Source: a virus
Lineage: Duplodnaviria; Caudoviricetes
Direction: 5' to 3' (one strand)
Length of the DNA stretch: 64,000 nt
Virus record (IMG/VR): IMGVR_UViG_3300037762_000184
Coordinates: 19,653 to 83,652 of that record
Position numbers and translations under genes: made by a program. The notes under the pieces were generated by a model. That model saw only the letters and a list, made by a program, of their open reading frames with translations, made no database searches and was not told the origin of the DNA. Shown piece after piece: positions 1-64,000 of the stretch (position 1 is its first letter; each line of letters opens with the position of its first letter).

Positions 1-2
1 AC

Positions 3-1526
3 GGGCCAGTCGCCGTGTCCATTGCTGTGGTCTGCGGGCTCGTGCCCGGCGAACTTGCTGCACGGGTAGGCGGACCCATTCGGATCGGCGGCGCCGCACA
101 GCGGCTTGGGCGGCCCGAACCCGGCGCGAAGGGCGATCTCGGGCGCGGAAAACTCGCACCGGGAGACGGTCAGGTGTCCATAGGGGAGAAGGCAGACCCA
201 GGACGACAACACAGGGTGCCGCATGCCGCACTTCGGCCTTGGCGGCTCCCCGGCCGGCGGCTCGGGGGTGGAGACCTCCTCGTCAACGTCCTCCACCAGC
301 ATTCGCCCCGGCAGCTCCTCGTTCGGGTCGAGGTTGAAGCGGCGGCAGAGATTCACCGCGTAGCCAGATCCGACAGCCAGGGCCTCGACGACGGCGTGCC
401 ACCGGACGCCTCCCGCGGGATGGCGAGGTCGGGCGTTCCGCACCGCCCGCCTCACCAGCTCTTCGTCGCTGATCTCCGGTGTGGCGCTCTCGGCCTCCCC
501 CGTCTCCGGTGACGGAGGCTCGGCGTCACCCGGCTCCTCGAAGGGCGCTCGCTCGGGGTCAGGCTCGACCGCTTCGATCTCCGCCTCCGGTGACGGTGCG
601 GGCGGGGAGGCTTCAGAGGGATCGGCGCGTTCGCGGTGCCACTGATCCACGAGCCGCTCAACGCCCGCGCAGGTCGAAGCCCCAAAAGGGCCGCCCGCAG
701 CGAACTCGGGACGAGCGCCCTCAGCCCTCCAGCCGCCGCCGCGATGCTCGAAGACGCGGAAGCCGCGGTAGACGTTCCAGGGCGCCGCCCCTTCCGTCTC
801 TGCGGGGCGGGCCTCCCCTCGCGCGACTTGGCTGGCAAGCGCTACGGCGCCGCGGAGGCGCAATTGAGCGTGGTGGCTCCCGACGTGAGGCATGGCCGAT
901 TCGGCGGCGACTACCAGGCTCCACAGCGCCGAAACGAGCGCACCGGGCTTCTCTGCGGGGCGGGCCGAGGGCGGCGGCGGAGCGGACGCGGCGCCGCGCT
1001 TCCATAAGACGTTCCCGTGCGGCTCCTTCAGCCACTCGGCGTACTCCTCGAAGTCGAAGCGCGGCGTCTCTGCAGGGCGGGGAGCGGCGAGGTTGAGTAG
1101 CGATACGATCTCGTCGAGTGATCGCCGAGCGTCGCTCAAGGCCCATGCGCCGACGCTGCCTCGACGGTAGATCCCGAAAGGCGGACCGTTCGGAGCTGTA
1201 TCGACGTACCACTCGCCCGTTTCGCGGGCAACCGCGGCCGCCTCTTCGGCTCCAGGGGTGGGGCCGATGCCTGCGTAGCTGCGGGCCACCTCTTCGCGGA
1301 CCTGCGCCTCGCAACCCTCAGCCGGCCGCAGCAGCCCGGACTTGATGAGATTGTCGGCGGCCGCGTAGTCCCGGGCTTGCGGCTGTGGGGCTCCAGGGGT
1401 GGGGAGGGCGGAGCGAAGAAAGTCGGCGAGGATGGCTTCGCGCTCCGACGCGTAGTCATCGTAGCCGGCGGCGGCCAAGGCTAAGTTGTGAACCGCTCGC
1501 GCGATCCGGTCGGCGGGGTCATCCAT
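3..1526 (-). CDS. hypothetical protein, Pro/Glu-rich, runs off the left edge
   Basis: Open minus-strand frame read by hand (MDDPADRIARAVHNLALAAAGYDDY...); start overlaps the upstream stop; absent from the ORF track, presumably because it is truncated. Confidence 0.6.
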   Translation of the reverse strand, partial: MDDPADRIARAVHNLALAAAGYDDYASEREAILADFLRSALPTPGAPQPQARDYAAADNLIKSGLLRPAEGCEAQVREEVARSYAGIGPTPGAEEAAAVARETGEWYVDTAPNGPPFGIYRRGSVGAWALSDARRSLDEIVSLLNLAAPRPAETPRFDFEEYAEWLKEPHGNVLWKRGAASAPPPPSARPAEKPGALVSALWSLVVAAESAMPHVGSHHAQLRLRGAVALASQVARGEARPAETEGAAPWNVYRGFRVFEHRGGGWRAEGARPEFAAGGPFGASTCAGVERLVDQWHRERADPSEASPPAPSPEAEIEAVEPDPERAPFEEPGDAEPPSPETGEAESATPEISDEELVRRAVRNARPRHPAGGVRWHAVVEALAVGSGYAVNLCRRFNLDPNEELPGRMLVEDVDEEVSTPEPPAGEPPRPKCGMRHPVLSSWVCLLPYGHLTVSRCEFSAPEIALRAGFGPPKPLCGAADPNGSAYPCSKFAGHEPADHSNGHGDWP

Positions 1527-2011
1527 CACGCAGCTCCTCCGCCGAGACGCGAGAGCAGCTCACCGAGCGAGGCGGCCCGCTCCGCGTCCACCCCAGCCGG
1601 CAGGTGGCCGTCCGGGGTCGGCTCGTCAGGGTGTAGGTCTAGCTCGATGTCGCCCAGCTCCAGTTCTCTACGCCGGGAGTAGGGCGGCTGGGGGAGCGCG
1701 TCAGCACCCTTCATCCCAGCCCGCTCGGTTACCTCGGCGCCGTGCTTCCGGATGATGAACGCCTCTTGCCGCATGATCGTCGCCGCGTAGTGAAGCGCGT
1801 CGCGGTGGCTGTCGCGCCAACCGGTCGGCCACGTGTCGACGTGTGTTGCGATGCGTGAGGCGGCGGCGACCAGCAGGTGCTCCGCGACCTGCACCAGCTC
1901 GGCGTCTGTCACACGCGACGAGAGCAGCCCGTCGGCCGACAGCCAACCGAGGAGCTGGTAGAGGTACTGCTGTTCGAGGTCTTCGGTGCTAGTATTTCGT
2001 TTGTGGGGCAT
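1526..2011 (-). CDS. hypothetical protein
   Basis: MPHKRNTSTEDLEQQ..., AGAAAGGG RBS-like sequence upstream of ATG 2011. Confidence 0.65.
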   Translation of the reverse strand: MPHKRNTSTEDLEQQYLYQLLGWLSADGLLSSRVTDAELVQVAEHLLVAAASRIATHVDTWPTGWRDSHRDALHYAATIMRQEAFIIRKHGAEVTERAGMKGADALPQPPYSRRRELELGDIELDLHPDEPTPDGHLPAGVDAERAASLGELLSRLGGGAA

Positions 2012-2070
2012 CGGTGTTGCCCTTTCTGCCCCGTCCCGGCTTCCGAGCGCCGGGGCGGGGCGTAGTCGTT

Positions 2071-2484
2071 TCAGACGAATTCCACCTTCGGGCAGAAGCG
2101 CTGCTTGCGGGCGCGGAGGTAGGACAGGACCAGCGGATCGCGGGCGGTCACGTGATCCCAAGCGACGAGGCCGCCGACCACCAGTCCACCGGCGAGAAGC
2201 ACTAACCCGAACGCCACCAGGAAGAGCGAGGGGTCGTCGAGAACAATGACGACGAACAGCGACAAAAGAGATCCGGCCAGACAGGAGCTGAGGGCCAGCC
2301 TCAAGAGCCGCGGCACGCGGTGGCTCCGGATCGGCCATGCGAGCGAGTACAGGAGCAGGCCCCAAAGCATCAAGGGGCTTGCGACAACTCGCCAGAAGAC
2401 GACGCAGAGAGATGCGTCATCCGGCACTTCGTCGGCGCCAAGATAGGCAAGCCGGACCAGCCAAGAGCCTCTTTTCAGTTGCAC
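2071..2484 (-). CDS. membrane protein
   Basis: GTG after GAGGAGGAG RBS; three hydrophobic segments. Confidence 0.7.
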   Translation of the reverse strand: MQLKRGSWLVRLAYLGADEVPDDASLCVVFWRVVASPLMLWGLLLYSLAWPIRSHRVPRLLRLALSSCLAGSLLSLFVVIVLDDPSLFLVAFGLVLLAGGLVVGGLVAWDHVTARDPLVLSYLRARKQRFCPKVEFV

Positions 2485-2509
2485 GTTCTCTCCTCCTCGG
2501 TCAGTCGTT

Positions 2510-2698
2510 TCAGGGGCAGGGCGGCGCCGGCAGTGCCCTGTAACCGGCGTGGTCGCCGCGTTCGTTGAACAGGCTCTCCCGGACCGGGCTGGCGCTCTCC
2601 CGCGGGAGCGGTTCACGTTCCGAGTCGACGGCGTCGAGCAGGCAGTGGCGCCCGCGGCTGAAGGTCGCCTCATCCGGTCCCTTCTCGTCGCGGCTCAT
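2510..2698 (-). CDS. hypothetical protein
   Basis: ATGA overlap with the upstream gene. Confidence 0.45.
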   Translation of the reverse strand: MSRDEKGPDEATFSRGRHCLLDAVDSEREPLPRESASPVRESLFNERGDHAGYRALPAPPCP

Positions 2699-3024
2699 GC
2701 CGCGCTCCTCAGCCCGTCGAGCGCCACCTTCCACCCTCCGAAGGAGTCTCCGAGGCAGGCGAGGTCTTGGCGGGTGATGTACTGGTACCGCCTCCCGTCA
2801 GCGTCCTCCCGCCACACGGTGTCGTGCTGCCCTCCCGGCGTCAGGTGCGGGATGCCGTTCAGCCCCGCCGTCCCGTGCCGCATCCTCCGGCGCTTGCCGA
2901 GGATGGGCGGGTGGGTGCGGCGCTGGGCGTAGCGGCTCTGGTAGCCCGGAAGCAGCATGGCCGCCGCCTTCGCGGCCTTCTTCTTGGCCGCCTGCTGCCT
3001 CCGGCGCTCGCTCTTGTTCGCCAT
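2695..3024 (-). CDS. hypothetical basic protein
   Basis: MANKSERRRQQAAKKKAAK; coupled start/stop. Confidence 0.65.
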   Translation of the reverse strand: MANKSERRRQQAAKKKAAKAAAMLLPGYQSRYAQRRTHPPILGKRRRMRHGTAGLNGIPHLTPGGQHDTVWREDADGRRYQYITRQDLACLGDSFGGWKVALDGLRSAA

Positions 3025-3245
3025 CAGTTGAAGCCTTCGATGAAGTCGCGCATCGACTGCGTGGTCTTGAGGTGCCCGGCGAGGCGCAGGGACGCCATCA
3101 GCGCTTTCCCGGGGTGTGTCACCGTCTCCGGGTGCTTGCCGAGGTATGAGAGCATCGAAGCCATCGCTTGGTCGATGTCATTGGAATCGACGTACTCCAG
3201 CGCCCTGGTCTTGCACCAATCGAGGTGTTCGTTTCTCGTTCGCAC
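3024..3245 (-). CDS. conserved phage hypothetical protein
   Basis: EHLDWCKTRALEY...ASMLSYLGKHPET pattern; GAAGGGAGGG RBS before GTG 3245. Confidence 0.7.
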   Translation of the reverse strand: MRTRNEHLDWCKTRALEYVDSNDIDQAMASMLSYLGKHPETVTHPGKALMASLRLAGHLKTTQSMRDFIEGFN

Positions 3246-3266
3246 AGCGTCCCTCCCTTCGGTCAG

Positions 3267-3370
3267 TCGTGGACTCGACGCTGCCCCGGTGGTATCCCCG
3301 CCTCGGCCTTGCACCGGGTCGTGGGGCTTTTGGTCCCCAGGCGGGCGCCGGAGCAGCGTCCAGTCCACGA
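3267..3370 (-). ncRNA. structured RNA candidate A (strand inferred)
   Basis: 17-bp terminal inverted repeat TCGTGGACT-GACGCTGC / GCAGCGTC-AGTCCACGA enclosing internal helices (CCCGCCT/AGGCGGG, GGGGAC/GCCCC). Confidence 0.5.
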
Positions 3371-3380
3371 GTTGTCAAAT

Positions 3381-3427
3381 CCGAGGCGGCACCGCAGCGG
3401 GCGCCGGTCTTCGCCCTGCCGCCTCGG
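3381..3427. other. GC-rich hairpin (terminator or processing site)
   Basis: Perfect 11-bp CCGAGGCGGCA/TGCCGCCTCGG stem with an inner GGGCG/CGCCC stem. Confidence 0.5.
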
Positions 3428-3502
3428 CCCTGCTACCGAGTCCGGGACTCCCCTGTTAGAACGGCCCCGTAGTCCGCTGCTGCGGCGCAGGCTTTGGGGT
3501 TG

Positions 3503-3687
3503 GAGCGGTGCTCCAGAGAGGGCGGGGCGCCCGGCATCGTCCCGAAGGAGTTTCCAGCCGAGCCCGTCGCGTGCGCGTCCCTTGCGGGCCGTCGCATGTC
3601 CTAGCGATCCGGGTGAAGTCGGTGCATCCGAAGACCACCGCTGTCGGAATCCCGCAATCGGTTCCCGCCCTCACTGCAGCACCGCTC
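3503..3687 (-). ncRNA. structured RNA candidate B (~185 nt)
   Basis: About 22-bp interrupted closing stem; internal hairpins with cUUCGg (x2) and GCAA loops on the minus strand; CCCGGAUCG/CGAUGCCGGG inner helix. Confidence 0.6.
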
Positions 3688-4000
3688 AAGGTTCTCTCCT
3701 CAGTCGTTCCTCGCCTCCACAGGCCGCCCCGACGACGGGGGACGTGTGGGATGTACTGCTGGGCTGCTGTTGGCGGGCCGGCTCACGAACGACAGCCGGA
3801 TCGTTGGTGGCGTTGGGATACGCCGAGGCAGCCTGTGCAGGCGAGGACTTGGAGCGCGAAGCGAGGTAGCGGGTGACGAGCAGCCGCGCCCGTGCGATCT
3901 CAGCGGCGAGCCGGTAGCGGTGCTCTTCCGCCGGCATGCCTTCGACCAGCACGATCCACGGAGAGTCCGGGTGGCGACGGCCGGAGAAGAGGGAGGTCAT
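3686..4000 (-). CDS. hypothetical protein
   Basis: ATGA-coupled start; C-terminus uncertain. Confidence 0.45.
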   Translation of the reverse strand: MTSLFSGRRHPDSPWIVLVEGMPAEEHRYRLAAEIARARLLVTRYLASRSKSSPAQAASAYPNATNDPAVVREPARQQQPSSTSHTSPVVGAACGGEERLRREP

Positions 4001-4380
4001 GCGGACCTCCGGCGGCGCTCTAAGTGAGCGGTCTTGTAGGGCGCGCAGTAGGCGGTGTGCGCTCGCGTGCAGGGCCGACAGCGGCAGCCGTAGTTCGTGT
4101 AGGTGCTGGTCGTCCCGTGCGTCGGGTTTGCCTCGCCGCGGAGGAAGCTCTCGCGCAGGTCGGCTACATGTTGAAGCTGTGCTTCCCGGCAGTCGGCGCA
4201 GCGGCATCCATGGTTGGCGTAGCCGGCGTGCGTTCCGTGTGGGACGCGGCTGAGGTCCCCCTCGGCGACTCTTTGTCGAAAGCGTTGGCGGCGGGCGCGG
4301 GAGTCGGCTGCATGGGCACCACGGCAGGCGTCACACCGGCACCCTTGCTGATAAAGCGAGTCGGTCCCGTGCTCGCTCAC
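3997..4380 (-). CDS. protein with three HGTxxxYxxxGCRCxxC repeats (putative Zn-binding)
   Basis: Repeats visible in the translation. Confidence 0.75.
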   Translation of the reverse strand: MSEHGTDSLYQQGCRCDACRGAHAADSRARRQRFRQRVAEGDLSRVPHGTHAGYANHGCRCADCREAQLQHVADLRESFLRGEANPTHGTTSTYTNYGCRCRPCTRAHTAYCAPYKTAHLERRRRSA

Positions 4381-4562
4381 CGCTGGCCTCCCTTCGCCTC
4401 GACGATCGCCGTCATGAGCGCCCGCCTCAGCCCCTCAGCCGTCTCCACCGGGATGGTCGCCACCATCGACAGAGGAGGAGAGCCGGAGACCACCAGCACG
4501 CCTGAGAGCGCGACGGTGACGGTGCCTGCCTTGGGGTCAGGGGTGACCGAGAGGGCGGTCAC
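4377..4562 (-). CDS. hypothetical protein
   Basis: Coupled start/stop overlaps. Confidence 0.6.
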   Translation of the reverse strand: MTALSVTPDPKAGTVTVALSGVLVVSGSPPLSMVATIPVETAEGLRRALMTAIVEAKGGQR

Positions 4563-5335
4563 ACCGCGCTCCGAGCGCGAGCCGCGGCATCACTCAGGAA
4601 GGCGAGGGGGAGCCGCCGCTCCTTGGAGGCATGGTTGTAGACCTGCTCCAGGCTGAGCACGTAGTCGCGGATGCTGCGCTGCCTTTCCAGCAGGTGGTTC
4701 CACTTGCCGAGCCTCCTCTCCAGCTCGGTGAGGTCAACTTCCTCGACGATCACGACGCGGGAAGCCGCCTGAACGAACGGCGTCGTGGTGGCGAACGCGC
4801 TGCCCGCCTCCTTGGCGGCCGCGACGAGCCGGGCCACCGCCTCCGCGTGTTGGCGGCCCGCAGGAGTCACTCGGTAGTTGCCCGCCTTGAACCCGGGGTA
4901 CTTGTTGTGACTGGCGGCAAGCTCACCGGCGAGCATCCCGATGCAGCAGCCGAGCGGGAGGTCCGTGCGCGTCCAAAACTGCTTCACCTCGACGTAGTAG
5001 CCGCGCCCCTCGCGAACGTAGGAGGTGAGGTAGTCGGCCAACGACCACGGCTTCGTGGCGGCCTCCAGCTCGTGAATGCCGATATCCCCGTCGTCGGCGA
5101 GGACGTAGTAGACCGGGATGCCAAGCTCGCGGGCGACGGCGAAGCGGTGGTGTCCGGCTTTGATCTTCAGCTTCGTGCCGTTCGGGACGCAGTGGAGTGG
5201 GTACTGCGGCAGGAAGCCATACCGCTCCATGCTCTTGCGCAGCTTGTCGGGCTCCGTGTCCCGGTTCTGTGGGTTCAGCTCGAACTTGTCGTAGTCGCGG
5301 GTCGACAGCAGCTTCGGTGCGGCGGCGGTGGTCAT
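4559..5335 (-). CDS. ParB/Srx N-terminal domain protein
   Basis: NPQNR...LRKSMERYG...KIKAGHHRFAVARELGIPV. Confidence 0.75.
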   Translation of the reverse strand: MTTAAAPKLLSTRDYDKFELNPQNRDTEPDKLRKSMERYGFLPQYPLHCVPNGTKLKIKAGHHRFAVARELGIPVYYVLADDGDIGIHELEAATKPWSLADYLTSYVREGRGYYVEVKQFWTRTDLPLGCCIGMLAGELAASHNKYPGFKAGNYRVTPAGRQHAEAVARLVAAAKEAGSAFATTTPFVQAASRVVIVEEVDLTELERRLGKWNHLLERQRSIRDYVLSLEQVYNHASKERRLPLAFLSDAAARARSAV

Positions 5336-6063
5336 GCGGTCTGCTCCTCCCTGTTCAGCTCATTGGCGATCCAGTCGTTCACCCGGAAAAGCGCAGCCAC
5401 CCGATGGGGGTCGGTGCGGCTGATGCGTTCCAGTTGGCTGATCGCGGACTCGGCGAAAGCCATCGCGTCGGAAATCTCGGCGGGGGGGATGCGCTCGGGA
5501 AGCCGCAACGGTTCCGGCGCCGTCTCCGCTCGCCGCCCGATGTTCGTGGTGTCCTGCTGGTAGGTGGTCCCGCCGCGGGTCACTTCGCGAATCGCGGGCC
5601 GTTCTATCTTAGGTTCGTCCTGAGATAGCACCTCGTCACGGCGCAAGCGGCTGACCCATGATTGGTCGACGCCGCAAGCCTTCGCGATTTCGCTGTCGCT
5701 CAAGGACACCCACTCGAAATCGTTGAGAAGGGTGAAAACAGCCTTCCGCTTGTCGGCATTGGAGCGGCGCAGCCCGTGGGCTTGATTCGCCCCCACGCTG
5801 TAGAGGATCGCGTCCCGCCGCGTGCCGCTCTTGACCTCCGGCCGGCAGCTCGTCAGCCCTGCCCGCTTCATCGCGTGGTACCGGTGGAAGCCGTCCGCCA
5901 GCCAGTACTCGGCGCCGTCGTGGAAGACGACCACCGGCGGGAACTCGGCGTCACCCTCCATCGCCTCGGCGTACTCGGCGACGGTGGTTTCGTTGATCTC
6001 CGCCCGCGGCTGCGTGTCGCCGTCCAGGCGGATCAGGTCGAGGTGAAGGGGCTTGCCGCTCAC
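5332..6063 (-). CDS. ParB N-terminal domain plus HTH protein
   Basis: TQPRAEI...FPPVVVF...YWLADGFHRYHA; GTGA overlap with the Cro-like stop. Confidence 0.8.
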   Translation of the reverse strand: MSGKPLHLDLIRLDGDTQPRAEINETTVAEYAEAMEGDAEFPPVVVFHDGAEYWLADGFHRYHAMKRAGLTSCRPEVKSGTRRDAILYSVGANQAHGLRRSNADKRKAVFTLLNDFEWVSLSDSEIAKACGVDQSWVSRLRRDEVLSQDEPKIERPAIREVTRGGTTYQQDTTNIGRRAETAPEPLRLPERIPPAEISDAMAFAESAISQLERISRTDPHRVAALFRVNDWIANELNREEQTA

Positions 6064-6335
6064 GCTGCCGCTCCAGCCTTCCGCTCGCCGGAGTCGGCGG
6101 GCTCCAACTCCCACCCATCTGCCGGCGAGTTGAAGAGCCGCTGCAAGATGCCGGTGTTTGCGCCATCCGGGCGCCCGGCCTCGCATAGCCAGACGCGCAC
6201 GGTTGAGGCGGCGAGTGGTCCCTTGTCGATCTTCCGGCGCTCCGCCGAGACCATCGCCGCCACGTCCTTGTCGGTGAGTCCGCGCGCCCGCATCGTGTCG
6301 CGAAGGTGGCGCGCCGAGGGTCGGTAAGTTGCCAT
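6060..6335 (-). CDS. Cro-like HTH regulator, probably leaderless
   Basis: HLRDTMRARGLTDKDVAAMV...STVRVWL; divergent from the XRE repressor. Confidence 0.65.
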   Translation of the reverse strand: MATYRPSARHLRDTMRARGLTDKDVAAMVSAERRKIDKGPLAASTVRVWLCEAGRPDGANTGILQRLFNSPADGWELEPADSGERKAGAAA

Positions 6336-6342
6336 GCGCAGC

Positions 6343-6371
6343 ACCATAGCGTCTTGCGGCTTACCTGTCAA
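6343..6371 (-). promoter_or_regulatory. sigma70-like promoter TTGACA-17-TATGGT
   Basis: Direct sequence; predicted TSS at or near ATG 6335. Confidence 0.75.
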
Positions 6372-6390
6372 GCCCCTCCGCGCATGCTGC

Positions 6391-6419
6391 TTGACACAGC
6401 AAGCCAGCGCGGCTAACAT
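6391..6419 (+). promoter_or_regulatory. sigma70-like promoter TTGACA-17-TAACAT
   Basis: Direct sequence; back-to-back with the leftward promoter. Confidence 0.7.
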
Positions 6420-6429
6420 GCGCGATGCT

Positions 6430-6873
6430 ATGGGCGTAGAGCGCACCATTGCGCTGCACAGCGCAGCGGAGTACCCTGGGAGGGTGACTCACCCTTTGGC
6501 CGGCTTGGGGCCGGCGCTTGCTGTGCTGCGGAACCGCCGCGGCATGACTCAGCGGGAGCTAGAGGAAGCCGCCGACGTGGCCGAGAACAGCGTCAGTCGC
6601 TTCGAGAACGGCAGGCACATGCGGCTGGACATTCTCAGCCGTCTCCTTGCAGCGCTTGGTGCCGACCTGTGCGACCTCGGAGTCGAGGCGCGAAGGGCGG
6701 TGGAGGTGGGCGAGGGCGAGGCAGCCGAGCCTCGCAGCCCCTACCACTACATGGCGGTGGAAACCGGGGCCGTATCAGAGCGCCGCCGGCTGGCGCTACT
6801 AGAGCAACGGCAGGCGGAGCTGGAATTGAGGCTGGCGGGTCTGGAGGACAAAGGCATAGCGGGGCGGGAGTGA
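6430..6873 (+). CDS. XRE/CI-like HTH repressor
   Basis: LAVLRNRRGMTQRELEEAADVAENSVSRFENG; C-terminal coiled coil; start uncertain (6430 or 6484). Confidence 0.85.
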   Translation: MGVERTIALHSAAEYPGRVTHPLAGLGPALAVLRNRRGMTQRELEEAADVAENSVSRFENGRHMRLDILSRLLAALGADLCDLGVEARRAVEVGEGEAAEPRSPYHYMAVETGAVSERRRLALLEQRQAELELRLAGLEDKGIAGRE

Positions 6874-6877
6874 ACTC

Positions 6878-7717
6878 ATGGGATTTGAAGAGCTAGCGCA
6901 GCGCGCGAACGACTGCCGGGTGGCCGGCAGGCACGAGGAGGCGGCGGAGCTGTTCGCCAGGGCGGAGGACGAGCTTTCGCCGGACGTCGAGGACCGGCGC
7001 CGGGCGCTGCTCCTGTCGTTGCAGGCGACGCTCGACCGGGACATGTGCCGCTACGGCTCGGCGCTCGACAAGCTGACCCGCGCCGCCAGGCTCTACCGCC
7101 TACACGGTGACAGCGACGGGCTCGCCCGGTGCGATATCAAGCGCGGCATCGCCCTCGACGACATGGGCGAGCACGAGGCGGCGAAGGCGGAGTTCGGCTC
7201 GGCCTGGAAGCGGGTGCCTCCAGACTCCGACCTCCGGGTCATGGCGGTCTACAACATCATCAACGCCGAGGTGTGCCAGGGGAACATCGCGCAGGCGCGG
7301 GCGATGTTCGAGGCGATGCGCCCGGCCGCAGATCTCATGGTGGAGCAAGGCGACCCGCTCGGCCATCATCTGCGGGTGCACTGGACCGAGGCCGAGATTC
7401 TGCTCGGCGAGGATCGGGTCGAGGAGGCCCGCTCAATCCTACGGGAGGTGTCCAGCCACTACGCGGCGACGGGCTCGGCGATCGACGCGTGCCGTGCCCT
7501 GACGGACTTGGCGGAGTGCGCGGTGCGGCTCGGAGAGTTGCCGGAGGCCGACGCGACCGCCTTGGTTATCGCCGGCCTGATGGCGAGGATCGGCCCGCGG
7601 GAGTCAGAGACGGTGCGGAAGATAGTACTGGCGCGGATGTCTCGGCGCCAGTACTCCGAGGCCGTGTTGAAGATGGTCCTGCTACGGAAGGGTCCGGCCC
7701 GTGTCCTGCGAGGCTAG
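6878..7717 (+). CDS. tetratricopeptide-repeat (TPR) protein
   Basis: Repeated helical A/L/G/Y patterns (YGSALDKLTRAARLY, HEAAKAEF, VEEARSILREV); no HTH. Confidence 0.7.
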   Translation: MGFEELAQRANDCRVAGRHEEAAELFARAEDELSPDVEDRRRALLLSLQATLDRDMCRYGSALDKLTRAARLYRLHGDSDGLARCDIKRGIALDDMGEHEAAKAEFGSAWKRVPPDSDLRVMAVYNIINAEVCQGNIAQARAMFEAMRPAADLMVEQGDPLGHHLRVHWTEAEILLGEDRVEEARSILREVSSHYAATGSAIDACRALTDLAECAVRLGELPEADATALVIAGLMARIGPRESETVRKIVLARMSRRQYSEAVLKMVLLRKGPARVLRG

Positions 7718-7983
7718 CCGTCAGGGTCCATTGAAGGATTCGCTTCCGTGCCGTTGTCGCATGCGGCGCAGGCGTCGCTCGTCGCGTCTTCCGGCACCGG
7801 CTCGACGGCCGGCTCCGGTTCCTCAGAGCTCGCGCTCACCCCGACCACCTCGAGCACGTCTCCCCAGGCAGCGGAGAGCCACCCCCACCAGCCCGCCGGC
7901 CCGTCCATCGGCCCCGCCATCGCCGGCGAAGCCAGCAGCAGAGACAGGAGCAGGCACCCCGTGAATCTCTTGGTCCTCAGCAT
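7714..7983 (-). CDS. secreted small protein/propeptide ending NPSMDPDG
   Basis: GAGGGAG RBS; basic N-terminus, hydrophobic core, AMA cleavage site; acidic linker. Confidence 0.75.
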   Translation of the reverse strand: MLRTKRFTGCLLLSLLLASPAMAGPMDGPAGWWGWLSAAWGDVLEVVGVSASSEEPEPAVEPVPEDATSDACAACDNGTEANPSMDPDG

Positions 7984-8046
7984 CTTCGACTCCCTCATCA
8001 GAGTGCGTCAGAGCGCCGTTGCCCTGGCGCACCTGGAGTCTACTCC

Positions 8047-8250
8047 ATGCGGGTGACAGAGGAGGGCGCCAGTGCTCTGGCAGGGGTGGCCGTCGTGCTC
8101 GTCATCGTCGCTGCAGGGATGATCGGCTGGTCTGCGGAGAGCGAGGGGATCGGCAAGGTGCTGGGGTTCCCGGCGGCTGCGGCGGCGCTGTTCGCGGCGT
8201 TGGTGTGCGGCGGGCTGGCGGTGGGGTGGTGGTGGCGGAGCAGGGAGTAG
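8047..8250 (+). CDS. small two-TM membrane protein
   Basis: Hydrophobic translation. Confidence 0.55.
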   Translation: MRVTEEGASALAGVAVVLVIVAAGMIGWSAESEGIGKVLGFPAAAAALFAALVCGGLAVGWWWRSRE

Positions 8251-8288
8251 GGGCGGCCGGCCGGACGGAAAACCGCCCCCAGGTCACG

Positions 8289-8435
8289 GACCCCGCCGCA
8301 AGGCATTTGGGATCTGCTGGGGGCGGGCGTCCCCCGAATCTGGTAGACTCGGGGTGTGATGGACGCGGCAACTGCTGTACCCAATCCCGAGTATAGCACC
8401 GGCACGATTCGCAACCTCTCCGGCCTAGAGGTTGG
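8289..8435. repeat. conserved non-coding element, copy 1
   Basis: 27-nt GACCCCGCCGCAAGGCATTTGGGATCT and 18-nt GGCACGATTCGCAACCTC...GAGGTTGG, both repeated at 49982-50162. Confidence 0.75.
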
Positions 8436-8724
8436 AGCACCCCTTTCGCGAGGAAGGGCTACAGGCGCGCGTCCACGCGGTCTTCAGAACGCCATCTCTC
8501 AAATCCGGGACACCGCCGACCCTGTGGACCCGGTCCTGACTGCCGAGGGGCGGGTGGCGGGCGTGCGAACACGCTCAGGCGCCGAACTAAGCGGCGCAGC
8601 ACACGGTCTGAGCTAGACGGATTCCACCGCGCTCCAGGGGCGCACGCTCTGAACGGCCTGTAGGGCTGTAAGGCCCTCTCCTCTAACATCAGGGGAAATG
8701 GGTAGGCTTTGGACTTACGCCCGG

Positions 8725-8985
8725 TTACCTCTGATGCCCCGTTCCCGCCTCAGCGCCCCGCAGCCACCGCAAGAAGCGGCGGAGGCGGGAGGGGCGAGCG
8801 GCGTACCGCTCCCGGAACTCGGCCCACTCGGCATCCTCCGCCAACCGATTCTGCGCCAGCATGTTTCGCATGCTCTCCGGGCCCGGCTGCGCCAGCGGGT
8901 GCATGTTCCGCATCGCCTCCGGGTCCTGGCAGTTCATCCCCGCCAAGCTCGTGAGCCTTCCGCAGTGGCATCGTTGGGTCGTCAT
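8725..8985 (-). CDS. hypothetical protein
   Basis: ATGA-coupled ORF. Confidence 0.55.
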   Translation of the reverse strand: MTTQRCHCGRLTSLAGMNCQDPEAMRNMHPLAQPGPESMRNMLAQNRLAEDAEWAEFRERYAARPSRLRRFLRWLRGAEAGTGHQR

Positions 8986-9170
8986 GGTTTCCTCCTCTCC
9001 TCGTCGTACATCCTCCGCACCGCCAGGTCCACCACGCGGCTGACCGGCAGGTCCATGACCTCGGCCAACGCGGCCAACAGCTCATGGGTGTCCGCGCCAA
9101 GGGTGAGCACCTTCACCGGCCGGGTGCGCTTGTAGGTCGGCTTCGGGGGCTTCGGGCGGCGGCTAGCCAC
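8982..9170 (-). CDS. ribbon-helix-helix (CopG/Arc-like) regulator
   Basis: VKVLTLGADTHELLAALAEVMDLPVSRVVDLAVRR. Confidence 0.7.
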   Translation of the reverse strand: MASRRPKPPKPTYKRTRPVKVLTLGADTHELLAALAEVMDLPVSRVVDLAVRRMYDEERRKP

Positions 9171-9396
9171 GGCTGGCCTCGGCCTTCGACAGGCGCGCCC
9201 ACACCTCGGCGTCGGTGGTCAGCAGGTGTTCGTTCGCCAGCGTGACCCTGGTGGACGCCATCACGACCACGACATTCCCCGCCTCCGGGACCACAACCAG
9301 CTTGCCCGGATGCGTGCGGATGCGCAGGCCGTCGCCGTCGCGCTCGGCGTGGATGTAGCGACCGTCCGGCAGGTCGATTCTCAGAAATTCAGCCAT
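9163..9396 (-). CDS. hypothetical protein
   Basis: Strong AGAGGAGAG RBS. Confidence 0.65.
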   Translation of the reverse strand: MAEFLRIDLPDGRYIHAERDGDGLRIRTHPGKLVVVPEAGNVVVVMASTRVTLANEHLLTTDAEVWARLSKAEASRG

Positions 9397-9488
9397 CGCT
9401 TCTCTCTCCTCTCTTCGTTCGGGACTCCGTTGCCCGCTCCACCCCGCCGACCCGGGAGCCGACGGGGTGGCACTGGAAACGGAGCGGG

Positions 9489-9749
9489 TCAGGAGCGGTC
9501 CAGGGCCGACCAGCGCTCGGCCTCCGAAAAGTCCTCACGCAGCGCCTTCAGCGTCGGGTACGTCGCGGCGTGTGGCTCCCTGGAGGCGGCCCTCATCGCA
9601 GCGTAGCCGTGCGGCTGGTAGAAGTAGGTGCCCACCGCGTCGTCGGCGGCAGGGGTGGTGACTTGGTTGCGGTCCGGGTCGACGGTAATGGCCTGCCAGC
9701 GGGACTTCCGGCGGATCGCGTAGGTCGTCATGGTCGTCATGGTCGTCAT
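9489..9749 (-). CDS. hypothetical protein with MTTMTTMTT start
   Basis: GAGGAGAG RBS; 9-bp tandem repeat ATGACGACC x3. Confidence 0.6.
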   Translation of the reverse strand: MTTMTTMTTYAIRRKSRWQAITVDPDRNQVTTPAADDAVGTYFYQPHGYAAMRAASREPHAATYPTLKALREDFSEAERWSALDRS

Positions 9750-9837
9750 GGTCGTCTCTCCTCTTCTCAGATTCCGGTCCATCCGGGCTCTGCCGCTGCC
9801 CGCCATCGAGTGGACGGGCAGAGACCGGGGTCGGGGG

Positions 9838-11427
9838 TCAGGTTGCCTTCTTGTCCACCGTCAGCAGCACGACGTTGACGTTCGTCCCGCACTCCCGGAA
9901 GCTCCCCTCTGGCAAGTCCTGGAACCGGCCGCCCAGCTTCTCGACCTGCGCTCGGAACGCTTCCGCCTTCGGGGTGCTGGCGTACTCCGCCGAAGCGCTC
10001 ATGATCGCCACCAGGCGCCCGCCCGGCTTCACGAAGCGCAGAGCGTGGTGGGCGTGGTCGATGTCGCGGCCTCGGTCGAACGGCGGGTTCATGACGACTC
10101 GGTCGTAGATCGGTTCGGCTGGCATCGCCAGGAAGTCCCGCGCCAGCACCCGAGCGCAGTAACCGGCCCGGCGCAGGTCGGCGGCCAGCTCGGGTTGAAT
10201 CTCGACCGCCGTCACGCGGTGGCCGGCGGGCTTGGTTTCCCTACGGTCGCGCCGACCGTTCGCCGCCACCTCGTAGCCCGCCACCCGCCGCGCCAATTGG
10301 CCCGTGCCGGCGCTCGGCTCTAGGACTTGCAGGGGGTCGTCGCTGTAGAGGTGCGCTTCTCGGATGACCCAATCGGCCAGCGAATCCGGTGTCGGGAACA
10401 GCCCGAAGTTGCGGGCGGGTGCGCGTTCGATGGCGCCGGAGAACGGCTTCTCTGGGTCCGGCTCCCGCTCGGCCTTCCCCCAGCCCAGCCCCGCGCCGTA
10501 GTAGTCGGCCAGAAGCCTGTTGACCTTCGCCAGCAGGTCGTTGCGCCGAAACCACAGGTGAGCGTTTCCGTTCTTGAAGACGCGAATCTCGAAGTAGTCT
10601 CCAAAGTGGCGACTCTGCCGGCGGTCGAAGCCATTGCGCCGGCCCGCTTCGATGGCGCCGACGATGCCGCCATAGGCGGCGGTCGGCTTCTTGCCGTCGA
10701 GAATCAGAAACACGCGCTCGATGTCGAGGATGGTGTCACGCACGCCGTCGTAGTGGTTCCACGATCCCCAATCGTTGAACGCATAGGTCAGGATGAGGCG
10801 GGTTCCGATCTTGAAGCCGTCGTGCGAGCGGAAGCGCCGGTCAAGCTTCGAGAACGCCGTCGCAATGCCGCGCTTCCAGATCTCCCCGGCGTTTTCCCGG
10901 AACGTCTCCAGCGTGGCGAGGATGTTGTCGACGGTGACCGGCGGCAAGCCGCGGGCGGCCTCGGCGTTGTCGATCAGCCTGCCGGTGTTCCGGTCGACCT
11001 CCTCCGGGACGTAGGCCATCTGCTTGCGCAGTTTGTCCTTCGCCGTCCGGTCCATCAGGACTTCGAGCTCGGTGTGGGCGATGACGGCTCCCCACACTTG
11101 CAAGTCGGTCAGCCGCCGGGCGACGCGCTTGTGCGCCTCTACGTTCGGCGGCTCGACAGCCTTCTGAAATTCCTCGATTTCCCGAGCGTGGCCCTCGACG
11201 TAGGGCGCTGAAAAGGCTCCGTCTCCGCAGGCCAGCGCCACGCTCTTCTGCGCCTGCCGGAGCGTGACGTGGGCGGCCTCAAGCTGGTCAAAGAACTCCT
11301 CATAGAGCCGGACCGCGTCGTCCCTGCGCGCCACGATGTTGGCGATGGTGTCGCGCGGGATGAGCTGCCCGCCCGGTTCCGGCTCGTCGTCGAACGACCG
11401 TTGCTGCATCGGCTCGGCCGGCATCAC
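9838..11427 (-). CDS. DUF4942-type domain plus SAM-dependent N6-adenine DNA methyltransferase
   Basis: FEIRVFKNGNAHLWF, FGLFPTP, VLEPSAGTG, VVMNPPF motifs. Confidence 0.85.
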   Translation of the reverse strand: MMPAEPMQQRSFDDEPEPGGQLIPRDTIANIVARRDDAVRLYEEFFDQLEAAHVTLRQAQKSVALACGDGAFSAPYVEGHAREIEEFQKAVEPPNVEAHKRVARRLTDLQVWGAVIAHTELEVLMDRTAKDKLRKQMAYVPEEVDRNTGRLIDNAEAARGLPPVTVDNILATLETFRENAGEIWKRGIATAFSKLDRRFRSHDGFKIGTRLILTYAFNDWGSWNHYDGVRDTILDIERVFLILDGKKPTAAYGGIVGAIEAGRRNGFDRRQSRHFGDYFEIRVFKNGNAHLWFRRNDLLAKVNRLLADYYGAGLGWGKAEREPDPEKPFSGAIERAPARNFGLFPTPDSLADWVIREAHLYSDDPLQVLEPSAGTGQLARRVAGYEVAANGRRDRRETKPAGHRVTAVEIQPELAADLRRAGYCARVLARDFLAMPAEPIYDRVVMNPPFDRGRDIDHAHHALRFVKPGGRLVAIMSASAEYASTPKAEAFRAQVEKLGGRFQDLPEGSFRECGTNVNVVLLTVDKKAT

Positions 11428-11966
11428 TCCACCCCCATGGCGAGCCGGGCGAAGTGCGCGGCGTCCGTCGCCACCGCGGCGACGAGGCGAACTTGACGCT
11501 CGGTGAAGTCGGCCCGGTCTTCGGTGGCAGCTCCCACAACGCGCCCGCCGAGATCAGCGGCATTCATAGCGGCTTCCAGCGCATCAGGCGTGCTCAGCCG
11601 GATCACCCTCACCGGCGGCGGGAAGGTGTCGCAGATTACGCATGTCGCGCAGAGGTAGGCGTTGTCGTAGAGGTCGCGGAAGGCGGCTGGCTCCCCGCAG
11701 TGGCGGCAGTCGTGGCCTTCCTCGGCCTCGACAACGGAGGAGGGCGGCAGCGGGTGGACCTGCGGGGCGGTCATCGGTCCGGCTCCAGGGTCGCGGAACG
11801 AAACGGGAAGATCGACGCCGGCGGCCTTGGCTTCGATGCGCTCCTGGAGCTCGGCGCAGGCGCCGCACAACTCCGGGTAGGGACGGGCGGGCACATAGAA
11901 GATCTTGGCGACACACCCGGCGGTGGCGCAACTGATGAGCTGGGCGGTGTGCTGCGGGGCGGTCAC
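11424..11966 (-). CDS. Cys-rich hypothetical protein
   Basis: Several CxxC pairs; coupled overlaps. Confidence 0.6.
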   Translation of the reverse strand: MTAPQHTAQLISCATAGCVAKIFYVPARPYPELCGACAELQERIEAKAAGVDLPVSFRDPGAGPMTAPQVHPLPPSSVVEAEEGHDCRHCGEPAAFRDLYDNAYLCATCVICDTFPPPVRVIRLSTPDALEAAMNAADLGGRVVGAATEDRADFTERQVRLVAAVATDAAHFARLAMGVE

Positions 11967-12190
11967 GAGCGCACCTCGCCTTCCTGCCGCAGACGCGCGC
12001 CGCGGGCCGTCGTCAGGTAGAAGCCGTGGCCGTCATACCGCACCTCTCCCAGCAGGTCATCGGACCCGCCGAGACAGGCGAGCAGGTCGTACAGGCGAGG
12101 CCATGCAGCGCCCGAAACGCCGAACTCCAGCAGGTCGATCGCGAGCAGCCGCACCTTCGCGGGGTCGGGCTTCCAGGCCGGGGCGGTCAC
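11963..12190 (-). CDS. hypothetical protein
   Basis: GTGA-coupled ORF. Confidence 0.55.
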   Translation of the reverse strand: MTAPAWKPDPAKVRLLAIDLLEFGVSGAAWPRLYDLLACLGGSDDLLGEVRYDGHGFYLTTARGARLRQEGEVRS

Positions 12191-12477
12191 TTCAACACCT
12201 CGGCGGCGAAGGCGCTGGCGACTTCGCCGCCGACCTCCGCAAGCGCGGTCCCCTCGGCAGTGAAGTACAGACGCTCTATGCCGTCCCCGTCGCCCGCCGT
12301 GTAGACGAGTCTGGCCGACTCCAGATGCGACAGCAAGCGGCGGTCTGCGCGGGCGCCGAGCAGTTCGACATCGCCAACTTCGAGCGGCAGCAGGTCTGCC
12401 CAGTCGCGAGCGGCCGCGTGGTAGAGGGACAGCAGGCGGAGGGCGTTCGGCGGCAGGTTGGCGGCGGTGGTCGTCAT
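12187..12477 (-). CDS. hypothetical protein (possible winged helix)
   Basis: GAGAGGAG RBS; first gene after a consensus promoter. Confidence 0.65.
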   Translation of the reverse strand: MTTTAANLPPNALRLLSLYHAAARDWADLLPLEVGDVELLGARADRRLLSHLESARLVYTAGDGDGIERLYFTAEGTALAEVGGEVASAFAAEVLK

Positions 12478-12508
12478 GGGTCTAGCTCCTCTCGGTCAGT
12501 GTGCGACC

Positions 12509-12536
12509 ATTATACACGGTGTGGAGACGGTGTCAA
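12509..12536 (-). promoter_or_regulatory. promoter TTGACA-16-TATAAT
   Basis: Perfect hexamers; two ACGGTGT copies overlap the spacer and -35. Confidence 0.8.
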
Positions 12537-12715
12537 GTGCCTGGACGAACTTTCTTCGGCTTCGTCTCGGCCAGCCACCGCCGGTGGTACTCGGCCACCG
12601 CGAGTTCGATGACGGCCGTCCGCGTCCGCTTCGTCTCGGCCGCCAGCTCTGCCAGTTGCTCCGCTGCCTCCGGGTCGAGGACGACTCCGATTCGCACTCC
12701 CTTGCGGCTACCCAT
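12533..12715 (-). CDS. ribbon-helix-helix regulator
   Basis: VRIGVVLDPEAAEQLAELAAETKRTRTAVIELAVAEY. Confidence 0.8.
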   Translation of the reverse strand: MGSRKGVRIGVVLDPEAAEQLAELAAETKRTRTAVIELAVAEYHRRWLAETKPKKVRPGT

Positions 12716-12760
12716 GCGCTATCTCCTGTCGTGATATTAGAGGGTTGACCAGTCGCCGCG

Positions 12761-12788
12761 ATTATACACCGTATCGGGACGGTGTCAA
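12761..12788 (-). promoter_or_regulatory. promoter TTGACA-16-TATAAT with palindromic operator
   Basis: Perfect hexamers; ACACCGT-N6-ACGGTGT at 12766-12785. Confidence 0.8.
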
Positions 12789-12897
12789 GCGGCCCCTCTC
12801 CTACCTAGGGGGCTGGAGAGCGCCGCCGACCACGGGGACGATTCGGGGATTGGCTCAAGATGTAGTGCAGTTGCTCCGCCCCTTCCCCCGCATCAGG

Positions 12898-12906
12898 TGC
12901 TACAAT
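12898..12906 (+). promoter_or_regulatory. extended -10 TGcTACAAT
   Basis: 7 nt upstream of ATG 12914, no RBS (leaderless). Confidence 0.6.
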
Positions 12907-12913
12907 AGGTGGC

Positions 12914-13219
12914 ATGACTGTCAAAGAGAAGACGCCTGCGCCTGCGAAGCCCCTTGGCTTCTTCGATCTGTTGCTCGCCTCGACGCGCACCTCCGGGACT
13001 ACCATGAGCCCGATGGAGTCGCGCCTCGTAGAGATCGCCGTGAAGCTGATGCAGAACATGGTCTTGCAGGTGCGCTGCGCAGAACCGTCGCGGGAGCCGC
13101 TACCGCTCTCTGCCGAGGTGGTCGAGTATGCCGCCCGCCTGTCGCTGGTAGGGGCTGCCGAGATGGAGTCCCAGCTTCACCGGTTGCGGGATGCGGCGAC
13201 GAGTAGGCAACACGAGTGA
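12914..13219 (+). CDS. hypothetical protein
   Basis: First gene of the rightward operon. Confidence 0.65.
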   Translation: MTVKEKTPAPAKPLGFFDLLLASTRTSGTTMSPMESRLVEIAVKLMQNMVLQVRCAEPSREPLPLSAEVVEYAARLSLVGAAEMESQLHRLRDAATSRQHE

Positions 13220-13419
13220 GGACCGAGCGCATGACGGCCACGAAGGGCGGCGACGAGCGCGAGCGAACGGCGGCCGAGTTCATCGCCCACCTGCTCGAAG
13301 TAGGGGATTGGTACGCCAGCGCTATCGAGCTAAACCCCTACGCGCCGCGCGGTGAGTCCGGCGAGGCCCTGAAGCGGGAAGCCCTGGAGATAGTGGCGCG
13401 GGAGAGGGCGAGGCCATGA
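13216..13419 (+). CDS. hypothetical protein
   Basis: Coupled overlap. Confidence 0.55.
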   Translation: MRTERMTATKGGDERERTAAEFIAHLLEVGDWYASAIELNPYAPRGESGEALKREALEIVARERARP

Positions 13420-13700
13420 CACGAACCGAGCTGTTGCGGCGGCTGGAGAGGCTGGAAGATCCGCTCGCCCTACTGGCGATCCGGCTGGAGCGGGGGTGGC
13501 ACCGGGCCATGCTCTTCCTCGGCGTGGACGCCTTCGACCCGGAGGCGACCCGCGCGCGCACCCGGAGGATCGGCGAGCTGACATCCAAAGCCCTGCCAAT
13601 CGTGGAGAGGCGAGTGGAAGCCGCTTTCAAGAGGATGGCGCGGTCGGCCGCCGAGTGCGGGGCCGCCCTCAAGTCGTCGGCTGAGGCGGCAGAGAGCTAG
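13416..13700 (+). CDS. hypothetical protein
   Basis: ATGA overlap. Confidence 0.6.
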   Translation: MTRTELLRRLERLEDPLALLAIRLERGWHRAMLFLGVDAFDPEATRARTRRIGELTSKALPIVERRVEAAFKRMARSAAECGAALKSSAEAAES

Positions 13701-13702
13701 GC

Positions 13703-14053
13703 ATGAACCCCACCGCGAACGAGAGCAAGGTAGCCCGCAGCCTGCTCGGCGTCTACGGCTACTCCGCCAAGTGGCAACCCGAGAACCATCGGCCGCCGAT
13801 TGGAGGGACGGGAGAGAGTCGTCCCGTCGTCGGCCGCGTCACCTTCGGCCTTCCAGACTGGACGCGCAGCCGAACTCACGCGAACCCGCCTCCCCGGTCA
13901 GCCCCGCCTCTCGCGAACGGCGCACGTCTAACCCCTGAAGAGCGTGAGACGGTAGCGATCGCGAAGGTAGGCGCTGTATCTACGCTGTCAGACAAGCTGG
14001 TCGCCATCATCGAACGGCTGGCCGGCGAGACGGTGAAGGCGGCGGACGAATGA
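13703..14053 (+). CDS. hypothetical protein
   Basis: Operon context. Confidence 0.55.
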   Translation: MNPTANESKVARSLLGVYGYSAKWQPENHRPPIGGTGESRPVVGRVTFGLPDWTRSRTHANPPPRSAPPLANGARLTPEERETVAIAKVGAVSTLSDKLVAIIERLAGETVKAADE

Positions 14054-14292
14054 AACGCCCTAGCCGGCTGGCTGGAGGGCGGTTTGTGAGCTACGCGGTC
14101 AAAGCCAATAACGAGTTCCACGCGGGCTGGGTCGCCTGCCTCTTGGGGGAGCCGCGCAAGAAGGGCGCGTCATGCGAGGCGTGGGGTGAGGGCTGGGACA
14201 TGGCTTCTGAGTCCCTCGATCCCTTGATGCTCGCCGCCATTAAAGGTATGCGCAAACTCGGACAGCTCATCGTCAAGACGGCGGACGAATGA
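14050..14292 (+). CDS. hypothetical protein
   Basis: ATGA overlap; GWVACLLGEP...AWGEGWD. Confidence 0.6.
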   Translation: MKRPSRLAGGRFVSYAVKANNEFHAGWVACLLGEPRKKGASCEAWGEGWDMASESLDPLMLAAIKGMRKLGQLIVKTADE

Positions 14293-14501
14293 GCTGCGAG
14301 CACCGCTGGCACGAGCTAACGTTCTCCTTCCTCCGCGTTTGCGAGTATTGCGAGGCCGAAGAGACTACGCCTGAAATGGCGGCCTTTCAGCGCGCAGCGG
14401 CCGACCTTAAGGCCGCGCTGTTGGCGGAAGTCGAGCCGCTGGTAGACAGGCTCACCCCGGCCATCCTGTGGCTGGACAGGCTGCTCCGGAGGGTGGTATG
14501 A
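14289..14501 (+). CDS. hypothetical protein
   Basis: ATGA overlap; CEHRW...CEYC. Confidence 0.6.
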   Translation: MSCEHRWHELTFSFLRVCEYCEAEETTPEMAAFQRAAADLKAALLAEVEPLVDRLTPAILWLDRLLRRVV

Positions 14502-14668
14502 GCGCCGTCCGGACGATCCCCTGGGAGCGCTGGAACCGCATGACGGACGCGGACAAGAGCGCCGAGTTGCGCAAGCTGGCCGAAGAGACGCGCGGCTCGG
14601 GCAAGGTGATGGTGCGCAGTGAGTCGCTGTGGAGCTACCTGCTACGGCTGTTGCGGAGGGCGGCATGA
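14498..14668 (+). CDS. hypothetical protein
   Basis: GGAGGG RBS, ATGA overlap. Confidence 0.55.
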   Translation: MSAVRTIPWERWNRMTDADKSAELRKLAEETRGSGKVMVRSESLWSYLLRLLRRAA

Positions 14669-15135
14669 CGCACCCGATGCAGCCGGTAGACCTCGACGCC
14701 GAAGGGGTTGTGCGCTTCCACGGGAACGCGATCGTCCGCCACCTTTTGGATGTCGCCACGATCGGCCTGAACGAGATCGCCGCCTTGCCATTCGAGCGCG
14801 AAGACCACGAGCAGCTAGCCCAGCTCCTCGGCTACAGCGTTGACGGCTTCTGTGACCTGCCCTATGCGAGCGAGGAAGCGCGGGAGAGGGCGATAGCGCT
14901 CGCCGAAGAGCTGAGTACCGGACGCCAGAAGGCGGGTCGCGTTGGGTGGTCGGCCGATACGATAGTTTTCGCTAGCGAGGAGGATAGAGAGGAAGCTGTG
15001 GCCCTAGTCGAAGCGCTCTCTAAGGCGCTCGGACGCGACCGACCGGAAGCTGAGACACTGGCGCGAATCGAAGCCACGCTGCTGCGGATGGAGCGCCTAC
15101 TGGCGCGAGCCGTTCCGCACGAGGGGCCGTGCTGA
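14665..15135 (+). CDS. conserved phage hypothetical protein
   Basis: HPMQPVDLDAEGVVRFHGNAIVRHLLD...EQLAQLLGYSVDGF. Confidence 0.7.
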   Translation: MTHPMQPVDLDAEGVVRFHGNAIVRHLLDVATIGLNEIAALPFEREDHEQLAQLLGYSVDGFCDLPYASEEARERAIALAEELSTGRQKAGRVGWSADTIVFASEEDREEAVALVEALSKALGRDRPEAETLARIEATLLRMERLLARAVPHEGPC

Positions 15136-15575
15136 TGCTCGCTTCCTCCCCACCCTTCGGCTGCAACCTCTGCGGATGGACCGGCGACCGGAGCGCCACA
15201 ACGCTTCACCCTTCCGGCGCCCGCGGCTGCCCGGCCTGCACTGCTACAGAGGGCCTTACGCCCATCGCCGTGACTGGCGCGAAACTCGTGAAGGAGAGCG
15301 GGCTTGATGAACGGTTTTTCTCTCCTGCGATGCCTCCGGACACGCACCCTCTACGGTTAGAAGCGTGCCGTTCGTGCGGCGGGCCAACATGCCTAGACGG
15401 CGTGCGATACTTCTTCGCCTGGCCGTTCGGTGGCGTCGGCGAGACGGTAGCGCCAGGCCTCCAGGCGGAGCCTCTGTGCGATGGTTGCGAAAAGACTCTA
15501 AAGGCCAATGAAGTGCTCGCCGCGCTGCATCCCGACCACCGCATGCGCTTTCCTCAACGGGAGCATTCGCGCTGA
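15135..15575 (+). CDS. Cys-rich hypothetical protein
   Basis: Four CxxC pairs; coupled to the MTase start. Confidence 0.55.
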   Translation: MLASSPPFGCNLCGWTGDRSATTLHPSGARGCPACTATEGLTPIAVTGAKLVKESGLDERFFSPAMPPDTHPLRLEACRSCGGPTCLDGVRYFFAWPFGGVGETVAPGLQAEPLCDGCEKTLKANEVLAALHPDHRMRFPQREHSR

Positions 15576-16984
15576 TGCCCTCCCGCCCCACAGCAGGGAA
15601 GACCGACGAGCTGGCCTTGCGCTACGTCCCCCTCGACCAGGTGCAGCGGTGGGACCGCAACCCCAAGCGCCACGACTTCGGCGCTCTCATCCAGTCGATC
15701 CAGCGCTACGGCTTCAAGGACCCGCCGAAGGTCGAGCCGGCCCTGAACGGCGGGGAGGGTGGAGTTGTCGAGGGCAACGGTCGCGCCGAGGCCCTGGCGA
15801 TGATGCAGGCGGACGGCGCCGAGGCTCCCCGTGGCATCGCGGTCGACAAGCAGGGCCGGTGGTGCGTCCCGGTCCTCTTCGGCGTGGACGCTCGATCGAA
15901 GGCCGAGGCGGAAGCCTACGGGGTGGACCACAACAACCTGACGCTCTCCGGCGGCGACCTCGGGATCGACGCGATCCTCGGCATCTGGGATGAAGACCCG
16001 CTGCGCGACCTTCTCGCCAGCCTGGCGGCTGACGGCGAGATGCCGGTGTCTCTCGACGGCGACGACCTCGACGCGCTGCTGAACCATCCGGGCGAGGTAG
16101 TAGAGGACGAAGCCCCCGAGCCTTCGAACGAACTCCAAGAGAAGTGGCAGGTGAAGACCGGCCAGCTCTGGGGCATCGGACGGCATCGGGTGCTGTGCGG
16201 GGACTCGACGAAGGTGGAGGACACGGGGCGGCTGATGGGCGGAGAGCGGGTTGGACTCTGCTTCACCTCGCCACCCTACGCACAGCAGCGCGACTACACC
16301 GCAGAAGCGAAGGCGGGACTGGCGGATTGGGATGCGCTGATGCAGGGCGTCTTCGCGAACGTCCTGATGACCGACGACGGGCAGGTGCTCGTGAACCTCG
16401 GTCTCGTTCACAGGGACGGCGAGTGGCAGCCCTATTGGGACGGCTGGATTGCTTGGATGCGAGAGCAGGGATGGCGGCGATTCGGGTGGTATGTGTGGGA
16501 TCAGGGGGCTGGAATGATGGGCGACTGGAACGGTCGCCTCGCGCCGTCGTTTGAGTTCATCTGGCACTTCAACCGAGCGCCTGTGAAAGCGCGTAAGGCG
16601 CGGGAGTGTAAGCACGCGGGGGAGGCACACGGGGGCAAGGGGCAGCGCGGGGCAGACGGAACAGTCAAGGCGCGACACAGCGGCAAGGCGCCAGTGCGGT
16701 CGCATGCCATTCACGACAGCGTGCTCCGCGTTCCTCGCCAGGGCGCAGCGAGGGGGGCCCTTGGGCATCCAGCGCCGTATCCTGCCGGCCTGCCGGGACG
16801 CATCATCGAGTCCTGGCCCGGGAACGTCTACGACCCCTTCCTCGGCTCCGGCACCACCCTAATCGCAGCAGAGCAGCTCGGCCGCCGCTGTTTCGGCTTG
16901 GAGATCAGCCCGGAGTACGTCGCAGTCATCCTCGAGCGAGCGGAGAGGTTCGGGCTCACGCCGAAGCTGGAGAGCGATGGCTAA
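15575..16984 (+). CDS. ParB-like domain fused to N4-C/N6-A DNA methyltransferase
   Basis: RNPKRHD...SIQRYGF...VEGNGR; LGRHR-like GDST, FTSPPY, HPAPYP, VYDPFLGSGTT. Confidence 0.9.
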   Translation: MPSRPTAGKTDELALRYVPLDQVQRWDRNPKRHDFGALIQSIQRYGFKDPPKVEPALNGGEGGVVEGNGRAEALAMMQADGAEAPRGIAVDKQGRWCVPVLFGVDARSKAEAEAYGVDHNNLTLSGGDLGIDAILGIWDEDPLRDLLASLAADGEMPVSLDGDDLDALLNHPGEVVEDEAPEPSNELQEKWQVKTGQLWGIGRHRVLCGDSTKVEDTGRLMGGERVGLCFTSPPYAQQRDYTAEAKAGLADWDALMQGVFANVLMTDDGQVLVNLGLVHRDGEWQPYWDGWIAWMREQGWRRFGWYVWDQGAGMMGDWNGRLAPSFEFIWHFNRAPVKARKARECKHAGEAHGGKGQRGADGTVKARHSGKAPVRSHAIHDSVLRVPRQGAARGALGHPAPYPAGLPGRIIESWPGNVYDPFLGSGTTLIAAEQLGRRCFGLEISPEYVAVILERAERFGLTPKLESDG

Positions 16985-17354
16985 GAAGAGGCCGGTGGGC
17001 CGCCCTCGCTTCGAGTTCGATCTCGCCCTGGTCGAGCGTCTGGCGCAGATCAGTTGCACGGACGCGGAGATCGCTGCGGCCTGCGGCTGCGCCCTCTCGA
17101 CGTTCACGCTGCGGAAGGCGGAGGACGCGGAGTTTTCGGATGCCATAGAAAGGGCGCGGGAGTCTGGTAAATCCTCGCTGCGTCGCGCTCAGTGGAAGGC
17201 TGCTCTCGGCGGGGACCGGACGATGCTGATCTGGCTGGGGAAGCAGCACCTCGGGCAGAGTGACAAGTCCGAGCTTGCTGGTCATGGAGGCGGCCCAATC
17301 TCCGTCGAGCGGATCGAGCGGGTGATCATCGACCCCGCATCCGAAGCGCCGTGA
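16977..17354 (+). CDS. terS: terminase small subunit
   Basis: GRPR, HTH, SLRRAQW...DRTMLIWLGKQHLGQSD; immediately before terL. Confidence 0.8.
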   Translation: MAKKRPVGRPRFEFDLALVERLAQISCTDAEIAAACGCALSTFTLRKAEDAEFSDAIERARESGKSSLRRAQWKAALGGDRTMLIWLGKQHLGQSDKSELAGHGGGPISVERIERVIIDPASEAP

Positions 17355-17358
17355 TCCC

Positions 17359-18657
17359 GTGGCGGCTCCGGCTCTCCTGCTAGAGACTCCCCGGGCCTTC
17401 CAGCCCCTACTCGCTCCGGCGAGGTACAAGGGCGCCCACGGTGGCCGCGGAGGCGCCAAGAGCTGGTTCTTCGCCGAGCTGCTGGTAGAGCGCTGCATCC
17501 TCCAGCCGGACACCCGCGCCGTTTGCGTCCGCGAGGTTCAACGCTCACTCGACCAATCGGTGAAGCGGCTCCTCGAGGACACCATCGCCCGGCTAGGCGT
17601 CGGCTCCCTGTTCCGCGTCCTGAATACGCATATCGAGACGCTTGCCGGTGGCCGCATCATCTTCCAGGGGATGCAGAACCACACGAGCGAGAGCATCAAG
17701 TCTCTGGAGGGCTACGATGTTGCCTGGGTAGAGGAGGCGCAGGCGCTCAGCCAGCGCTCCCTCGACCTGCTACGCCCCACGATCCGCAAGGACGGCAGCG
17801 AGCTGTGGTTCTCATGGAACCCCAAGAGCCCCGCGGACCCGATCGACTCCTTCCTCCGCGGCGAGAACCCGCCGCCTTCGTCCGTCGTGGTCGAGACGAG
17901 CTGGCGGGATAACCCGTGGCTGCCGGCGGAGCTGCGGACCGAGCTCGAATGGGATCGCCAGCGCGATCCCGGCAAGTACGCCCACGTTTGGGGCGGCGAC
18001 TACCTCCGGCGGACCGAGGCGCGGGTCTTCAATAACTGGACGGTGGAGGATTTCGACACGCCGGACGATGTGCGCTTCTACTTCGGCGGGGATTGGGGCT
18101 TCAGCGTGGACCCGGCGGTCCTTGTGCGCTGCTGGATCGACGGCCGGAAGCTCTACATCGACCGGGAGGCATACAAGATCGGGTGCGAGATCGACTACCT
18201 GCCGTTCCTCTTCGGCGGCATCGAAGATGAAGGGCTACGCCGGTTGAACGCCGAAGCCTGGAAGGCGATGCCTCAGGCGTACCGGGGATGGCAGGGGATC
18301 GATGGCGCGCGGGTCTGGCCGCTGATCGCCGATAGCGCTAGACCGGAAACGATCGACTACCTCAAGCGCCACGGATTCCCGAAGATCGAAGCGGCGCGGA
18401 AGGGGGCGGGGAGTGTCGAGGAGGGCGTCGAGTTTCTGCGTGCCCACGACATCGTGATTCACTCCCGATGCATCCACACCGCTGACGAGTTCGCGACCTA
18501 CAGCTACAAGACCGACCGGCTGACGGATGAGGTACTGCCGGTGCTGGAGGACCGCAAGAACCACGTCATCGACTCGGCACGCTACGCGGTGGAGAAGGTC
18601 CGCCAGGCTCCCAAGAAGGCAGCCGGCGTCTGGGGATCGCGGCGGCGCGGTAGGTAG
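17359..18657 (+). CDS. terL: terminase large subunit (PBSX-like)
   Basis: GGRGGAKS Walker A, CVREVQRS, WVEEAQ Walker B, GGDWGF and NHVIDSARYA nuclease motifs. Confidence 0.95.
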   Translation: MAAPALLLETPRAFQPLLAPARYKGAHGGRGGAKSWFFAELLVERCILQPDTRAVCVREVQRSLDQSVKRLLEDTIARLGVGSLFRVLNTHIETLAGGRIIFQGMQNHTSESIKSLEGYDVAWVEEAQALSQRSLDLLRPTIRKDGSELWFSWNPKSPADPIDSFLRGENPPPSSVVVETSWRDNPWLPAELRTELEWDRQRDPGKYAHVWGGDYLRRTEARVFNNWTVEDFDTPDDVRFYFGGDWGFSVDPAVLVRCWIDGRKLYIDREAYKIGCEIDYLPFLFGGIEDEGLRRLNAEAWKAMPQAYRGWQGIDGARVWPLIADSARPETIDYLKRHGFPKIEAARKGAGSVEEGVEFLRAHDIVIHSRCIHTADEFATYSYKTDRLTDEVLPVLEDRKNHVIDSARYAVEKVRQAPKKAAGVWGSRRRGR

Positions 18658-18870
18658 GCCGTACAATCATGCGGCGGGCAAAACCTACAGAGGCGGAAGT
18701 CAGGCGGCGGGGCGTAACAGGTCGTAAGCGTAACTCTCTGAGGGGCGCAGGCTTACACCGGCAGGGTCCGGGAAGATCATTTATGTCAACCTGGGAGGCG
18801 TAAGTCCGTAAGTATCGGCAGCCTCGCCACTTGCCGCATTACTGACCCGCTTCGGGGGGCGGTGTAGGGG

Positions 18871-19209
18871 CTACATTTCGGTTCTGTCCTCGACCCACAG
18901 CGCTAGTCCCGACTCGCGATAGTCGGCCCCCGCGGACTCTCTTTGGACGCACACGGCGACCAAGGCTTCTAGCGCGGAGGACGCCTCGCGTTTGCTCCTG
19001 CCAACGTAGACCGTTGGGATGTCCGGCAAGGTGTAATCACTCCGGCCGCAGGCGCAGGTCGTCGGGAAGTAGCCGATTTTGATCAACGGCCGACGGGTGG
19101 CGCGGGTGGCCCATATCTCCCACCAGACGGGCCGGTCGCCTCGCTTCGGCGGCGGCTCCGGCTTGACCGCTCCCGGGGGCGGGCGGGTCGGTAGCTTACG
19201 GTTAGCCAT
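18871..19209 (-). CDS. hypothetical protein
   Basis: Last gene of the minus-strand island. Confidence 0.55.
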   Translation of the reverse strand: MANRKLPTRPPPGAVKPEPPPKRGDRPVWWEIWATRATRRPLIKIGYFPTTCACGRSDYTLPDIPTVYVGRSKREASSALEALVAVCVQRESAGADYRESGLALWVEDRTEM

Positions 19210-19633
19210 CGCCGCGCCCCTCCCACTGAGTACAGCCGAAATCATAGCGAGTGGTCAGGCCGGCGCCCTCAACGGCCATGCCGTCTGCCTTACCGTACGC
19301 GCCAGACGCTACTCCGGGGTCGCCTTCCGAGGCCCTGCGCTGTTCGTCGCGGGCCAAGACGCACTCGCCATGGTCTAGCGGGCTCACGGCAAGGCCGCCC
19401 GGACCCCATGACTGTTGCCACCACCGACACATGTCGCAGCGCGGCAGCGGCATCACCGCCAGTGGTTCGCTAGCGAGCGTGAGAGCGTTGCGGGCTACCT
19501 CGTGCTGGCGACCGAAGCCGCTGGCGACGACCACGTACCACGCCTCTCTCCCGTAAGGGACGCCGACCACGATGCCGATCTCCCCGCTCGCCTTGTGACG
19601 CACGCGATCCTCGACCGCTAATTGTTCGCTCAC
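19202..19633 (-). CDS. hypothetical protein (KOW-like N-terminus, CxxC)
   Basis: DRVRHKASGEIGIVV; CDMCRWW. Confidence 0.55.
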   Translation of the reverse strand: MSEQLAVEDRVRHKASGEIGIVVGVPYGREAWYVVVASGFGRQHEVARNALTLASEPLAVMPLPRCDMCRWWQQSWGPGGLAVSPLDHGECVLARDEQRRASEGDPGVASGAYGKADGMAVEGAGLTTRYDFGCTQWEGRGDG

Positions 19634-20007
19634 TGCGCGCCTCCGTTGTCCGCCAAGCAGTCGTAGAAGATCCGGGTGTGCGTCATCTGCTGCCCGCTCC
19701 AGTCCTCGGCCTTCATGAACTGCTCCTCGCTCACCACCTCCCACTCGGCGCCGCCGTGGTTCGCGGTGCACAGCTTGGCGATCCGGTTGTAAGCCTTCTG
19801 CGGGCCGGCCAGCTCTGAGTAGACGACCGCGCCGTCTACGCGCGGGTCCACGTTGGCCGGGGCGTTGCGCATGTTGGCTGGGGACGGCTCGGCGGTGACG
19901 CAGGCAAGCGCCAGCACCAGCAGAGCCGGGAGCAGCAGGGCTGCGCACCCGTAGCGGACCTCGACATTCGGGGGTGCGGTGGGGAGGGGTGGCTTGGTCG
20001 GCGTCAC
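19630..20007 (-). CDS. putative lipoprotein
   Basis: LLLPALLVLALAC lipobox-like. Confidence 0.6.
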   Translation of the reverse strand: MTPTKPPLPTAPPNVEVRYGCAALLLPALLVLALACVTAEPSPANMRNAPANVDPRVDGAVVYSELAGPQKAYNRIAKLCTANHGGAEWEVVSEEQFMKAEDWSGQQMTHTRIFYDCLADNGGAQ

Positions 20008-20270
20008 GATGCCTCCTCTTCGGTAGTCCATCGTTCGGCGAACCCTGCCGGCATGCCATCCGGCCAGCCGTACTCCGCCCAGCAGAACGCGGCCAAGCTG
20101 CGGATGGCGTCCGCGCTGGGCGTTTGGTGGTCGATCCGGGCGAGTTCCGAGATCTTGGCGTTGAGGCAGGCGTCAGCAGCGGTCCTGTTGCCTACCGTGC
20201 CGGTTGGGGCGCCCGCGCCATCGCAGCCGAGCAGCAGGGCGGGGAGTAGGGCGAAGAGGGGGAGCTTCAT
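20004..20270 (-). CDS. putative lipoprotein
   Basis: MKLPLFALLPALLLGC lipobox. Confidence 0.7.
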   Translation of the reverse strand: MKLPLFALLPALLLGCDGAGAPTGTVGNRTAADACLNAKISELARIDHQTPSADAIRSLAAFCWAEYGWPDGMPAGFAERWTTEEEAS

Positions 20271-20515
20271 GCGCGACCTCCTGAGTCGGTAGCGATTCGC
20301 GCCTCCAGCGCGGCGACCCGGTCCTCCAGCGCCCAGAAGTCCCGCCACATCGGAGCGTGCGAGGCCATCAACCGCTCGTCTTGACGGGGGACGAACTCGT
20401 GCTCGGGTTCGGTGTAGCCGCTGCCGCCTTCGGGGGCTTGCTTGTAGTGCGCCGCCGCGACGTGCCCGCAGACGGCGCAATGGTTGTAGTAGCCGGGGAG
20501 GTCGGCGAGCGTCAC
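20267..20515 (-). CDS. hypothetical protein
   Basis: Coupled overlaps; CAVCGH. Confidence 0.55.
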   Translation of the reverse strand: MTLADLPGYYNHCAVCGHVAAAHYKQAPEGGSGYTEPEHEFVPRQDERLMASHAPMWRDFWALEDRVAALEARIATDSGGRA

Positions 20516-20883
20516 CGCTTCACCTCCACCACGAGCCCCTTGGGGCAAATCGACAAGCGAAACACTGTGTAGCCAAAGGTGAGCCCGTCCTCTTCGAACT
20601 CCACACTTCCCTCGATAGTCACATCCTTGACTTCGTGGTACCCCGGAGCAGACAACGCCTCAGAGGGCTCCAGAACGCGGCCGAATTGCGCTCTCGGTAA
20701 TGGAGCCACCCAGTGCTCGCGAAAGCCGTTGACTTGCACCGGAGTGACGAGGACGCGATCCTCTAGCGCTTCGCGCTCCCATTGCAGTGTCTCTTCGTCG
20801 ATCGGGGTGGTAATGGGAATGCCGCCCCGGTAGACGTAGCCAGGGGCCGGCTCGGCGGCGGTTGCGGTTGGGGTGCTAGGCAT
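20512..20883 (-). CDS. hypothetical protein
   Basis: CAGGAG RBS. Confidence 0.6.
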   Translation of the reverse strand: MPSTPTATAAEPAPGYVYRGGIPITTPIDEETLQWEREALEDRVLVTPVQVNGFREHWVAPLPRAQFGRVLEPSEALSAPGYHEVKDVTIEGSVEFEEDGLTFGYTVFRLSICPKGLVVEVKR

Positions 20884-21043
20884 GGGGTGTCTCCTGGTGG
20901 GTTGTGGTGGCGACTAGCCTCCGCGCCGCGATCTCTACGGCTGCGGAGCGTGAGAGTCCGTTCGCCTTTGCGTAGGCGTCGAGGATGCGCAGGGCCTCCT
21001 CGGTCAGCGTCAAGCTGGTTCGCCGCTTCGTGTCCTTGCTCAA
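20876..21043 (-). CDS. ribbon-helix-helix regulator directly downstream of the pentamer array
   Basis: AAAGGAGG RBS plus TTG; KRRTSLTLTEEALRILDAYAKANGLSRSAAVEIAARR. Confidence 0.8.
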   Translation of the reverse strand: MSKDTKRRTSLTLTEEALRILDAYAKANGLSRSAAVEIAARRLVATTTHQETPHA

Positions 21044-21073
21044 GTCGTCCCTCCTTTCAGGGTGGTTCATAGG

Positions 21074-21734
21074 ATGCCTGCCTAGCGACGTCTGTCCCCG
21101 CCTCGCCCTTCCGCTCCGCGCCTCGCCATTCCTGTCTAGCCTTGCCCGGGCTTGCCTGTCCAGGCCGCGCCACGCCTGCCGTGATTGCCACGCCCGGCCT
21201 AGGCTAGCCCGGCGATGCTCAGCCCAGCGACGCCTGCCTTGCCTTTCCAGTGCTCGCCCCGCCGTTCCGCGCCTTGCCTGCCGCGCCGTACCGGCTGTGC
21301 CTTGCACCGCCTAGCCGGGCCGATCCCTGCCGCCCCTCACCCCGCCTAACCGGTCCGCGCCTGCCGCGCATCTGCCTTGCCTCGCCTTGCCGCGGCAGGC
21401 CTGTACTAGCCCATTCTCGCCCTGCCTCGCCTGTCACGCCAACCCTTGCCTCGCCGCACCATGCCCCGCCCCTCCCTGCCTCGTCTAGCCTGCCTTGGCC
21501 GGCCAGTCCTCGCCTGTTCGCGCCGCGCCAAGCCGGGCGACCCCTTGCCTGCCGCGCCTTGCCTGTCCGAGCCTGTCGTGCCGAGCCCGGCCAAGCCACT
21601 CTGTGCCTAGCCCGTCCTAGTCATGCCTGCCGTGCCTATCCGGGCCGCGCCCCGCCTAGCCGGGCCTTGCCTGCGATGCCGCACCGTTCCCTACCGAGCC
21701 AGGCGGCGCCGGGGCTAGCCGGTCCCCGCCTGCC
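21074..21734 (-). repeat. GG(C/T/A)NN pentamer array, about 12 units (putative guide-RNA array)
   Basis: Minus strand parses as about 120 pentamers (ggcta ggcgg ggcgc ggccc ggata...) broken by 4-nt GGCA/GACA linkers roughly every 25-85 nt. Confidence 0.9.
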
Positions 21735-21743
21735 GCGTCGACT

Positions 21744-22244
21744 TTAGTGAATCGCCTTCACTGCCGAAGCCGCCGCGTCCATCGCTCGCATCGCGAGAGC
21801 GATCCTCGCCATGCGCTCGCTGTCCAGCGTACCGGCGGCGGCTGTCTCCAGATCCGCCAGCGCCCTGGCTGCTGCGTTCATCTTCGCGTTCAGCTCGCCC
21901 ACCGCCGCCGTGAACATATCCGGCGACCGGATCACCTGCTCGACGGGGTGGTAGGCGTCCTGGACGTGGACGTAGACCTTCGTCGCCAGCGGTTCCTCGC
22001 CGTCGCGATCCTCGACGACTTCGATGCTGCGGATCAGCTTGCGGGCCTGATGCTCCCGCCACTTCTCCCCGGCCACGCCGTTGTTCCACTCGAAAGCCGG
22101 ATGCAGGGCGGCCGTCTTCGGTCGCGCCTCCTCGACGACCTCAGCCGGCCGCAGCCCTTCGCGCTCCGCGTGGATGCGCTCCAGCTCTACGCCTACCGCC
22201 TCGGCGTCCACTCCGGCGGGACACCTCTTCAACCGAAACGTCAT
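21744..22244 (-). CDS. partner protein of the RAMP-like gene
   Basis: AEAVGVELERI...EVVEEAR...LHPAFEWNN...WREHQARKLIRSI; ATGA-coupled to the RAMP gene. Confidence 0.75.
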   Translation of the reverse strand: MTFRLKRCPAGVDAEAVGVELERIHAEREGLRPAEVVEEARPKTAALHPAFEWNNGVAGEKWREHQARKLIRSIEVVEDRDGEEPLATKVYVHVQDAYHPVEQVIRSPDMFTAAVGELNAKMNAAARALADLETAAAGTLDSERMARIALAMRAMDAAASAVKAIH

Positions 22245-22906
22245 GCTGCCGCCTCCTCTTCTTCGTTGACGATCTTGAACGTGCCGAACCCCATGCCGTT
22301 GCTCGACTTGGAGAACGGGCGACCTTCGCCGATGCCGACCTGTTCACCCGCACGAGCCACGAGGTTCGCCACGTCCTCGATAGTGAACTGGTCGGCGTCA
22401 TACCGGACCACGATGTTGAGTACCCACTTCCGCCACATGGGGCGGACCCGAATGTCGGCCACGCCGGTCGCGTTGCGGGTCGCCATTTCGGTACGCTCCG
22501 GCTCCCCGGCGTCGAGCTTGACGAGCGGCGCGCCGTCCACCGCGTCGAAGCCGTCCGCCTCGACGAAGACCGACATCTTCGCCCGCGTCATTTGGAAGCC
22601 GACCATCCGGCACACGTCGATACAGGCGTTCCGCAGCGCCGCCGCCGGGACGCCGATCCACCCGTCCGTCGAGCGGTGGAGTGCGCCCTCGAAATCGGCG
22701 TCGAAGTCGCGCGCCTCTCGCTTCGACCCCTTCTTGGCGGTACTGCCCGCCAGCATCTTCGTCTTCATCGCCTGCATCGCCTTGGCGCTGAACCTCGCCT
22801 GCATGAACGGCGCGGTGCCTTCGATGCGGAGCGAAAGACGGTGAAACTTCGGTGGGGTGATGCCGACGGCCGCCGGGGTGCTGGACTTCGTTCCTGCTGC
22901 TGCCAT
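22241..22906 (-). CDS. Cas7/RAMP-like (RRM-fold) protein, Vipr-like
   Basis: N-terminal strand LRIEGTAP, helix IGVPAAALRNACI, C-terminal Gly-rich loop AGEQVGIGEGRP...GMGFGTFKI. Confidence 0.75.
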   Translation of the reverse strand: MAAAGTKSSTPAAVGITPPKFHRLSLRIEGTAPFMQARFSAKAMQAMKTKMLAGSTAKKGSKREARDFDADFEGALHRSTDGWIGVPAAALRNACIDVCRMVGFQMTRAKMSVFVEADGFDAVDGAPLVKLDAGEPERTEMATRNATGVADIRVRPMWRKWVLNIVVRYDADQFTIEDVANLVARAGEQVGIGEGRPFSKSSNGMGFGTFKIVNEEEEAAA

Positions 22907-22959
22907 GAGAAATGCCTCCCTCGTTCACGTTCACGCACGGAATGCACGCGACGGGGCGC

Positions 22960-22988
22960 ACTATACGCGAATTCGGGCAGCATGTCCA
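22960..22988 (-). promoter_or_regulatory. promoter TGGACA-17-TATAGT for the RAMP operon
   Basis: Direct sequence; GAGGGAGG RBS before ATG 22906. Confidence 0.7.
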
Positions 22989-23019
22989 TGGTCGGGTCCA
23001 ACCATGGAAGCCGTGACCC

Positions 23020-23529
23020 TCACCACCTCTCCAATCCGAGGGTGATCGTTTCCGTCACCTGTTCATAGGTCAGGCCGAGCGCAACCGCTGTCGTGACCAG
23101 ACGATCTCGACCCGGCAGCCTCAAGCCGTACAGAACCGCCCACACGTCATCAGCGCTCATGTGGTCGAGACGCGACGCGATCTCGGCGCTTGTCGTGCGC
23201 GACGCGCGGGCTTGCTGCCGAACGAGTCGGCGAAGAGAGCGGCGCCCAATTCGCTCAGGGTCGTGCCGCGGCCTGGCCCTGTTGTAGCGCGGGTGTTCGT
23301 TCGTGATGGCTCGCTGCTCGGCGATAAGCGCTGCCGGCCGGCTCGACAGCCAATCGATGGCGATTGAGGCGACATCGGGCCACCAGAACTTCTCGTGCGA
23401 GTGAAGCGCGAACCGCGCGGAGGGATCGCACGAGATGCCGACATAGAGAAGGTTCCCGGCGGCGTCTACGGCGCGGTAGAGCGCCGTCGGACGCAACTCT
23501 TGGAGCGCTTCGCTGGCCCCGGCAATCAC
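23020..23529 (-). CDS. GIY-YIG domain plus C-terminal HTH protein
   Basis: ALYRAVDAAGNLLYVGIS...RFALH...E...AI..EHPRYN. Confidence 0.75.
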   Translation of the reverse strand: MIAGASEALQELRPTALYRAVDAAGNLLYVGISCDPSARFALHSHEKFWWPDVASIAIDWLSSRPAALIAEQRAITNEHPRYNRARPRHDPERIGRRSLRRLVRQQARASRTTSAEIASRLDHMSADDVWAVLYGLRLPGRDRLVTTAVALGLTYEQVTETITLGLERW

Positions 23530-23786
23530 CAAGGCGCCAGCCCCAGACCTTCCGGCGAGATGACAGTGCCGGCGATCTCTTCGTATCCGATCCCCAGCTC
23601 GACCGCCACCGCCCGCAACTTCTCTGGATCGGGCGGTCGTCGGCACCTAACTTCAATGTGCCGAATATCTTCGGAGTCCACGACGACTCCGGCCGCGGTG
23701 CAGTGTGACGCCAGTTCGTCACGACTCATCCTCGCCCGGAGGCGGCGGCCTTCAATCAGAGTGCGTAGTCGGTAGAAATGGTCCAT
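23526..23786 (-). CDS. XRE-like HTH protein
   Basis: LIEGRRLRARMSRDELA...IRHIE. Confidence 0.6.
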   Translation of the reverse strand: MDHFYRLRTLIEGRRLRARMSRDELASHCTAAGVVVDSEDIRHIEVRCRRPPDPEKLRAVAVELGIGYEEIAGTVISPEGLGLAPW

Positions 23787-23856
23787 TGCGGTTCCAATAG
23801 TACCGCATCGGTGCTTGTGCGCGCAACAAGCACCGGCCACCCTCATTTCGGGACTA

Positions 23857-26800
23857 GTGCGCGTGCCGAAAACCACAACCAACGGAAGCGGCAACGGCGC
23901 GGCCGAACCTCGCCTGCCGACCAGCCGTCTGCGCGCCATGGGCTCAGCGCTGGTGGCGCGCGCACGGCTTGCCTCACGGGCCGGGCTGAGCTTCGGCGGT
24001 AAGCGCGACTTCTACACTGCGCTCGGTTACGAGCGCGACCTCACAATTCAGCACTACCGCGAGCTATACGAACGCGGCGGTATCGCTCGAAAACTGGTCG
24101 ACCTCATCCCGACCCTGGCATGGACAGCCGGCGGCGCCGACATCGTGGAAGACCCGGACCCCGGCGAGCTCACGGAATTCGAGACGCAGGCTGCCGAGCT
24201 GTTCGCGCGCGTCGACGCCTGGCCTCGCTTCCGCCGCGCGGACATCCTTTCTCGTCTCGGCCGCTACTCCGTTCTGCTGCTCGGTACGTCAGACCTTGAA
24301 ACGCAGGCGGACTTCGCGCAGCCGCTGTCGAAGCTCTCCGGTCCGGACGACATCCTCTACCTCACGCCGAGAGCCGAGAGCCACGCGAAGATCTGCTCTC
24401 TCGTCAAGAAGCCTTCCGACCCGCGCTTCGGCCTGCCTGAGTTCTACAACGTCGATCTGGGGCACGACGAAGACAGCAAGGCGCTCCTCTCCGGAGGGAC
24501 GCAGAAAACCCACTGGACGCGCGTGGTCCACATTGCCGGCGGGCTGCTCGATAACGACGTGTACGGCGAGCCGGCCCTGCGTGCGTTGTGGAACCTCCTC
24601 TTCAACCTCGAAAAGCTGCTCGGCGGCGGCTCAGAGGCGACGTGGAAGCGGATGAACCCGCTGACGCTCTTCGACCTGAGCCCCGATGCCGTACTCGGCG
24701 ACACGCCCGCGGAGATCGAGGAAGCCGAAGAGGCGTTGGAGGACGAGATCGAAGAGCTGGTGCATGGGTACCGTTCCTATGCCCAGGCCACTGGTCTCGA
24801 AGTAAAGAGCATCAGTCAGGCGGTGCCCAACTTCGGGCCGAACGCGGCGGCAATCGAACGCCATATCGCGGGCACCGGAAACATCCCCCATCGCGTCCTC
24901 TTCGGAACGGAGCGCGGCGAGCTAGCCAGCGCGCAGGACCGCTCGAATCTCAGCGACAACGTCCAGGGCTACCGGGACAGCCACTGCAACGTGGTAGTCC
25001 GCCAGTTCCTCGCCCGCTTGATTGAATACGGCGCTCTTCCCGGGCCGGTCAAGCATGAGCTGGTATGGCCTGAGATGGAAGAGATGAGCGAGCCCGAAAA
25101 GGCCGACGTGGTCAGCAAGATGGCGACCGCGAACAAGGCCAACGTCGACGCAGGCGGCGGCCTGATCGTCGCCGCGAACGAGTTGCGGAACGACGTACTC
25201 GGCAAAGGGCCTATCGAAGAGATCGAAAACTCCGGGGTGGCCGAGGGAGGCGGCGACGGTGGTCCCTCCTCTGCCGTCGCCGCCTCCCTCCGGGCTGCGA
25301 AGCTCAGGCTGTGCCGGAAGCGCGGGCTGGACTTCGGGCCTGACTCTCCGGCCGCGCTTGCCGGTAACGAGGAGCCAGAGTGGCGCGCAGTCCACCGTGC
25401 TGCCGACTTGCACATGGAGTCTCTGGCGCGGGCTGTCGTCGGCGCCTGGGATGACGGAGCGGCGGAGATCGACGACGGCGCCCTTGAGGACGCGCTCGCC
25501 GCCGGCAACTTCGGTGCCGCCGAAACCGTCGCGCTCGCCGGTGTCACTGCCGCCGAGCAACGTCTCGCCGAGATCCTGCCTGACCGACTACTCGCCACCC
25601 TGGTAGATGGTGGCCTCGCCGCTCTGCGGTCCGCTCGGTCGCGCGGTTCTTTCTTCCGCCGCGCCGCGGGATTCTCGGCGCAGTTCGATGCGACCAACCC
25701 GCGCGCCGTCACGTGGGCGGAGGAGCGTTCCTCGCTGCTGATCACGGAGATCGGCGTCGAAACGGTGTCGGCGATGCAGGCGCTCATCGCGCAGGGCCTC
25801 GCCGAGGGCATCCCGCCCCGGAAGCTGGCGCAGCAGATTCGGGCTGCGGTAGGGCTGCGCTCGGATCAGGTGTCGGCCGTCCAGAACCTCATCACGGAGT
25901 TGCAGGCGGCGAAGCCCGGCTCGCTGGTGACGCGCTTCCCTCCGCGGGAGGGCCTGCGTGGCTCTGCCGGCTTCAAGGCTCGCATTCCGAAGAGCGGCAT
26001 CACGCAGGAGTGGTTGGACCGGCAGGCGGCGCGGTACTCGACGATGCAGCGGAACTACCGAGCCAGAACAATCGCTCGCAGTGAAACAATGAGAAGTGCG
26101 AACGAGGGTGTCCGCGAGCTTTGGAGGCAGGGCCAAGAGTCCGGTCAGCTCCCAGCGGATATCAAGCGGGTCTGGCTTCACAACACTGATCGCCACGCAG
26201 ACCGGGCCGGGGTGGCGGTAGGCATTGACGAGCCTTGGCCGTGGGGAACCGAGCCGGGCGAAGAGGTGAACTGCTTCCTACCTGGAACGGATGTCAGCGG
26301 CGCGTTCGTGGCTGGCCTAAAAACCCTCTATGCGGGGCCGGCTATCGAAGTAGCCACCCGGCAGGGTCACCGGCTGCGCCTCACGCCCAATCACCCCGTA
26401 CTGACTTCGCAAGGTTGGTTGCCGGCGAAGAGTCTCCGCAAGGGCCAGCAGCTTGTCTGCTGCCTTCCGGAGGTTGATCTTCTGTCGAGCGGAGCCCTGC
26501 TCGGGGGCGAACGTCCCGCCAGCGAGGCGTTCTCTCGGCCGAGTCCATCCGTGCCGCGAGCCGTTGGGCGACGTGGCGCAGACGACGATCAGGGACCAAC
26601 CCTGATTGAGGACGTATTCGAAGCGCTTGCGTCTCAGGGCGCCTTGGCGCGCAAAGGCTGTACTGGTCTCGATCTCCACGGCGATGCGAAGTGGTCGGAT
26701 GGCGAGGTCCAGATTGTAGGGGCCGAGAGGGAACTGGTGCGTTACCTTGATTCCGCCGCGTCTCAGGAGAGCAGCGAGCTCATGTTCGAGAGGGCTGGTG

Positions 26801-27222
26801 TGATTCGCGCGCTCGCAGTTGGTGCGAGCCCTGGCAATCCTGGCTTCCAGAGGGTCGACGCGCCCCCGTCTGGCTTTCCACGCGGCGCTGAGTTGGCGGC
26901 GGACAGCCTCCCCGCCCTGCGCCTTGATGGACCTCCACTTCAGCCTCTGCGCGTCGGCCCTGCCGCGTATCTGGACACCGTTAAGCCGAAAGCGCCTCTC
27001 GATACACCTGCGGCTGAGTCCCGTTTCGTCGGCGAGCTGCTTCATGGAGGCGCCGGCCTTGTAGCGTTCGATGAGGTTGTGCAGGTTCGGGATTTCTCGT
27101 TCCGCGGACACGTCTTCGATCTCCAGTCTGTGACGGGTTGGCTTTCCGCTGGCAACATTATCACAAGCAACTGTGGCTGCGCACAGGGCATCGAAGATCC
27201 CGCGCGGGCGGAGGCGGCGTGA
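23857..27222 (+). CDS. portal protein (DUF1073-like) fused to head morphogenesis MuF domain, intein-containing
   Basis: YERGGIARKLVD, ADILSRLGRY, IPHRVLFG portal motifs; RARTIARSE and EEVN|CGC MuF motifs; single open frame; start uncertain. Confidence 0.85.
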   Translation: MRVPKTTTNGSGNGAAEPRLPTSRLRAMGSALVARARLASRAGLSFGGKRDFYTALGYERDLTIQHYRELYERGGIARKLVDLIPTLAWTAGGADIVEDPDPGELTEFETQAAELFARVDAWPRFRRADILSRLGRYSVLLLGTSDLETQADFAQPLSKLSGPDDILYLTPRAESHAKICSLVKKPSDPRFGLPEFYNVDLGHDEDSKALLSGGTQKTHWTRVVHIAGGLLDNDVYGEPALRALWNLLFNLEKLLGGGSEATWKRMNPLTLFDLSPDAVLGDTPAEIEEAEEALEDEIEELVHGYRSYAQATGLEVKSISQAVPNFGPNAAAIERHIAGTGNIPHRVLFGTERGELASAQDRSNLSDNVQGYRDSHCNVVVRQFLARLIEYGALPGPVKHELVWPEMEEMSEPEKADVVSKMATANKANVDAGGGLIVAANELRNDVLGKGPIEEIENSGVAEGGGDGGPSSAVAASLRAAKLRLCRKRGLDFGPDSPAALAGNEEPEWRAVHRAADLHMESLARAVVGAWDDGAAEIDDGALEDALAAGNFGAAETVALAGVTAAEQRLAEILPDRLLATLVDGGLAALRSARSRGSFFRRAAGFSAQFDATNPRAVTWAEERSSLLITEIGVETVSAMQALIAQGLAEGIPPRKLAQQIRAAVGLRSDQVSAVQNLITELQAAKPGSLVTRFPPREGLRGSAGFKARIPKSGITQEWLDRQAARYSTMQRNYRARTIARSETMRSANEGVRELWRQGQESGQLPADIKRVWLHNTDRHADRAGVAVGIDEPWPWGTEPGEEVNCFLPGTDVSGAFVAGLKTLYAGPAIEVATRQGHRLRLTPNHPVLTSQGWLPAKSLRKGQQLVCCLPEVDLLSSGALLGGERPASEAFSRPSPSVPRAVGRRGADDDQGPTLIEDVFEALASQGALARKGCTGLDLHGDAKWSDGEVQIVGAERELVRYLDSAASQESSELMFERAGVIRALAVGASPGNPGFQRVDAPPSGFPRGAELAADSLPALRLDGPPLQPLRVGPAAYLDTVKPKAPLDTPAAESRFVGELLHGGAGLVAFDEVVQVRDFSFRGHVFDLQSVTGWLSAGNIITSNCGCAQGIEDPARAEAA
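26272..27171 (+). mobile_element. intein (300 aa) in the MuF domain
   Basis: CFLPGT start, LTPNHPVLT block B, VFDLQS block F, TSN|C end; splicing restores GEEVNCGC. Confidence 0.9.
26317..27111 (-). CDS. HTH plus DUF559/Vsr-like endonuclease, antisense within the intein
   Basis: SPLEHELAALL...QFPLGPYNLDLAI...IAVEIE...GWSLI; N-terminal YKAGASMKQLADETGLS HTH; GGAG RBS before GTG. Confidence 0.75.
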   Translation of the reverse strand: MSAEREIPNLHNLIERYKAGASMKQLADETGLSRRCIERRFRLNGVQIRGRADAQRLKWRSIKAQGGEAVRRQLSAAWKARRGRVDPLEARIARARTNCERANHTSPLEHELAALLRRGGIKVTHQFPLGPYNLDLAIRPLRIAVEIETSTAFARQGALRRKRFEYVLNQGWSLIVVCATSPNGSRHGWTRPRERLAGGTFAPEQGSARQKINLRKAADKLLALAETLRRQPTLRSQYGVIGREAQPVTLPGGYFDSRPRIEGF

Positions 27223-28895
27223 CCACTCCCCGCTTCACCATCCTCGCCGCGCAGGTCAACCCGGCGCAGATCCATACGGCGAGAGCCGAAGACCGCGACT
27301 ACCTGGTTCTGCCGGTCGTCGCGCTGGTCGGCGACTCCGTGGTTCGTCCTCTCAACTCTGACGGTCCGGAGTTCGTGCCGCTTCGCGAGCTTGCCGTGGC
27401 TCCCGGTCAGTGGGCTGGGCGCCCGATCGTCGCCGATCATCCGGCCGGCGGAACCGGCTCCGCCAACGACCCAAAGGTGTTGGAGGCGCAGCGCTACGGC
27501 TGGGTTTACTGCTCGGATATTCAGAACGGGAAGCTCTGCGCCGAGGGCTGGCTCGACCCCGAGCGCGCCGAAAAGATCGGTGGCGATGCCGTCCGCGTCG
27601 TCGATGTCGCCCGTCGAGCGATGGCTGGCGAGGAGGTCGACCCGGTCGAGGTGTCGGTCGGCTGCTGGGTGACGCTGATCCGCGAAGACGGCGTCTCGCC
27701 CAGCGGCGTGCCCTATGAGTACCGATGGACAGGCGTCGCCAGCGATCACCTTGCCGTCGGCCTGAACGGGGCCACAGGGGCATGCAGCGTCGACTCAGGG
27801 TGCGGAGCGCCAAGAGCGGCGCAAGCCCTTGAGGCGGCCGCACTTTCCGGCGAGAACGCCACGAGCCCGCAGCCCCCGATCCAGATCAACGAACCGAAGG
27901 CGGTGCTCCGCGCTGCCGAGCAGGAGAAAAACACGATGAAGCTTCCGAAGCGAATCCTCGACGCGCTGGCCGCGACGCTGGGTTTCCGAGCCTCAGCCGA
28001 GGACGAAGGCCCATCCGATGTCGACCTCCGCGACGCCCTGTACGCAGCTCTTCGCGCCATCGAGGCGGGTTTTGACTGGATTGCGGAGGTCTATCCGGAC
28101 AGCTCGACCGTGATCTACACCACGTTTCCGGAGGACGCGATGCTCTGGTGGCGCCGGAGCTACGCCGTGGCCGAGGACGGGACGGTGACGCTCGCCGACG
28201 ACCGCGAACAGGTCGAGCCGGTGACGCGGTACGAGCCGCTCGCCGCGAAGACGGACGGCGACCCTGAGCCCGAGCAGAAGCCTACCAATCACCCCGCGAC
28301 CGCGAAGGCGGCTTGCGGATGTCCGACGAAGGGCGAAGGGCTTGCCGCCCCCGCCCCGAAACAGAGCGAAGGAGTGACCATGGAGAAGGTCAAGGAACTG
28401 GTGGGGCGGCTGATCGCCAACGAGGCGAGCCCCTTCACTGACGAGGACCAGGCGGGGCTGGAGGCGCTCAGCGAGGCGAAGCTGGAGGCTCTCGACGCAG
28501 CGCTCCAGCCGGGCGAGTCCGCACCCGAGCCGGAGCCGGCACCCGCGCCGACGCCGGTGGCCGAAGAGCCGGCCGACGACGACGACACCGTCAAGCTCTC
28601 GCGAGAGGAGTACGACGACATCAAGGCGTCCGCCGCAGCCTACAAGGCGCAGCAGGCCGCGATGAAGGCGAAGCTCGTGGCCCAGCTCAAGGGCGCGCAG
28701 GACGCCTACAGCGAGGCCGAACTGGCGGCGATGCCCATCTTCGCGCTGGAGAAGGTCGCCAAGCTGGCGAAGGTCGAGCCGGCGCCTCAGCCGAGCTATG
28801 CCGGGCGTGGTCTGGCGAGCGACGAAACCGACAACCGCGTCCCGCCGCCGCCCGACTTCGGCGAGGCCGTCCGCGCTCTCCGTAGCGTGGCGTAA
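27219..28895 (+). CDS. prohead protease/scaffold (DUF2213-like)
   Basis: EVSVG, DHLAV...GACS..GCG motifs; acidic scaffold C-terminus; before the capsid genes. Confidence 0.85.
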   Translation: MTTPRFTILAAQVNPAQIHTARAEDRDYLVLPVVALVGDSVVRPLNSDGPEFVPLRELAVAPGQWAGRPIVADHPAGGTGSANDPKVLEAQRYGWVYCSDIQNGKLCAEGWLDPERAEKIGGDAVRVVDVARRAMAGEEVDPVEVSVGCWVTLIREDGVSPSGVPYEYRWTGVASDHLAVGLNGATGACSVDSGCGAPRAAQALEAAALSGENATSPQPPIQINEPKAVLRAAEQEKNTMKLPKRILDALAATLGFRASAEDEGPSDVDLRDALYAALRAIEAGFDWIAEVYPDSSTVIYTTFPEDAMLWWRRSYAVAEDGTVTLADDREQVEPVTRYEPLAAKTDGDPEPEQKPTNHPATAKAACGCPTKGEGLAAPAPKQSEGVTMEKVKELVGRLIANEASPFTDEDQAGLEALSEAKLEALDAALQPGESAPEPEPAPAPTPVAEEPADDDDTVKLSREEYDDIKASAAAYKAQQAAMKAKLVAQLKGAQDAYSEAELAAMPIFALEKVAKLAKVEPAPQPSYAGRGLASDETDNRVPPPPDFGEAVRALRSVA

Positions 28896-28910
28896 GGGAG
28901 GACACAGAAC

Positions 28911-29321
28911 ATGGCAAGCAAGGTCATCGCACTGCGGGGCGAGCCGATCATCGACGAGCAGCACACGGCGTCGGAAGCGATCACCCCGGGACACCTGATC
29001 GAACTCAACGCCGGGCAGTGGCGCAAGCACGCCGGTTCCGGTGCCGCGGCTGCGGCCGTCTTCGCGATGGAACGCGACGAGATCGGCAATGGCATCGACG
29101 TCGCCTACGCCGCCGGCGATCACGTCAAGGCCGGTTACTTCGCGAAGGGCGACCGCGTGAACGCTCTCATCCCCTCCGGTCAGGACGTCGACGACGGCGC
29201 CGAGATCGAGTCAGATGGCGCCGGACGTCTCAAGGCCGGAACCACGAAGCCAGTGGCCCGCGCAGCAGCCGACAGCGGCGCCGTCACCGCCGACACCCGT
29301 CTCCCGGTGATCATCGTCTAG
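28911..29321 (+). CDS. head decoration/cement protein
   Basis: ASEAITPGHLIE; position before the MCP. Confidence 0.7.
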   Translation: MASKVIALRGEPIIDEQHTASEAITPGHLIELNAGQWRKHAGSGAAAAAVFAMERDEIGNGIDVAYAAGDHVKAGYFAKGDRVNALIPSGQDVDDGAEIESDGAGRLKAGTTKPVARAAADSGAVTADTRLPVIIV

Positions 29322-29352
29322 GCGCCCGCCTAGCCAAGGAAAGGAAACAGAA

Positions 29353-30375
29353 ATGGCAAACGAACAGGGCGGCGCCCGGGTCGATACCGGCAAGACCGTA
29401 TTCAAGTCCGCTGGGCGGTGGGCGGGTGAGCGACTGCTCGCCGCGCACCAGGCCGGCCGATCGATCAGCCCCAGCGAGCTTCGTACGCTCGCCACTCTCC
29501 CGCGCGACTCGTGGAAGGCCATCGACGAGGCCGTGGTCCGTGAAGGCGTCATCCGGGCGCCACTGGTCGGCGATTTGATCGCGGCCGGCCTCACCATCCC
29601 GATCGCGAACGCGATGGGACGGACGATGTTCAGCTTCGAGCTGACGAGCGACATGGACCCGGCCGTGGTTTCGCTCGACGGTCGGGCACGCGGCGACAAC
29701 GACGCAGTCGACTTCATCGAGGGCAACGTCCCCCTGCCGCTGACGCACAAGGATTTCAACATCCCGCTGCGTAAGCTGGAGGCGTCGCGTCTCGGCGGCC
29801 AGCCGCTCGACACGACGCAGGCAGAAACCGCGTCCCGCCTCGTCATGGAGAAGGTCGAGGAGATGACGATCGTCGGCGGTCCGACCTTCGGCGGTGTGCC
29901 GATCTACGGGCTGCTGAACCATCCCAGCCGGAGCAGCGGCGACTTCGGCGCCAACGGCAACTGGCTCCAGACCGCGAAGACCGGGGCGAACATCTTCAAG
30001 GATGTTTCAACGGCGATCTCGGCGCTCCGTGCGTCCCGACGCTACGGTCCTTACTGGATGATCATCCCGGGCGACTACGGCGCTGTCATCGACGACGACT
30101 ACAAGGCGCAGGGCGACCGTACGATCCGGGATCGGCTGCTCCAGATCGAGGGCATGACGAAGATCCTGGTGTCCGACCAGATGCCGGCGAACAACGTCGT
30201 GATCTTCGAAGCCAGCAAGGAGGTGGTCGCCATCGCGAACGGCGAGCAGGTGCAGACCGTTCAGTGGGAGATCGAGGCGTTCGAGGTCGGCATGAAGGTG
30301 TTCGCTATCCAGGTGCCGGTCATCCGCGCGACGCACGCCGGCCGCAGCGGCATCTATCACATGGTGGCGCCGTAA
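29353..30375 (+). CDS. major capsid protein (HK97 fold, encapsulin/linocin-like)
   Basis: WKAIDEAVV, PLPLTHKDF, IYGLLNHP, RRYGPY; 340 aa; synteny. Confidence 0.9.
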   Translation: MANEQGGARVDTGKTVFKSAGRWAGERLLAAHQAGRSISPSELRTLATLPRDSWKAIDEAVVREGVIRAPLVGDLIAAGLTIPIANAMGRTMFSFELTSDMDPAVVSLDGRARGDNDAVDFIEGNVPLPLTHKDFNIPLRKLEASRLGGQPLDTTQAETASRLVMEKVEEMTIVGGPTFGGVPIYGLLNHPSRSSGDFGANGNWLQTAKTGANIFKDVSTAISALRASRRYGPYWMIIPGDYGAVIDDDYKAQGDRTIRDRLLQIEGMTKILVSDQMPANNVVIFEASKEVVAIANGEQVQTVQWEIEAFEVGMKVFAIQVPVIRATHAGRSGIYHMVAP

Positions 30376-30404
30376 CCCGGCGCTTTTGGATAGGGGGGGG
30401 TCTG

Positions 30405-30791
30405 ATGCCGAGGTATCGACTCAAGCCGGGATTTCAGCACTACTCGGGTGGCGCGCTGCTGGCGGAAGGCAGCATCGTCGAGATGAGCCCGGAGGGCGCT
30501 GCGGCGCTGTCGGATCGATTCGAGTTGGTCAGCGGCGGTGCGCCACCGCCTCCCGAACCGGAGACGGTGTTCCGCACGATGCCGGCGGCACCCGCTGCGC
30601 CGCCGGTTACGTCGCCGGCCGGGGAGCCGCTGGGAGACCTTCATTGGGCGAAGGCGGCCGCTCAGGTGTCTTCGCTCGATTCCGTGGCCGCTCTCGACGC
30701 CGCGGAAGCGGAAGAGAGGGCCGGCAAGGCGCGCAAGGGGGTGCTGGATGCCATCGAAGCGCGCCGGGCGGAGTTGGAGGCCGGCGAGTAG
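30405..30791 (+). CDS. head-associated hypothetical protein
   Basis: C-terminal E..GKARKGVLDAIEAR motif typical of post-MCP genes. Confidence 0.7.
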   Translation: MPRYRLKPGFQHYSGGALLAEGSIVEMSPEGAAALSDRFELVSGGAPPPPEPETVFRTMPAAPAAPPVTSPAGEPLGDLHWAKAAAQVSSLDSVAALDAAEAEERAGKARKGVLDAIEARRAELEAGE

Positions 30792-30794
30792 AGC

Positions 30795-31370
30795 ATGAGC
30801 GTCGTCATTGTCCATGAGGCGGGATCGCCCACGGCGAATTCCTACAATAGCGAGGCGGGGCTGGCAGCCTATATGGCGACCCGTCTCCCTTTGGTCCCGC
30901 CGTGGTCCGCTGCCGCCGATCCGACGGCAGTCATGGTGATGGCGACGCGCCTGCTCGATTCGATGGCGGTGGCGCGCAGGGTGTTGCGCTTCGACCGAGC
31001 CGCGCCCTACTACGTGACGAGTAGGTCGCTGACCGGGACTATAGCGACCGATACTCAGGCGCTCGCTTTCCCGCGGGTTGGGATGTACGACCGCCTTGGC
31101 CGTCTGATCCCCAGCAACGTTATTCCCGTCGAGCTCAGGGAGGCCCATGCAGAGCTTTCGGGCCAACTACTCGCTGCCGATCGCACGCTCGACAACGCCG
31201 CCGATGCAGCCGGCATTGAGGCTGTAAAGGCCGGCAGCGTCGAGGTGAAATTCCGCGCCTACATCGAAGCTCGCGTGCTCCCGGATGCGGTTTGGGCGCT
31301 GATGCCGGACAGTTGGTTCACGCCGGAAATCTACTCACCAGCTCGCCAGGCGACGTTCAGGGCGCTATGA
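30795..31370 (+). CDS. head-tail adaptor (DnaT-like)
   Basis: ANSY, QALAFPR, IPVELREAHAEL, KAGSVEVKF. Confidence 0.75.
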   Translation: MSVVIVHEAGSPTANSYNSEAGLAAYMATRLPLVPPWSAAADPTAVMVMATRLLDSMAVARRVLRFDRAAPYYVTSRSLTGTIATDTQALAFPRVGMYDRLGRLIPSNVIPVELREAHAELSGQLLAADRTLDNAADAAGIEAVKAGSVEVKFRAYIEARVLPDAVWALMPDSWFTPEIYSPARQATFRAL

Positions 31371-32101
31371 GAAACGGAGTCGCAGTGTACGCGCTATGCG
31401 AGCCGGTGACCGGTGAAGTCCGCTACATCGGATACAGCCAAGACCCCGCAGAGCGGCACGGGAAACACCTCCGTGACAGATCGAAGACTTACAAGTGCCA
31501 CTGGATTAAAAAGCTGCTGCGCAGCGGGTTAGCTCCACAGTTGAGGGTCATGTGTGTTGTGGAGGACGCAGCAGAGGCGAAGAGGGTTGAGGTGGCACTG
31601 ATCGCCATGCATCGGCGGCGCGGGGCGAGGCTGACTAACGGCACGTCTGGCGGCGATGGGTTGGTCGAACCAACGGCGGAAGTTCGCGCGAAGATGAGCG
31701 CGGCCCAGATGGGAAATTCGAAGTGCTTGGGATTTAAGCACTCAGAGGAAACCAGGGCCAAGCTGCGCGGGAACCAGAACGCCGCTGGACATGTCCACAC
31801 TGGGGAGTGGAAGGCTCGCATCAGCGCCAAACTCAAAGGTCGCGGGTTGGGCGTCAAGGCCTCGGACGAGACCAGGAGGAAGCTGAGCGAGTCGCATCTC
31901 GGAAAAATCCCCTGGAACAAAGGGAAGCTGGGAACGCTCGGCGCTCCATGCGCTCCCGACTGCACCTGTGGCCGGCACCGCGTTGCCTGGAACAAAGGCA
32001 TGAAGCGGAGCGGAACCCCGTGCCCGCCCGGGTGCTCCTGTGGCAAGCATAAGGATGCCTGGAACAAAGGGCACCGAGGAGGGGTGAAATGTCCCTCTTG
32101 A
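31367..32101 (+). mobile_element. GIY-YIG homing endonuclease with NUMOD3 repeats
   Basis: VYAL...RYIG...R..H; HSEETRAKL, ETRRKLSESH, PWNKG repeats. Confidence 0.85.
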
Positions 32102-32472
32102 ATGTCGTGCGCTCGGCAGTGAAAACGGCTGATCTTGCGACTCGACCCTTGCAGGCCACGGTCTCCTACCAGCGGTACACCGGACAGGATGCATTTGGTG
32201 ACCCCTCCTTCGCCGCGTCCGTCTCGCTGCTGGCGATCGTGGACTGGCGCGCGCGGCAGCGCCGCACAGCAACGGGCGTGTTGACCGTCAGCCGGGCGAT
32301 GGTCACCTTTCTGGACGCTTCTGCGCTGGCCGCCGCAACCGCCGGCAACGGTATCGACGACAAGGACGTGCTGACGCTTCCCGATGGGACCACCGGCCCG
32401 ATTTTGGACCTCGGCGGCTTCGTGGACGCGGGGACCGGGCTGCCGATCGCCACTGAGGCGTTCCTAGGCTAA
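32089..32472 (+). CDS. head closure/joining protein
   Basis: YTGQDAFGDPSF; DVLTLPDG; synteny. Confidence 0.7.
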   Translation: MSLLNVVRSAVKTADLATRPLQATVSYQRYTGQDAFGDPSFAASVSLLAIVDWRARQRRTATGVLTVSRAMVTFLDASALAAATAGNGIDDKDVLTLPDGTTGPILDLGGFVDAGTGLPIATEAFLG

Positions 32473-32479
32473 CTCTAAA

Positions 32480-33232
32480 ATGCTGCCACCTAACACTGCC
32501 GCCGTCGAGAAAGCCAAGTATCAGCACGCGCGGGCCGAGGCGCGGCCGGCGGTCCTGATGTCGGCATGGAGGGCGGAACGGTGGATTCTTGCCGCTGTTG
32601 CCTCCGTGCGCCGTCAGGCGGTGCCCGTGGACCTCAGGGTCGGTGTGGACGGGTGTGAGCGCACTGCGGAGGCTCTGCGGGCCGCGGGTGAGCCGTTCTA
32701 CTGGAGCCCCGAGAACGTCGGCCCCTACCTCGTCCGCAACTCTCTGGCGGCTGTCGCGCCGGCTTCGCACTTCCTCATCTTCGACGCCGACGACGTGATG
32801 GACCCGGACTACGTCCAGCGCCTGACCGAGGTGGCGGGTGACGACGGACTCGCCGGGTGCGGTCGCCGGCTGTGGCGCGACGAAGACGGGCCGATCCCTG
32901 CCGATCCCTCTGGCCTACGTACCGCGCCCTTCGACACCGGGCGGCCGACGATCTCGGCTGCGGCATGGAAGCGCCTCGGCGGCTTCGGGGACTATCGGGT
33001 CAGCGGTGACACGGACCTGTGGTGGAGGGCTCGTGACATGGGCCTGCCGCTGCGGGTGCTCAAGAGTGCTCACCTGACGGCGAGGCTACACCCCGGCTCG
33101 CAGATGGCCGACCCGGAGACGTGCCTGACCTCCCCGCTGCGATCGGCTGCCTTCGCGGAGATCTTCGAGGGCCTCGTCGCTGGCCGGCTGGTGGTCGAGC
33201 CGGCGACTGTCCCGCTCGAGGAGGCGGCATGA
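32480..33232 (+). CDS. glycosyltransferase family 2
   Basis: GPYLVRN, FLIFDADD, GGF...SGDTDLWWR. Confidence 0.85.
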   Translation: MLPPNTAAVEKAKYQHARAEARPAVLMSAWRAERWILAAVASVRRQAVPVDLRVGVDGCERTAEALRAAGEPFYWSPENVGPYLVRNSLAAVAPASHFLIFDADDVMDPDYVQRLTEVAGDDGLAGCGRRLWRDEDGPIPADPSGLRTAPFDTGRPTISAAAWKRLGGFGDYRVSGDTDLWWRARDMGLPLRVLKSAHLTARLHPGSQMADPETCLTSPLRSAAFAEIFEGLVAGRLVVEPATVPLEEAA

Positions 33233-33969
33233 GTGCGCTCGTCGACTCCCTGGTCGCCTGTGGCTACGCAGGGCCGGTGCGCCTGTTCGCCGAGCGGGAA
33301 GCCTCGCAAGTTCTGGAGGCATGTCGCGCTCCGCATCCGCCGTGCTGGTTCAAGGGTCTGGCAACGGTGAGCCCGGCAGCGGCGGCAGTCGCTACGGCGC
33401 CGGCGGTCGTGGACTTGCTGCGCGAAGCTCTCGGCGATGACGTGATCCTCTGGGGCGCCCACCTCCTGAGCCGTGGCCCCGGAGACGTACACCCCTGGCA
33501 CACGGACATGGAAACGGCCGACCCGACCGGGCGCACGGTCAGCGTCTGGGTCGCGATGGAAGGCGGCGGTGACGGTTCCGGGATGCGCTTCGTCGCCGGC
33601 TCTCACCGCCTTGGCGTCTCGGTCCAACAGGCGCGCTCAGAGGCCGGCGTCTCGCGATCCGGCGCGACGGATGACGTGATTCTACGACTGGCACGGGGAC
33701 GCGCCCCTGCGGCTGATATCGGCGAAGTCTGCGCCACTGACGGCGAGGCGGTGCTGTTCGACGGCCGGACGTGGCATGCCAGCCGGAACGACACCGGCGC
33801 CACCCGCACCGCCCTGATCCTCCAGTACGCAGCGGCCGACTGCCCGATGCGTAAGGCCGACCTCGGTCATCTGGAGTGGCCGTTCCGTTACCGCGGGCCG
33901 GCTCCGTGCCTACTCATCAGCGGCTCGGCACCCGTAGGCGTCAACACGATCGGCGAGGCTCCGCGATGA
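33229..33969 (+). CDS. 2OG-Fe(II) dioxygenase (PhyH-like)
   Basis: WHTD...VSVWVAM...MRFVAGSH...WHASRN..R. Confidence 0.85.
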   Translation: MSALVDSLVACGYAGPVRLFAEREASQVLEACRAPHPPCWFKGLATVSPAAAAVATAPAVVDLLREALGDDVILWGAHLLSRGPGDVHPWHTDMETADPTGRTVSVWVAMEGGGDGSGMRFVAGSHRLGVSVQQARSEAGVSRSGATDDVILRLARGRAPAADIGEVCATDGEAVLFDGRTWHASRNDTGATRTALILQYAAADCPMRKADLGHLEWPFRYRGPAPCLLISGSAPVGVNTIGEAPR

Positions 33970-34664
33970 CGGGCGTCTACCCCTTCGCAGCGAACCTGTC
34001 GGCCGGCCAGACGAAGGCTTGGGTGCCGCACTTCCTGCTCGATCGCGAGACGGCGACGTGCGAGCGCCTGTCGGTCCACGTCTCGGGTCTGCTATCCGGC
34101 AAGTGTCCGCACAAGCCGCACGTCCACCAGGAAGAGGAGTTCCTGATCGTCATCAAGGGTCAGGCAAGCTTGGTGATCGCGGACGGGCCTACCGAGGACG
34201 GGTCGAGAGTCGAGAGGGTCACTGCCGGAGGGGGCGTCTACTACCCACCGACGCAGTACCACACCATCCGCAATGACAGTGCGGAGCCGATCGAGTACCT
34301 GATGGTCAAGTGGGTCGGCCGGGGATCATCCGAGGGCGAGGCGCGGACGACGCAGTTTTTCCGCTACTCGGATCGCCGCGATTCAACAGGGTTCACGCCG
34401 CTCTGCGCTCTCGATGGACCGGCGCTGCGGCTCCAGCGGATGCACACCCACCTGACGCTGCTCGGGATCGGCAAAGGCTACGCGCCGCATGCGGACCCCT
34501 ACGACGTGGCGCTCGTTATCTTGGAGGGGACCGTCGAGACGCTGGGTCAGATGGTCGAGGCACCGGCGCTCGTCTGGTACGACCAAGGCGACCCGCACGG
34601 GATCAAGAACGTCGGCTCCGAGGTGGCCCGCTACGTCGTCTTCGAGTTGGAGGCGGCGGCATGA
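33966..34664 (+). CDS. double cupin protein
   Basis: PHVHQEEE...YHTIRN; second cupin PHAD...HGIKN. Confidence 0.8.
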   Translation: MTGVYPFAANLSAGQTKAWVPHFLLDRETATCERLSVHVSGLLSGKCPHKPHVHQEEEFLIVIKGQASLVIADGPTEDGSRVERVTAGGGVYYPPTQYHTIRNDSAEPIEYLMVKWVGRGSSEGEARTTQFFRYSDRRDSTGFTPLCALDGPALRLQRMHTHLTLLGIGKGYAPHADPYDVALVILEGTVETLGQMVEAPALVWYDQGDPHGIKNVGSEVARYVVFELEAAA

Positions 34665-35194
34665 GAGACCACCTCGCGACGACCGACGTCGAGCTCGAAT
34701 GGGTCGCCGAGCGTGCGGCAGGCTGCCGCTACGTGGTCGAGGTCGGCGTCTGGCTCGGCCGCTCGCTCAAGGTCTGGGCCGACAACATGCGCGGAGACGG
34801 AGTGGCGATCGGCGTCGACGCTTGGAATCCGGAGGTCGTCGGCACGCCGTCGATGCGCGACAATCTGCTACGGGTCGGCCCAGAGGAAGCTCTGCGCCGG
34901 TGTCGGGAGACTCTGGCCGACCACATCTCCGCGGGTCACGTCCAGCTCGTGCGCCTGCCGGCCGTCGAAGCTGCTGCCAAGCTCCACCCTGGCGCCGATC
35001 TCGTCTACCTCGACGCGGCGACAGAGGAGGGCGAGACGGCGCGACAACTCGCCGCCTACGAAGCGCTAGTCAAGCCGGGTGGGCTGATCTCCGGCCACCA
35101 TTACCTCCGGCGTCCCGGCGCACGCGCCGCGATCGACGCCCGCTACGGCGCCCGCGTCCAGAGCGACGGTCAAATCTGGTGGGTGGCGCTGTGA
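34661..35194 (+). CDS. class I SAM methyltransferase (Methyltransf_24-like)
   Basis: VEVGVWLGRS, GVDAW, DLVYLDA, LVKPGGLISGHHY. Confidence 0.85.
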   Translation: MRDHLATTDVELEWVAERAAGCRYVVEVGVWLGRSLKVWADNMRGDGVAIGVDAWNPEVVGTPSMRDNLLRVGPEEALRRCRETLADHISAGHVQLVRLPAVEAAAKLHPGADLVYLDAATEEGETARQLAAYEALVKPGGLISGHHYLRRPGARAAIDARYGARVQSDGQIWWVAL

Positions 35195-35934
35195 AGCTCT
35201 CCGCCGCGATCATCACCGTGGACCGGGAGGGCACCAACTTCCTCGGTCAGACGCTCCGCAACCTGGAGCGGTCGGGATGGTTCAGGTCGCCGGAGGTCGC
35301 GGCTCTCTGGGTGGTCGACTCCGGCTCTCCCAAGGGCTACGTCGAGCAAGAGGCGGGGGAGTTGGTGAGCCGCTGCCGGGTCGACATCCCGGAGGAGCAG
35401 CGGACGCTTAACGGCAACGCCTGTCGAGCGCTCCAACTGGCTGCTGCCGAGGACGCCGACTTCGTCCTGATGATGCAGGACGACATCGACGTGTGCGACG
35501 ACTTCGCCGGCAGCGTCTGCCGCTGGCTGGTCGAGCACCACGACGAGGCGCATCTCCTCTATTCGTTCGGCACGACGTGGCCGGCGATCCAGGCCGCTGC
35601 CGCCGCCGGGTGGACCTCGGCGCCATACCCAATCGCTCAGTTCTACGGGACGCAGTGCTACGCGCTGTCGATCACGCGGGCTCGTCATTTGGCTGAGTGG
35701 TTCGAGCGGTCCTGGCCGCTGCTCTCGCTCGATCATCACGGGCGGAACGTTTACGACGACATCCTGCTTCACCGGTGGGCGGCTGAGACGGACCCGGATG
35801 CGACGCACTTTCTCGCCTCTGCGCCGAGCTTCGCTCAGCATGTCGGGACGGTGTCTTCGATTAGGAGCAAGCTCTTCACCTTCCCGAGCTGGCCGGGTCG
35901 CGAGTGGAGCTACGGCGAGCGGAGGGCTGCGTGA
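35191..35934 (+). CDS. putative glycosyltransferase (GT-A fold)
   Basis: LMMQDDIDVC, YGTQCY, SFAQHVG. Confidence 0.7.
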   Translation: MKLSAAIITVDREGTNFLGQTLRNLERSGWFRSPEVAALWVVDSGSPKGYVEQEAGELVSRCRVDIPEEQRTLNGNACRALQLAAAEDADFVLMMQDDIDVCDDFAGSVCRWLVEHHDEAHLLYSFGTTWPAIQAAAAAGWTSAPYPIAQFYGTQCYALSITRARHLAEWFERSWPLLSLDHHGRNVYDDILLHRWAAETDPDATHFLASAPSFAQHVGTVSSIRSKLFTFPSWPGREWSYGERRAA

Positions 35935-36140
35935 CCGGACTCGACTTATTGCGCCGCGTCTTCATCCCTCGGGAGCTTCCGGTGGCGGAGGGCGGCAGCG
36001 TCTTCCGGACGATCGACGGGCAGACCTATCGCCGGATGGCTGACGGTTCGATTCGGCGCCACCCGCCGAAGGTGAACTGCAAGGCGGCGAAGCGGGCGCG
36101 GCTCAAGGCCCGGCGAGCAGCGGAGGTGGCATGCGTCTGA
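35931..36140 (+). CDS. hypothetical protein
   Basis: Coupled overlaps. Confidence 0.5.
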   Translation: MTGLDLLRRVFIPRELPVAEGGSVFRTIDGQTYRRMADGSIRRHPPKVNCKAAKRARLKARRAAEVACV

Positions 36141-38641
36141 TTTTCGTGGGCGACTCGCCGACGGTGGACACCGGATTTTCGCGTTGCACCCGCGCGGCCT
36201 GCGCCGAGCTTCACAACGCCGGCCATGAGGTCCACGTCCTCGGCATCAATGAAAGCGGCGACCCGCACGACTATCCGTATCCGATCTATCCGCCGCGGAG
36301 CTTACGGGACCGCTCCCGTAGCGCGTTCGGCATGGATCGGCTGCCTGCGCTCTCGGCACGCCTAAAGCCTGACGTGGTGGTTCTGCTCACGGACCCGTGG
36401 CACGTCCCCGCGTACCTCGCCGCATTCGAGGACGCCGGGGTGGAGTGCCCGCCGATGGTCGCGTGGCTGGCGGTGGATTCCAAGAACCACCCGAACAGCG
36501 CGGAGTTGAACCCACTCGCTCACATCGTGACCTGGACGCAATTTGCGCAGGATCAGCTGCGTGCTGGTGGCTACACCGGGCCGGCCTCCATCGTGCCGCT
36601 CGGCGTGGATACTTCGCTCTTTTACCCACGCGATCGCGCTGCCGCCCGCGCTGAGCTGCGGGCCATCAGTGGCGCCGAAGTCTTCGGGCCGGAGGATTAC
36701 ATCGTCGGATATGTGGGAAGGAACCAATCGCGCAAACGAGTAGATTTGCTGATCGGTTACTTCGCCGAATGGATCACCCGCTACAACATCCGTGACGCCT
36801 ATCTCTACCTCAAGGTGGCGCCGACAGGGGAGTCAGGGTGTGACATCCGCAGCGTCGCCACCTACTACGGCAAGGCGGTGGAAGGCCGCCTGCTGGTGTC
36901 CGCACCGCCGGCCGGATTCGGCGCTCCCGACGACCTCATGCCGCTCGTTTACAGCGCGATGGACGTGTATCTCACCACCACGCAGGGCGAGGGCTGGGGC
37001 CTTTGCGTCAGCCCCGACACACTGATTCAGACTCCGCAGGGTGCCCTCCCGATGCGCGACATTTCGTCCGGCGACCGGGTGATGACTCAGGACGGATCGT
37101 TCCATGACGTGCGCGCAAAGATCACGCGCGAGGACGAGGTGATGCGGGTCAAGGTCGCCGGATCGCCAGCACTGACGGTGACGCCGCAGCATCCGTTCCT
37201 GGTCTTGCCGCGGCGCTCTGCTCCGCAGGACTACTACCGACGGCATCCCGAGGCGCCGCGCTGGACCCGCGCTGACGAGTTGCGCGAGGGTGATCTGGTG
37301 GCTTGCCCTCGCCCTCCGTGGTCTGACTCTTTACCCGACTCCTTTGATCTTGCCGAAGCCGCCGACTCGCGCACGAAGATGGACGAGGACGCGATCTGGC
37401 ACCCCATGGGATTCTCGCCCCGTGACCGACGGCAGTCCCTGTCTGCGATCGCGGCCACTCATGGCGTTTCTAGTCGCGTTGCCGAGGACGCCGTGGCGTT
37501 CGCGAACGGGTCAGCCACGCCGGTGCGCGCGCAGTCGGCGTCCCGCGCCCTTGCCGAGACGCTCGGTCCGATGCCGAAGGCACAGCCGGTCAAGCTCTGT
37601 CGCCGGGTGCCGGTCAACGCGCGAACCTTGGAGTTGCTCGGCTGGTTCCTTGCTGAGGGCTCGACGGGAGGCGGGAACAGGGTCGAGATTGACCTGCACG
37701 CGCGCGAGCTGCCGGTCGCCGAACGCCTCGCTGAAACCTTCCTGACCGCATTCGGTGCCGAAGCGACCATCGAGCGCAACGGCCCGAACAAGTGCCGGGT
37801 CCGTGTCTGCTCAACGCTGCTTGCCCGATGGTTTCGCCAAATGTGCGGCAACGGTGCGCGTAACAAGAGGTTATCCCCCGCGCTCTGGCGTAGCGCGGCC
37901 CATCTCGGACCGCTGGTCGCTGCATACTTCCGCGGAGACGGCTACTGGCAAGGTAACGGGTGGCGGGTGACGACGGCCTCTACCGACCTCGCTTGGCAGA
38001 TCCGCATGGTGCTAGCCGCGGTCGGTATCCACGCGTCGGTCCGCAGGCTTTCGCGTGAGCGGGCGTGGGCGGTCGATGTCTGCGGTGCGCCGGCAGAACG
38101 GTTCTCTCAGTGGTGCGGGCTACCAACGCGAGCGGACCGTACTCGCAAGGCGGGGAAGACAGCCCTCACCCGCGAAGACTTCATCTTCGTTCCGGTGCGG
38201 AAGATTCACAGGACCGGCGAGCGCTCTGTGGTGATGGACATCGAGGTGGACAGCGTCCATAGCTTTGTCGGTGCTGGCGTGATCCTTCACAACACGACTC
38301 ACGAGGCGATGGCGTGTGGGGTTCCGTGCATCGTGCCGGACTGGTCGGCCCTCGGGGAGTGGACGGAGGACGCGGCGATCAAGGTCCCGTGTACCTCGAC
38401 GGCTCTCACGGCACCGCTGAATCAGTTCCCCTACACCATCGGCGGGGTGCCGGACAAGGAAGCGACCATCGCGGCCCTGCATGCCCTCTATTCGAGCCGG
38501 GAGCTGCGCGACGAGCACCGCGAGCGAGGACTGGCGCTGACGGCGCGCCCGGAGTACCAGTGGAGCAACGTGGGCGTGGCCTTCCGCGAGACGCTGGAGC
38601 GGGTGCTGGAGCCCGCGGCTGCCGGTGAGGTGGCCGCCTGA
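36131..38641 (+). CDS. glycosyltransferase family 4, intein-containing
   Basis: TGFSR, VGRNQSRKR, EGWGL|TTHEAMACG after splicing. Confidence 0.9.
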   Translation: MRLIFVGDSPTVDTGFSRCTRAACAELHNAGHEVHVLGINESGDPHDYPYPIYPPRSLRDRSRSAFGMDRLPALSARLKPDVVVLLTDPWHVPAYLAAFEDAGVECPPMVAWLAVDSKNHPNSAELNPLAHIVTWTQFAQDQLRAGGYTGPASIVPLGVDTSLFYPRDRAAARAELRAISGAEVFGPEDYIVGYVGRNQSRKRVDLLIGYFAEWITRYNIRDAYLYLKVAPTGESGCDIRSVATYYGKAVEGRLLVSAPPAGFGAPDDLMPLVYSAMDVYLTTTQGEGWGLCVSPDTLIQTPQGALPMRDISSGDRVMTQDGSFHDVRAKITREDEVMRVKVAGSPALTVTPQHPFLVLPRRSAPQDYYRRHPEAPRWTRADELREGDLVACPRPPWSDSLPDSFDLAEAADSRTKMDEDAIWHPMGFSPRDRRQSLSAIAATHGVSSRVAEDAVAFANGSATPVRAQSASRALAETLGPMPKAQPVKLCRRVPVNARTLELLGWFLAEGSTGGGNRVEIDLHARELPVAERLAETFLTAFGAEATIERNGPNKCRVRVCSTLLARWFRQMCGNGARNKRLSPALWRSAAHLGPLVAAYFRGDGYWQGNGWRVTTASTDLAWQIRMVLAAVGIHASVRRLSRERAWAVDVCGAPAERFSQWCGLPTRADRTRKAGKTALTREDFIFVPVRKIHRTGERSVVMDIEVDSVHSFVGAGVILHNTTHEAMACGVPCIVPDWSALGEWTEDAAIKVPCTSTALTAPLNQFPYTIGGVPDKEATIAALHALYSSRELRDEHRERGLALTARPEYQWSNVGVAFRETLERVLEPAAAGEVAA
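37004..38293 (+). mobile_element. intein (430 aa) with LAGLIDADG endonuclease
   Basis: CVSPDT start, VTPQHPF, LLGWFLAEGS and AAYFRGDG motifs, ILHN|T end. Confidence 0.9.
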
Positions 38642-39021
38642 TGGCCAACCCCGGATTCAAGCTTCGCGGGACGAAGGCGATGCAGCGCAAGATCGAGCGC
38701 ATCGCCCGCGACTTCCCGAACAAGGCTGAGGGCGCCTTGCGTGTCGAGGCAGAGGTCATCAAGACCGTGTCTCAGCGCGACTTCGTGCCGGTCAAGGAAG
38801 GCATTCTTAGGGGCAGCGCATTCGTCAGCCCTGTCGAGCGGAAGGGCAATGAGATTTCCGTCACCATCGGCTACGGTGGAGCGGCGAAAGATTATGCCCT
38901 ACGCCAGCACGAGGAACCCAGCTACAAGCACAAGGTCGGTTCGTGGAAGTACTTGGAGCTACCGCTCCGAGCAGCCATCCCCGGCATGGCCGAGCGCATC
39001 GCGGCGAAGGTTAAGGTATGA
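38641..39021 (+). CDS. HK97 gp10-like neck/tail protein
   Basis: VPVKEGILRGS, YALRQHE, KYLE.P. Confidence 0.8.
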   Translation: MANPGFKLRGTKAMQRKIERIARDFPNKAEGALRVEAEVIKTVSQRDFVPVKEGILRGSAFVSPVERKGNEISVTIGYGGAAKDYALRQHEEPSYKHKVGSWKYLELPLRAAIPGMAERIAAKVKV

Positions 39022-39422
39022 CCAAGTACCTCGAAATCCTCGCCGTGCAACGCCCCTTTTCCGTCGGCGTTGACGAGCAGGACCGCACGATGTTCAGCGC
39101 GAACTACGAAGCGCTGGCGAAGGCCCCGGTGAATCAGTGGGAAGAGGAGATTGTGAAGATCCTCAGCACCGCCGGGCTTGCCACGCTCGGAACCGACACC
39201 TTCGTCGGCCAAGCGGCCGCTGTGCCGACTGGAAACGGTCCATTCCTTCTAGTCCTCGACTCGGGCGGTACGACTCCGCTCGAAACCCATGGCAGTTCTG
39301 TCTACGAGCGGCTGAGTGCGCAGCTCGTGGTGAGAGCAAAGAGTTACGCCGTCGCCAGGACCCGAGCGCTCGCATGTTGGCGTGCGCTGCATGGCGTCAG
39401 GAACCAAACAGTGACGGCCTAG
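39018..39422 (+). CDS. tail completion/terminator protein
   Basis: Synteny; Q.VVRA..Y..A...A. Confidence 0.65.
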   Translation: MTKYLEILAVQRPFSVGVDEQDRTMFSANYEALAKAPVNQWEEEIVKILSTAGLATLGTDTFVGQAAAVPTGNGPFLLVLDSGGTTPLETHGSSVYERLSAQLVVRAKSYAVARTRALACWRALHGVRNQTVTA

Positions 39423-39447
39423 CCGTCCGCACAAGAAGGAGAAAGCG

Positions 39448-39918
39448 ATGAGCAGCGCCGACAGTGGTCACAATGCAACGATCGCGGTAGAGCTGGGCAC
39501 GCCGCCCGTCAGCGGCGTCTGGACCAACATCCCGGAGTTGATGGGCGACCTCAAGGGGTTCTCCGGAACGCGCGCGGTGACTAAGTTCACGCCGCACGGA
39601 GAGAACATCAACTCGGCGGTCACGGGTCCGATCGAGCGAAACTCGTCGAGCTTCACCCTCAACTTCGACCCGAACGACGCGACGCACCTCGCCCTCCGCG
39701 CCGCCTTCTTCGCGCCGCTCAAGGTCAACCGCCTGCGCGGCTGGCGGTATTGGGGGCCGGCCGGCTCCGCTGGCGTGGACGAGGTGATCCAGTCGGGCGA
39801 GATCGTCGAGTGGGATGACACCGCTCCCGAAGGCGCCGGCATCCGGCAGGTCGCGGTGATGGTCGAGTTCAGCAAGCAGGCGAAGATCGACGGCGTGCTC
39901 CACGGGACCGCCGCGTAG
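39448..39918 (+). CDS. major tail (tube) protein
   Basis: FTLNFDP..ATH; synteny. Confidence 0.75.
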   Translation: MSSADSGHNATIAVELGTPPVSGVWTNIPELMGDLKGFSGTRAVTKFTPHGENINSAVTGPIERNSSSFTLNFDPNDATHLALRAAFFAPLKVNRLRGWRYWGPAGSAGVDEVIQSGEIVEWDDTAPEGAGIRQVAVMVEFSKQAKIDGVLHGTAA

Positions 39919-39957
39919 TTCAACGCAGCCCTTACATGAACGAGAGGGAGTGAACCA

Positions 39958-40338
39958 ATGACGGCCAAGAAGACGAGAAAGCTGCTCACCAGCGCGGACC
40001 TGCGCGAGAGCGGCAAGAAGCTGACGGAACTGGAGGTCAAGGACGGCGAGGACGTGCTGGGGGTCGTCTTCGTGCGGCAGATTCCGGCAAGCGTCATCCT
40101 CGATTACAAGGAGAACACCGACAACAAGGAGGGCACGGTCGACCTCATCCACGTTGGCATCGCTGACCACGAAGGTAATGCGTTGTTCGCCGACAAGGCT
40201 GAGATCAGAGAGCTCCCGCTGGCCCTCTTCGGCGCCCTGTCGAAGGCGGTCAATGAGCAACTCAAGGTGCTCCAGGGAGGAGAAGACAAGGGAAACGCCT
40301 CCGGCGAAGCGGTGACCGCCGCTTCGCCTACCGCTTAG
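39958..40338 (+). CDS. tail assembly chaperone (G)
   Basis: Between the tail tube and tape measure genes; carries the slippery site. Confidence 0.8.
   Translation: MTAKKTRKLLTSADLRESGKKLTELEVKDGEDVLGVVFVRQIPASVILDYKENTDNKEGTVDLIHVGIADHEGNALFADKAEIRELPLALFGALSKAVNEQLKVLQGGEDKGNASGEAVTAASPTA
40290..40296 (+). other. -1 ribosomal frameshift site G GGA AAC
   Basis: In-phase XXXYYYZ; the -1 frame stays open into RRFAYRLALHLGRWDVDAML. Confidence 0.9.
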
Positions 40339-40655
40339 CGCTTCACTTGGGGAGGTGGGACGTGGACGCGATGCTGGCGGAGATGCCGTGGGAGGCGTTC
40401 CAGGAGTGGCGGGAGTATGACCGCCTGGAGCCTTTCGGCGAGGAGCGGGGAGACCTGCGTGCCGGCATCATCGCGTCCACGATCGCCAACGCCAACCGAG
40501 GCAAGAAAACGAAGCCGTTCAAGCCGGCCGACTTCATGCCGGACTTTCTGCGCGTGATTGAACCGCCGAAGCCGATGTCCGCAGCGGAGTTCCGGGTTGC
40601 GTTCGATGGCTTCAAAGAGATGGTGCGCGCGACGGCGGGGGCGCCCGCGGCGTAG
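40290..40655 (+). CDS. tail assembly chaperone frameshift extension (GT)
   Basis: EW..YDRLEPFGEERGDLRAGIIAS. Confidence 0.85.
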   Translation, partial: GKRLRRSGDRRFAYRLALHLGRWDVDAMLAEMPWEAFQEWREYDRLEPFGEERGDLRAGIIASTIANANRGKKTKPFKPADFMPDFLRVIEPPKPMSAAEFRVAFDGFKEMVRATAGAPAA

Positions 40656-40658
40656 ACG

Positions 40659-43600
40659 ATGGCGAATATCGGCACCGTTGAAGGCGTACTGCGGCTCAAG
40701 GATGAATTCACATCCAAGCTGAACGCCGCTGCGTTTCAACTCGAAAAGCAGGGCAAGCGGATGGAAAAGGTTGGCCGCCAGATGTCTGATATCGGCAGCC
40801 AGCTCACCCGCTCTCTAACGCTGCCATTGGCCGCCATCGGCGGTGTCGCGGTTAAGTCCTTCGCCGACTTCGACGGCGCGATGAATAAGTCACTCGCGAT
40901 CATGGGGGACGTCTCGGAGACATTGCGTAGCGAGATGACCTCGGCCGCGCGCAAAATGGCGACGCAGTCCGTCTTCTCTGCCAAGCAAGCCGCAGAGTCG
41001 TATTTTTTCCTCGCGTCAGCGGGCCTGGACGCCCAGACGTCTATCGCTGCGCTGCCGACGGTAACTAGTTTCGCGCAGGCCGGCATGTTCGATATGGCTC
41101 TAGCGACAGACCTGTTGACCGACGCGCAATCAGCGCTAGGTCTAACCATCCGCGATGACGCCATCAGAAACATGGAGAACATGGTCAGGGTCAGCGACGT
41201 ATTGGTTAAGGCCAATACTCTCGCCAATGCTACAGTGCATCAGTTCTCCGAATCGCTAACCAGCGAGGCTGGCGCGGCGCTGAAGTCGTTCGGCATCGAC
41301 GTCGAAGAGGGTGTAGCCGTGCTGGCCGCCTTCGCCGACCAGGGCGTTAAAGGGCAGGTGGCTGGCACCAGCCTGTCACGTATTCTCCGGATGATGACCT
41401 CGGCGGCAGTAAATAACTCTGAAGCTTACAAGCGGATGCGCGTTGAGGTTTTCGACGCCGGCGGAAATATCAAAAACATGGCTGACGTTGTCGCCGACCT
41501 TGAGCGAGCGCTCGGCGACCTTTCGGATGAGCAGAGAGTTGCAGCGCTTGAGACTCTAGGGTTCCAGGCGCGAATTCAGGGCGTGATCTTGCCGCTGCTC
41601 GGCACCTCGGACGCTATTCGCCAATACGAAAAAGGAATCCGTAGCGCCAGCGGGATTACCGAGGAGGTGGCCAACAAGCAGCTCCAAGCTTTCGGCGCTC
41701 GGATGGGACTGGTCAAAGATCAGATTCTAGACGTTGCTATTACGCTAGGAGAATCTCTTGCGCCCTCAATCGAGGGATTCGCTAGAAATATTGTCGTGCC
41801 GGCGACCAAGGCCCTGGCGGCGCTAGCCGGATCTTTCGCGCAACTGCCGGGCGTAGCTAAAGTCGTCGTCGTGGCTGTGGGCGCACTCGCCGCCGCCATC
41901 GGCCCGGCCCTTTTCGTCACCGGCCAGCTCATCACCGCGTGGGGAACCTTAATTACCACGGCGCCACGAGTGGCTGCCGCGATCAAGCTGGTCACCGTCT
42001 CTATGCAGGCGATGGCGACGCTCGGCGTTGCCGTCGCCGTCGTGGCGATCAACCATTTGATCACCAAGTGGGGCGAAGCGTCGGAAGCGGCGATGAAGTA
42101 TCACCGCGAATCGAGCCAGGCGCTCGGGATCACGAAGCGGTTGATGGACGAATCACGGGCGGGGGAGGGCATCGTCTCGGCCGCAACGTTCGCCGAAGGC
42201 AAGGAAGAGCTGGCGCGCGTCACCGCCGAGATCAAGCGGATGGAGGCGCAGGTCTCCCGGACGAAGCAAGCGATGGACGCCTCCATTCGCGACCCGGACG
42301 CATGGGCAAGGCTCGTGCCGGTGCTCGATAAGCAGGTCAAGGCGCTGCGGGAGGCCGAGCAGCGCTTCATCCCGCTGTCGAACATCCTGGACAAGGTGGA
42401 CGTGGCGGCGGGCGCTGCAAGCGAGTCGCTAGAGGGCGTACCGCCGACGGGGGTCATACCCAACGTCGAGGCGCTGACCGACGCTCTACAGCGGCAGCTC
42501 TCCGCTCTGAGCGCTGTTCTCGACCCGCTGGTCAACATGCGGGACCAGTACGCAGCCCTCCGGGAGCAGCTGGTAGCTACCGAGCTTGCGGCGACTGAGG
42601 AGGATCTTCGCCGGATCGCCAAGGCGCTGGAGCTGGGGCTGGCGCCGATGCAGGCCATGGAGGGAGCGACGCGAGCGTATCTTGACGAGCTGCTGGCTGT
42701 GGACGATGCTCTCGCCGCCACCGAACAGGCGATCCGCGACATGGGGGAGGCGCTCGTTCGCGAGCACACCATGCCGACGATCGAGGCGCCGGCGGTGACG
42801 TTTGACGATTGGATTTTCAGCGACGCCTTCATTGACGAGCTAACCCGGCGGTACAACCAACTGTTCGAAGTCGACCTCAAGGCGATTCACGAGAACTACC
42901 TGCGCGGCTTGCAGTCGGCGTTTTCTAGCACCTTCCGCGAGCTTCTCTCCGGCGAAGAGGTGGAGTTCCGAGACTTCTTCCAGTCCATCGCCGACGTGGG
43001 CGCCGCGATCATCGCCGAGCAGATCGGGGCCGCACTGACCAAGGCTCTGAGTGGTCAGGCCGGCGCGTGGAAGGACATGACGAAGTTCTTCAATTCGGCG
43101 GTAGGTCAGGCTACAGCATGGTTAAGCGTGGTCAACACTATTTCCGCCGCCTCCAATACTGGTTATGCAATCGCTGGGGCGGCGATCGGTGCCATAGTTG
43201 GAGGAATCGCAGCGGGAGCTGTGAGCGGTGGCATGGGGGCGCCGGCGGGGGCGGCTCTCGGCGCTCAAATTGGCGCGTGGCTCGGGTCGATGATCAAGCA
43301 CGGCTCCCCGGAGTTCTTCGGCGCGATCTCGGCGGAGCTTGGGAAGGTTGACATTGGCGGGAAGCTGGGCGAAGTCGCCAAGGGTCTCGGGACCGACATC
43401 GCCGCCGCCGTTCAGCGCATTATGGACGCCCTCGGCGCGGAGTTGGAGTCGATCGGTGAGGGCATCAAGCTGAAGATGAAGGACGACAAGTTGTCGGTGA
43501 TTGTCGACGGTGACGAGTTCCGCTTTAAGGACAAGATCGAGCAGGGCATTTCGTTCGCCATCGCCGAGGCTTTGAAGCGTGCCGAGATCAGCGGGATTTC

Positions 43601-45377
43601 CGAAGAGGCCAAGGCGGCGCTCGCCAACACGGTTGGCGACTCGGTCGAGGAGATTCTTTCCGACCTCGACTTCGCCCGGTTCATCGAACAGCTTGGTCTG
43701 ACCGATAGCGCCCGCGCCCTGGACGATTTTGTCGATCAGTTCCGCATCACATGGAACCGCATGGTCGCCCTTGGAATTGATGGGGCCGAGCGGCTGGGAG
43801 CGTGGGCGGTCAAGACTCTGGAGGCTCAGCGCAACGCCATCCTCGGGATCGAAGAGACGGTAGAGGAGCGCATCCGCCGGGAAGCCGAAGGGTGGCAGCA
43901 ACAGAAGGTTCTGATTGAGGCGGAGGCCCTGCTGCGCAAACTGGACCTAGAGCAGCGCGCCGCCGCCCTGCGCGTCGAGGCCGAGCAACTCCGGGCCAAG
44001 CTCGAAATGAGCAAGGCTTCGATGGATCTCGACCGCCTGATGCTGGAGGCCGGGTGGGAGTTGCTAAGCGCCGAGGCAGCGATGCTCAGTACGGTATTGC
44101 AGCAGCTCGCGTTGGTACAGGGTGCGATTGCCGGCCTGGACGCGATGCTAGATGCGCTGAGCAAGACCTTGGACATCACAGAGAAGGACATTCAGGACGC
44201 GATCAGGCGCGCGCGCGGGGGCGGCGGCGGACAGAGGAAAGCGGATCAAGAGCGACTGAATGACCTGTTGGCCGCGTCGCTCATGGCGTCCCTACCGGAT
44301 GTTGCGCGATCGCTCGCCGAGGTCAACAAGAAGTTTGATGATGCAGCGTCCCTCGCCCACAAGAACGCCGAGATGTTGGACGAGTTGGCAGCGGCCCGCG
44401 AGCGTGAGATCGAAGCTGTCCGCAATAACGTGCGCCAGACCTACTACGACGCCATCGCGCAGGCGCAGGGGCTGTCAGAAATCTGGGGCGTGCTCGACAG
44501 GTTCCGCGACCTTAGCCAAAGCATCCTCGACGCCGGTCTGTCGGCAGAGGAAACGGCGGAGCGGTTGGCGGGCCTCGAATGGGCGGAAGGAATCGAAAAG
44601 CAGAAAATCGAATTCGGCATCGTAGACAAGCTCTTCGGATACCTGTCAGAAAGCGCGCAGTTCGCGGCCCAGGGCGTCGAGTTTGCGCGCATGAAGGTAG
44701 AGTTGGAGTTCGGCATCATGCGGGCGCAGTTGGAGCTGCTCGGGGTCTTCGCTAAGTACGCTGAGATCTTCGACGCTGCTTTTGATGCCGCCATGGAGGC
44801 AGCCAGCGTGATTCCTGATCTCGTGCTGCCGACAACGCAGATCCGCGACAACTTCAACCATGCTCGCGACGCCGCGGCGGCGATGGCAGAGCGACTCGTG
44901 CGCGCAAAAGAGAGCATCTCCGACCTACTGGTCTCGATGGATCAGGGGGGGTTTGGCGGAATCTCCCCGCGGGAAGCACTGGCGAACGTCCTCGCTCAGT
45001 TCCGTTCAGTGCGAGACGCTGCGCGTACCGGCGCGATCGGAGCGGTCGAGCAGTTCCCTGAAACCGCGCGCGCCCTCTTGGATATCGCTCGCCGGTTCGG
45101 CGCTAGCGGCCCCGAGTTTCAAGCGATTTTCGATGAGATCCGCGCCTCCGGCGTGGACCTCCTCGGCCTCACCCAGGCGCGCGAGGGCAACGTCGTGTTC
45201 GATCAGCGGTTCTTCGATCAGCAGGAAGGCCAGACGGACGTGCTGTCGCGCGGCTTTGAGGCCAACAGCGAGGAACAGGCACGGATGCGGCGGGAGCTGG
45301 AGCTGTTGCGCAGCGAGGTTGTAGCCATGCGTCAGGCGTTTGAGGCTGCCGAAGCGGCAGCGGCTAGGGCGGCGTGA
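40659..45377 (+). CDS. tape measure protein (TP901-like)
   Basis: 1572 aa, Ala-rich helical; SLTLPL, FDGAM, GVKGQVAGTSL. Confidence 0.95.
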   Translation: MANIGTVEGVLRLKDEFTSKLNAAAFQLEKQGKRMEKVGRQMSDIGSQLTRSLTLPLAAIGGVAVKSFADFDGAMNKSLAIMGDVSETLRSEMTSAARKMATQSVFSAKQAAESYFFLASAGLDAQTSIAALPTVTSFAQAGMFDMALATDLLTDAQSALGLTIRDDAIRNMENMVRVSDVLVKANTLANATVHQFSESLTSEAGAALKSFGIDVEEGVAVLAAFADQGVKGQVAGTSLSRILRMMTSAAVNNSEAYKRMRVEVFDAGGNIKNMADVVADLERALGDLSDEQRVAALETLGFQARIQGVILPLLGTSDAIRQYEKGIRSASGITEEVANKQLQAFGARMGLVKDQILDVAITLGESLAPSIEGFARNIVVPATKALAALAGSFAQLPGVAKVVVVAVGALAAAIGPALFVTGQLITAWGTLITTAPRVAAAIKLVTVSMQAMATLGVAVAVVAINHLITKWGEASEAAMKYHRESSQALGITKRLMDESRAGEGIVSAATFAEGKEELARVTAEIKRMEAQVSRTKQAMDASIRDPDAWARLVPVLDKQVKALREAEQRFIPLSNILDKVDVAAGAASESLEGVPPTGVIPNVEALTDALQRQLSALSAVLDPLVNMRDQYAALREQLVATELAATEEDLRRIAKALELGLAPMQAMEGATRAYLDELLAVDDALAATEQAIRDMGEALVREHTMPTIEAPAVTFDDWIFSDAFIDELTRRYNQLFEVDLKAIHENYLRGLQSAFSSTFRELLSGEEVEFRDFFQSIADVGAAIIAEQIGAALTKALSGQAGAWKDMTKFFNSAVGQATAWLSVVNTISAASNTGYAIAGAAIGAIVGGIAAGAVSGGMGAPAGAALGAQIGAWLGSMIKHGSPEFFGAISAELGKVDIGGKLGEVAKGLGTDIAAAVQRIMDALGAELESIGEGIKLKMKDDKLSVIVDGDEFRFKDKIEQGISFAIAEALKRAEISGISEEAKAALANTVGDSVEEILSDLDFARFIEQLGLTDSARALDDFVDQFRITWNRMVALGIDGAERLGAWAVKTLEAQRNAILGIEETVEERIRREAEGWQQQKVLIEAEALLRKLDLEQRAAALRVEAEQLRAKLEMSKASMDLDRLMLEAGWELLSAEAAMLSTVLQQLALVQGAIAGLDAMLDALSKTLDITEKDIQDAIRRARGGGGGQRKADQERLNDLLAASLMASLPDVARSLAEVNKKFDDAASLAHKNAEMLDELAAAREREIEAVRNNVRQTYYDAIAQAQGLSEIWGVLDRFRDLSQSILDAGLSAEETAERLAGLEWAEGIEKQKIEFGIVDKLFGYLSESAQFAAQGVEFARMKVELEFGIMRAQLELLGVFAKYAEIFDAAFDAAMEAASVIPDLVLPTTQIRDNFNHARDAAAAMAERLVRAKESISDLLVSMDQGGFGGISPREALANVLAQFRSVRDAARTGAIGAVEQFPETARALLDIARRFGASGPEFQAIFDEIRASGVDLLGLTQAREGNVVFDQRFFDQQEGQTDVLSRGFEANSEEQARMRRELELLRSEVVAMRQAFEAAEAAAARAA

Positions 45378-47092
45378 CGGCCTACGGCCTCAGTCACGGC
45401 TCGGAAGCAGGGTCGGGAACCACCGTGTCGGTGGCCTCTGCTGATCCGATTACGATCCTGCGCACGAATCCCATCGCTCGGCGCACATTCCTCGCGGTCG
45501 CCACCCCCCGCGACCCAGCCACGGGGTCCGAGGTCACAATCAGGTTGTCTTCCGACGGATATACAACCGGGCCAACCGACCCGACGCATCCCAGCGAGAC
45601 GTTTTACGAGTCTCTGGTCAGGCCCTACAATGCCGAAATCAGCATCTTTCGGGGCGGAGTGTCATCCGTTGCCGGCGGGGTCGCTCGCGGGAGTAATCCG
45701 GTATCGGGCGTCGCCGTCCCTGGATTCGGCGACATCGAAATCAAAGACGCTGAAATCCCGACCGCGACCCATTCAACGGGCCGCCTGCTCGATTATCTGG
45801 CGACGCTTGATTGGGCGGGGCGGACGATCAAAAGCTTCGTCGGTCTGTCCGACCGGACGTTCCCAGAGTTCGCGCAGATCGCGCAGGTCACCTCGGATGG
45901 TCTGGCCTGGGATCTCGACGCTGCCCGTATTCGAGTGCGCGACTTAAGGTACAAGCTCGACATTCCGATTCAAACGACCCTGTACGCCGGCACGGGCGAG
46001 GCTGAGGGCGGCGATGCAGTCAAGGGGAAGCCGAAGCCGATCCTCTATGGGCAGCGCCGCAAGATCGAGCCCGTGATGGTCGACACCACCAACCTGGTGC
46101 TCCAGTTTCACGACGCGGCAGCGCACGCAGTGGACGAGGTGCTCGACCAGGGCGTGGCCCTGGCTTTCGCCGCCGATTACGCAAGCTATGCGGCACTGAT
46201 AGCTGCGACGGTTGGCGGTTCTCAGTATGCGACTTGCCTAGCCGAGGGGCTGATCCGCCTCGGCGCGCTGCCGGCCGGCGTTATCACCATCAGCGCCCGC
46301 GGGGATGCCACCGGACCGGGCTATGTGAGCAACGCGGTCGACATTGCGGAGCGGATCATTACCGACCGTGGCGGCTTCACCGATTTCGATATTGCCGGCC
46401 TGGCCGCCCTTGAGGCGGCAAACTCCTCGACCACGGGCGTCTACGTTCGCGGCGAGCAGTCGACGACGATCTCCGACGAGGTAGCGAAGCTGCTCACCAG
46501 CTACGGCGCCTGGATGGTGCTCGACCGCGTCGGCGTTGTCACCATGGACCGTCTGGTCGACCCGGACTCCGTGGCGGCCGCCTTCAGCTTGACCGCTGAC
46601 GATCTCCGCGAACCTACCGCGGGAGGTGTTTTCGAGCGGGTTCCCGCCGGGGTGCGCACCTACCGCGTCCGCCTCGCGCACCGGCCATACCAGCGGGTCA
46701 TGTCGGCCACTGATCTTGCGGACGGTGTGTCGGCCGCCGACCGCGCTGACTTCGGCGAGTCGTTCCGGTTCGTCACCGAATCCGACCCGACAGTTCTTAC
46801 CGAGACGCCCGTCGCACAGGTTTTGGAGGTCGAGACCTTACTCGACGACGCTGCGGAGGCGACGACCGAGGCGGCGCGCTTGCTCGACCTCTTCAAGACC
46901 GAGCGCAGCCTGTACACGGTGAGCCTGGAGTCTGGTCTCTTCAGCTACTTCCTTGGCGACGTGGTGGGGGTCTCACTGGTAGGAAACCAGTACGGGCTCG
47001 GGACAGCGAAAAACTTTGTGGTGGTCGGTCTGGTCGAAAATGCATCGGTCGACGGTTCGCCCGACGAAATCAAACTGGTGCTTTGGGGCTGA
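45374..47092 (+). CDS. tail tip/hub protein
   Basis: YAGTG..EGG...KGKPKPILYG; synteny. Confidence 0.75.
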   Translation: MTAYGLSHGSEAGSGTTVSVASADPITILRTNPIARRTFLAVATPRDPATGSEVTIRLSSDGYTTGPTDPTHPSETFYESLVRPYNAEISIFRGGVSSVAGGVARGSNPVSGVAVPGFGDIEIKDAEIPTATHSTGRLLDYLATLDWAGRTIKSFVGLSDRTFPEFAQIAQVTSDGLAWDLDAARIRVRDLRYKLDIPIQTTLYAGTGEAEGGDAVKGKPKPILYGQRRKIEPVMVDTTNLVLQFHDAAAHAVDEVLDQGVALAFAADYASYAALIAATVGGSQYATCLAEGLIRLGALPAGVITISARGDATGPGYVSNAVDIAERIITDRGGFTDFDIAGLAALEAANSSTTGVYVRGEQSTTISDEVAKLLTSYGAWMVLDRVGVVTMDRLVDPDSVAAAFSLTADDLREPTAGGVFERVPAGVRTYRVRLAHRPYQRVMSATDLADGVSAADRADFGESFRFVTESDPTVLTETPVAQVLEVETLLDDAAEATTEAARLLDLFKTERSLYTVSLESGLFSYFLGDVVGVSLVGNQYGLGTAKNFVVVGLVENASVDGSPDEIKLVLWG

Positions 47093-47889
47093 TCGTGGCA
47101 TCTATCGTCATCGCAAGAGCCGACCTCCCGAGCGCTGCCGTGCTCACTCCGAGCTCGCAGGCGTCAGCCTCGCTTGGGGTCGGCAACCTGCTGACGTTGA
47201 ATCCGCGACAGAAGTGGCGTACGGTCAACCTGACGGTCTCGGTTGTCGTCGATCTCGGCGCGGCGCTGGCGCGGAACACGGTGGCGATGCTCTACAGCAA
47301 CGCAACCTCTGCCGCGACCTGGCAGGTGCGGGCTGCAACCTCGGAAGCGAACCTCACGGCGTCCCCGGGTTACGACTCCGGGAGCCTGTCGCACTTCCCC
47401 GGTGGCGCTGACCTTTCGACGTGGGAGGAAACCCACGCGCGCCTGCATATCGGTTCCGACCAGACCTTCCGGTGGTGGCGGGTGGACGTGACCGACGCAG
47501 CCAATCCGGACGGCTATTACGAAGCCGGCCGGATCGTGATCGCTGATCGCTTTCAACCGGAGTTCTCGGCGACGCGAGTCGAGCCGATCTTCAGCGAGCC
47601 GGCCGTGCGCACGAAGAGCCAGGCGGGGGGCGTGACACCGCGAGCGCAGACGAAGCGGCGCGGAGTGCGGTTCACTGTCTTCGCCATGAGCGAGGCTGAG
47701 GCGTTCGGTTCACTCTCGCCGCTCTACCGGGACGCAGGGTCGAGCCGGGCCGTCCTGGTGGACATCAACCCCGCCGAGGTCGCCTATCCGATGGATCACC
47801 TTTACTACGGCCTGATGGCTGCGGACCGCCCGCTGCCGAACCTGTTCACCGGCAGATACTCGGCCGATTTTGAGATTGAGGAGCCCTGA
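47083..47889 (+). CDS. tail protein (distal-tail-like)
   Basis: FRWWRVDVTDAANPDGYYEAGRI. Confidence 0.7.
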   Translation: MGLIVASIVIARADLPSAAVLTPSSQASASLGVGNLLTLNPRQKWRTVNLTVSVVVDLGAALARNTVAMLYSNATSAATWQVRAATSEANLTASPGYDSGSLSHFPGGADLSTWEETHARLHIGSDQTFRWWRVDVTDAANPDGYYEAGRIVIADRFQPEFSATRVEPIFSEPAVRTKSQAGGVTPRAQTKRRGVRFTVFAMSEAEAFGSLSPLYRDAGSSRAVLVDINPAEVAYPMDHLYYGLMAADRPLPNLFTGRYSADFEIEEP

Positions 47890-49034
47890 TGGCTGTCAAA
47901 TGGCTTCCGCTGGTACACGAGGGCACCTCCACCTCCGGCACCGGGGCATTGACCCTCGACGGTACTCCGCCAACCGACCGTCGGAGCTTCGTCACGGCTC
48001 AAGGTAACGCCGAGATCGCAGCGAGCGGCGACGAGGTGTACTTCATAGTGTCGGATCTCGGCGCCAACCCGCCCGGCACGAATTGGGAGCTGAACCGCGG
48101 CGTCTGGACCGCGGCCGGCAACACGCTGACCAGGACGAACCCTCCAATCGCCAGCTCCAACGGCGGCGCCTTGGTCAATTTCCCTTCCGGCGGCAAGCGC
48201 GACGTCTACACGGTGGTCGACCCGATTCTGTTCGCGCTGCTCGCCTCGGCCCAGACCTTCACCGCCGCGCAGACCATCTCGGCGTCGGGCACCGCGCTTT
48301 CGCTGACCGGCGCAAGCAACCCTGAGATTCTGATTGATGAAGGCGGATCGGGGACAAGCTACCTCCGTCTTCAGGATACGTCCAACCTTCTCGCGGATAT
48401 CTCTAAGACAGCGGCGGCGGGCTCCGCGATACTGAACTTGAGCGTCAACCCTTCCGACGGAGCCGGTGCCGCGACGGTGCGCCTTTTCCGTGCGACCAAC
48501 ACCACCGGCAACAAGAACTTCGATGTGCACGCGGGCGACGGGTCCGCAACGGTCGCGCAGCGTCTCTCGAATTCCGGGTGCACGCTTACCGGGACCGTCA
48601 CCGTCAACGGGACGGCCGTCGCGCTGCAGGGGGTGTTGAGCGCGCCGAGTGGTGGGAAGCTGTTGTGGGGCTCGACCACCTTGCCGACCGGATGGAGCGT
48701 GATCGCTAGCACTTCCGACCGCACCATCCTCACCACCGAGACGGCGGCAGAGGGCGGCTCGACGGGTGGGAGCTGGACCGTCTCGGGGATCACGGCGGCC
48801 GGGACTTCGATCACCATCAGTCAGATGCCGGACCATGACCACACCGTCTTTCATGGCGTGGCGGTCGCCGCCGCCGGCAGCGACTTTGCGACTGGCCGCG
48901 TGCTACCCGTTACCGGGGGGGACGATCAACTGACCGCTGTCACCGGAAGCGGCAACACACACACGCATACGCTTTCGTCGGATGGCACCTGGAAGGGAAA
49001 ATGGATCAAGGCTCTGTGGATCGTAAAGGCATGA
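47889..49034 (+). CDS. tail fiber/receptor-binding protein
   Basis: ETSTSGTG-like N-terminus, LTRT...SSNGGALVNF.SG.KRDV; C-terminal LPTGW...T...MPDHDH collar-like motif. Confidence 0.8.
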   Translation: MAVKWLPLVHEGTSTSGTGALTLDGTPPTDRRSFVTAQGNAEIAASGDEVYFIVSDLGANPPGTNWELNRGVWTAAGNTLTRTNPPIASSNGGALVNFPSGGKRDVYTVVDPILFALLASAQTFTAAQTISASGTALSLTGASNPEILIDEGGSGTSYLRLQDTSNLLADISKTAAAGSAILNLSVNPSDGAGAATVRLFRATNTTGNKNFDVHAGDGSATVAQRLSNSGCTLTGTVTVNGTAVALQGVLSAPSGGKLLWGSTTLPTGWSVIASTSDRTILTTETAAEGGSTGGSWTVSGITAAGTSITISQMPDHDHTVFHGVAVAAAGSDFATGRVLPVTGGDDQLTAVTGSGNTHTHTLSSDGTWKGKWIKALWIVKA

Positions 49035-49498
49035 GCTGCGCCGGCCGCTGCGATCGGTGCGAAACGACCACAGCCGAGGCGCTGCTGCGCGCTGCTGGGG
49101 CCGATGCATCGCACCTTGAGGGGAAGCCTTGTCCCTGGTGGTGGGGCGTCGAGGAAACGCGGGATAACGCTGAGACGGGGCAGGTCGAGACGAGGCGGCG
49201 GTGGGCGTGTGGCAAAACCATCTTGCCGCGGTATCTCGGCGACTACGGCAGCGCGATGGAGCAAGCGGCAGCGGGGGTGCAACGGCAGGCGGCGGTTGCC
49301 GAGGTCGCCGTCTCGGCGGCTTTGGCGAGCGCGGCGCGGGTGGGGCCGGAGGGATGGGGCCGGCGGCTGGTGCGGCGCCTAGGAGGCAACCGCACCAGCA
49401 CGCGCCCGGTGTTACTCGGCGGCGGGAGCGATCGTGTGCGCCAGCACCAAGTTCTGACCGAGGCCGAGGCGCAGGCACTGCTGGCACGGGATGATTGA
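49031..49498 (+). CDS. hypothetical protein after the tail fiber
   Basis: ATGA overlap; CPWWW...CG. Confidence 0.6.
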   Translation: MSCAGRCDRCETTTAEALLRAAGADASHLEGKPCPWWWGVEETRDNAETGQVETRRRWACGKTILPRYLGDYGSAMEQAAAGVQRQAAVAEVAVSAALASAARVGPEGWGRRLVRRLGGNRTSTRPVLLGGGSDRVRQHQVLTEAEAQALLARDD

Positions 49499-49750
49499 GG
49501 CGGAGACGGACACGTGATCCCCCACCACGACCTCGGCGCACTGCTCGCTGATCCGCTGATCGCACACGACGGCGATGCCGGAGATCTTGACCTCGACCTG
49601 CGCGTAGGTCTCGGGGGAGGCGTTGCTGTCGGGGGCGCCCCACGTCACGCGAACCGCCTCGACCTCGCCGACGAAGTTGAAGGGATCGGCGGCGAGCGCC
49701 CAGGTGGCGGCGAACAGCGAGAGCATGGCGAACACGGCGATCTTACGCAT
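49412..49750 (-). CDS. secreted protein (moron-like)
   Basis: MRKIAVFAMLSLFAATWALA signal peptide; AAGGAG RBS. Confidence 0.7.
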   Translation of the reverse strand: MRKIAVFAMLSLFAATWALAADPFNFVGEVEAVRVTWGAPDSNASPETYAQVEVKISGIAVVCDQRISEQCAEVVVGDHVSVSASIIPCQQCLRLGLGQNLVLAHTIAPAAE

Positions 49751-49889
49751 GGGTCTTCTCCTTGGTGGCTTCCCGAATCAGCCGGCGCACGACTGCTGCC
49801 CATGGCACGTCGCCCTGCTCGTGGGCGAGCTGGCGCAGGCGCTCGCGGTCCTCTTCGGAGAGCCGGATGGTTAGGTGCGGCGTCTTCAT
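49743..49889 (-). CDS. ribbon-helix-helix regulator, leaderless
   Basis: HLTIRLSEEDRERLRQLAHEQG..WAAVVRRLIRE. Confidence 0.8.
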   Translation of the reverse strand: MKTPHLTIRLSEEDRERLRQLAHEQGDVPWAAVVRRLIREATKEKTHA

Positions 49890-49895
49890 GCGGTG

Positions 49896-49925
49896 ACTGT
49901 ACACCGCCGCGGCGTCGCGTGTCAA
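49896..49925 (-). promoter_or_regulatory. promoter TTGACA-18-TACAGT
   Basis: -10 lies 6 nt upstream of ATG 49889. Confidence 0.7.
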
Positions 49926-49981
49926 GGGCGAAGGTGGGGCGGCATCGCGGGGGAGGGGAAGAGTGCCGGCCCCGGATCAGC

Positions 49982-50162
49982 GACCCCGCCGCAAGGCATT
50001 TGGGATCTCCCCGGGACCGGCTGCGTCCCCGAAGCTTGACGCCGCGTTACCGCCTGTGTCAAGATTCGGGTCGATGCGACGCCGGAAGCTCCTCTTCCAG
50101 AGCCACTCTAGCACACCTTGTGGAGCAGGGCACGATTCGCAACCTCACCCTCTTGAGGTTGG
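49982..50162. repeat. conserved non-coding element, copy 2
   Basis: Same 27-nt and 18-nt blocks as 8289-8435. Confidence 0.75.
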
Positions 50163-50199
50163 GCGGACCACCCGCGTCAGTGGTGGTACATCCAGGCAC

Positions 50200-50440
50200 C
50201 GCATCGACTCTCCCGAACGGCCGACGCGGGCAACGCGCAGGTGGTCGATCCTGCATGGGACAGCGCCCCGCTCCAACGTGGCAGCCGAAAGCTGACGGTC
50301 GGCCGGCTCTGCAGGGGAGCCGGTTGGGATGGGTCGCGAGGACAGGCGGGCTGCAAGGCAAGCACCCCTGCCTCCCGTATCCCCTACTGCCACAGGGGAT
50401 GTCCCGGCATGGAAGTAACCCCACCGCTGGCCACCTATCT
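50200..50440 (+). ncRNA. structured RNA candidate C
   Basis: Several hairpins with GNRA-type loops (GCAA, GAAA, GCGA, GCAA) plus GCAGG/CCTGC and CCGGCTC/GAGCCGG stems, upstream of the RBS of 50452. Confidence 0.45.
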
Positions 50441-50451
50441 GGAGGATACGC

Positions 50452-50736
50452 ATGGCCGAGCTGACTTTTACCGTTCCGCAATCCGCTACCGTCACCGCTG
50501 CCGATGTGATCGCCGCCGCCGCCGAGCGCGCCGGCTACACCGCCGAGCACGAGGGCACGGCCGAGCAGTTCCTCGCCCGCCACCTCGCCGAGCACGTCCA
50601 CACGCTCTACCGCTCCGCCCTGATCGACCGGGCGGCGAAGGCGTCGGACGAGGAGCTGCCGCCTCCGGAGCGCCAGAGGGTGCTGGCGACCGAGACCGCG
50701 ATCGCGCCCGGGAACGGCAACGGCGGCACCCGGTGA
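50452..50736 (+). CDS. hypothetical protein
   Basis: GGAGG RBS. Confidence 0.65.
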   Translation: MAELTFTVPQSATVTAADVIAAAAERAGYTAEHEGTAEQFLARHLAEHVHTLYRSALIDRAAKASDEELPPPERQRVLATETAIAPGNGNGGTR

Positions 50737-50839
50737 CTCGTCTCCGCAGCCTGCCGGCGGCGCGCCCGCCTAGCCGAATCCCTCCCGGTGACGGTAAGGC
50801 TGCGTCTTTTTTCTCGCACGTCCTTTCCCGGAGGCCCAG

Positions 50840-52186
50840 ATGAGCCTACGCGACCACCTCGCCGCCCTCGCCGCGCTGTCCAACGGTCGGCGCCCCAAGG
50901 TCGTCGGCACCTACAAGCGCTGGACCGTAGAAGCCTTCGCAGCCCACGGCGGCTCGAAGAACGCCGACATGATGGGCTACGCGAGCGACAGCGACTTCCG
51001 ATGGATCGCCGACCTTGCCCGCCACCAGGTGGGGGCCGCCGGGTTGTGGATGGATGAGGCGATCCCGTTCGACTTCTACGTGGACGGCCCGCTGGCAGCC
51101 TACGCGGTGTCGCTGAAGCTCGCCCGCGATGCCGGCGACCAGGCGGCGGCGCGTTGGATCGAGCGGCCCATGCGCTCCATCCTCCACCTGCATGCCATCG
51201 CAGCCGTGCCGGTGACGATGACCCGGGGCTGGCAGATGCTCGGCGTTGGCAACGCTCCCGGCCGCGTCACCACCTCGACGGCCGTGCGCCACCGAGGCGC
51301 CTCGACTCCGGTAGTGGGCGACCGCTTCCACCCTAACCGGGCGGTGTCCGGGGCTTCGATGGGGCTGTGGCTGTCGTGGGCTGCAGCGTTCCCCGGCCGG
51401 AGCGCCAAGCCCCCGCGCCTCGGCTCGACGGTGCGGACCGACGACAAGTGCGGGGAGGCGGACATCTTCGCCAATCTCGGCGGGGTTCGCAGCTTCTCCG
51501 AGGACGTAGACCCCGCGATCTTCGGGCTTCACCCCGGCGACCGGGAACGGCTGCTGGCTGCCATCCACGGCGACCACGATGCCGCCACCGAGTGCGCCGC
51601 CATCGTGGTCCAGGAATGCCCGCTAGGCCACCGCTACGACTTCATCCGCATCCTGACTGACCGCGGCGGTGAGGCGTTCAGCGTCGGCTCGCGGCACAAT
51701 GGGAACAAGCCCCACTGCGTTGCCAGCTCCACCTCGCTGGCGGGCGAGTGGCGCCTGCTGCTGCCGGGCGTCGGGGTCAAGGTGGGCGCCAACGTGGGGC
51801 TGTGGGTCAAGGTCGGCGACACACTGACCGAGGCCGGCGCCGAGAACCGCAGCGGCGGGCCGAGCACGGTCAGCATGCCGCGTCTCGGCGGGCGAATGAT
51901 CTACGGCTTCCGGTTCCGCAACCGCGGCGTCGAGCGTATGAACGGAGGGACCGTGGCGCCCGGGCCCCAGCCGAAGCCCCCCGAGCCCCCGGTGGAGCCC
52001 CCGGTGGAGCCCCCGGTGGAGCCGCCGGTGGAGCCGCCAGCACCGAAGCCGCCAGTCAGCCCGCTCGGCCCGCAGCGCTACGTTGTAGACGCCGCGAACG
52101 CGAACACCGGTGCGAAGGTTGCGCTTCTGATCGGGAACGACAAGCACGGCGTCCTGACCATCTTTCGGGAGTCGCGTCGCCGCTAG
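50840..52186 (+). CDS. hypothetical protein with PPVE linker repeats
   Basis: GGAGG RBS; 12-bp tandem repeat near 51975-52040. Confidence 0.7.
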   Translation: MSLRDHLAALAALSNGRRPKVVGTYKRWTVEAFAAHGGSKNADMMGYASDSDFRWIADLARHQVGAAGLWMDEAIPFDFYVDGPLAAYAVSLKLARDAGDQAAARWIERPMRSILHLHAIAAVPVTMTRGWQMLGVGNAPGRVTTSTAVRHRGASTPVVGDRFHPNRAVSGASMGLWLSWAAAFPGRSAKPPRLGSTVRTDDKCGEADIFANLGGVRSFSEDVDPAIFGLHPGDRERLLAAIHGDHDAATECAAIVVQECPLGHRYDFIRILTDRGGEAFSVGSRHNGNKPHCVASSTSLAGEWRLLLPGVGVKVGANVGLWVKVGDTLTEAGAENRSGGPSTVSMPRLGGRMIYGFRFRNRGVERMNGGTVAPGPQPKPPEPPVEPPVEPPVEPPVEPPAPKPPVSPLGPQRYVVDAANANTGAKVALLIGNDKHGVLTIFRESRRR

Positions 52187-52197
52187 GAGGCGCACCT

Positions 52198-52596
52198 ATG
52201 ATCTTCGCTGAGATTGCAATCTGGGGACGAAGAATGACCAACGAAGAACCGCAGCGCCGCGCAGGCCGGGATTTCGTTGATCTCTCGGCTTCCTATCTTC
52301 CTACTCTGAAAGTGGTTGCGATCTGCTGCGCTGTCGCTGCTGGCACCTGGTGGGCCAGAGGGCTGTCGATCAACGTCGAGAGCACGATGCACCAAGTGAC
52401 AGCGCTGAGTAAGTCCATCAGCGAGGGTCAGACCAAGGCGACAGAAGAGCAACTCAAGCTCATGGTTGAGATCGAGAAGCTCAAGGACAAGTTCGAGGAA
52501 GCCGACAACGAGTTCCGCCTGTTCAAGGATTTTACCGAGGGCCGCATTGGGTCGATGCCCTACAGGCCCTCACAACCCGAAAGGAGACCGCAGTGA
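52198..52596 (+). CDS. single-TM coiled-coil protein (lysis module)
   Basis: TM segment followed by coiled coil; AGGAGG RBS. Confidence 0.6.
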   Translation: MIFAEIAIWGRRMTNEEPQRRAGRDFVDLSASYLPTLKVVAICCAVAAGTWWARGLSINVESTMHQVTALSKSISEGQTKATEEQLKLMVEIEKLKDKFEEADNEFRLFKDFTEGRIGSMPYRPSQPERRPQ

Positions 52597-52775
52597 GCAA
52601 CGGAGAAGAGGAAGCGCGACGCAAGATCATCATCGACAATGGCCTGATCCAAATGGCCGCCGAGTGCAGCACCATGGCGGCTCGCGGAGAGTTGTCGCGC
52701 GAGCAGCTCGACGCGATGGTCGAGCTTGACCAGGACTGGATGCAGCGGACCAAGCGCGTGATGGGCCGCGAGTAG
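52593..52775 (+). CDS. hypothetical protein
   Basis: AAGGAG RBS, GTGA overlap. Confidence 0.55.
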   Translation: MSNGEEEARRKIIIDNGLIQMAAECSTMAARGELSREQLDAMVELDQDWMQRTKRVMGRE

Positions 52776-52783
52776 AAAAAGCC

Positions 52784-53191
52784 GTGACCGCCGACCCCCT
52801 CACCCGCCTCCGCGCCATGGAGGACACCTTGCTCTCGCCGGAGCTGTACGTTCGCCTTCCGGACGCGGTCCCGTACGCCTTGGTGGTAGCTGGTGAGGAC
52901 GGCAGGATCGTCGTCTTCAATCGGGAGGCCGAACTTTTGTTCGGCTACCACCGAGCAGAGGTGATTGGAAGGCGGCTGGAGCGCCTGATGCCGGAACGCT
53001 TCCGGAAGCGCCACCGCGAGCATCGCGCGACCTACGCGGAGGAGCCTCATGCTCGACCGCTGGGGGTCGATCTCGACCTCGTGGCGATGACGAAAGCTGG
53101 TGAGGAGATCCCGGTAGAGATTGCGATCTCGCCAATCCAGACGCCTGACGGGCGGTTCGATGCCGCCATCGTGCGGCGGAGAGGGTCATGA
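52784..53191 (+). CDS. stand-alone PAS domain protein
   Basis: DAVPYALVVAGEDGRIVVFNREAELLFGY..AEVIG..LE.LMP...TKAGEEIPVEIAISP. Confidence 0.85.
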   Translation: MTADPLTRLRAMEDTLLSPELYVRLPDAVPYALVVAGEDGRIVVFNREAELLFGYHRAEVIGRRLERLMPERFRKRHREHRATYAEEPHARPLGVDLDLVAMTKAGEEIPVEIAISPIQTPDGRFDAAIVRRRGS

Positions 53192-53430
53192 CTACCGGCG
53201 GCGGGCTCGACGGGTGGACGGTCGTTCGCCAGCTCCTGACCGAGGCCGCAGAGAGCCAGGACAAACGATTGACCAACGTCGAGCGGCTGCTCGATCAGCT
53301 TCGGGTCGAGATCATCGGAGAAATCCGCGTCGAGATCGCGTCCCTGAAGGCCAAGGCCGGGTTGTGGGCGGCTCTGGCCGCTGCGGTGCCGGCGGCGATC
53401 GCGGCGCTGGTGTGGCTACTGACGAGGTAA
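53188..53430 (+). CDS. coiled-coil plus C-terminal TM protein
   Basis: Translation; lysis-module context. Confidence 0.6.
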   Translation: MTTGGGLDGWTVVRQLLTEAAESQDKRLTNVERLLDQLRVEIIGEIRVEIASLKAKAGLWAALAAAVPAAIAALVWLLTR

Positions 53431-54539
53431 TGGCGATGAGCGAACAGCGCGCGTGGTGGCAGGGGTTGCGTAACGAGCCTCTGCGAATCGTATCCGTTTT
53501 GCAGGCGCTGCTGGCCGCGGGCGTGTCCTTCGGCCTGGACATCACGGTCGAGCAACAGACGAGCATCCTTGCCGCAGCCGGCGCCGTGGTGGCGATGCTG
53601 GAGGTGGCTCGGTCGAAGAGCGTCCCGGCGAGGAAGCTGACGGGCGCCGAGCTGGAAGTGGTGGCCGAGCGCCGGGACGCGCCGCTACCCGCCACCTCTA
53701 ATCGAAGGAGCAACTCCATGAAGCACAAGATCGGAATCTTCCTCGCCCTCCTCCTCGCCCTACCGGCGGTCCAAATCCAGGCCGAGGTGGTTATCGACTG
53801 GAATGCGGCAGCCGCGAACCTCTCTCGCTCGCGCTGCGGCTGCTCGGCGGCGGAGGTTCGCGCGTGGCTGCGCGGCGCTACTCCACAGGCGCCGCCGCCG
53901 TGCTACTCGGCGGCCGCCTGCGTGCCCTTCAATAACTGTTATGGGCACGGAATGTCCGACACTTGGCACCTGTACGCTAGGGGGGCGGGGGTCAAGATTT
54001 GCAGCAACGAGGAGACGAAAGAATTCCTGCGCGAGTTTCCCGTGTGGCTAAACGTGATCCTGTGGAACAGCACCTGCGGGGACCGTCGCCCGTGGTGGCC
54101 CCAGGATTGGGTCAACCGCGACCCCTGCACATGGGAAAAACGGTCGCCCAATCTGCCGGATCAGCCAGGCGACGGCTGCGACATCGCAGGGTGGACGGGG
54201 CGTGCGGTGGAGCGGGATTCGTGCAGGTTCTTCCGGCCTGCCAGCTTCAGCGCGACGTGCTGCGCGGGACCGCTCCCGGTGCGCGTCTGTGTGAACCGCC
54301 CGGAGTGCTTCGCCGGAGAGATTGCACCCCCACCCCCACCACCGCCGCCACCGCATCCGCCGGCCGTTTGCGGGGACAAGGTTTGTGACCTCATGGAGCC
54401 ATGCTCTTGCCCGGAGTGTGGCGCTCGCGAGGACTGCCGGCCGTCTGAGCCACCGGCCGAGCCGACCCGCGAGGACTTGATCGAGCGCCTGCTGGAGCGG
54501 CTCCGGGTGGTCCTGGAAGAAGAGGTGCCGCGTGACTGA
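53430..54539 (+). CDS. holin-like N-terminus in frame with a secreted Cys-rich protein (internal start 53718)
   Basis: EPLRIVSVLQALLAAGVSFGLDIT holin-like; AAGGAG RBS plus MKHKIGIFLALLLAL signal at 53718; no in-frame stop between them. Confidence 0.65.
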   Translation: MAMSEQRAWWQGLRNEPLRIVSVLQALLAAGVSFGLDITVEQQTSILAAAGAVVAMLEVARSKSVPARKLTGAELEVVAERRDAPLPATSNRRSNSMKHKIGIFLALLLALPAVQIQAEVVIDWNAAAANLSRSRCGCSAAEVRAWLRGATPQAPPPCYSAAACVPFNNCYGHGMSDTWHLYARGAGVKICSNEETKEFLREFPVWLNVILWNSTCGDRRPWWPQDWVNRDPCTWEKRSPNLPDQPGDGCDIAGWTGRAVERDSCRFFRPASFSATCCAGPLPVRVCVNRPECFAGEIAPPPPPPPPPHPPAVCGDKVCDLMEPCSCPECGAREDCRPSEPPAEPTREDLIERLLERLRVVLEEEVPRD

Positions 54540-55020
54540 GATCCTCGCGCTCTTCGCCGTCATTCTGCTGGTCGTCACTGACGGTGTTGCCTGGCTCTCG
54601 CCGATACTGATCTTCGTCGGCCTCTGCCATGTCGCGGAGGAGTGGTGGTGGCCTGGTGGTTTCCCCCGATGGCGGGCGGCACGGCTTGGCCGGCGGGCGC
54701 CCGCGCTCCTACGGGTGGTGGCCGAAGCGGGCGGGCTCACCGTCCTCCTTGTCACGCTGGCGACGCTCGCCGGCCGTCACCCGGAGGCGGGCGCTGTGCT
54801 CGCCGGCCTGCTGTTCGCCGACGTCATCACCCACCTGCCGTGGGGCAGGACCTATTCGCCGGGATGCCTGACCGCCGCCGCGCTGTTCCCTGCCGCAATC
54901 GTGGCCCTCGCCCCATCCGTCGACAGCGTGTCGCCGTGGTGGGCGCTGGCCGGTGTCGGGATCATCGTGGCGTCGTGGCTGTTCGCTAGGGGCGGGCTGC
55001 GGGGGCGGCCGGGGCGGTGA
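54532..55020 (+). CDS. HXXEE-domain membrane protein
   Basis: CHVAEEW..PGGF, YSPG..TA; multi-TM. Confidence 0.75.
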   Translation: MTEILALFAVILLVVTDGVAWLSPILIFVGLCHVAEEWWWPGGFPRWRAARLGRRAPALLRVVAEAGGLTVLLVTLATLAGRHPEAGAVLAGLLFADVITHLPWGRTYSPGCLTAAALFPAAIVALAPSVDSVSPWWALAGVGIIVASWLFARGGLRGRPGR

Positions 55021-55032
55021 GGGTGGGGATGT

Positions 55033-55106
55033 TGGAGCCAGCGCCCGGAGTCGAACCGGTGGGGCCGGTTTACAGGACCGGCTGCGCCCCGCGGCGCTTC
55101 GCTGGC
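55033..55106 (-). tRNA. atypical tRNA (Tyr-GTA-like with a 9-nt loop, or Thr-TGT with C33)
   Basis: GCCAGCG/CGCTGGC acceptor, TTCGA T-loop, encoded CCA; irregular anticodon arm. Confidence 0.6.
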
Positions 55107-55118
55107 TGGAAGGACCGC

Positions 55119-55194
55119 GGGGAGGGCGGGGCTGGAAAACGCCGGCTGTGCTCGACGCCACCCCGCCTCGCGGTAGGGGCCACCCGCCCTCCCC
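55119..55194 (-). ncRNA. three-way-junction RNA, copy 1
   Basis: 12-bp GGGGAGGGCGGG/CCCGCCCTCCCC stem, GCGA tetraloop hairpin; covaries with copy 2. Confidence 0.65.
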
Positions 55195-55211
55195 GAAGCC
55201 TCCCGGAAGAT

Positions 55212-55282
55212 TGGGAGCAGGGGGCGGATTTGAACCGTCTCTACAAGGGTTATGAGCCCTCGCTGTCTCCAAGACTCCCTGC
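55212..55282 (-). tRNA. degenerate tRNA-Met/Ile2 (CAT)
   Basis: GAGGG-CTCATAA-CCCTT anticodon arm, TTCAAAT T-loop; 3-nt D-loop, stem mismatches. Confidence 0.6.
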
Positions 55283-55289
55283 GAAAGCG

Positions 55290-55298
55290 ATTCTACCA
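55290..55298 (-). promoter_or_regulatory. extended -10 TGgTAGAAT for the small-RNA cluster
   Basis: 7 nt upstream of the tRNA 5' end. Confidence 0.55.
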
Positions 55299-55516
55299 TG
55301 ACCAGAAAATCCGCCAACCTCCCGCCGAAGCTCGCGGCTGTGCTGGCCCGTCTCGCCACGCAGAATGGCGGCTCCTTGACCATCGCTCAGGCCGCCGTCC
55401 TGCCGTATCTGGTCGACGTGGTGGCGATGCGAGTGCTCGGCCGTCCTATCACCGGCGCGACGCACGTCTGCATCGCGGATGAAGAGTGGGAGAGCGTGAC
55501 GGGAGGTGCCAAGTGA
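55298..55516 (+). CDS. hypothetical protein
   Basis: ORF coupled to the next gene. Confidence 0.5.
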   Translation: MTRKSANLPPKLAAVLARLATQNGGSLTIAQAAVLPYLVDVVAMRVLGRPITGATHVCIADEEWESVTGGAK

Positions 55517-55704
55517 CCCGCCAGCCACCGATTCCGCAAGCCGCGCAGGACTACGCCGAGTGGCACAAAGCGGCTTACGGCTGGTCCCCGTTTGAGTCGC
55601 GGCCATGCGGACGATGCGGAGGGCCGGTAGCTCTAAACGAAATCTACCGCTGCTACGAGTGCCAGCTCGGTATGCAACCGCGATTGTTGCCGAGCGCACT
55701 GTGA
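55513..55704 (+). CDS. hypothetical protein (CxxC pair)
   Basis: GGAGG RBS, GTGA overlap. Confidence 0.5.
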
Positions 55705-55868
55705 AGAGAGCCGCGAAGGAGCAGGCGCATGACCCCCGACAGCGCAGGGACGCGATGATGAGCGGCTTGGCGGGCGTAAATCAGGCGCGAACTGGTGTAG
55801 AATTCGGGGTGAAGCGGAGGTTGCGACTCCGCCACACCCCTGACCGCCGCCCCCACGAAGGAGGGACG

Positions 55869-56408
55869 ATGGCTGCAAGAACTCTACTCCAGCTCGCTCG
55901 CGCCGCCGAGCTCCGATTTTGGCCGAAGGTGGATATACGCGGCCCGGATGAGTGTTGGGAATGGACCGCCGCCACGGACGGGGACTGCTACGGAAAGATA
56001 GGAATCGGAAGGCGCCCCCCTAACACCTCCATAACGGAACGCTCGCACAGGCTGTCGTGGTGCCTCGACAACGGACGCAGTATCCCCGGCGGGATGTGCG
56101 TCCTCCACCGCTGCGACAACCCGCCGTGCGTCAACCCGCGCCATCTATTCCTCGGAACCAGCGCCGACAACATGGCCGACAGGGAGGCAAAGGGCAGGGG
56201 GCGGCGTCCATCGAGCCGTGGCGAAGCTAACCCGCAGGCGGTCCTGAGCCGCTACGCGGCGCGAATCGTGTGTCGCATGGCTACGTCTGGGAAGTGGGAG
56301 CAGGAGGTGATCGCTACCGCGTTCCGCATTTCGCAGCCGCTGGTTTCAAAGATCAAGCACGGTCTGCGCTGGGCGTCCGCCACGGCGGACATTCGGGGGG
56401 CGACTTGA
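55869..56408 (+). mobile_element. HNH homing endonuclease
   Basis: RFWPKVD...CWEW...YG...HRLSW...[21 protein letters not shown]. Confidence 0.9.
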
Positions 56409-57172
56409 GCCTCGCCGATCGCCGGCAGGCGGCCCCCGACGCCGCCAACGGCGCCCTCGTCGGCGCCCTTCAGCGCGGCCTTGCCGAGCGCAAGCTCTAC
56501 GACGGCCCGATCGACGAATGGGCATCCCCGGGAGGGCCGACGCAGCGCGCTCTCGAAGCGGCGCTCGGGTGGAGTCTGCCGGAGCCGGGCCATCCCGAGC
56601 TGCCCGGCTTCCGAGGCTCGCTCGCCCGCGTCCACGAGTGGGAAGCCCACGCCGGCAAGCCCTACTGGCCAACAGGCGATAGCGGGGTGACTCTCGACCC
56701 CGGCTTCGACCTCGGCCACCAGACCGAGGCCACGCTGCGTCGGCACTACCTCGACACCGGAATCCTGACCGAGGCGGAGATCAAGGTACTGGTGCCGCTG
56801 CTAGGAGTGCAGGGGAAGACGGCCAAGGGGGCGGCGAAGCTGCCGGATGTCGCCAAAATCAGAATCTCTCGCTCCGCAGCGACCAAGGCCATGCCGGCGA
56901 TCGCGGCCCCCTACTGGCGGGATATCGTCAAGCGGTTCCCCAAGCTGCTCGACGCCGACGTGCCGGACGCGGTCCACACCGTCTTCCTGTCGCTGTCCTA
57001 CAACCGCGGGCCGAACAACCGCGAGCTCGGGCCGCTCGCCGTACAGTTGGCGACGAAGGACTGGAGCACGCTGGCGGACACCATCGGCAAGATGCAGCAG
57101 GCCCACGCGACGCCTGGTATCCCGGTCAGGCGGCGGGAAGAGGCGGCGCTGATTCGGGAAGCTATCGCGTGA
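56405..57172 (+). CDS. endolysin (pesticin/T4-lysozyme-like muramidase)
   Basis: [21 protein letters not shown]; LSLSYNRG; RRREEAALI. Confidence 0.8.
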
Positions 57173-57413
57173 GGTTCCCTCGCACCTACTGGAGGTCCAG
57201 GGTGAACGGGGAGCATCGCCGAGCCCGCCTCTGGCGCGTCAGGCCGCGCGTCCACTGCCCTCGCTGGCACCGCCTCCAGAGCAGCGCCAACGTTTGGCGC
57301 CGGGCGACGCCGCCGGACCGCGAGGAGGCTTCGTGACCGCCCGCTTCCGCTGCTGGTCCTGCCAGCACGAGTGGGTTGATTCTAGGACTCACCCCTAACC
57401 GAAGGAGCACCAC

Positions 57414-57764
57414 ATGAAGCACAAGATCGGAATCATCCTCGCCCTCGCCGCTCTCTCCCTCACCACCGCCTCGTGCGGAACGCTCGGCGCCCTCGGCATC
57501 GGAGGCAGCAGCGACGGTCAGGACGTTGCCCGCGCCCTGGCGCTCGCCGCTGCGCTGCAATCAGGCGACACCTCGGCAGTTTGTAATCTCGTCGTCGGCG
57601 CCGGGAAGAAGGGCGCCGACGCAGAGCTGCTCCGTAGCCTGTGCGCCAACCTCGCGGGCGCAGGGCCGTCGTCTCAAGCGGCGCCGTCTTCGCTGTTTAG
57701 CATGAACGCCGACTCATGCGAGGACTTGTGCACGGTGGCGGCGAAGGTCTGCGGCGGCACCTAA
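57414..57764 (+). CDS. lipoprotein
   Basis: AAGGAG RBS; MKHKIGIILALAALSLTTASC lipobox. Confidence 0.75.
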   Translation: MKHKIGIILALAALSLTTASCGTLGALGIGGSSDGQDVARALALAAALQSGDTSAVCNLVVGAGKKGADAELLRSLCANLAGAGPSSQAAPSSLFSMNADSCEDLCTVAAKVCGGT

Positions 57765-57776
57765 CCGAGGCGGCGC

Positions 57777-58232
57777 TTAGAGGGACGCCAGTTCGCCGAG
57801 CGAGGCGAGGGGCCGGTAGGCGGTGCCGGGAGCTCCGGAGGCTCGGAACCGCCACCGCACCTCCGCCCGCTGCGTCGCCCGTCGCTTTCGCACCTGTCGC
57901 GCGGTCAGCGTCTTCCCGATCGCCCCGCGCACGTCCCGGTGATTCAGGCAGCGATAGCCGCCGAGTCGCCGGAGGGCGTCGCGCATAGCAAACTTCTCGG
58001 CCAGTCGAGCGTCAGCCGCGAGACCGTTGCACCGCCCGTGAGCGAGAACCAGGTTCCAGTCCGCCCAGCGGGGGCCGCCGGCCGCAATGGGAATCAGGTG
58101 TTCAACCGTACAGCGCCGTTCGCCGATGCGCGCGAACCCCTCGCCGCAGTACCAGCACCCCTCACCGTCGCGAGCCACAAGAGCCGCCACGACAGCGTCG
58201 CGAAAAGCGGAGTTGGCTTTGTCGAGGCGCAT
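57777..58232 (-). CDS. HNH endonuclease
   Basis: RDG..CWYCG...TVEHLIP.A.GG...NLVLAH.RCN. Confidence 0.85.
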   Translation of the reverse strand: MRLDKANSAFRDAVVAALVARDGEGCWYCGEGFARIGERRCTVEHLIPIAAGGPRWADWNLVLAHGRCNGLAADARLAEKFAMRDALRRLGGYRCLNHRDVRGAIGKTLTARQVRKRRATQRAEVRWRFRASGAPGTAYRPLASLGELASL

Positions 58233-58253
58233 CACGTTAGAGAGTAGGACCGC

Positions 58254-58333
58254 GGGGAGGGCGGGGCTGGGAAGCGCTGTCCCCCGGGCGCCAGCACCGC
58301 CCCGCCTTGCGGTGGGGGCCACCCGCCCTCCCC
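58254..58333 (-). ncRNA. three-way-junction RNA, copy 2
   Basis: Same closing stem and flanks as 55119-55194; GCAA loop; different but pairing second arm. Confidence 0.65.
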
Positions 58334-58412
58334 GAAGCCTCTAGCCGCTACCAGCGGGAAATGTCGTCGAACATGGCTCTCTCCTTTCGGGCAGCGGCGA
58401 GTGGCGCTGACC

Positions 58413-58688
58413 CTAGGGATTATACCCTCTGCGGACGCCCTGTGTCCATCTGGCAACGGCACCTTCGACGGTGCCCGAGATTGGCCCGGAGGCACCGCAA
58501 CGCCAGCACTCGACCCGCCAGGAACCGTCCACCTCCAGCGGTTTGGCGCGGTGAGTGGCCGTGCCGCCGCTCCGCCCGGCGCCGCAGTAGCGACAAGGAA
58601 CAATGGTGCTCCCGGGAGGAATCGAACCCCCGACCCTGCGGATAGGAACCGCTCGCTCTGTCCCCTGAGCTACGGGAGCGCTTTTCAT
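58413..58688 (-). CDS. Lar-like (restriction alleviation) Zn-ribbon protein overlapping tRNA-Arg
   Basis: PCRYCG...WRVECWRCGASGP...AVARW; ATGA-coupled start. Confidence 0.5.
   Translation of the reverse strand: MKSAPVAQGTERAVPIRRVGGSIPPGSTIVPCRYCGAGRSGGTATHRAKPLEVDGSWRVECWRCGASGPISGTVEGAVARWTQGVRRGYNP
58419..58448 (-). promoter_or_regulatory. promoter TGGACA-18-TATAAT
   Basis: Direct sequence. Confidence 0.55.
58604..58679 (-). tRNA. tRNA-Arg (CCT)
   Basis: Canonical 76-nt cloverleaf GCTCCCG...CGGGAGC-A-CCA; anticodon loop TTCCTAT. Confidence 0.9.
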
Positions 58689-58927
58689 TCTATCGCCTCC
58701 AGCTTTGGGCCGAAATACGCCCCCAGCGCCACCGTCAGGGGCCGAGACGTACTTCGCCTCGTCTCTCGGGGTGGCGCGAGCACAGCGGCTCTGTGGCGCC
58801 GCGGGTCAGGCACGATTCGGCCGTCCCTCAGCACCCTGTAGGGCCGGCGCTCGTCTAGGACGCCGGCGGGGCCGTCTGCGGTGGGCCAGCGACAGCTACT
58901 AACAGGAGCGAAGTCGGTGTCGGCCAT
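58685..58927 (-). CDS. hypothetical protein
   Basis: Start coupled to the HNH stop. Confidence 0.4.
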   Translation of the reverse strand: MADTDFAPVSSCRWPTADGPAGVLDERRPYRVLRDGRIVPDPRRHRAAVLAPPRETRRSTSRPLTVALGAYFGPKLEAIE

Positions 58928-59436
58928 CAGCTCGGCTCCCGGATGTCTGCCGTCACGGATGCCCAGAACTGACCGTGCTTGATCGCGGAGACATGCGGTC
59001 GGCATATGCGAAACCCGGCGGCAATCTCCCGCTGCTTCCACTTTCCCGACACAGCCATCCGGCAGATGATACGCGCCGCGTAGCTAGCGAGGGCCGCTCG
59101 CCCGTTCGCTTCGCCGCGGTTGGACCGCCCTTTGGCGGTCATGTCGGCGGCGTTGTCGGCGTTGGTGCCGAGGAAGAGGTGCGCGGGGTTGACGCAGGTC
59201 GGGTTGTCGCAGCGGTGGAGGACATACAGGCCATCAGGGATCGGGCCGTTCGCCAACGCCCACGCAACGCGATGAGCCCCGGACGTCCGGCCGGCAACCC
59301 ATAGCTTGCCGTAGCCTCCTTCTCGGTTCGTGGCGCCGAGCCAGGGCCAGCACTCATCCGGGCTGCGCTTGTCCACCTTCGGCCAGAAACGGTGCTCGGC
59401 GTCGCGAGCGAGTTGGGGTACAGTCTTGGCAGCCAT
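58927..59436 (-). mobile_element. HNH homing endonuclease (paralog of 55869-56408)
   Basis: [23 protein letters not shown]; AAGGAGG RBS. Confidence 0.9.
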
Positions 59437-59549
59437 CGCTTCCTCCTTGGGGATGCGTTGGTAGGGGTGGGGGCGGGCCACCAACCCGCCTTCGCCCCGA
59501 TTCTATCAGAACTTACGCTCATCTTTCGCCTCTGTCCCCTGGGCTCTCC

Positions 59550-59821
59550 TCAGAAGCGGTCATCGGTGTCGTCCTCCGTGGCTGGCGTGATGCAGCCCGG
59601 CTCCTTGACCCTCACCCGCATCAGCGCCTCTGCCGCCTGTTGCAGAGTCCTCAGTTCGGCAGCGTTCTCGGCGAACCGGCGGCGGAGACGGTCGAGCGCG
59701 ACACCAGCCGGCTGGTCGCCGCCGCAGGCGGCGTGGATCGACACGATCTCGCCCGTGTGCCGGTTCCACGTCACGGTCGTCTCTCTGTCGATGTCGAGGT
59801 GCCTGTTGTCACCTAGAGGCA
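59550..59821 (-). CDS. hypothetical protein
   Basis: ORF in the leftward operon; start uncertain. Confidence 0.45.
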
Positions 59822-60135
59822 TCGGCGTCCTCCGGGGCTGGGGAGGGCCAGAACTGGCGCTCGACGCGGAAGTCGATCCCAACCTTGCACACTTCGCAGC
59901 GGCCCCCATAGGTCACCTTCACCGTTCCGTCCTGCGCCCCGTAGATCTCGTAGTCCTCTCGGAATGTCTCCGAAGGCATATCTTTCGCGGCGTCGCGGGC
60001 GCGCTCCATGGCCGCTTCGTAGTCGGCGGCCGGAACCTTGCCGTACAACGCCGCAGCCTCGACCATGAGCGCCGCCGCCGCGTCTTCGGCCAGCTTCCGG
60101 CAGTTCGGGCACACCCTCCAGTTTGACGCGCTCAC
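59809..60135 (-). CDS. conserved phage hypothetical protein
   Basis: MSASNWRVCPNC...TFREDYEIY...Y.G.C..C. Confidence 0.7.
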   Translation of the reverse strand: MSASNWRVCPNCRKLAEDAAAALMVEAAALYGKVPAADYEAAMERARDAAKDMPSETFREDYEIYGAQDGTVKVTYGGRCEVCKVGIDFRVERQFWPSPAPEDADASR

Positions 60136-60498
60136 TTACGGCACCTCCTTTTCGGGGGAGGGTGGGGCAGGGAGGACATACACCGGGGGCTCTCCTTCTG
60201 GCAGCACGATCGGAATGCCACAGGCGCCGTAGGGAGCAAGCCAGCAGCGGGCGAACGAGCGCATGACGTAGTCGCCGCCCTTGTACCCGGAGAACGTCCG
60301 CCCGAGAGCGCCGCGAGCGGCAGCCAACATGCTGCCGACCGTCACGCCTGCGGCCGGCTCGAAGGCGAGGTCTTCGTAGTGGCCTCGATACGAGTGAGGA
60401 TTTCCGAACCCATCCTCGGCCACCATGTCGAGCGGTAGCGTCTCTAGATGGGCGATGATCTCGCCGAGGGTCGCGTTGCCTGCCTCGCCGAAGCTCAC
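60136..60498 (-). CDS. conserved phage hypothetical protein
   Basis: TLGEIIAHL...GFGNPHSYRGHYEDLAFEP...GYKGGDYVM. Confidence 0.7.
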   Translation of the reverse strand: MSFGEAGNATLGEIIAHLETLPLDMVAEDGFGNPHSYRGHYEDLAFEPAAGVTVGSMLAAARGALGRTFSGYKGGDYVMRSFARCWLAPYGACGIPIVLPEGEPPVYVLPAPPSPEKEVP

Positions 60499-62102
60499 CG
60501 CGGCACCTCCTCTTCCAGAATCTCCCTGATGCGCTCCATCAGGCGCTCGATCAGCGCCTCTCTGCTCGGTTCGGTCGGCGGCTCCACCCGGCAGTCCTCG
60601 CGAGAGGCGCATTCCGGGCAGGTACACGGCTCCATCAAATCGCAGGTCTTATCCCCGCAAGCGACCGGCGGCGGCGGGGGTGGAGGTGGCGGGGGAGGTG
60701 GCGGCTCCGGCGGGCAGAGCTTGATCAGCTCCGCGACAACCGTTTCGCTCTTGTCGGTGTCGGTCTCTTCCAGCGGCGTTGGGTCTCGCCCCTGGTAGCA
60801 GCGGACCAGCCGATTCGTGGCTGTGCCGTGGGGATTCCCCTTCTGATCCGTAGTGGTCCCGGTTCCAGCACACCGGAGCGGGCCGTAGCGCCTTTCGTAA
60901 AGGGTGAGAAACCGCGCCCGCTGCACAGGATCGAAGGGAAACGCCCCCGCAAACGGCCACCCTGTTTCGACCCATGGATCCGCTGACAGATCCATGATGT
61001 AGGACTCACCATTGCAGACTCCTCTGCAACAGTATGCGACCCAATGCCGCCCTCCCCGCGTCGGTGGCGGCCACGGCTTCGACGCTGCTGCCGCCAGGCT
61101 CTCGGAGAAGGCTGACGCTGGGCCGCCTGGTGGCACCGTCTCCAGCGAGGCCGGAGGGATCGACGGGTAGACGTCGCCCTCCAAGCGGAGGACGCGCTCC
61201 TCCAGCAACTCGATGCGATCGAGCAGCGTCTCGTTCTCCCCGGTGCTGGGGATGTCGGGACGGAATGGCGTGTCCTCCGCGCTCGCCGGGAGGGCGAGGA
61301 GGGCGAGGAGGAGGGCTCCCGCCACGGCCCGCAGTCGGGGCGACCAGCCTGCGCCGCCGTGCTGCTTCCGCCGTCGGAGCACGCTCGCGACCATCGCCGC
61401 GACCCCATCTTCGATTGTGTCCGCCGGGCAGGTGATGCCGAAGGTGGCGTCGTCGTCGCAGTCCCAGGAGTTCTCGCCCTTGCCGGGCGTCGGGATGCCC
61501 CGTTCGACGTTGATCTCACAACGCATCAGGTGGCGGGTGAACGGCCACCACGGCCAGCTCGCCCGACGCCACGTCGAAGAGAAGAGGCGGGCGGTGCCGT
61601 CGTACGTACCTTCGGGCATCGGAACCACCACGCCGCGCTCCTCGACCGTCTCCGTCGCGTAGTCCGCCTTGCCGAGCACGAAGCGGCGGTAGTCGAACAT
61701 TCCTTGCCGCCAGTCGCCCCGGTGCGACTCGCCGTCGTCGCGCCAGAGGCACCACGACAGGAACTCGTGGTTCACCGACAGCTCAAGGCGGCGGGGCAGC
61801 GCGTAGCTGAACGCCTTGCCGTTAGGGAAGACACCTCTGTGAAGCGGCATCCGAGACCTTACCCACCCCGGCATCGGCAGCGTCAGGTAGAAGGAGGCGG
61901 CGATGGGTGAAAAGCTGAAGGTGATCTCTCCTTCGCCGGGCTCGAACGCGGCCGCGACGCCGAGCGCCCACTTGAAAAGAGACCACTCGAAGCCCACGCT
62001 CTCCTCGCCAATGCGCAGCCAGCAGCGACCCCACCGCGGCCAACGGTGACGCTTCGTGCGCTCCCGCTCCTGCGTCAGGTTTTGCCATCTAAATCGTCTC
62101 AT
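60495..62102 (-). CDS. phage hypothetical domain fused to a signal-anchored Cys-rich domain
   Basis: Internal ALLLALLALPASA; C-terminal module shared with 53718-54539. Confidence 0.65.
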   Translation of the reverse strand: MRRFRWQNLTQERERTKRHRWPRWGRCWLRIGEESVGFEWSLFKWALGVAAAFEPGEGEITFSFSPIAASFYLTLPMPGWVRSRMPLHRGVFPNGKAFSYALPRRLELSVNHEFLSWCLWRDDGESHRGDWRQGMFDYRRFVLGKADYATETVEERGVVVPMPEGTYDGTARLFSSTWRRASWPWWPFTRHLMRCEINVERGIPTPGKGENSWDCDDDATFGITCPADTIEDGVAAMVASVLRRRKQHGGAGWSPRLRAVAGALLLALLALPASAEDTPFRPDIPSTGENETLLDRIELLEERVLRLEGDVYPSIPPASLETVPPGGPASAFSESLAAAASKPWPPPTRGGRHWVAYCCRGVCNGESYIMDLSADPWVETGWPFAGAFPFDPVQRARFLTLYERRYGPLRCAGTGTTTDQKGNPHGTATNRLVRCYQGRDPTPLEETDTDKSETVVAELIKLCPPEPPPPPPPPPPPPPVACGDKTCDLMEPCTCPECASREDCRVEPPTEPSREALIERLMERIREILEEEVPR

Positions 62103-62135
62103 CGTCGCCTCCTTCTGCCGCCCTCCGGCGGCGGG

Positions 62136-62345
62136 TCAGTCGTCACCTTCCATTGCTCGGTTGATCTCGCCGATGATGCGCGCCAGCTCCGGCGAGTCCT
62201 CCTCGGCGTAGTCGCGTGCGTCGTTGGACAGCCCATCCCAAGCGTCGAGCAGTGGTCCTATCAGTGGCATCACCGCCTCAGCCTGAGAGCGCCGGTGCGG
62301 TTCGTACAGCTCTCGCTCGGCAGCGGCGATTTCGTCTCGGGTCAT
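62136..62345 (-). CDS. hypothetical protein
   Basis: GAGGAGG RBS. Confidence 0.6.
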   Translation of the reverse strand: MTRDEIAAAERELYEPHRRSQAEAVMPLIGPLLDAWDGLSNDARDYAEEDSPELARIIGEINRAMEGDD

Positions 62346-62495
62346 CCTTCCTCCTCGGCGTCCGAGGACGCCAGCACCGGCTCGTGCTTTGTGTGGAACA
62401 GCCAGTAGTACATGGCCTCGGTCCAGGCGCGGTTCTCTTCGCCACCGATCCCGTCGTCTACGCAGCGGCGCGCTGCCGCTCGGCACTCGGCGCAG

Positions 62496-62696
62496 TCAGC
62501 CAACGCGGGTCTCCTCCGGGGGCGCCAGCAGCTCGCGACGGACTTTTTGACACGCTTCGCACTGACAACTGTTTAGCCGCTGCTTTCGTTCTTTGTAGTA
62601 GGCCCTCATCGCGGCCCGACAATCGGAGCAGCGGCAACGGCGATTCGTGTATCCGCTCATCGTTCCGTGGCGCATCGGTCCCGCTTTTCTACCCAT
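62496..62696 (-). CDS. HGT..Y...CRC repeat protein
   Basis: RHGTMSGYTNRRCRCSDC, same motif as 3997-4380. Confidence 0.6.
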   Translation of the reverse strand: MGRKAGPMRHGTMSGYTNRRCRCSDCRAAMRAYYKERKQRLNSCQCEACQKVRRELLAPPEETRVG

Positions 62697-63177
62697 CGCT
62701 CGGCTCCTTCGGGGGCGCCAGCAGCGAGCGGATGTACTCAGCCGCGATGCTTCCGACTTCGCCGATTTCTCCCTCTGCCTCGGGGCTCTCCAGCCACCGC
62801 GCTACGGCCTCGACGACCCGCCGATCCCGCTCGGCGATCTGCTCCTCGGCGGCGAGGCGCAGGAACTTGCTCGCCCGCTTATGAGAGATCCAGTTGGCGA
62901 GATCGGCGGCCGGCTCCAGCCCCAGCCGCTCTCCCTTCTCCGGGCGCCCCGGACCCGCCCAGCGCGCGACTTGATTCAGCGTCGGCCCGTGCGCCGCGCA
63001 GTCGTCGAAGTGGTCGAGCGCTCGGTCGCAGAACAGACGAGCGCCGCGCACCGCCCCCCTGTTGATCGGCGGCGAAGGGGCCTCGCAGGGGTCTTCGTCC
63101 TCCCTTGCTGGGGACAGGTAGCGGGGATCGGATGGGCCGATGCTTCCCTCTTTGAGATGCACCTCGAAGTCAGCCAT
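62689..63177 (-). CDS. hypothetical protein
   Basis: Coupled overlaps. Confidence 0.6.
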   Translation of the reverse strand: MADFEVHLKEGSIGPSDPRYLSPAREDEDPCEAPSPPINRGAVRGARLFCDRALDHFDDCAAHGPTLNQVARWAGPGRPEKGERLGLEPAADLANWISHKRASKFLRLAAEEQIAERDRRVVEAVARWLESPEAEGEIGEVGSIAAEYIRSLLAPPKEPSDG

Positions 63178-63436
63178 CGGTGGAGTCTCCTTGCGCTTCC
63201 CGCATCGCTTGGCGAATCAGCTTGATCCGCTGCCACGACTCTTGACTCGTTTCGGTGACCAAGTGCCGGTAGCTCTCCACTGCTGCCGCGGCGACCATCC
63301 GCACCGCTTCCGGGTCGCCGTAGCGAAGCGCCCACTCCAGCTCCGCGGTCGGTGCTGTCATCTGCGCGCCGCCGCCGACCTGAACGACCAGATACTCGTC
63401 TGAGAGCGTCCACGCTCCGGGCGTGCGGTCAGCCAT
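63170..63436 (-). CDS. hypothetical protein
   Basis: LEWALRYG...VAAAAVESYRHLV. Confidence 0.6.
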   Translation of the reverse strand: MADRTPGAWTLSDEYLVVQVGGGAQMTAPTAELEWALRYGDPEAVRMVAAAAVESYRHLVTETSQESWQRIKLIRQAMREAQGDSTDG

Positions 63437-63884
63437 CGGTGTCTCCCTGTAGCGCCCCGGTGCGGGCGCGGTAGGCGCGGAGGGCCACGTCGCTACGCTC
63501 GAAACTACCGATGATCCCGATGCCGTACTTGTTGGGCGCCTCCCATGTGAACTCGTCGTCGGCTGGGTCTTCGGGGCGGCCGGGGACGTGCCGCGTCCAT
63601 CCCTCCCGACCCCATGTCAGGAAGTACCCGGAGCCGTGCGGGCAGCCGTCACCGTCGGTCGCGAACGAATACTTGAGCCGCCCGTCTCGCGCCATCCGGC
63701 GGGTCTCCCGCTTCACCGAACCAACCGGCTCGCCAAGCTCGGCCGCCAGCTTGTCGAAGCTCTTCCAGCAGTTGCCGTCGCCGTCCGCCCACTGCCAGAC
63801 GTGGCGCAGGTGCCAGATGATCCGACGGCGCAGGCGCTCGCTCTTGGTCATGCGCTCAGACGGCATCGGGTACCTCCTCGACAC
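63429..63884 (-). CDS. hypothetical protein (possible winged helix)
   Basis: FDKLAAELGEPVGSVKRETRRMARDG. Confidence 0.6.
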   Translation of the reverse strand: MSRRYPMPSERMTKSERLRRRIIWHLRHVWQWADGDGNCWKSFDKLAAELGEPVGSVKRETRRMARDGRLKYSFATDGDGCPHGSGYFLTWGREGWTRHVPGRPEDPADDEFTWEAPNKYGIGIIGSFERSDVALRAYRARTGALQGDTDG

Positions 63885-64000
63885 TCACCAATTCAGGCAG
63901 CGCGTCGTCTGCCGCCAAGTCCGTCATCGGGAACCACGCCCCCTCTTCGGCCATGTACCAGCGCACCGCCTCTTCGTAGGTGCCGAGGTCGTCGAGGAGG

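Follow-up and report, generated by a model that had tools for sequence, protein, structure and literature searches.

The question raised by this locus is whether the same ~800 nt can code for two folded proteins on opposite strands, an intein in a phage head gene and, antisense to it, a mobility nuclease. An earlier note on this DNA took as its premise that the endonuclease of an intein is normally an in-frame domain, and proposed an antisense homing nuclease here. The premise is right, yet the antisense exception has already been published: Gosselin, Arsenault and Gogarten described antisense VSR-like endonucleases in full inteins of actinobacteriophages, including minor-capsid ones (bioRxiv 10.1101/2025.01.02.630785). 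In this paper we looked at a copy in a window of 64,000 nt (the whole stretch of DNA that was analysed) from an uncultivated IMG/VR virus, whose genome is complete with a size of 83.6 kb. We analyzed both reading frames, created structural models of their products and compared them with related loci.

Host gene and insertion site

The features on the plus strand are:

23815 to 27222, plus strand: precursor open reading frame in which a portal domain is joined to a MuF-like head-morphogenesis domain that the intein interrupts (putative start codon; PF06381, E 7e-25)
26272 to 27171, plus strand: class-1 intein of 300 aa with Cys1, block B TPNH, C-terminal Ser-Asn and a +1 Cys (sequence, profile and AF2 model)
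26272 to 26469, plus strand: Hint N-terminal lobe, intein aa 1-66 (pLDDT 92-98), from 26317 also the antisense nuclease C-terminal tail
26599 to 26721, plus strand: conserved intein-frame module, aa 110-150 (IEDVF...DLHGDA...V.VVG; pLDDT 82-92), antisense to the nuclease catalytic strands
27037 to 27171, plus strand: Hint C-terminal lobe, aa 256-300, with blocks F and G (pLDDT 78-98 and alignment), overlapping the nuclease N-terminus up to 27111
27172 to 27222, plus strand: C-extein of 16 aa and a stop; its first residues, CGC, supply the CxC half of the N/CRC motif of MuF (coordinates and comparison with intein-less MuF)

The Pfam MuF match (PF04233) on the precursor is weak (E 0.16, profile positions 13-107 of 112) and stops at residue 820, which is the point of intein insertion. 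The precursor also matches a PHROG head protein (E 5e-20) and, together with the N/CxC motif, these matches place the host gene in the minor capsid (MuF/gp7) type. The intein sits within this motif, which is intact in MuF genes without an intein, where it reads as an unbroken NCRC or SCRC. A search among close relatives of this phage for an allele without the intein gave a single contig (98% identical), which ends short of the insertion site. A second intein is found in the same phage, in a glycosyltransferase gene, and carries a canonical in-frame LAGLIDADG domain.

The intein

The earlier note had claimed a 300-aa MuF intein with intact splicing blocks, and its coordinates are exact: Cys1 is encoded at 26272-26274, Asn300 at 27169-27171 and the +1 Cys at 27172-27174 (N/CGC), with block B TPNH at intein aa 38-41. 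In an alignment of 26 intein relatives C1, N40, H41, T45 and N300 are invariant, and the +1 Cys is kept across the family, for which the intein search alone gave >510 relatives in IMG/VR. The penultimate residue is Ser and not the His of block G; among 36 relatives the last pair is SN in 19, HN in 10, KN in 4 and GN in 3. A non-His penultimate residue is a known tolerated variation in inteins. With 28.1 bits, the match to the Pfam Intein_splicing profile stays under the gathering score of 35.8. This profile spans the long insert poorly.

Comparison of the intein AF2 model with known structures by VIA-align gave the hedgehog Hint domain 1at0 (Z 11.8, rmsd 1.6, 106 residues aligned) and the Mtu RecA intein 2imz (Z 11.5), and all 22 chains that score at least Z 8 are Hint or intein entries. 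The centre of the intein, which had been described as nondescript, is not uniformly so, as residues 110-150 are conserved and confidently modelled, with H136, G137 and D138 nearly invariant in the family alignment. An assignment of this module to the Hint fold is unsupported, because the Hint matches align only ~105-110 residues, about as many as the two lobes contain.

The antisense nuclease gene

The features on the minus strand are:

26317 to 27111, minus strand: antisense endonuclease gene, 264 aa long and starting with GTG, codon-aligned with the intein (1536 relatives; AF2 mean pLDDT 88.2)
26971 to 27108, minus strand: N-terminal helix-turn-helix (HTH) DNA-binding domain, nuclease aa 2-47 (HTH_58, E 4e-5; structural matches)
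26362 to 26805, minus strand: Vsr/DUF559-like nuclease domain, aa 103-250 (structure matches and invariant residues)
27121 to 27124, minus strand: GGAG Shine-Dalgarno sequence, 9 nt upstream of the GTG, complementary to CTC-C in the D-L-Q codons of the intein

This reverse-strand frame had been read as an HTH followed by a DUF559/Vsr-like nuclease, with a profile search proposed as the check, and weak profiles, sequence and fold all agree with that reading. The Pfam matches are weak yet collinear: HTH_58 (E 4e-5) lies right at its cut-off, while MTES_1575 (E 2e-3, 18.5 bits against a gathering threshold of 38.2) and DUF559 (E 0.06, 13.6 bits against 20.6) fall below theirs. A sequence search gave 1536 representative relatives at E<=1e-3, and alignment to the DUF559 structure 3hrl gave an E of 8.6e-4. 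Foldseek of the model against the PDB found none at E<=1e-3, with 3r3p at E 0.025; an exhaustive structure aligner gave Vsr 1cw0 (Z 10.1, rmsd 2.5, 113 aligned), 3hrl (Z 9.7) and I-Bth0305I 3r3p (Z 9.2, 94 of 98 residues), and for the N-terminus the HTH domains of Resolvase, Tc3 and Hin (Z 6.0-6.6). The nuclease resembles DUF559 and MTES_1575 at the superfamily level only.

Across the nuclease family only D135 and E146 are invariant, and E109, Q126, N133 and R163 are nearly so; these six residues are kept across >70 diverged sequences. In the sequence alignment E109 and D135 pair with the Glu and Asp of 3hrl, and they probably correspond to the conserved Glu and the Mg-binding Asp of I-Bth0305I (E170 and D196). 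The DGGQH motif of DUF559 ('DG..H') reads ETSTA in the alignment to 3hrl, as had been noticed before, so that the catalytic His (H213 in I-Bth0305I, H69 in Vsr) is absent from the window protein, and no conserved His column follows E146 in the family alignment. For the second Asp (D222; D97 in Vsr) there are two candidate positions, which vary in the family: 165 carries E or K, and 170 carries D or N.

Geometry of the overlap and translation signals

The two genes share their triplets antiparallel, with codon position 1 against 3 and 2 against 2, and 795 nt are read in both frames, in agreement with the ~800 bp of dual coding that had been proposed. The nuclease frame overlaps both Hint lobes, by ~50 and ~25 codons. 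The codon-aligned register allows both frames to remain open, since stops in the opposite frame arise only from Leu TTA or CTA and Ser TCA, codons that are never used.

The GTG start of the nuclease is the complement of the block F His codon of the intein, and the GGAG had already been recognized as the complement of block F codons. Both signals recur in the family. The intein Leu codon opposite GGAG is CTC in 48/49 loci (against a baseline of 31%, P 2e-23) and in 35 of the 42 loci of a second sample, and in 54/68 loci the block F His codon is antisense to ATG or GTG; the second sample repeats the combination of start codon and CTC. A scan for sigma-70-like promoters upstream of the antisense start found none, with a consensus that may not be that of the host, and the two terminator-like hits near the antisense gene are both at chance level.

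Comparison of both frames among related loci

In the window alone, the lack of TTA, CTA and TCA in the nuclease ORF has a probability of about 0.10 at 66.7% GC, and therefore the open antisense frame of the window by itself is not evidence. It is the homology and the family comparison that carry the case, with the related loci being decisive. Loci were found via the nuclease, using a 6-sequence alignment, and via intein block B; a search of genome contigs gave 2 loci only. In 86 of the 87 loci found via the nuclease (GC 39-71%) both frames are open and Hint blocks lie on either side of the nuclease ORF, and 79 of the 80 found via block B (GC 37-73%) show the same. Stops in this frame of homologous inteins had been named as what would refute the gene. 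Among 61 non-redundant loci stop-creating codons number 0 in the nuclease ORF, against 210 expected from extein codon usage, and in individual low-GC loci the avoidance reaches P values of 1e-9 to 1e-5.

The frame that variation follows changes along the element. At nuclease aa 11-140 the diversity at codon position 3 exceeds that at position 1, whereas over the Hint lobes (aa 221-264 and aa 1-10) position 1 exceeds position 3; amino-acid identity switches between the frames in the same way. From these alignments, variation in the core is dominated by the nuclease frame, and over the Hint lobes it is the intein frame that dominates. Together with the start codon and the constraint on the Shine-Dalgarno sequence, this pattern supports the earlier proposal that the antisense ORF is a separately translated gene.

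Two places, the active-site strand of the nuclease and the ribosome-binding site, appear to be constrained in both frames. Opposite HGD, nuclease A144 is GCC in 68/70 and V145 is GTG in 56/61, and the codon of I/V143 ends in C in 67/68; these fixed synonymous codons hold H136, G137 and D138 of the intein frame, and the constraint is relaxed in two free-standing nuclease copies. The possibility that the intein-frame 'DLHGDA' is a mere shadow of the nuclease 'IAVE' strand was rejected as a full explanation, because the nuclease synonymous sites are fixed there and free at other conserved Ala columns.

Proposed working of the element

The mechanism that fits these data best is a composite selfish element, in which an intein in the MuF N/CRC motif carries a separate antisense mobility nuclease gene on the same triplets, and we give this reading a probability of about 0.8. 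The head gene would be translated straight through the intein, and the putative splicing step would be the folding together of the Hint lobes (aa 1-66 and 256-300), which would remove the 300-aa insert and restore MuF. From the opposite strand, a 264-aa protein would be made via its own GGAG and GTG; in the model it consists of the HTH domain, a helical linker and the Vsr-like nuclease. During co-infection this protein may attack MuF alleles that lack the intein, cutting them in or close to the N/CRC codons, and their repair would then copy in both the intein and the nuclease gene. The layout might also decouple nuclease expression from that of the late head gene, as the earlier note proposed.

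The alternative that survives best, although we consider it unlikely, is that the antisense gene is a genuine, expressed one whose product has ceased to be a homing nuclease: it may bind DNA or act as a regulator, or nick DNA by a different chemistry, and it may be retained for some other function or solely through the constraint of the intein frame. This would fit the missing Vsr/DUF559 His in the window protein, the invariance of only two acidic residues, the Pfam nuclease scores under their cut-offs and the finding that some VSR-like intein clusters look vertically inherited (bioRxiv 10.1101/2025.01.02.630785). However, D135 and E146 together with E109, Q126, N133 and R163 are kept, the core varies more at position 3 than at position 1, and free-standing copies adjoin the same target gene. 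In one locus the nuclease has a premature stop and the intein frame is still open, which is the decay expected in a homing cycle.

Another option, and a very improbable one, is a dead intein: a free-standing nuclease gene would have landed in the 3' end of MuF, the plus frame would be open by accident and MuF would work unspliced or truncated. Cys1, N40-H41, T45, Asn300 and the +1 Cys, conserved family-wide, argue against this, as do the modelled Hint fold (Z 11.8), the dominance of the intein frame over both lobes, the 0 stop-creating codons against 210 expected and the CxC that completes the conserved MuF motif after the intein; the C-extein of just 16 aa, the low Intein_splicing score and the penultimate Ser in place of His could be read in its favour. 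Least credible of all is that the 264-aa ORF is open by chance in a 67% GC genome and is not a gene. In its favour, long shadow ORFs in GC-rich DNA are known from this register and the probability in the window alone is about 0.1, but the family comparison already contradicts it, with the ORF open in loci down to 37-39% GC, 1536 representative relatives of which two are shown to be free-standing, a confidently modelled Vsr-like fold, synonymous-type variation that tracks the antisense frame and a Shine-Dalgarno constraint imposed on the intein frame.

Free-standing relatives and origin

Two free-standing relatives of the nuclease (L029 and L087) adjoin intein-less MuF genes and have 12-17 stops in their antisense frame. 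Free-standing homing endonuclease genes typically sit beside their target gene. The C-terminal helix and tail of the nuclease, which are written antisense over Hint block B, are retained in the free-standing copies, and this pair nests among embedded copies in the nuclease tree. Since Hint is ancient and the tail lies over its block B, is kept in the free-standing copies and belongs to a nested pair, the tail may have been overprinted inside the intein. A bolder reading, which we rate as less likely than not, is a two-way overprinting in which both products are selected, and not a gene in a passive loop of the intein; the fixed synonymous codons opposite HGD would fit it as well, and the free-standing genes would then be escapees.

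Comparison with known systems

The inteins of Gosselin et al. resemble the present one in that they are contiguous and carry the endonuclease ORF on the other strand. The endonuclease likewise has a Vsr-like fold and a long N-terminal part made of helices, with I-Bth0305I (3R3P) as closest structural relative, and the host genes include that of the minor capsid protein (MuF/gp7). For this host gene (IPR006528, MuF/SPP1 gp7) only non-canonical endonucleases were reported (bioRxiv 10.1101/2025.01.02.630785). Unlike their actinophages, the phage that bears our copy is uncultivated, has a genome of 83.6 kb with a portal-MuF fusion and has no host assigned. The overlap of the nuclease ORF with both Hint lobes is a further difference.

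The cyanobacterial DnaX intein is reported to have an antisense or out-of-frame LAGLIDADG endonuclease (Gorbalenya 1998; Gogarten 2002), and frame-dependent selection favours the endonuclease frame in its overlap (Phillips et al., bioRxiv 10.64898/2026.09.14.751524). In both systems the endonuclease lies in a frame other than that of the intein, which stays open across it, but the DnaX case is LAGLIDADG, in dnaX and cellular, whereas ours is Vsr-like, in MuF and in a phage.

In 'fractured genes', a free-standing Vsr-like (EDxHD) endonuclease gene is reported to lie between the halves of split inteins (Dassa et al. 2009). These systems and I-Bth0305I (PMC3239194) resemble ours in the Vsr-like catalytic domain with an N-terminal DNA-binding module and in their ties to inteins and phage genes; as in the EDxHD motif, the Glu and the first Asp are conserved (E109 and D135). 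In contrast, the present intein is unsplit with the host frame running through the nuclease gene, the DNA-binding module is an HTH and not NUMOD repeats, and the window protein lacks the EDxHD His, which its family does not conserve either. As in canonical large LAGLIDADG inteins, a mobility nuclease interrupts the Hint domain here, and its topological position is the same; in the canonical case the nuclease is within the same polypeptide and its expression is therefore tied to the host gene.

Significance

The layout is confirmed as real and widespread, and as the architecture itself was already published (bioRxiv 10.1101/2025.01.02.630785) the present locus adds one example and some mechanistic detail. 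The codon register, stop avoidance, synonymous constraints and ribosome-binding site were analysed here and not in that work. The two details added here are the synonymous fixation of HGD at the active-site strand and the free-standing copies beside intein-less MuF genes. The antisense nuclease is missed by gene callers because they annotate only one strand. With ~800 nt coding for two folded proteins on opposite strands, and constraints that can be measured both ways, the element offers a test bed for the evolution of overlapping genes. It also bears on how inteins gain and lose mobility nucleases and on the reason why only non-canonical ones seem to occur in the inteins of late structural genes. 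If the proposed escape from the intein is true, it would reverse the direction usually assumed, in which a free-standing gene invades an intein.

Host gene and intein

The source virus record is complete (83,652 bp with direct terminal repeats), and the GC content of the window is 66.7%. Three features are central here:

23815-27222 (+), portal-MuF precursor ORF, PF06381 portal domain (E 7e-25)
26317-27111 (-), antisense nuclease ORF, 264 codons, GTG start
26599-26721 (+), conserved intein-frame module IEDVF...DLHGDA...V.VVG (aa 110-150, pLDDT 82-92)

The portal (PF06381) and MuF-like domains form a single open frame of 1135 codons; in relatives such as the related locus L087 they are separate adjacent genes. 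The MuF match is weak; it extends over positions 13-107 of the 112 in the profile and ends at residue 820, exactly where an insert of 300 aa starts with a Cys at 26272. The insert contains a block B (TPNH, aa 38-41), ends with Ser-Asn (last base 27171) and is followed by Cys-Gly-Cys and 13 further residues. At this position, MuF genes that have no intein show NCRC or SCRC, so the insert occupies a conserved motif, and conserved motifs are typical insertion sites of inteins. In the AF2 model, built with 26 relatives, pLDDT exceeds 90 at residues 1-66 and about 260-300, and structure comparison matches the two intein lobes to the hedgehog autoprocessing domain (Hint; Z 11.8, rmsd 1.6, 106 residues) and the Mtu RecA intein (Z 11.5). 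The 300-aa MuF intein with intact splicing blocks, as proposed in the earlier note, is thereby borne out. Directly 3' of the portal-MuF gene lies a 558-aa ORF (27219-28895, +) with no Pfam match; judged by eye, its N-terminal part seems to match the counterpart in locus L002 better than either the intein or the nuclease matches its own.

The antisense nuclease

The triplets of the antisense ORF coincide exactly with those of the intein, position 1 lying opposite position 3. Its GTG start lies opposite the block-F His codon. The GGAG located 9 nt upstream is complementary to the CTC-C of the Asp-Leu-Gln codons and is exactly the ribosome-binding site that had been claimed. In Pfam the ORF has an HTH_58 match at threshold (aa 12-56), and its MTES_1575 and DUF559 matches (aa 109-177) are both below threshold. 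An exhaustive HMMER search recovered 1536 representatives of clusters with E<=1e-3, of which 83 reach E<=1e-30. In the AF2 model (mean pLDDT 88.2), residues 103-250 resemble the Vsr endonuclease 1cw0 (Z 10.1, rmsd 2.5, 113 aligned), the DUF559 structure 3hrl (Z 9.7) and the homing endonuclease I-Bth0305I (3r3p; Z 9.2, 94/98 residues), and residues 2-47 resemble resolvase, Tc3 and Hin HTH domains (Z 6.0-6.6). The proposed HTH plus DUF559/Vsr-like nuclease is thus recovered. R49, W59, D135, A144 and E146 are invariant in 38 diverged members; in the family profile D135 and E146 fall on the Asp and Glu positions of the DUF559 motif, and the alignment shows no His at the 'DG..H' position of the window nuclease, as had been noted. 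With this catalytic His missing, the nuclease may use another chemistry. In locus L090 (2501-3436, +; GC 0.52) the embedded nuclease has 312 aa with a duplicated N-terminal HTH module, within an intein of 351 aa.

Gene or shadow ORF

A codon-aligned antisense register leaves long open frames in GC-rich genes. The chance that none of the three stop-creating codons occurs is ~0.10 in the window alone, and therefore the single sequence proves nothing. The family shows, on five counts, that the ORF is more than such a shadow: the open frames, the avoided stop-creating codons, the frame in which variation falls, the translation signals and the free-standing relatives. Among 87 loci retrieved by way of the nuclease protein (GC 39-71%), the codon-aligned antisense frame is open over the entire nuclease ORF, with flanking Hint N- and C-blocks, in 86; the two antisense frames in the other registers are closed. 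Among 80 loci found through intein block B (GC 37-73%; the best 80 of >510 matches, so that mini-inteins may occur lower in the ranking), 79 have in that frame a nuclease-like ORF that runs without a break for at least 200 aa (HMM E<=1e-42). Stops in the antisense frame are thus absent from nearly all homologous inteins of both samples. With Leu and Ser codon usage taken from the extein of each locus, 210 TTA, CTA or TCA codons are expected in the nuclease ORFs of 61 non-redundant loci and none is present; for single low-GC loci the avoidance reaches P 1e-9 to 1e-5.

Variation in the core of the ORF tracks the nuclease frame. Over nuclease aa 11-140, per-site diversity is higher at position 3 than at position 1 (0.53 vs 0.30 at aa 51-60; 0.245 vs 0.110 for the closest pair). 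Over the Hint lobes (nuclease aa 221-264 and 1-10) the order is reversed, and amino-acid identity switches between the frames in the same way. Locus L084 (2483-3250, +; same contig as L140) has one in-frame nuclease stop after about aa 177, after which the frame continues; its intein frame is open, and the stop may be early decay or a sequencing error.

Constraint between the frames

Synonymous sites of the intein are constrained by the ribosome-binding site of the nuclease. In 54/68 loci the block-F His codon reads ATG or GTG on the opposite strand, and the Leu four codons upstream of the start is CTC, giving GGAG, in 48/49 (P 2e-23; CTC background among Leu codons 31%) and in 35/42 loci of the block-B sample.

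The earlier note described the intein centre as non-descript, which is not so throughout: residues 68-106 and 153-222 are modelled with pLDDT <50, but aa 110-150 form the conserved module. This module lies outside the aligned Hint core and opposite the catalytic strands of the nuclease, and its conservation is therefore in part a nuclease shadow. Opposite it, synonymous sites of the nuclease are fixed:

Nuclease codons with fixed synonymous sites
A144, GCC in 68/70, P 2e-20
V145, GTG in 56/61, P 9e-26
A137, GCC in 56/62, P 3e-13
S52, TCC in 52/67, P 1e-14

All four Ala codons are in use at other conserved nuclease Ala columns, and the pattern recurs in 68 further loci (GCC 61/64, GTG 52/55, third base of codon 143 C in 67/68). 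Read in the intein frame, the fixed bases are those that specify His-Gly-Asp and Gly, and on this ground both frames appear to be selected at the same codons. A role of the module as a structural clasp joining the two Hint lobes is no more than a guess.

Free-standing copies

Two nuclease genes are free-standing:

L029, 2486-3274 (+), GC 0.50, adjacent MuF PF04233 (E 3e-18)
L087, 3001-3783 (+), GC 0.57

Each lies a short way downstream of a MuF gene that has no intein and an intact NCRC or SCRC, and is convergent with it. Their antisense frames have 12-17 stops and the fixed-codon pattern is relaxed (GCG, GTA or GTT, GCT and TCA are used). Hint residues 17-67, block B included, share their DNA with the C-terminal helix (aa 214-230, pLDDT 96-97) and tail of the nuclease, and this tail is retained in the free-standing copies. 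In an unrooted tree the pair nests with good support beside the embedded nuclease of L088, then those of L028 and L090. As Hint is far older than the overlap, the tail may have been born inside an intein and the free-standing genes may have escaped from one, a direction suggested by two loci and an unrooted tree. The opposite route, invasion, was proposed by Gosselin, Arsenault and Gogarten (bioRxiv 10.1101/2025.01.02.630785).

Relation to known systems

The presence of an intein with an antisense nuclease is confirmed and its interpretation is supported; the architecture itself was already described. The same preprint reported VSR-like homing endonucleases encoded antisense to contiguous inteins of actinophages, likewise cited their relationship to 3R3P, and found that minor-capsid (IPR006528) inteins carry only non-canonical endonucleases. 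For the DnaX intein, reports of LAGLIDADG genes in antisense date, as cited there, from Gorbalenya 1998, and frame-dependent selection in that case was shown in a 2026 preprint (bioRxiv 10.64898/2026.09.14.751524). Codon register, stop avoidance, synonymous constraints and the ribosome-binding site are treated here and are absent from bioRxiv 10.1101/2025.01.02.630785. An internal contrast to the antisense MuF type is found in the same phage, where a second intein (about 37004-38293) in a family-4 glycosyltransferase (36131-38641, +) has an in-frame canonical LAGLIDADG domain (LAGLIDADG_3 E 9e-12; Intein_splicing 41.6 bits; end HN|T).

We infer that the antisense nuclease is expressed, cleaves and takes part in homing. 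It is plausible, as proposed, that the antisense layout uncouples the timing of the nuclease from late head-gene expression, which would fit the host-gene pattern of the actinophage preprint.
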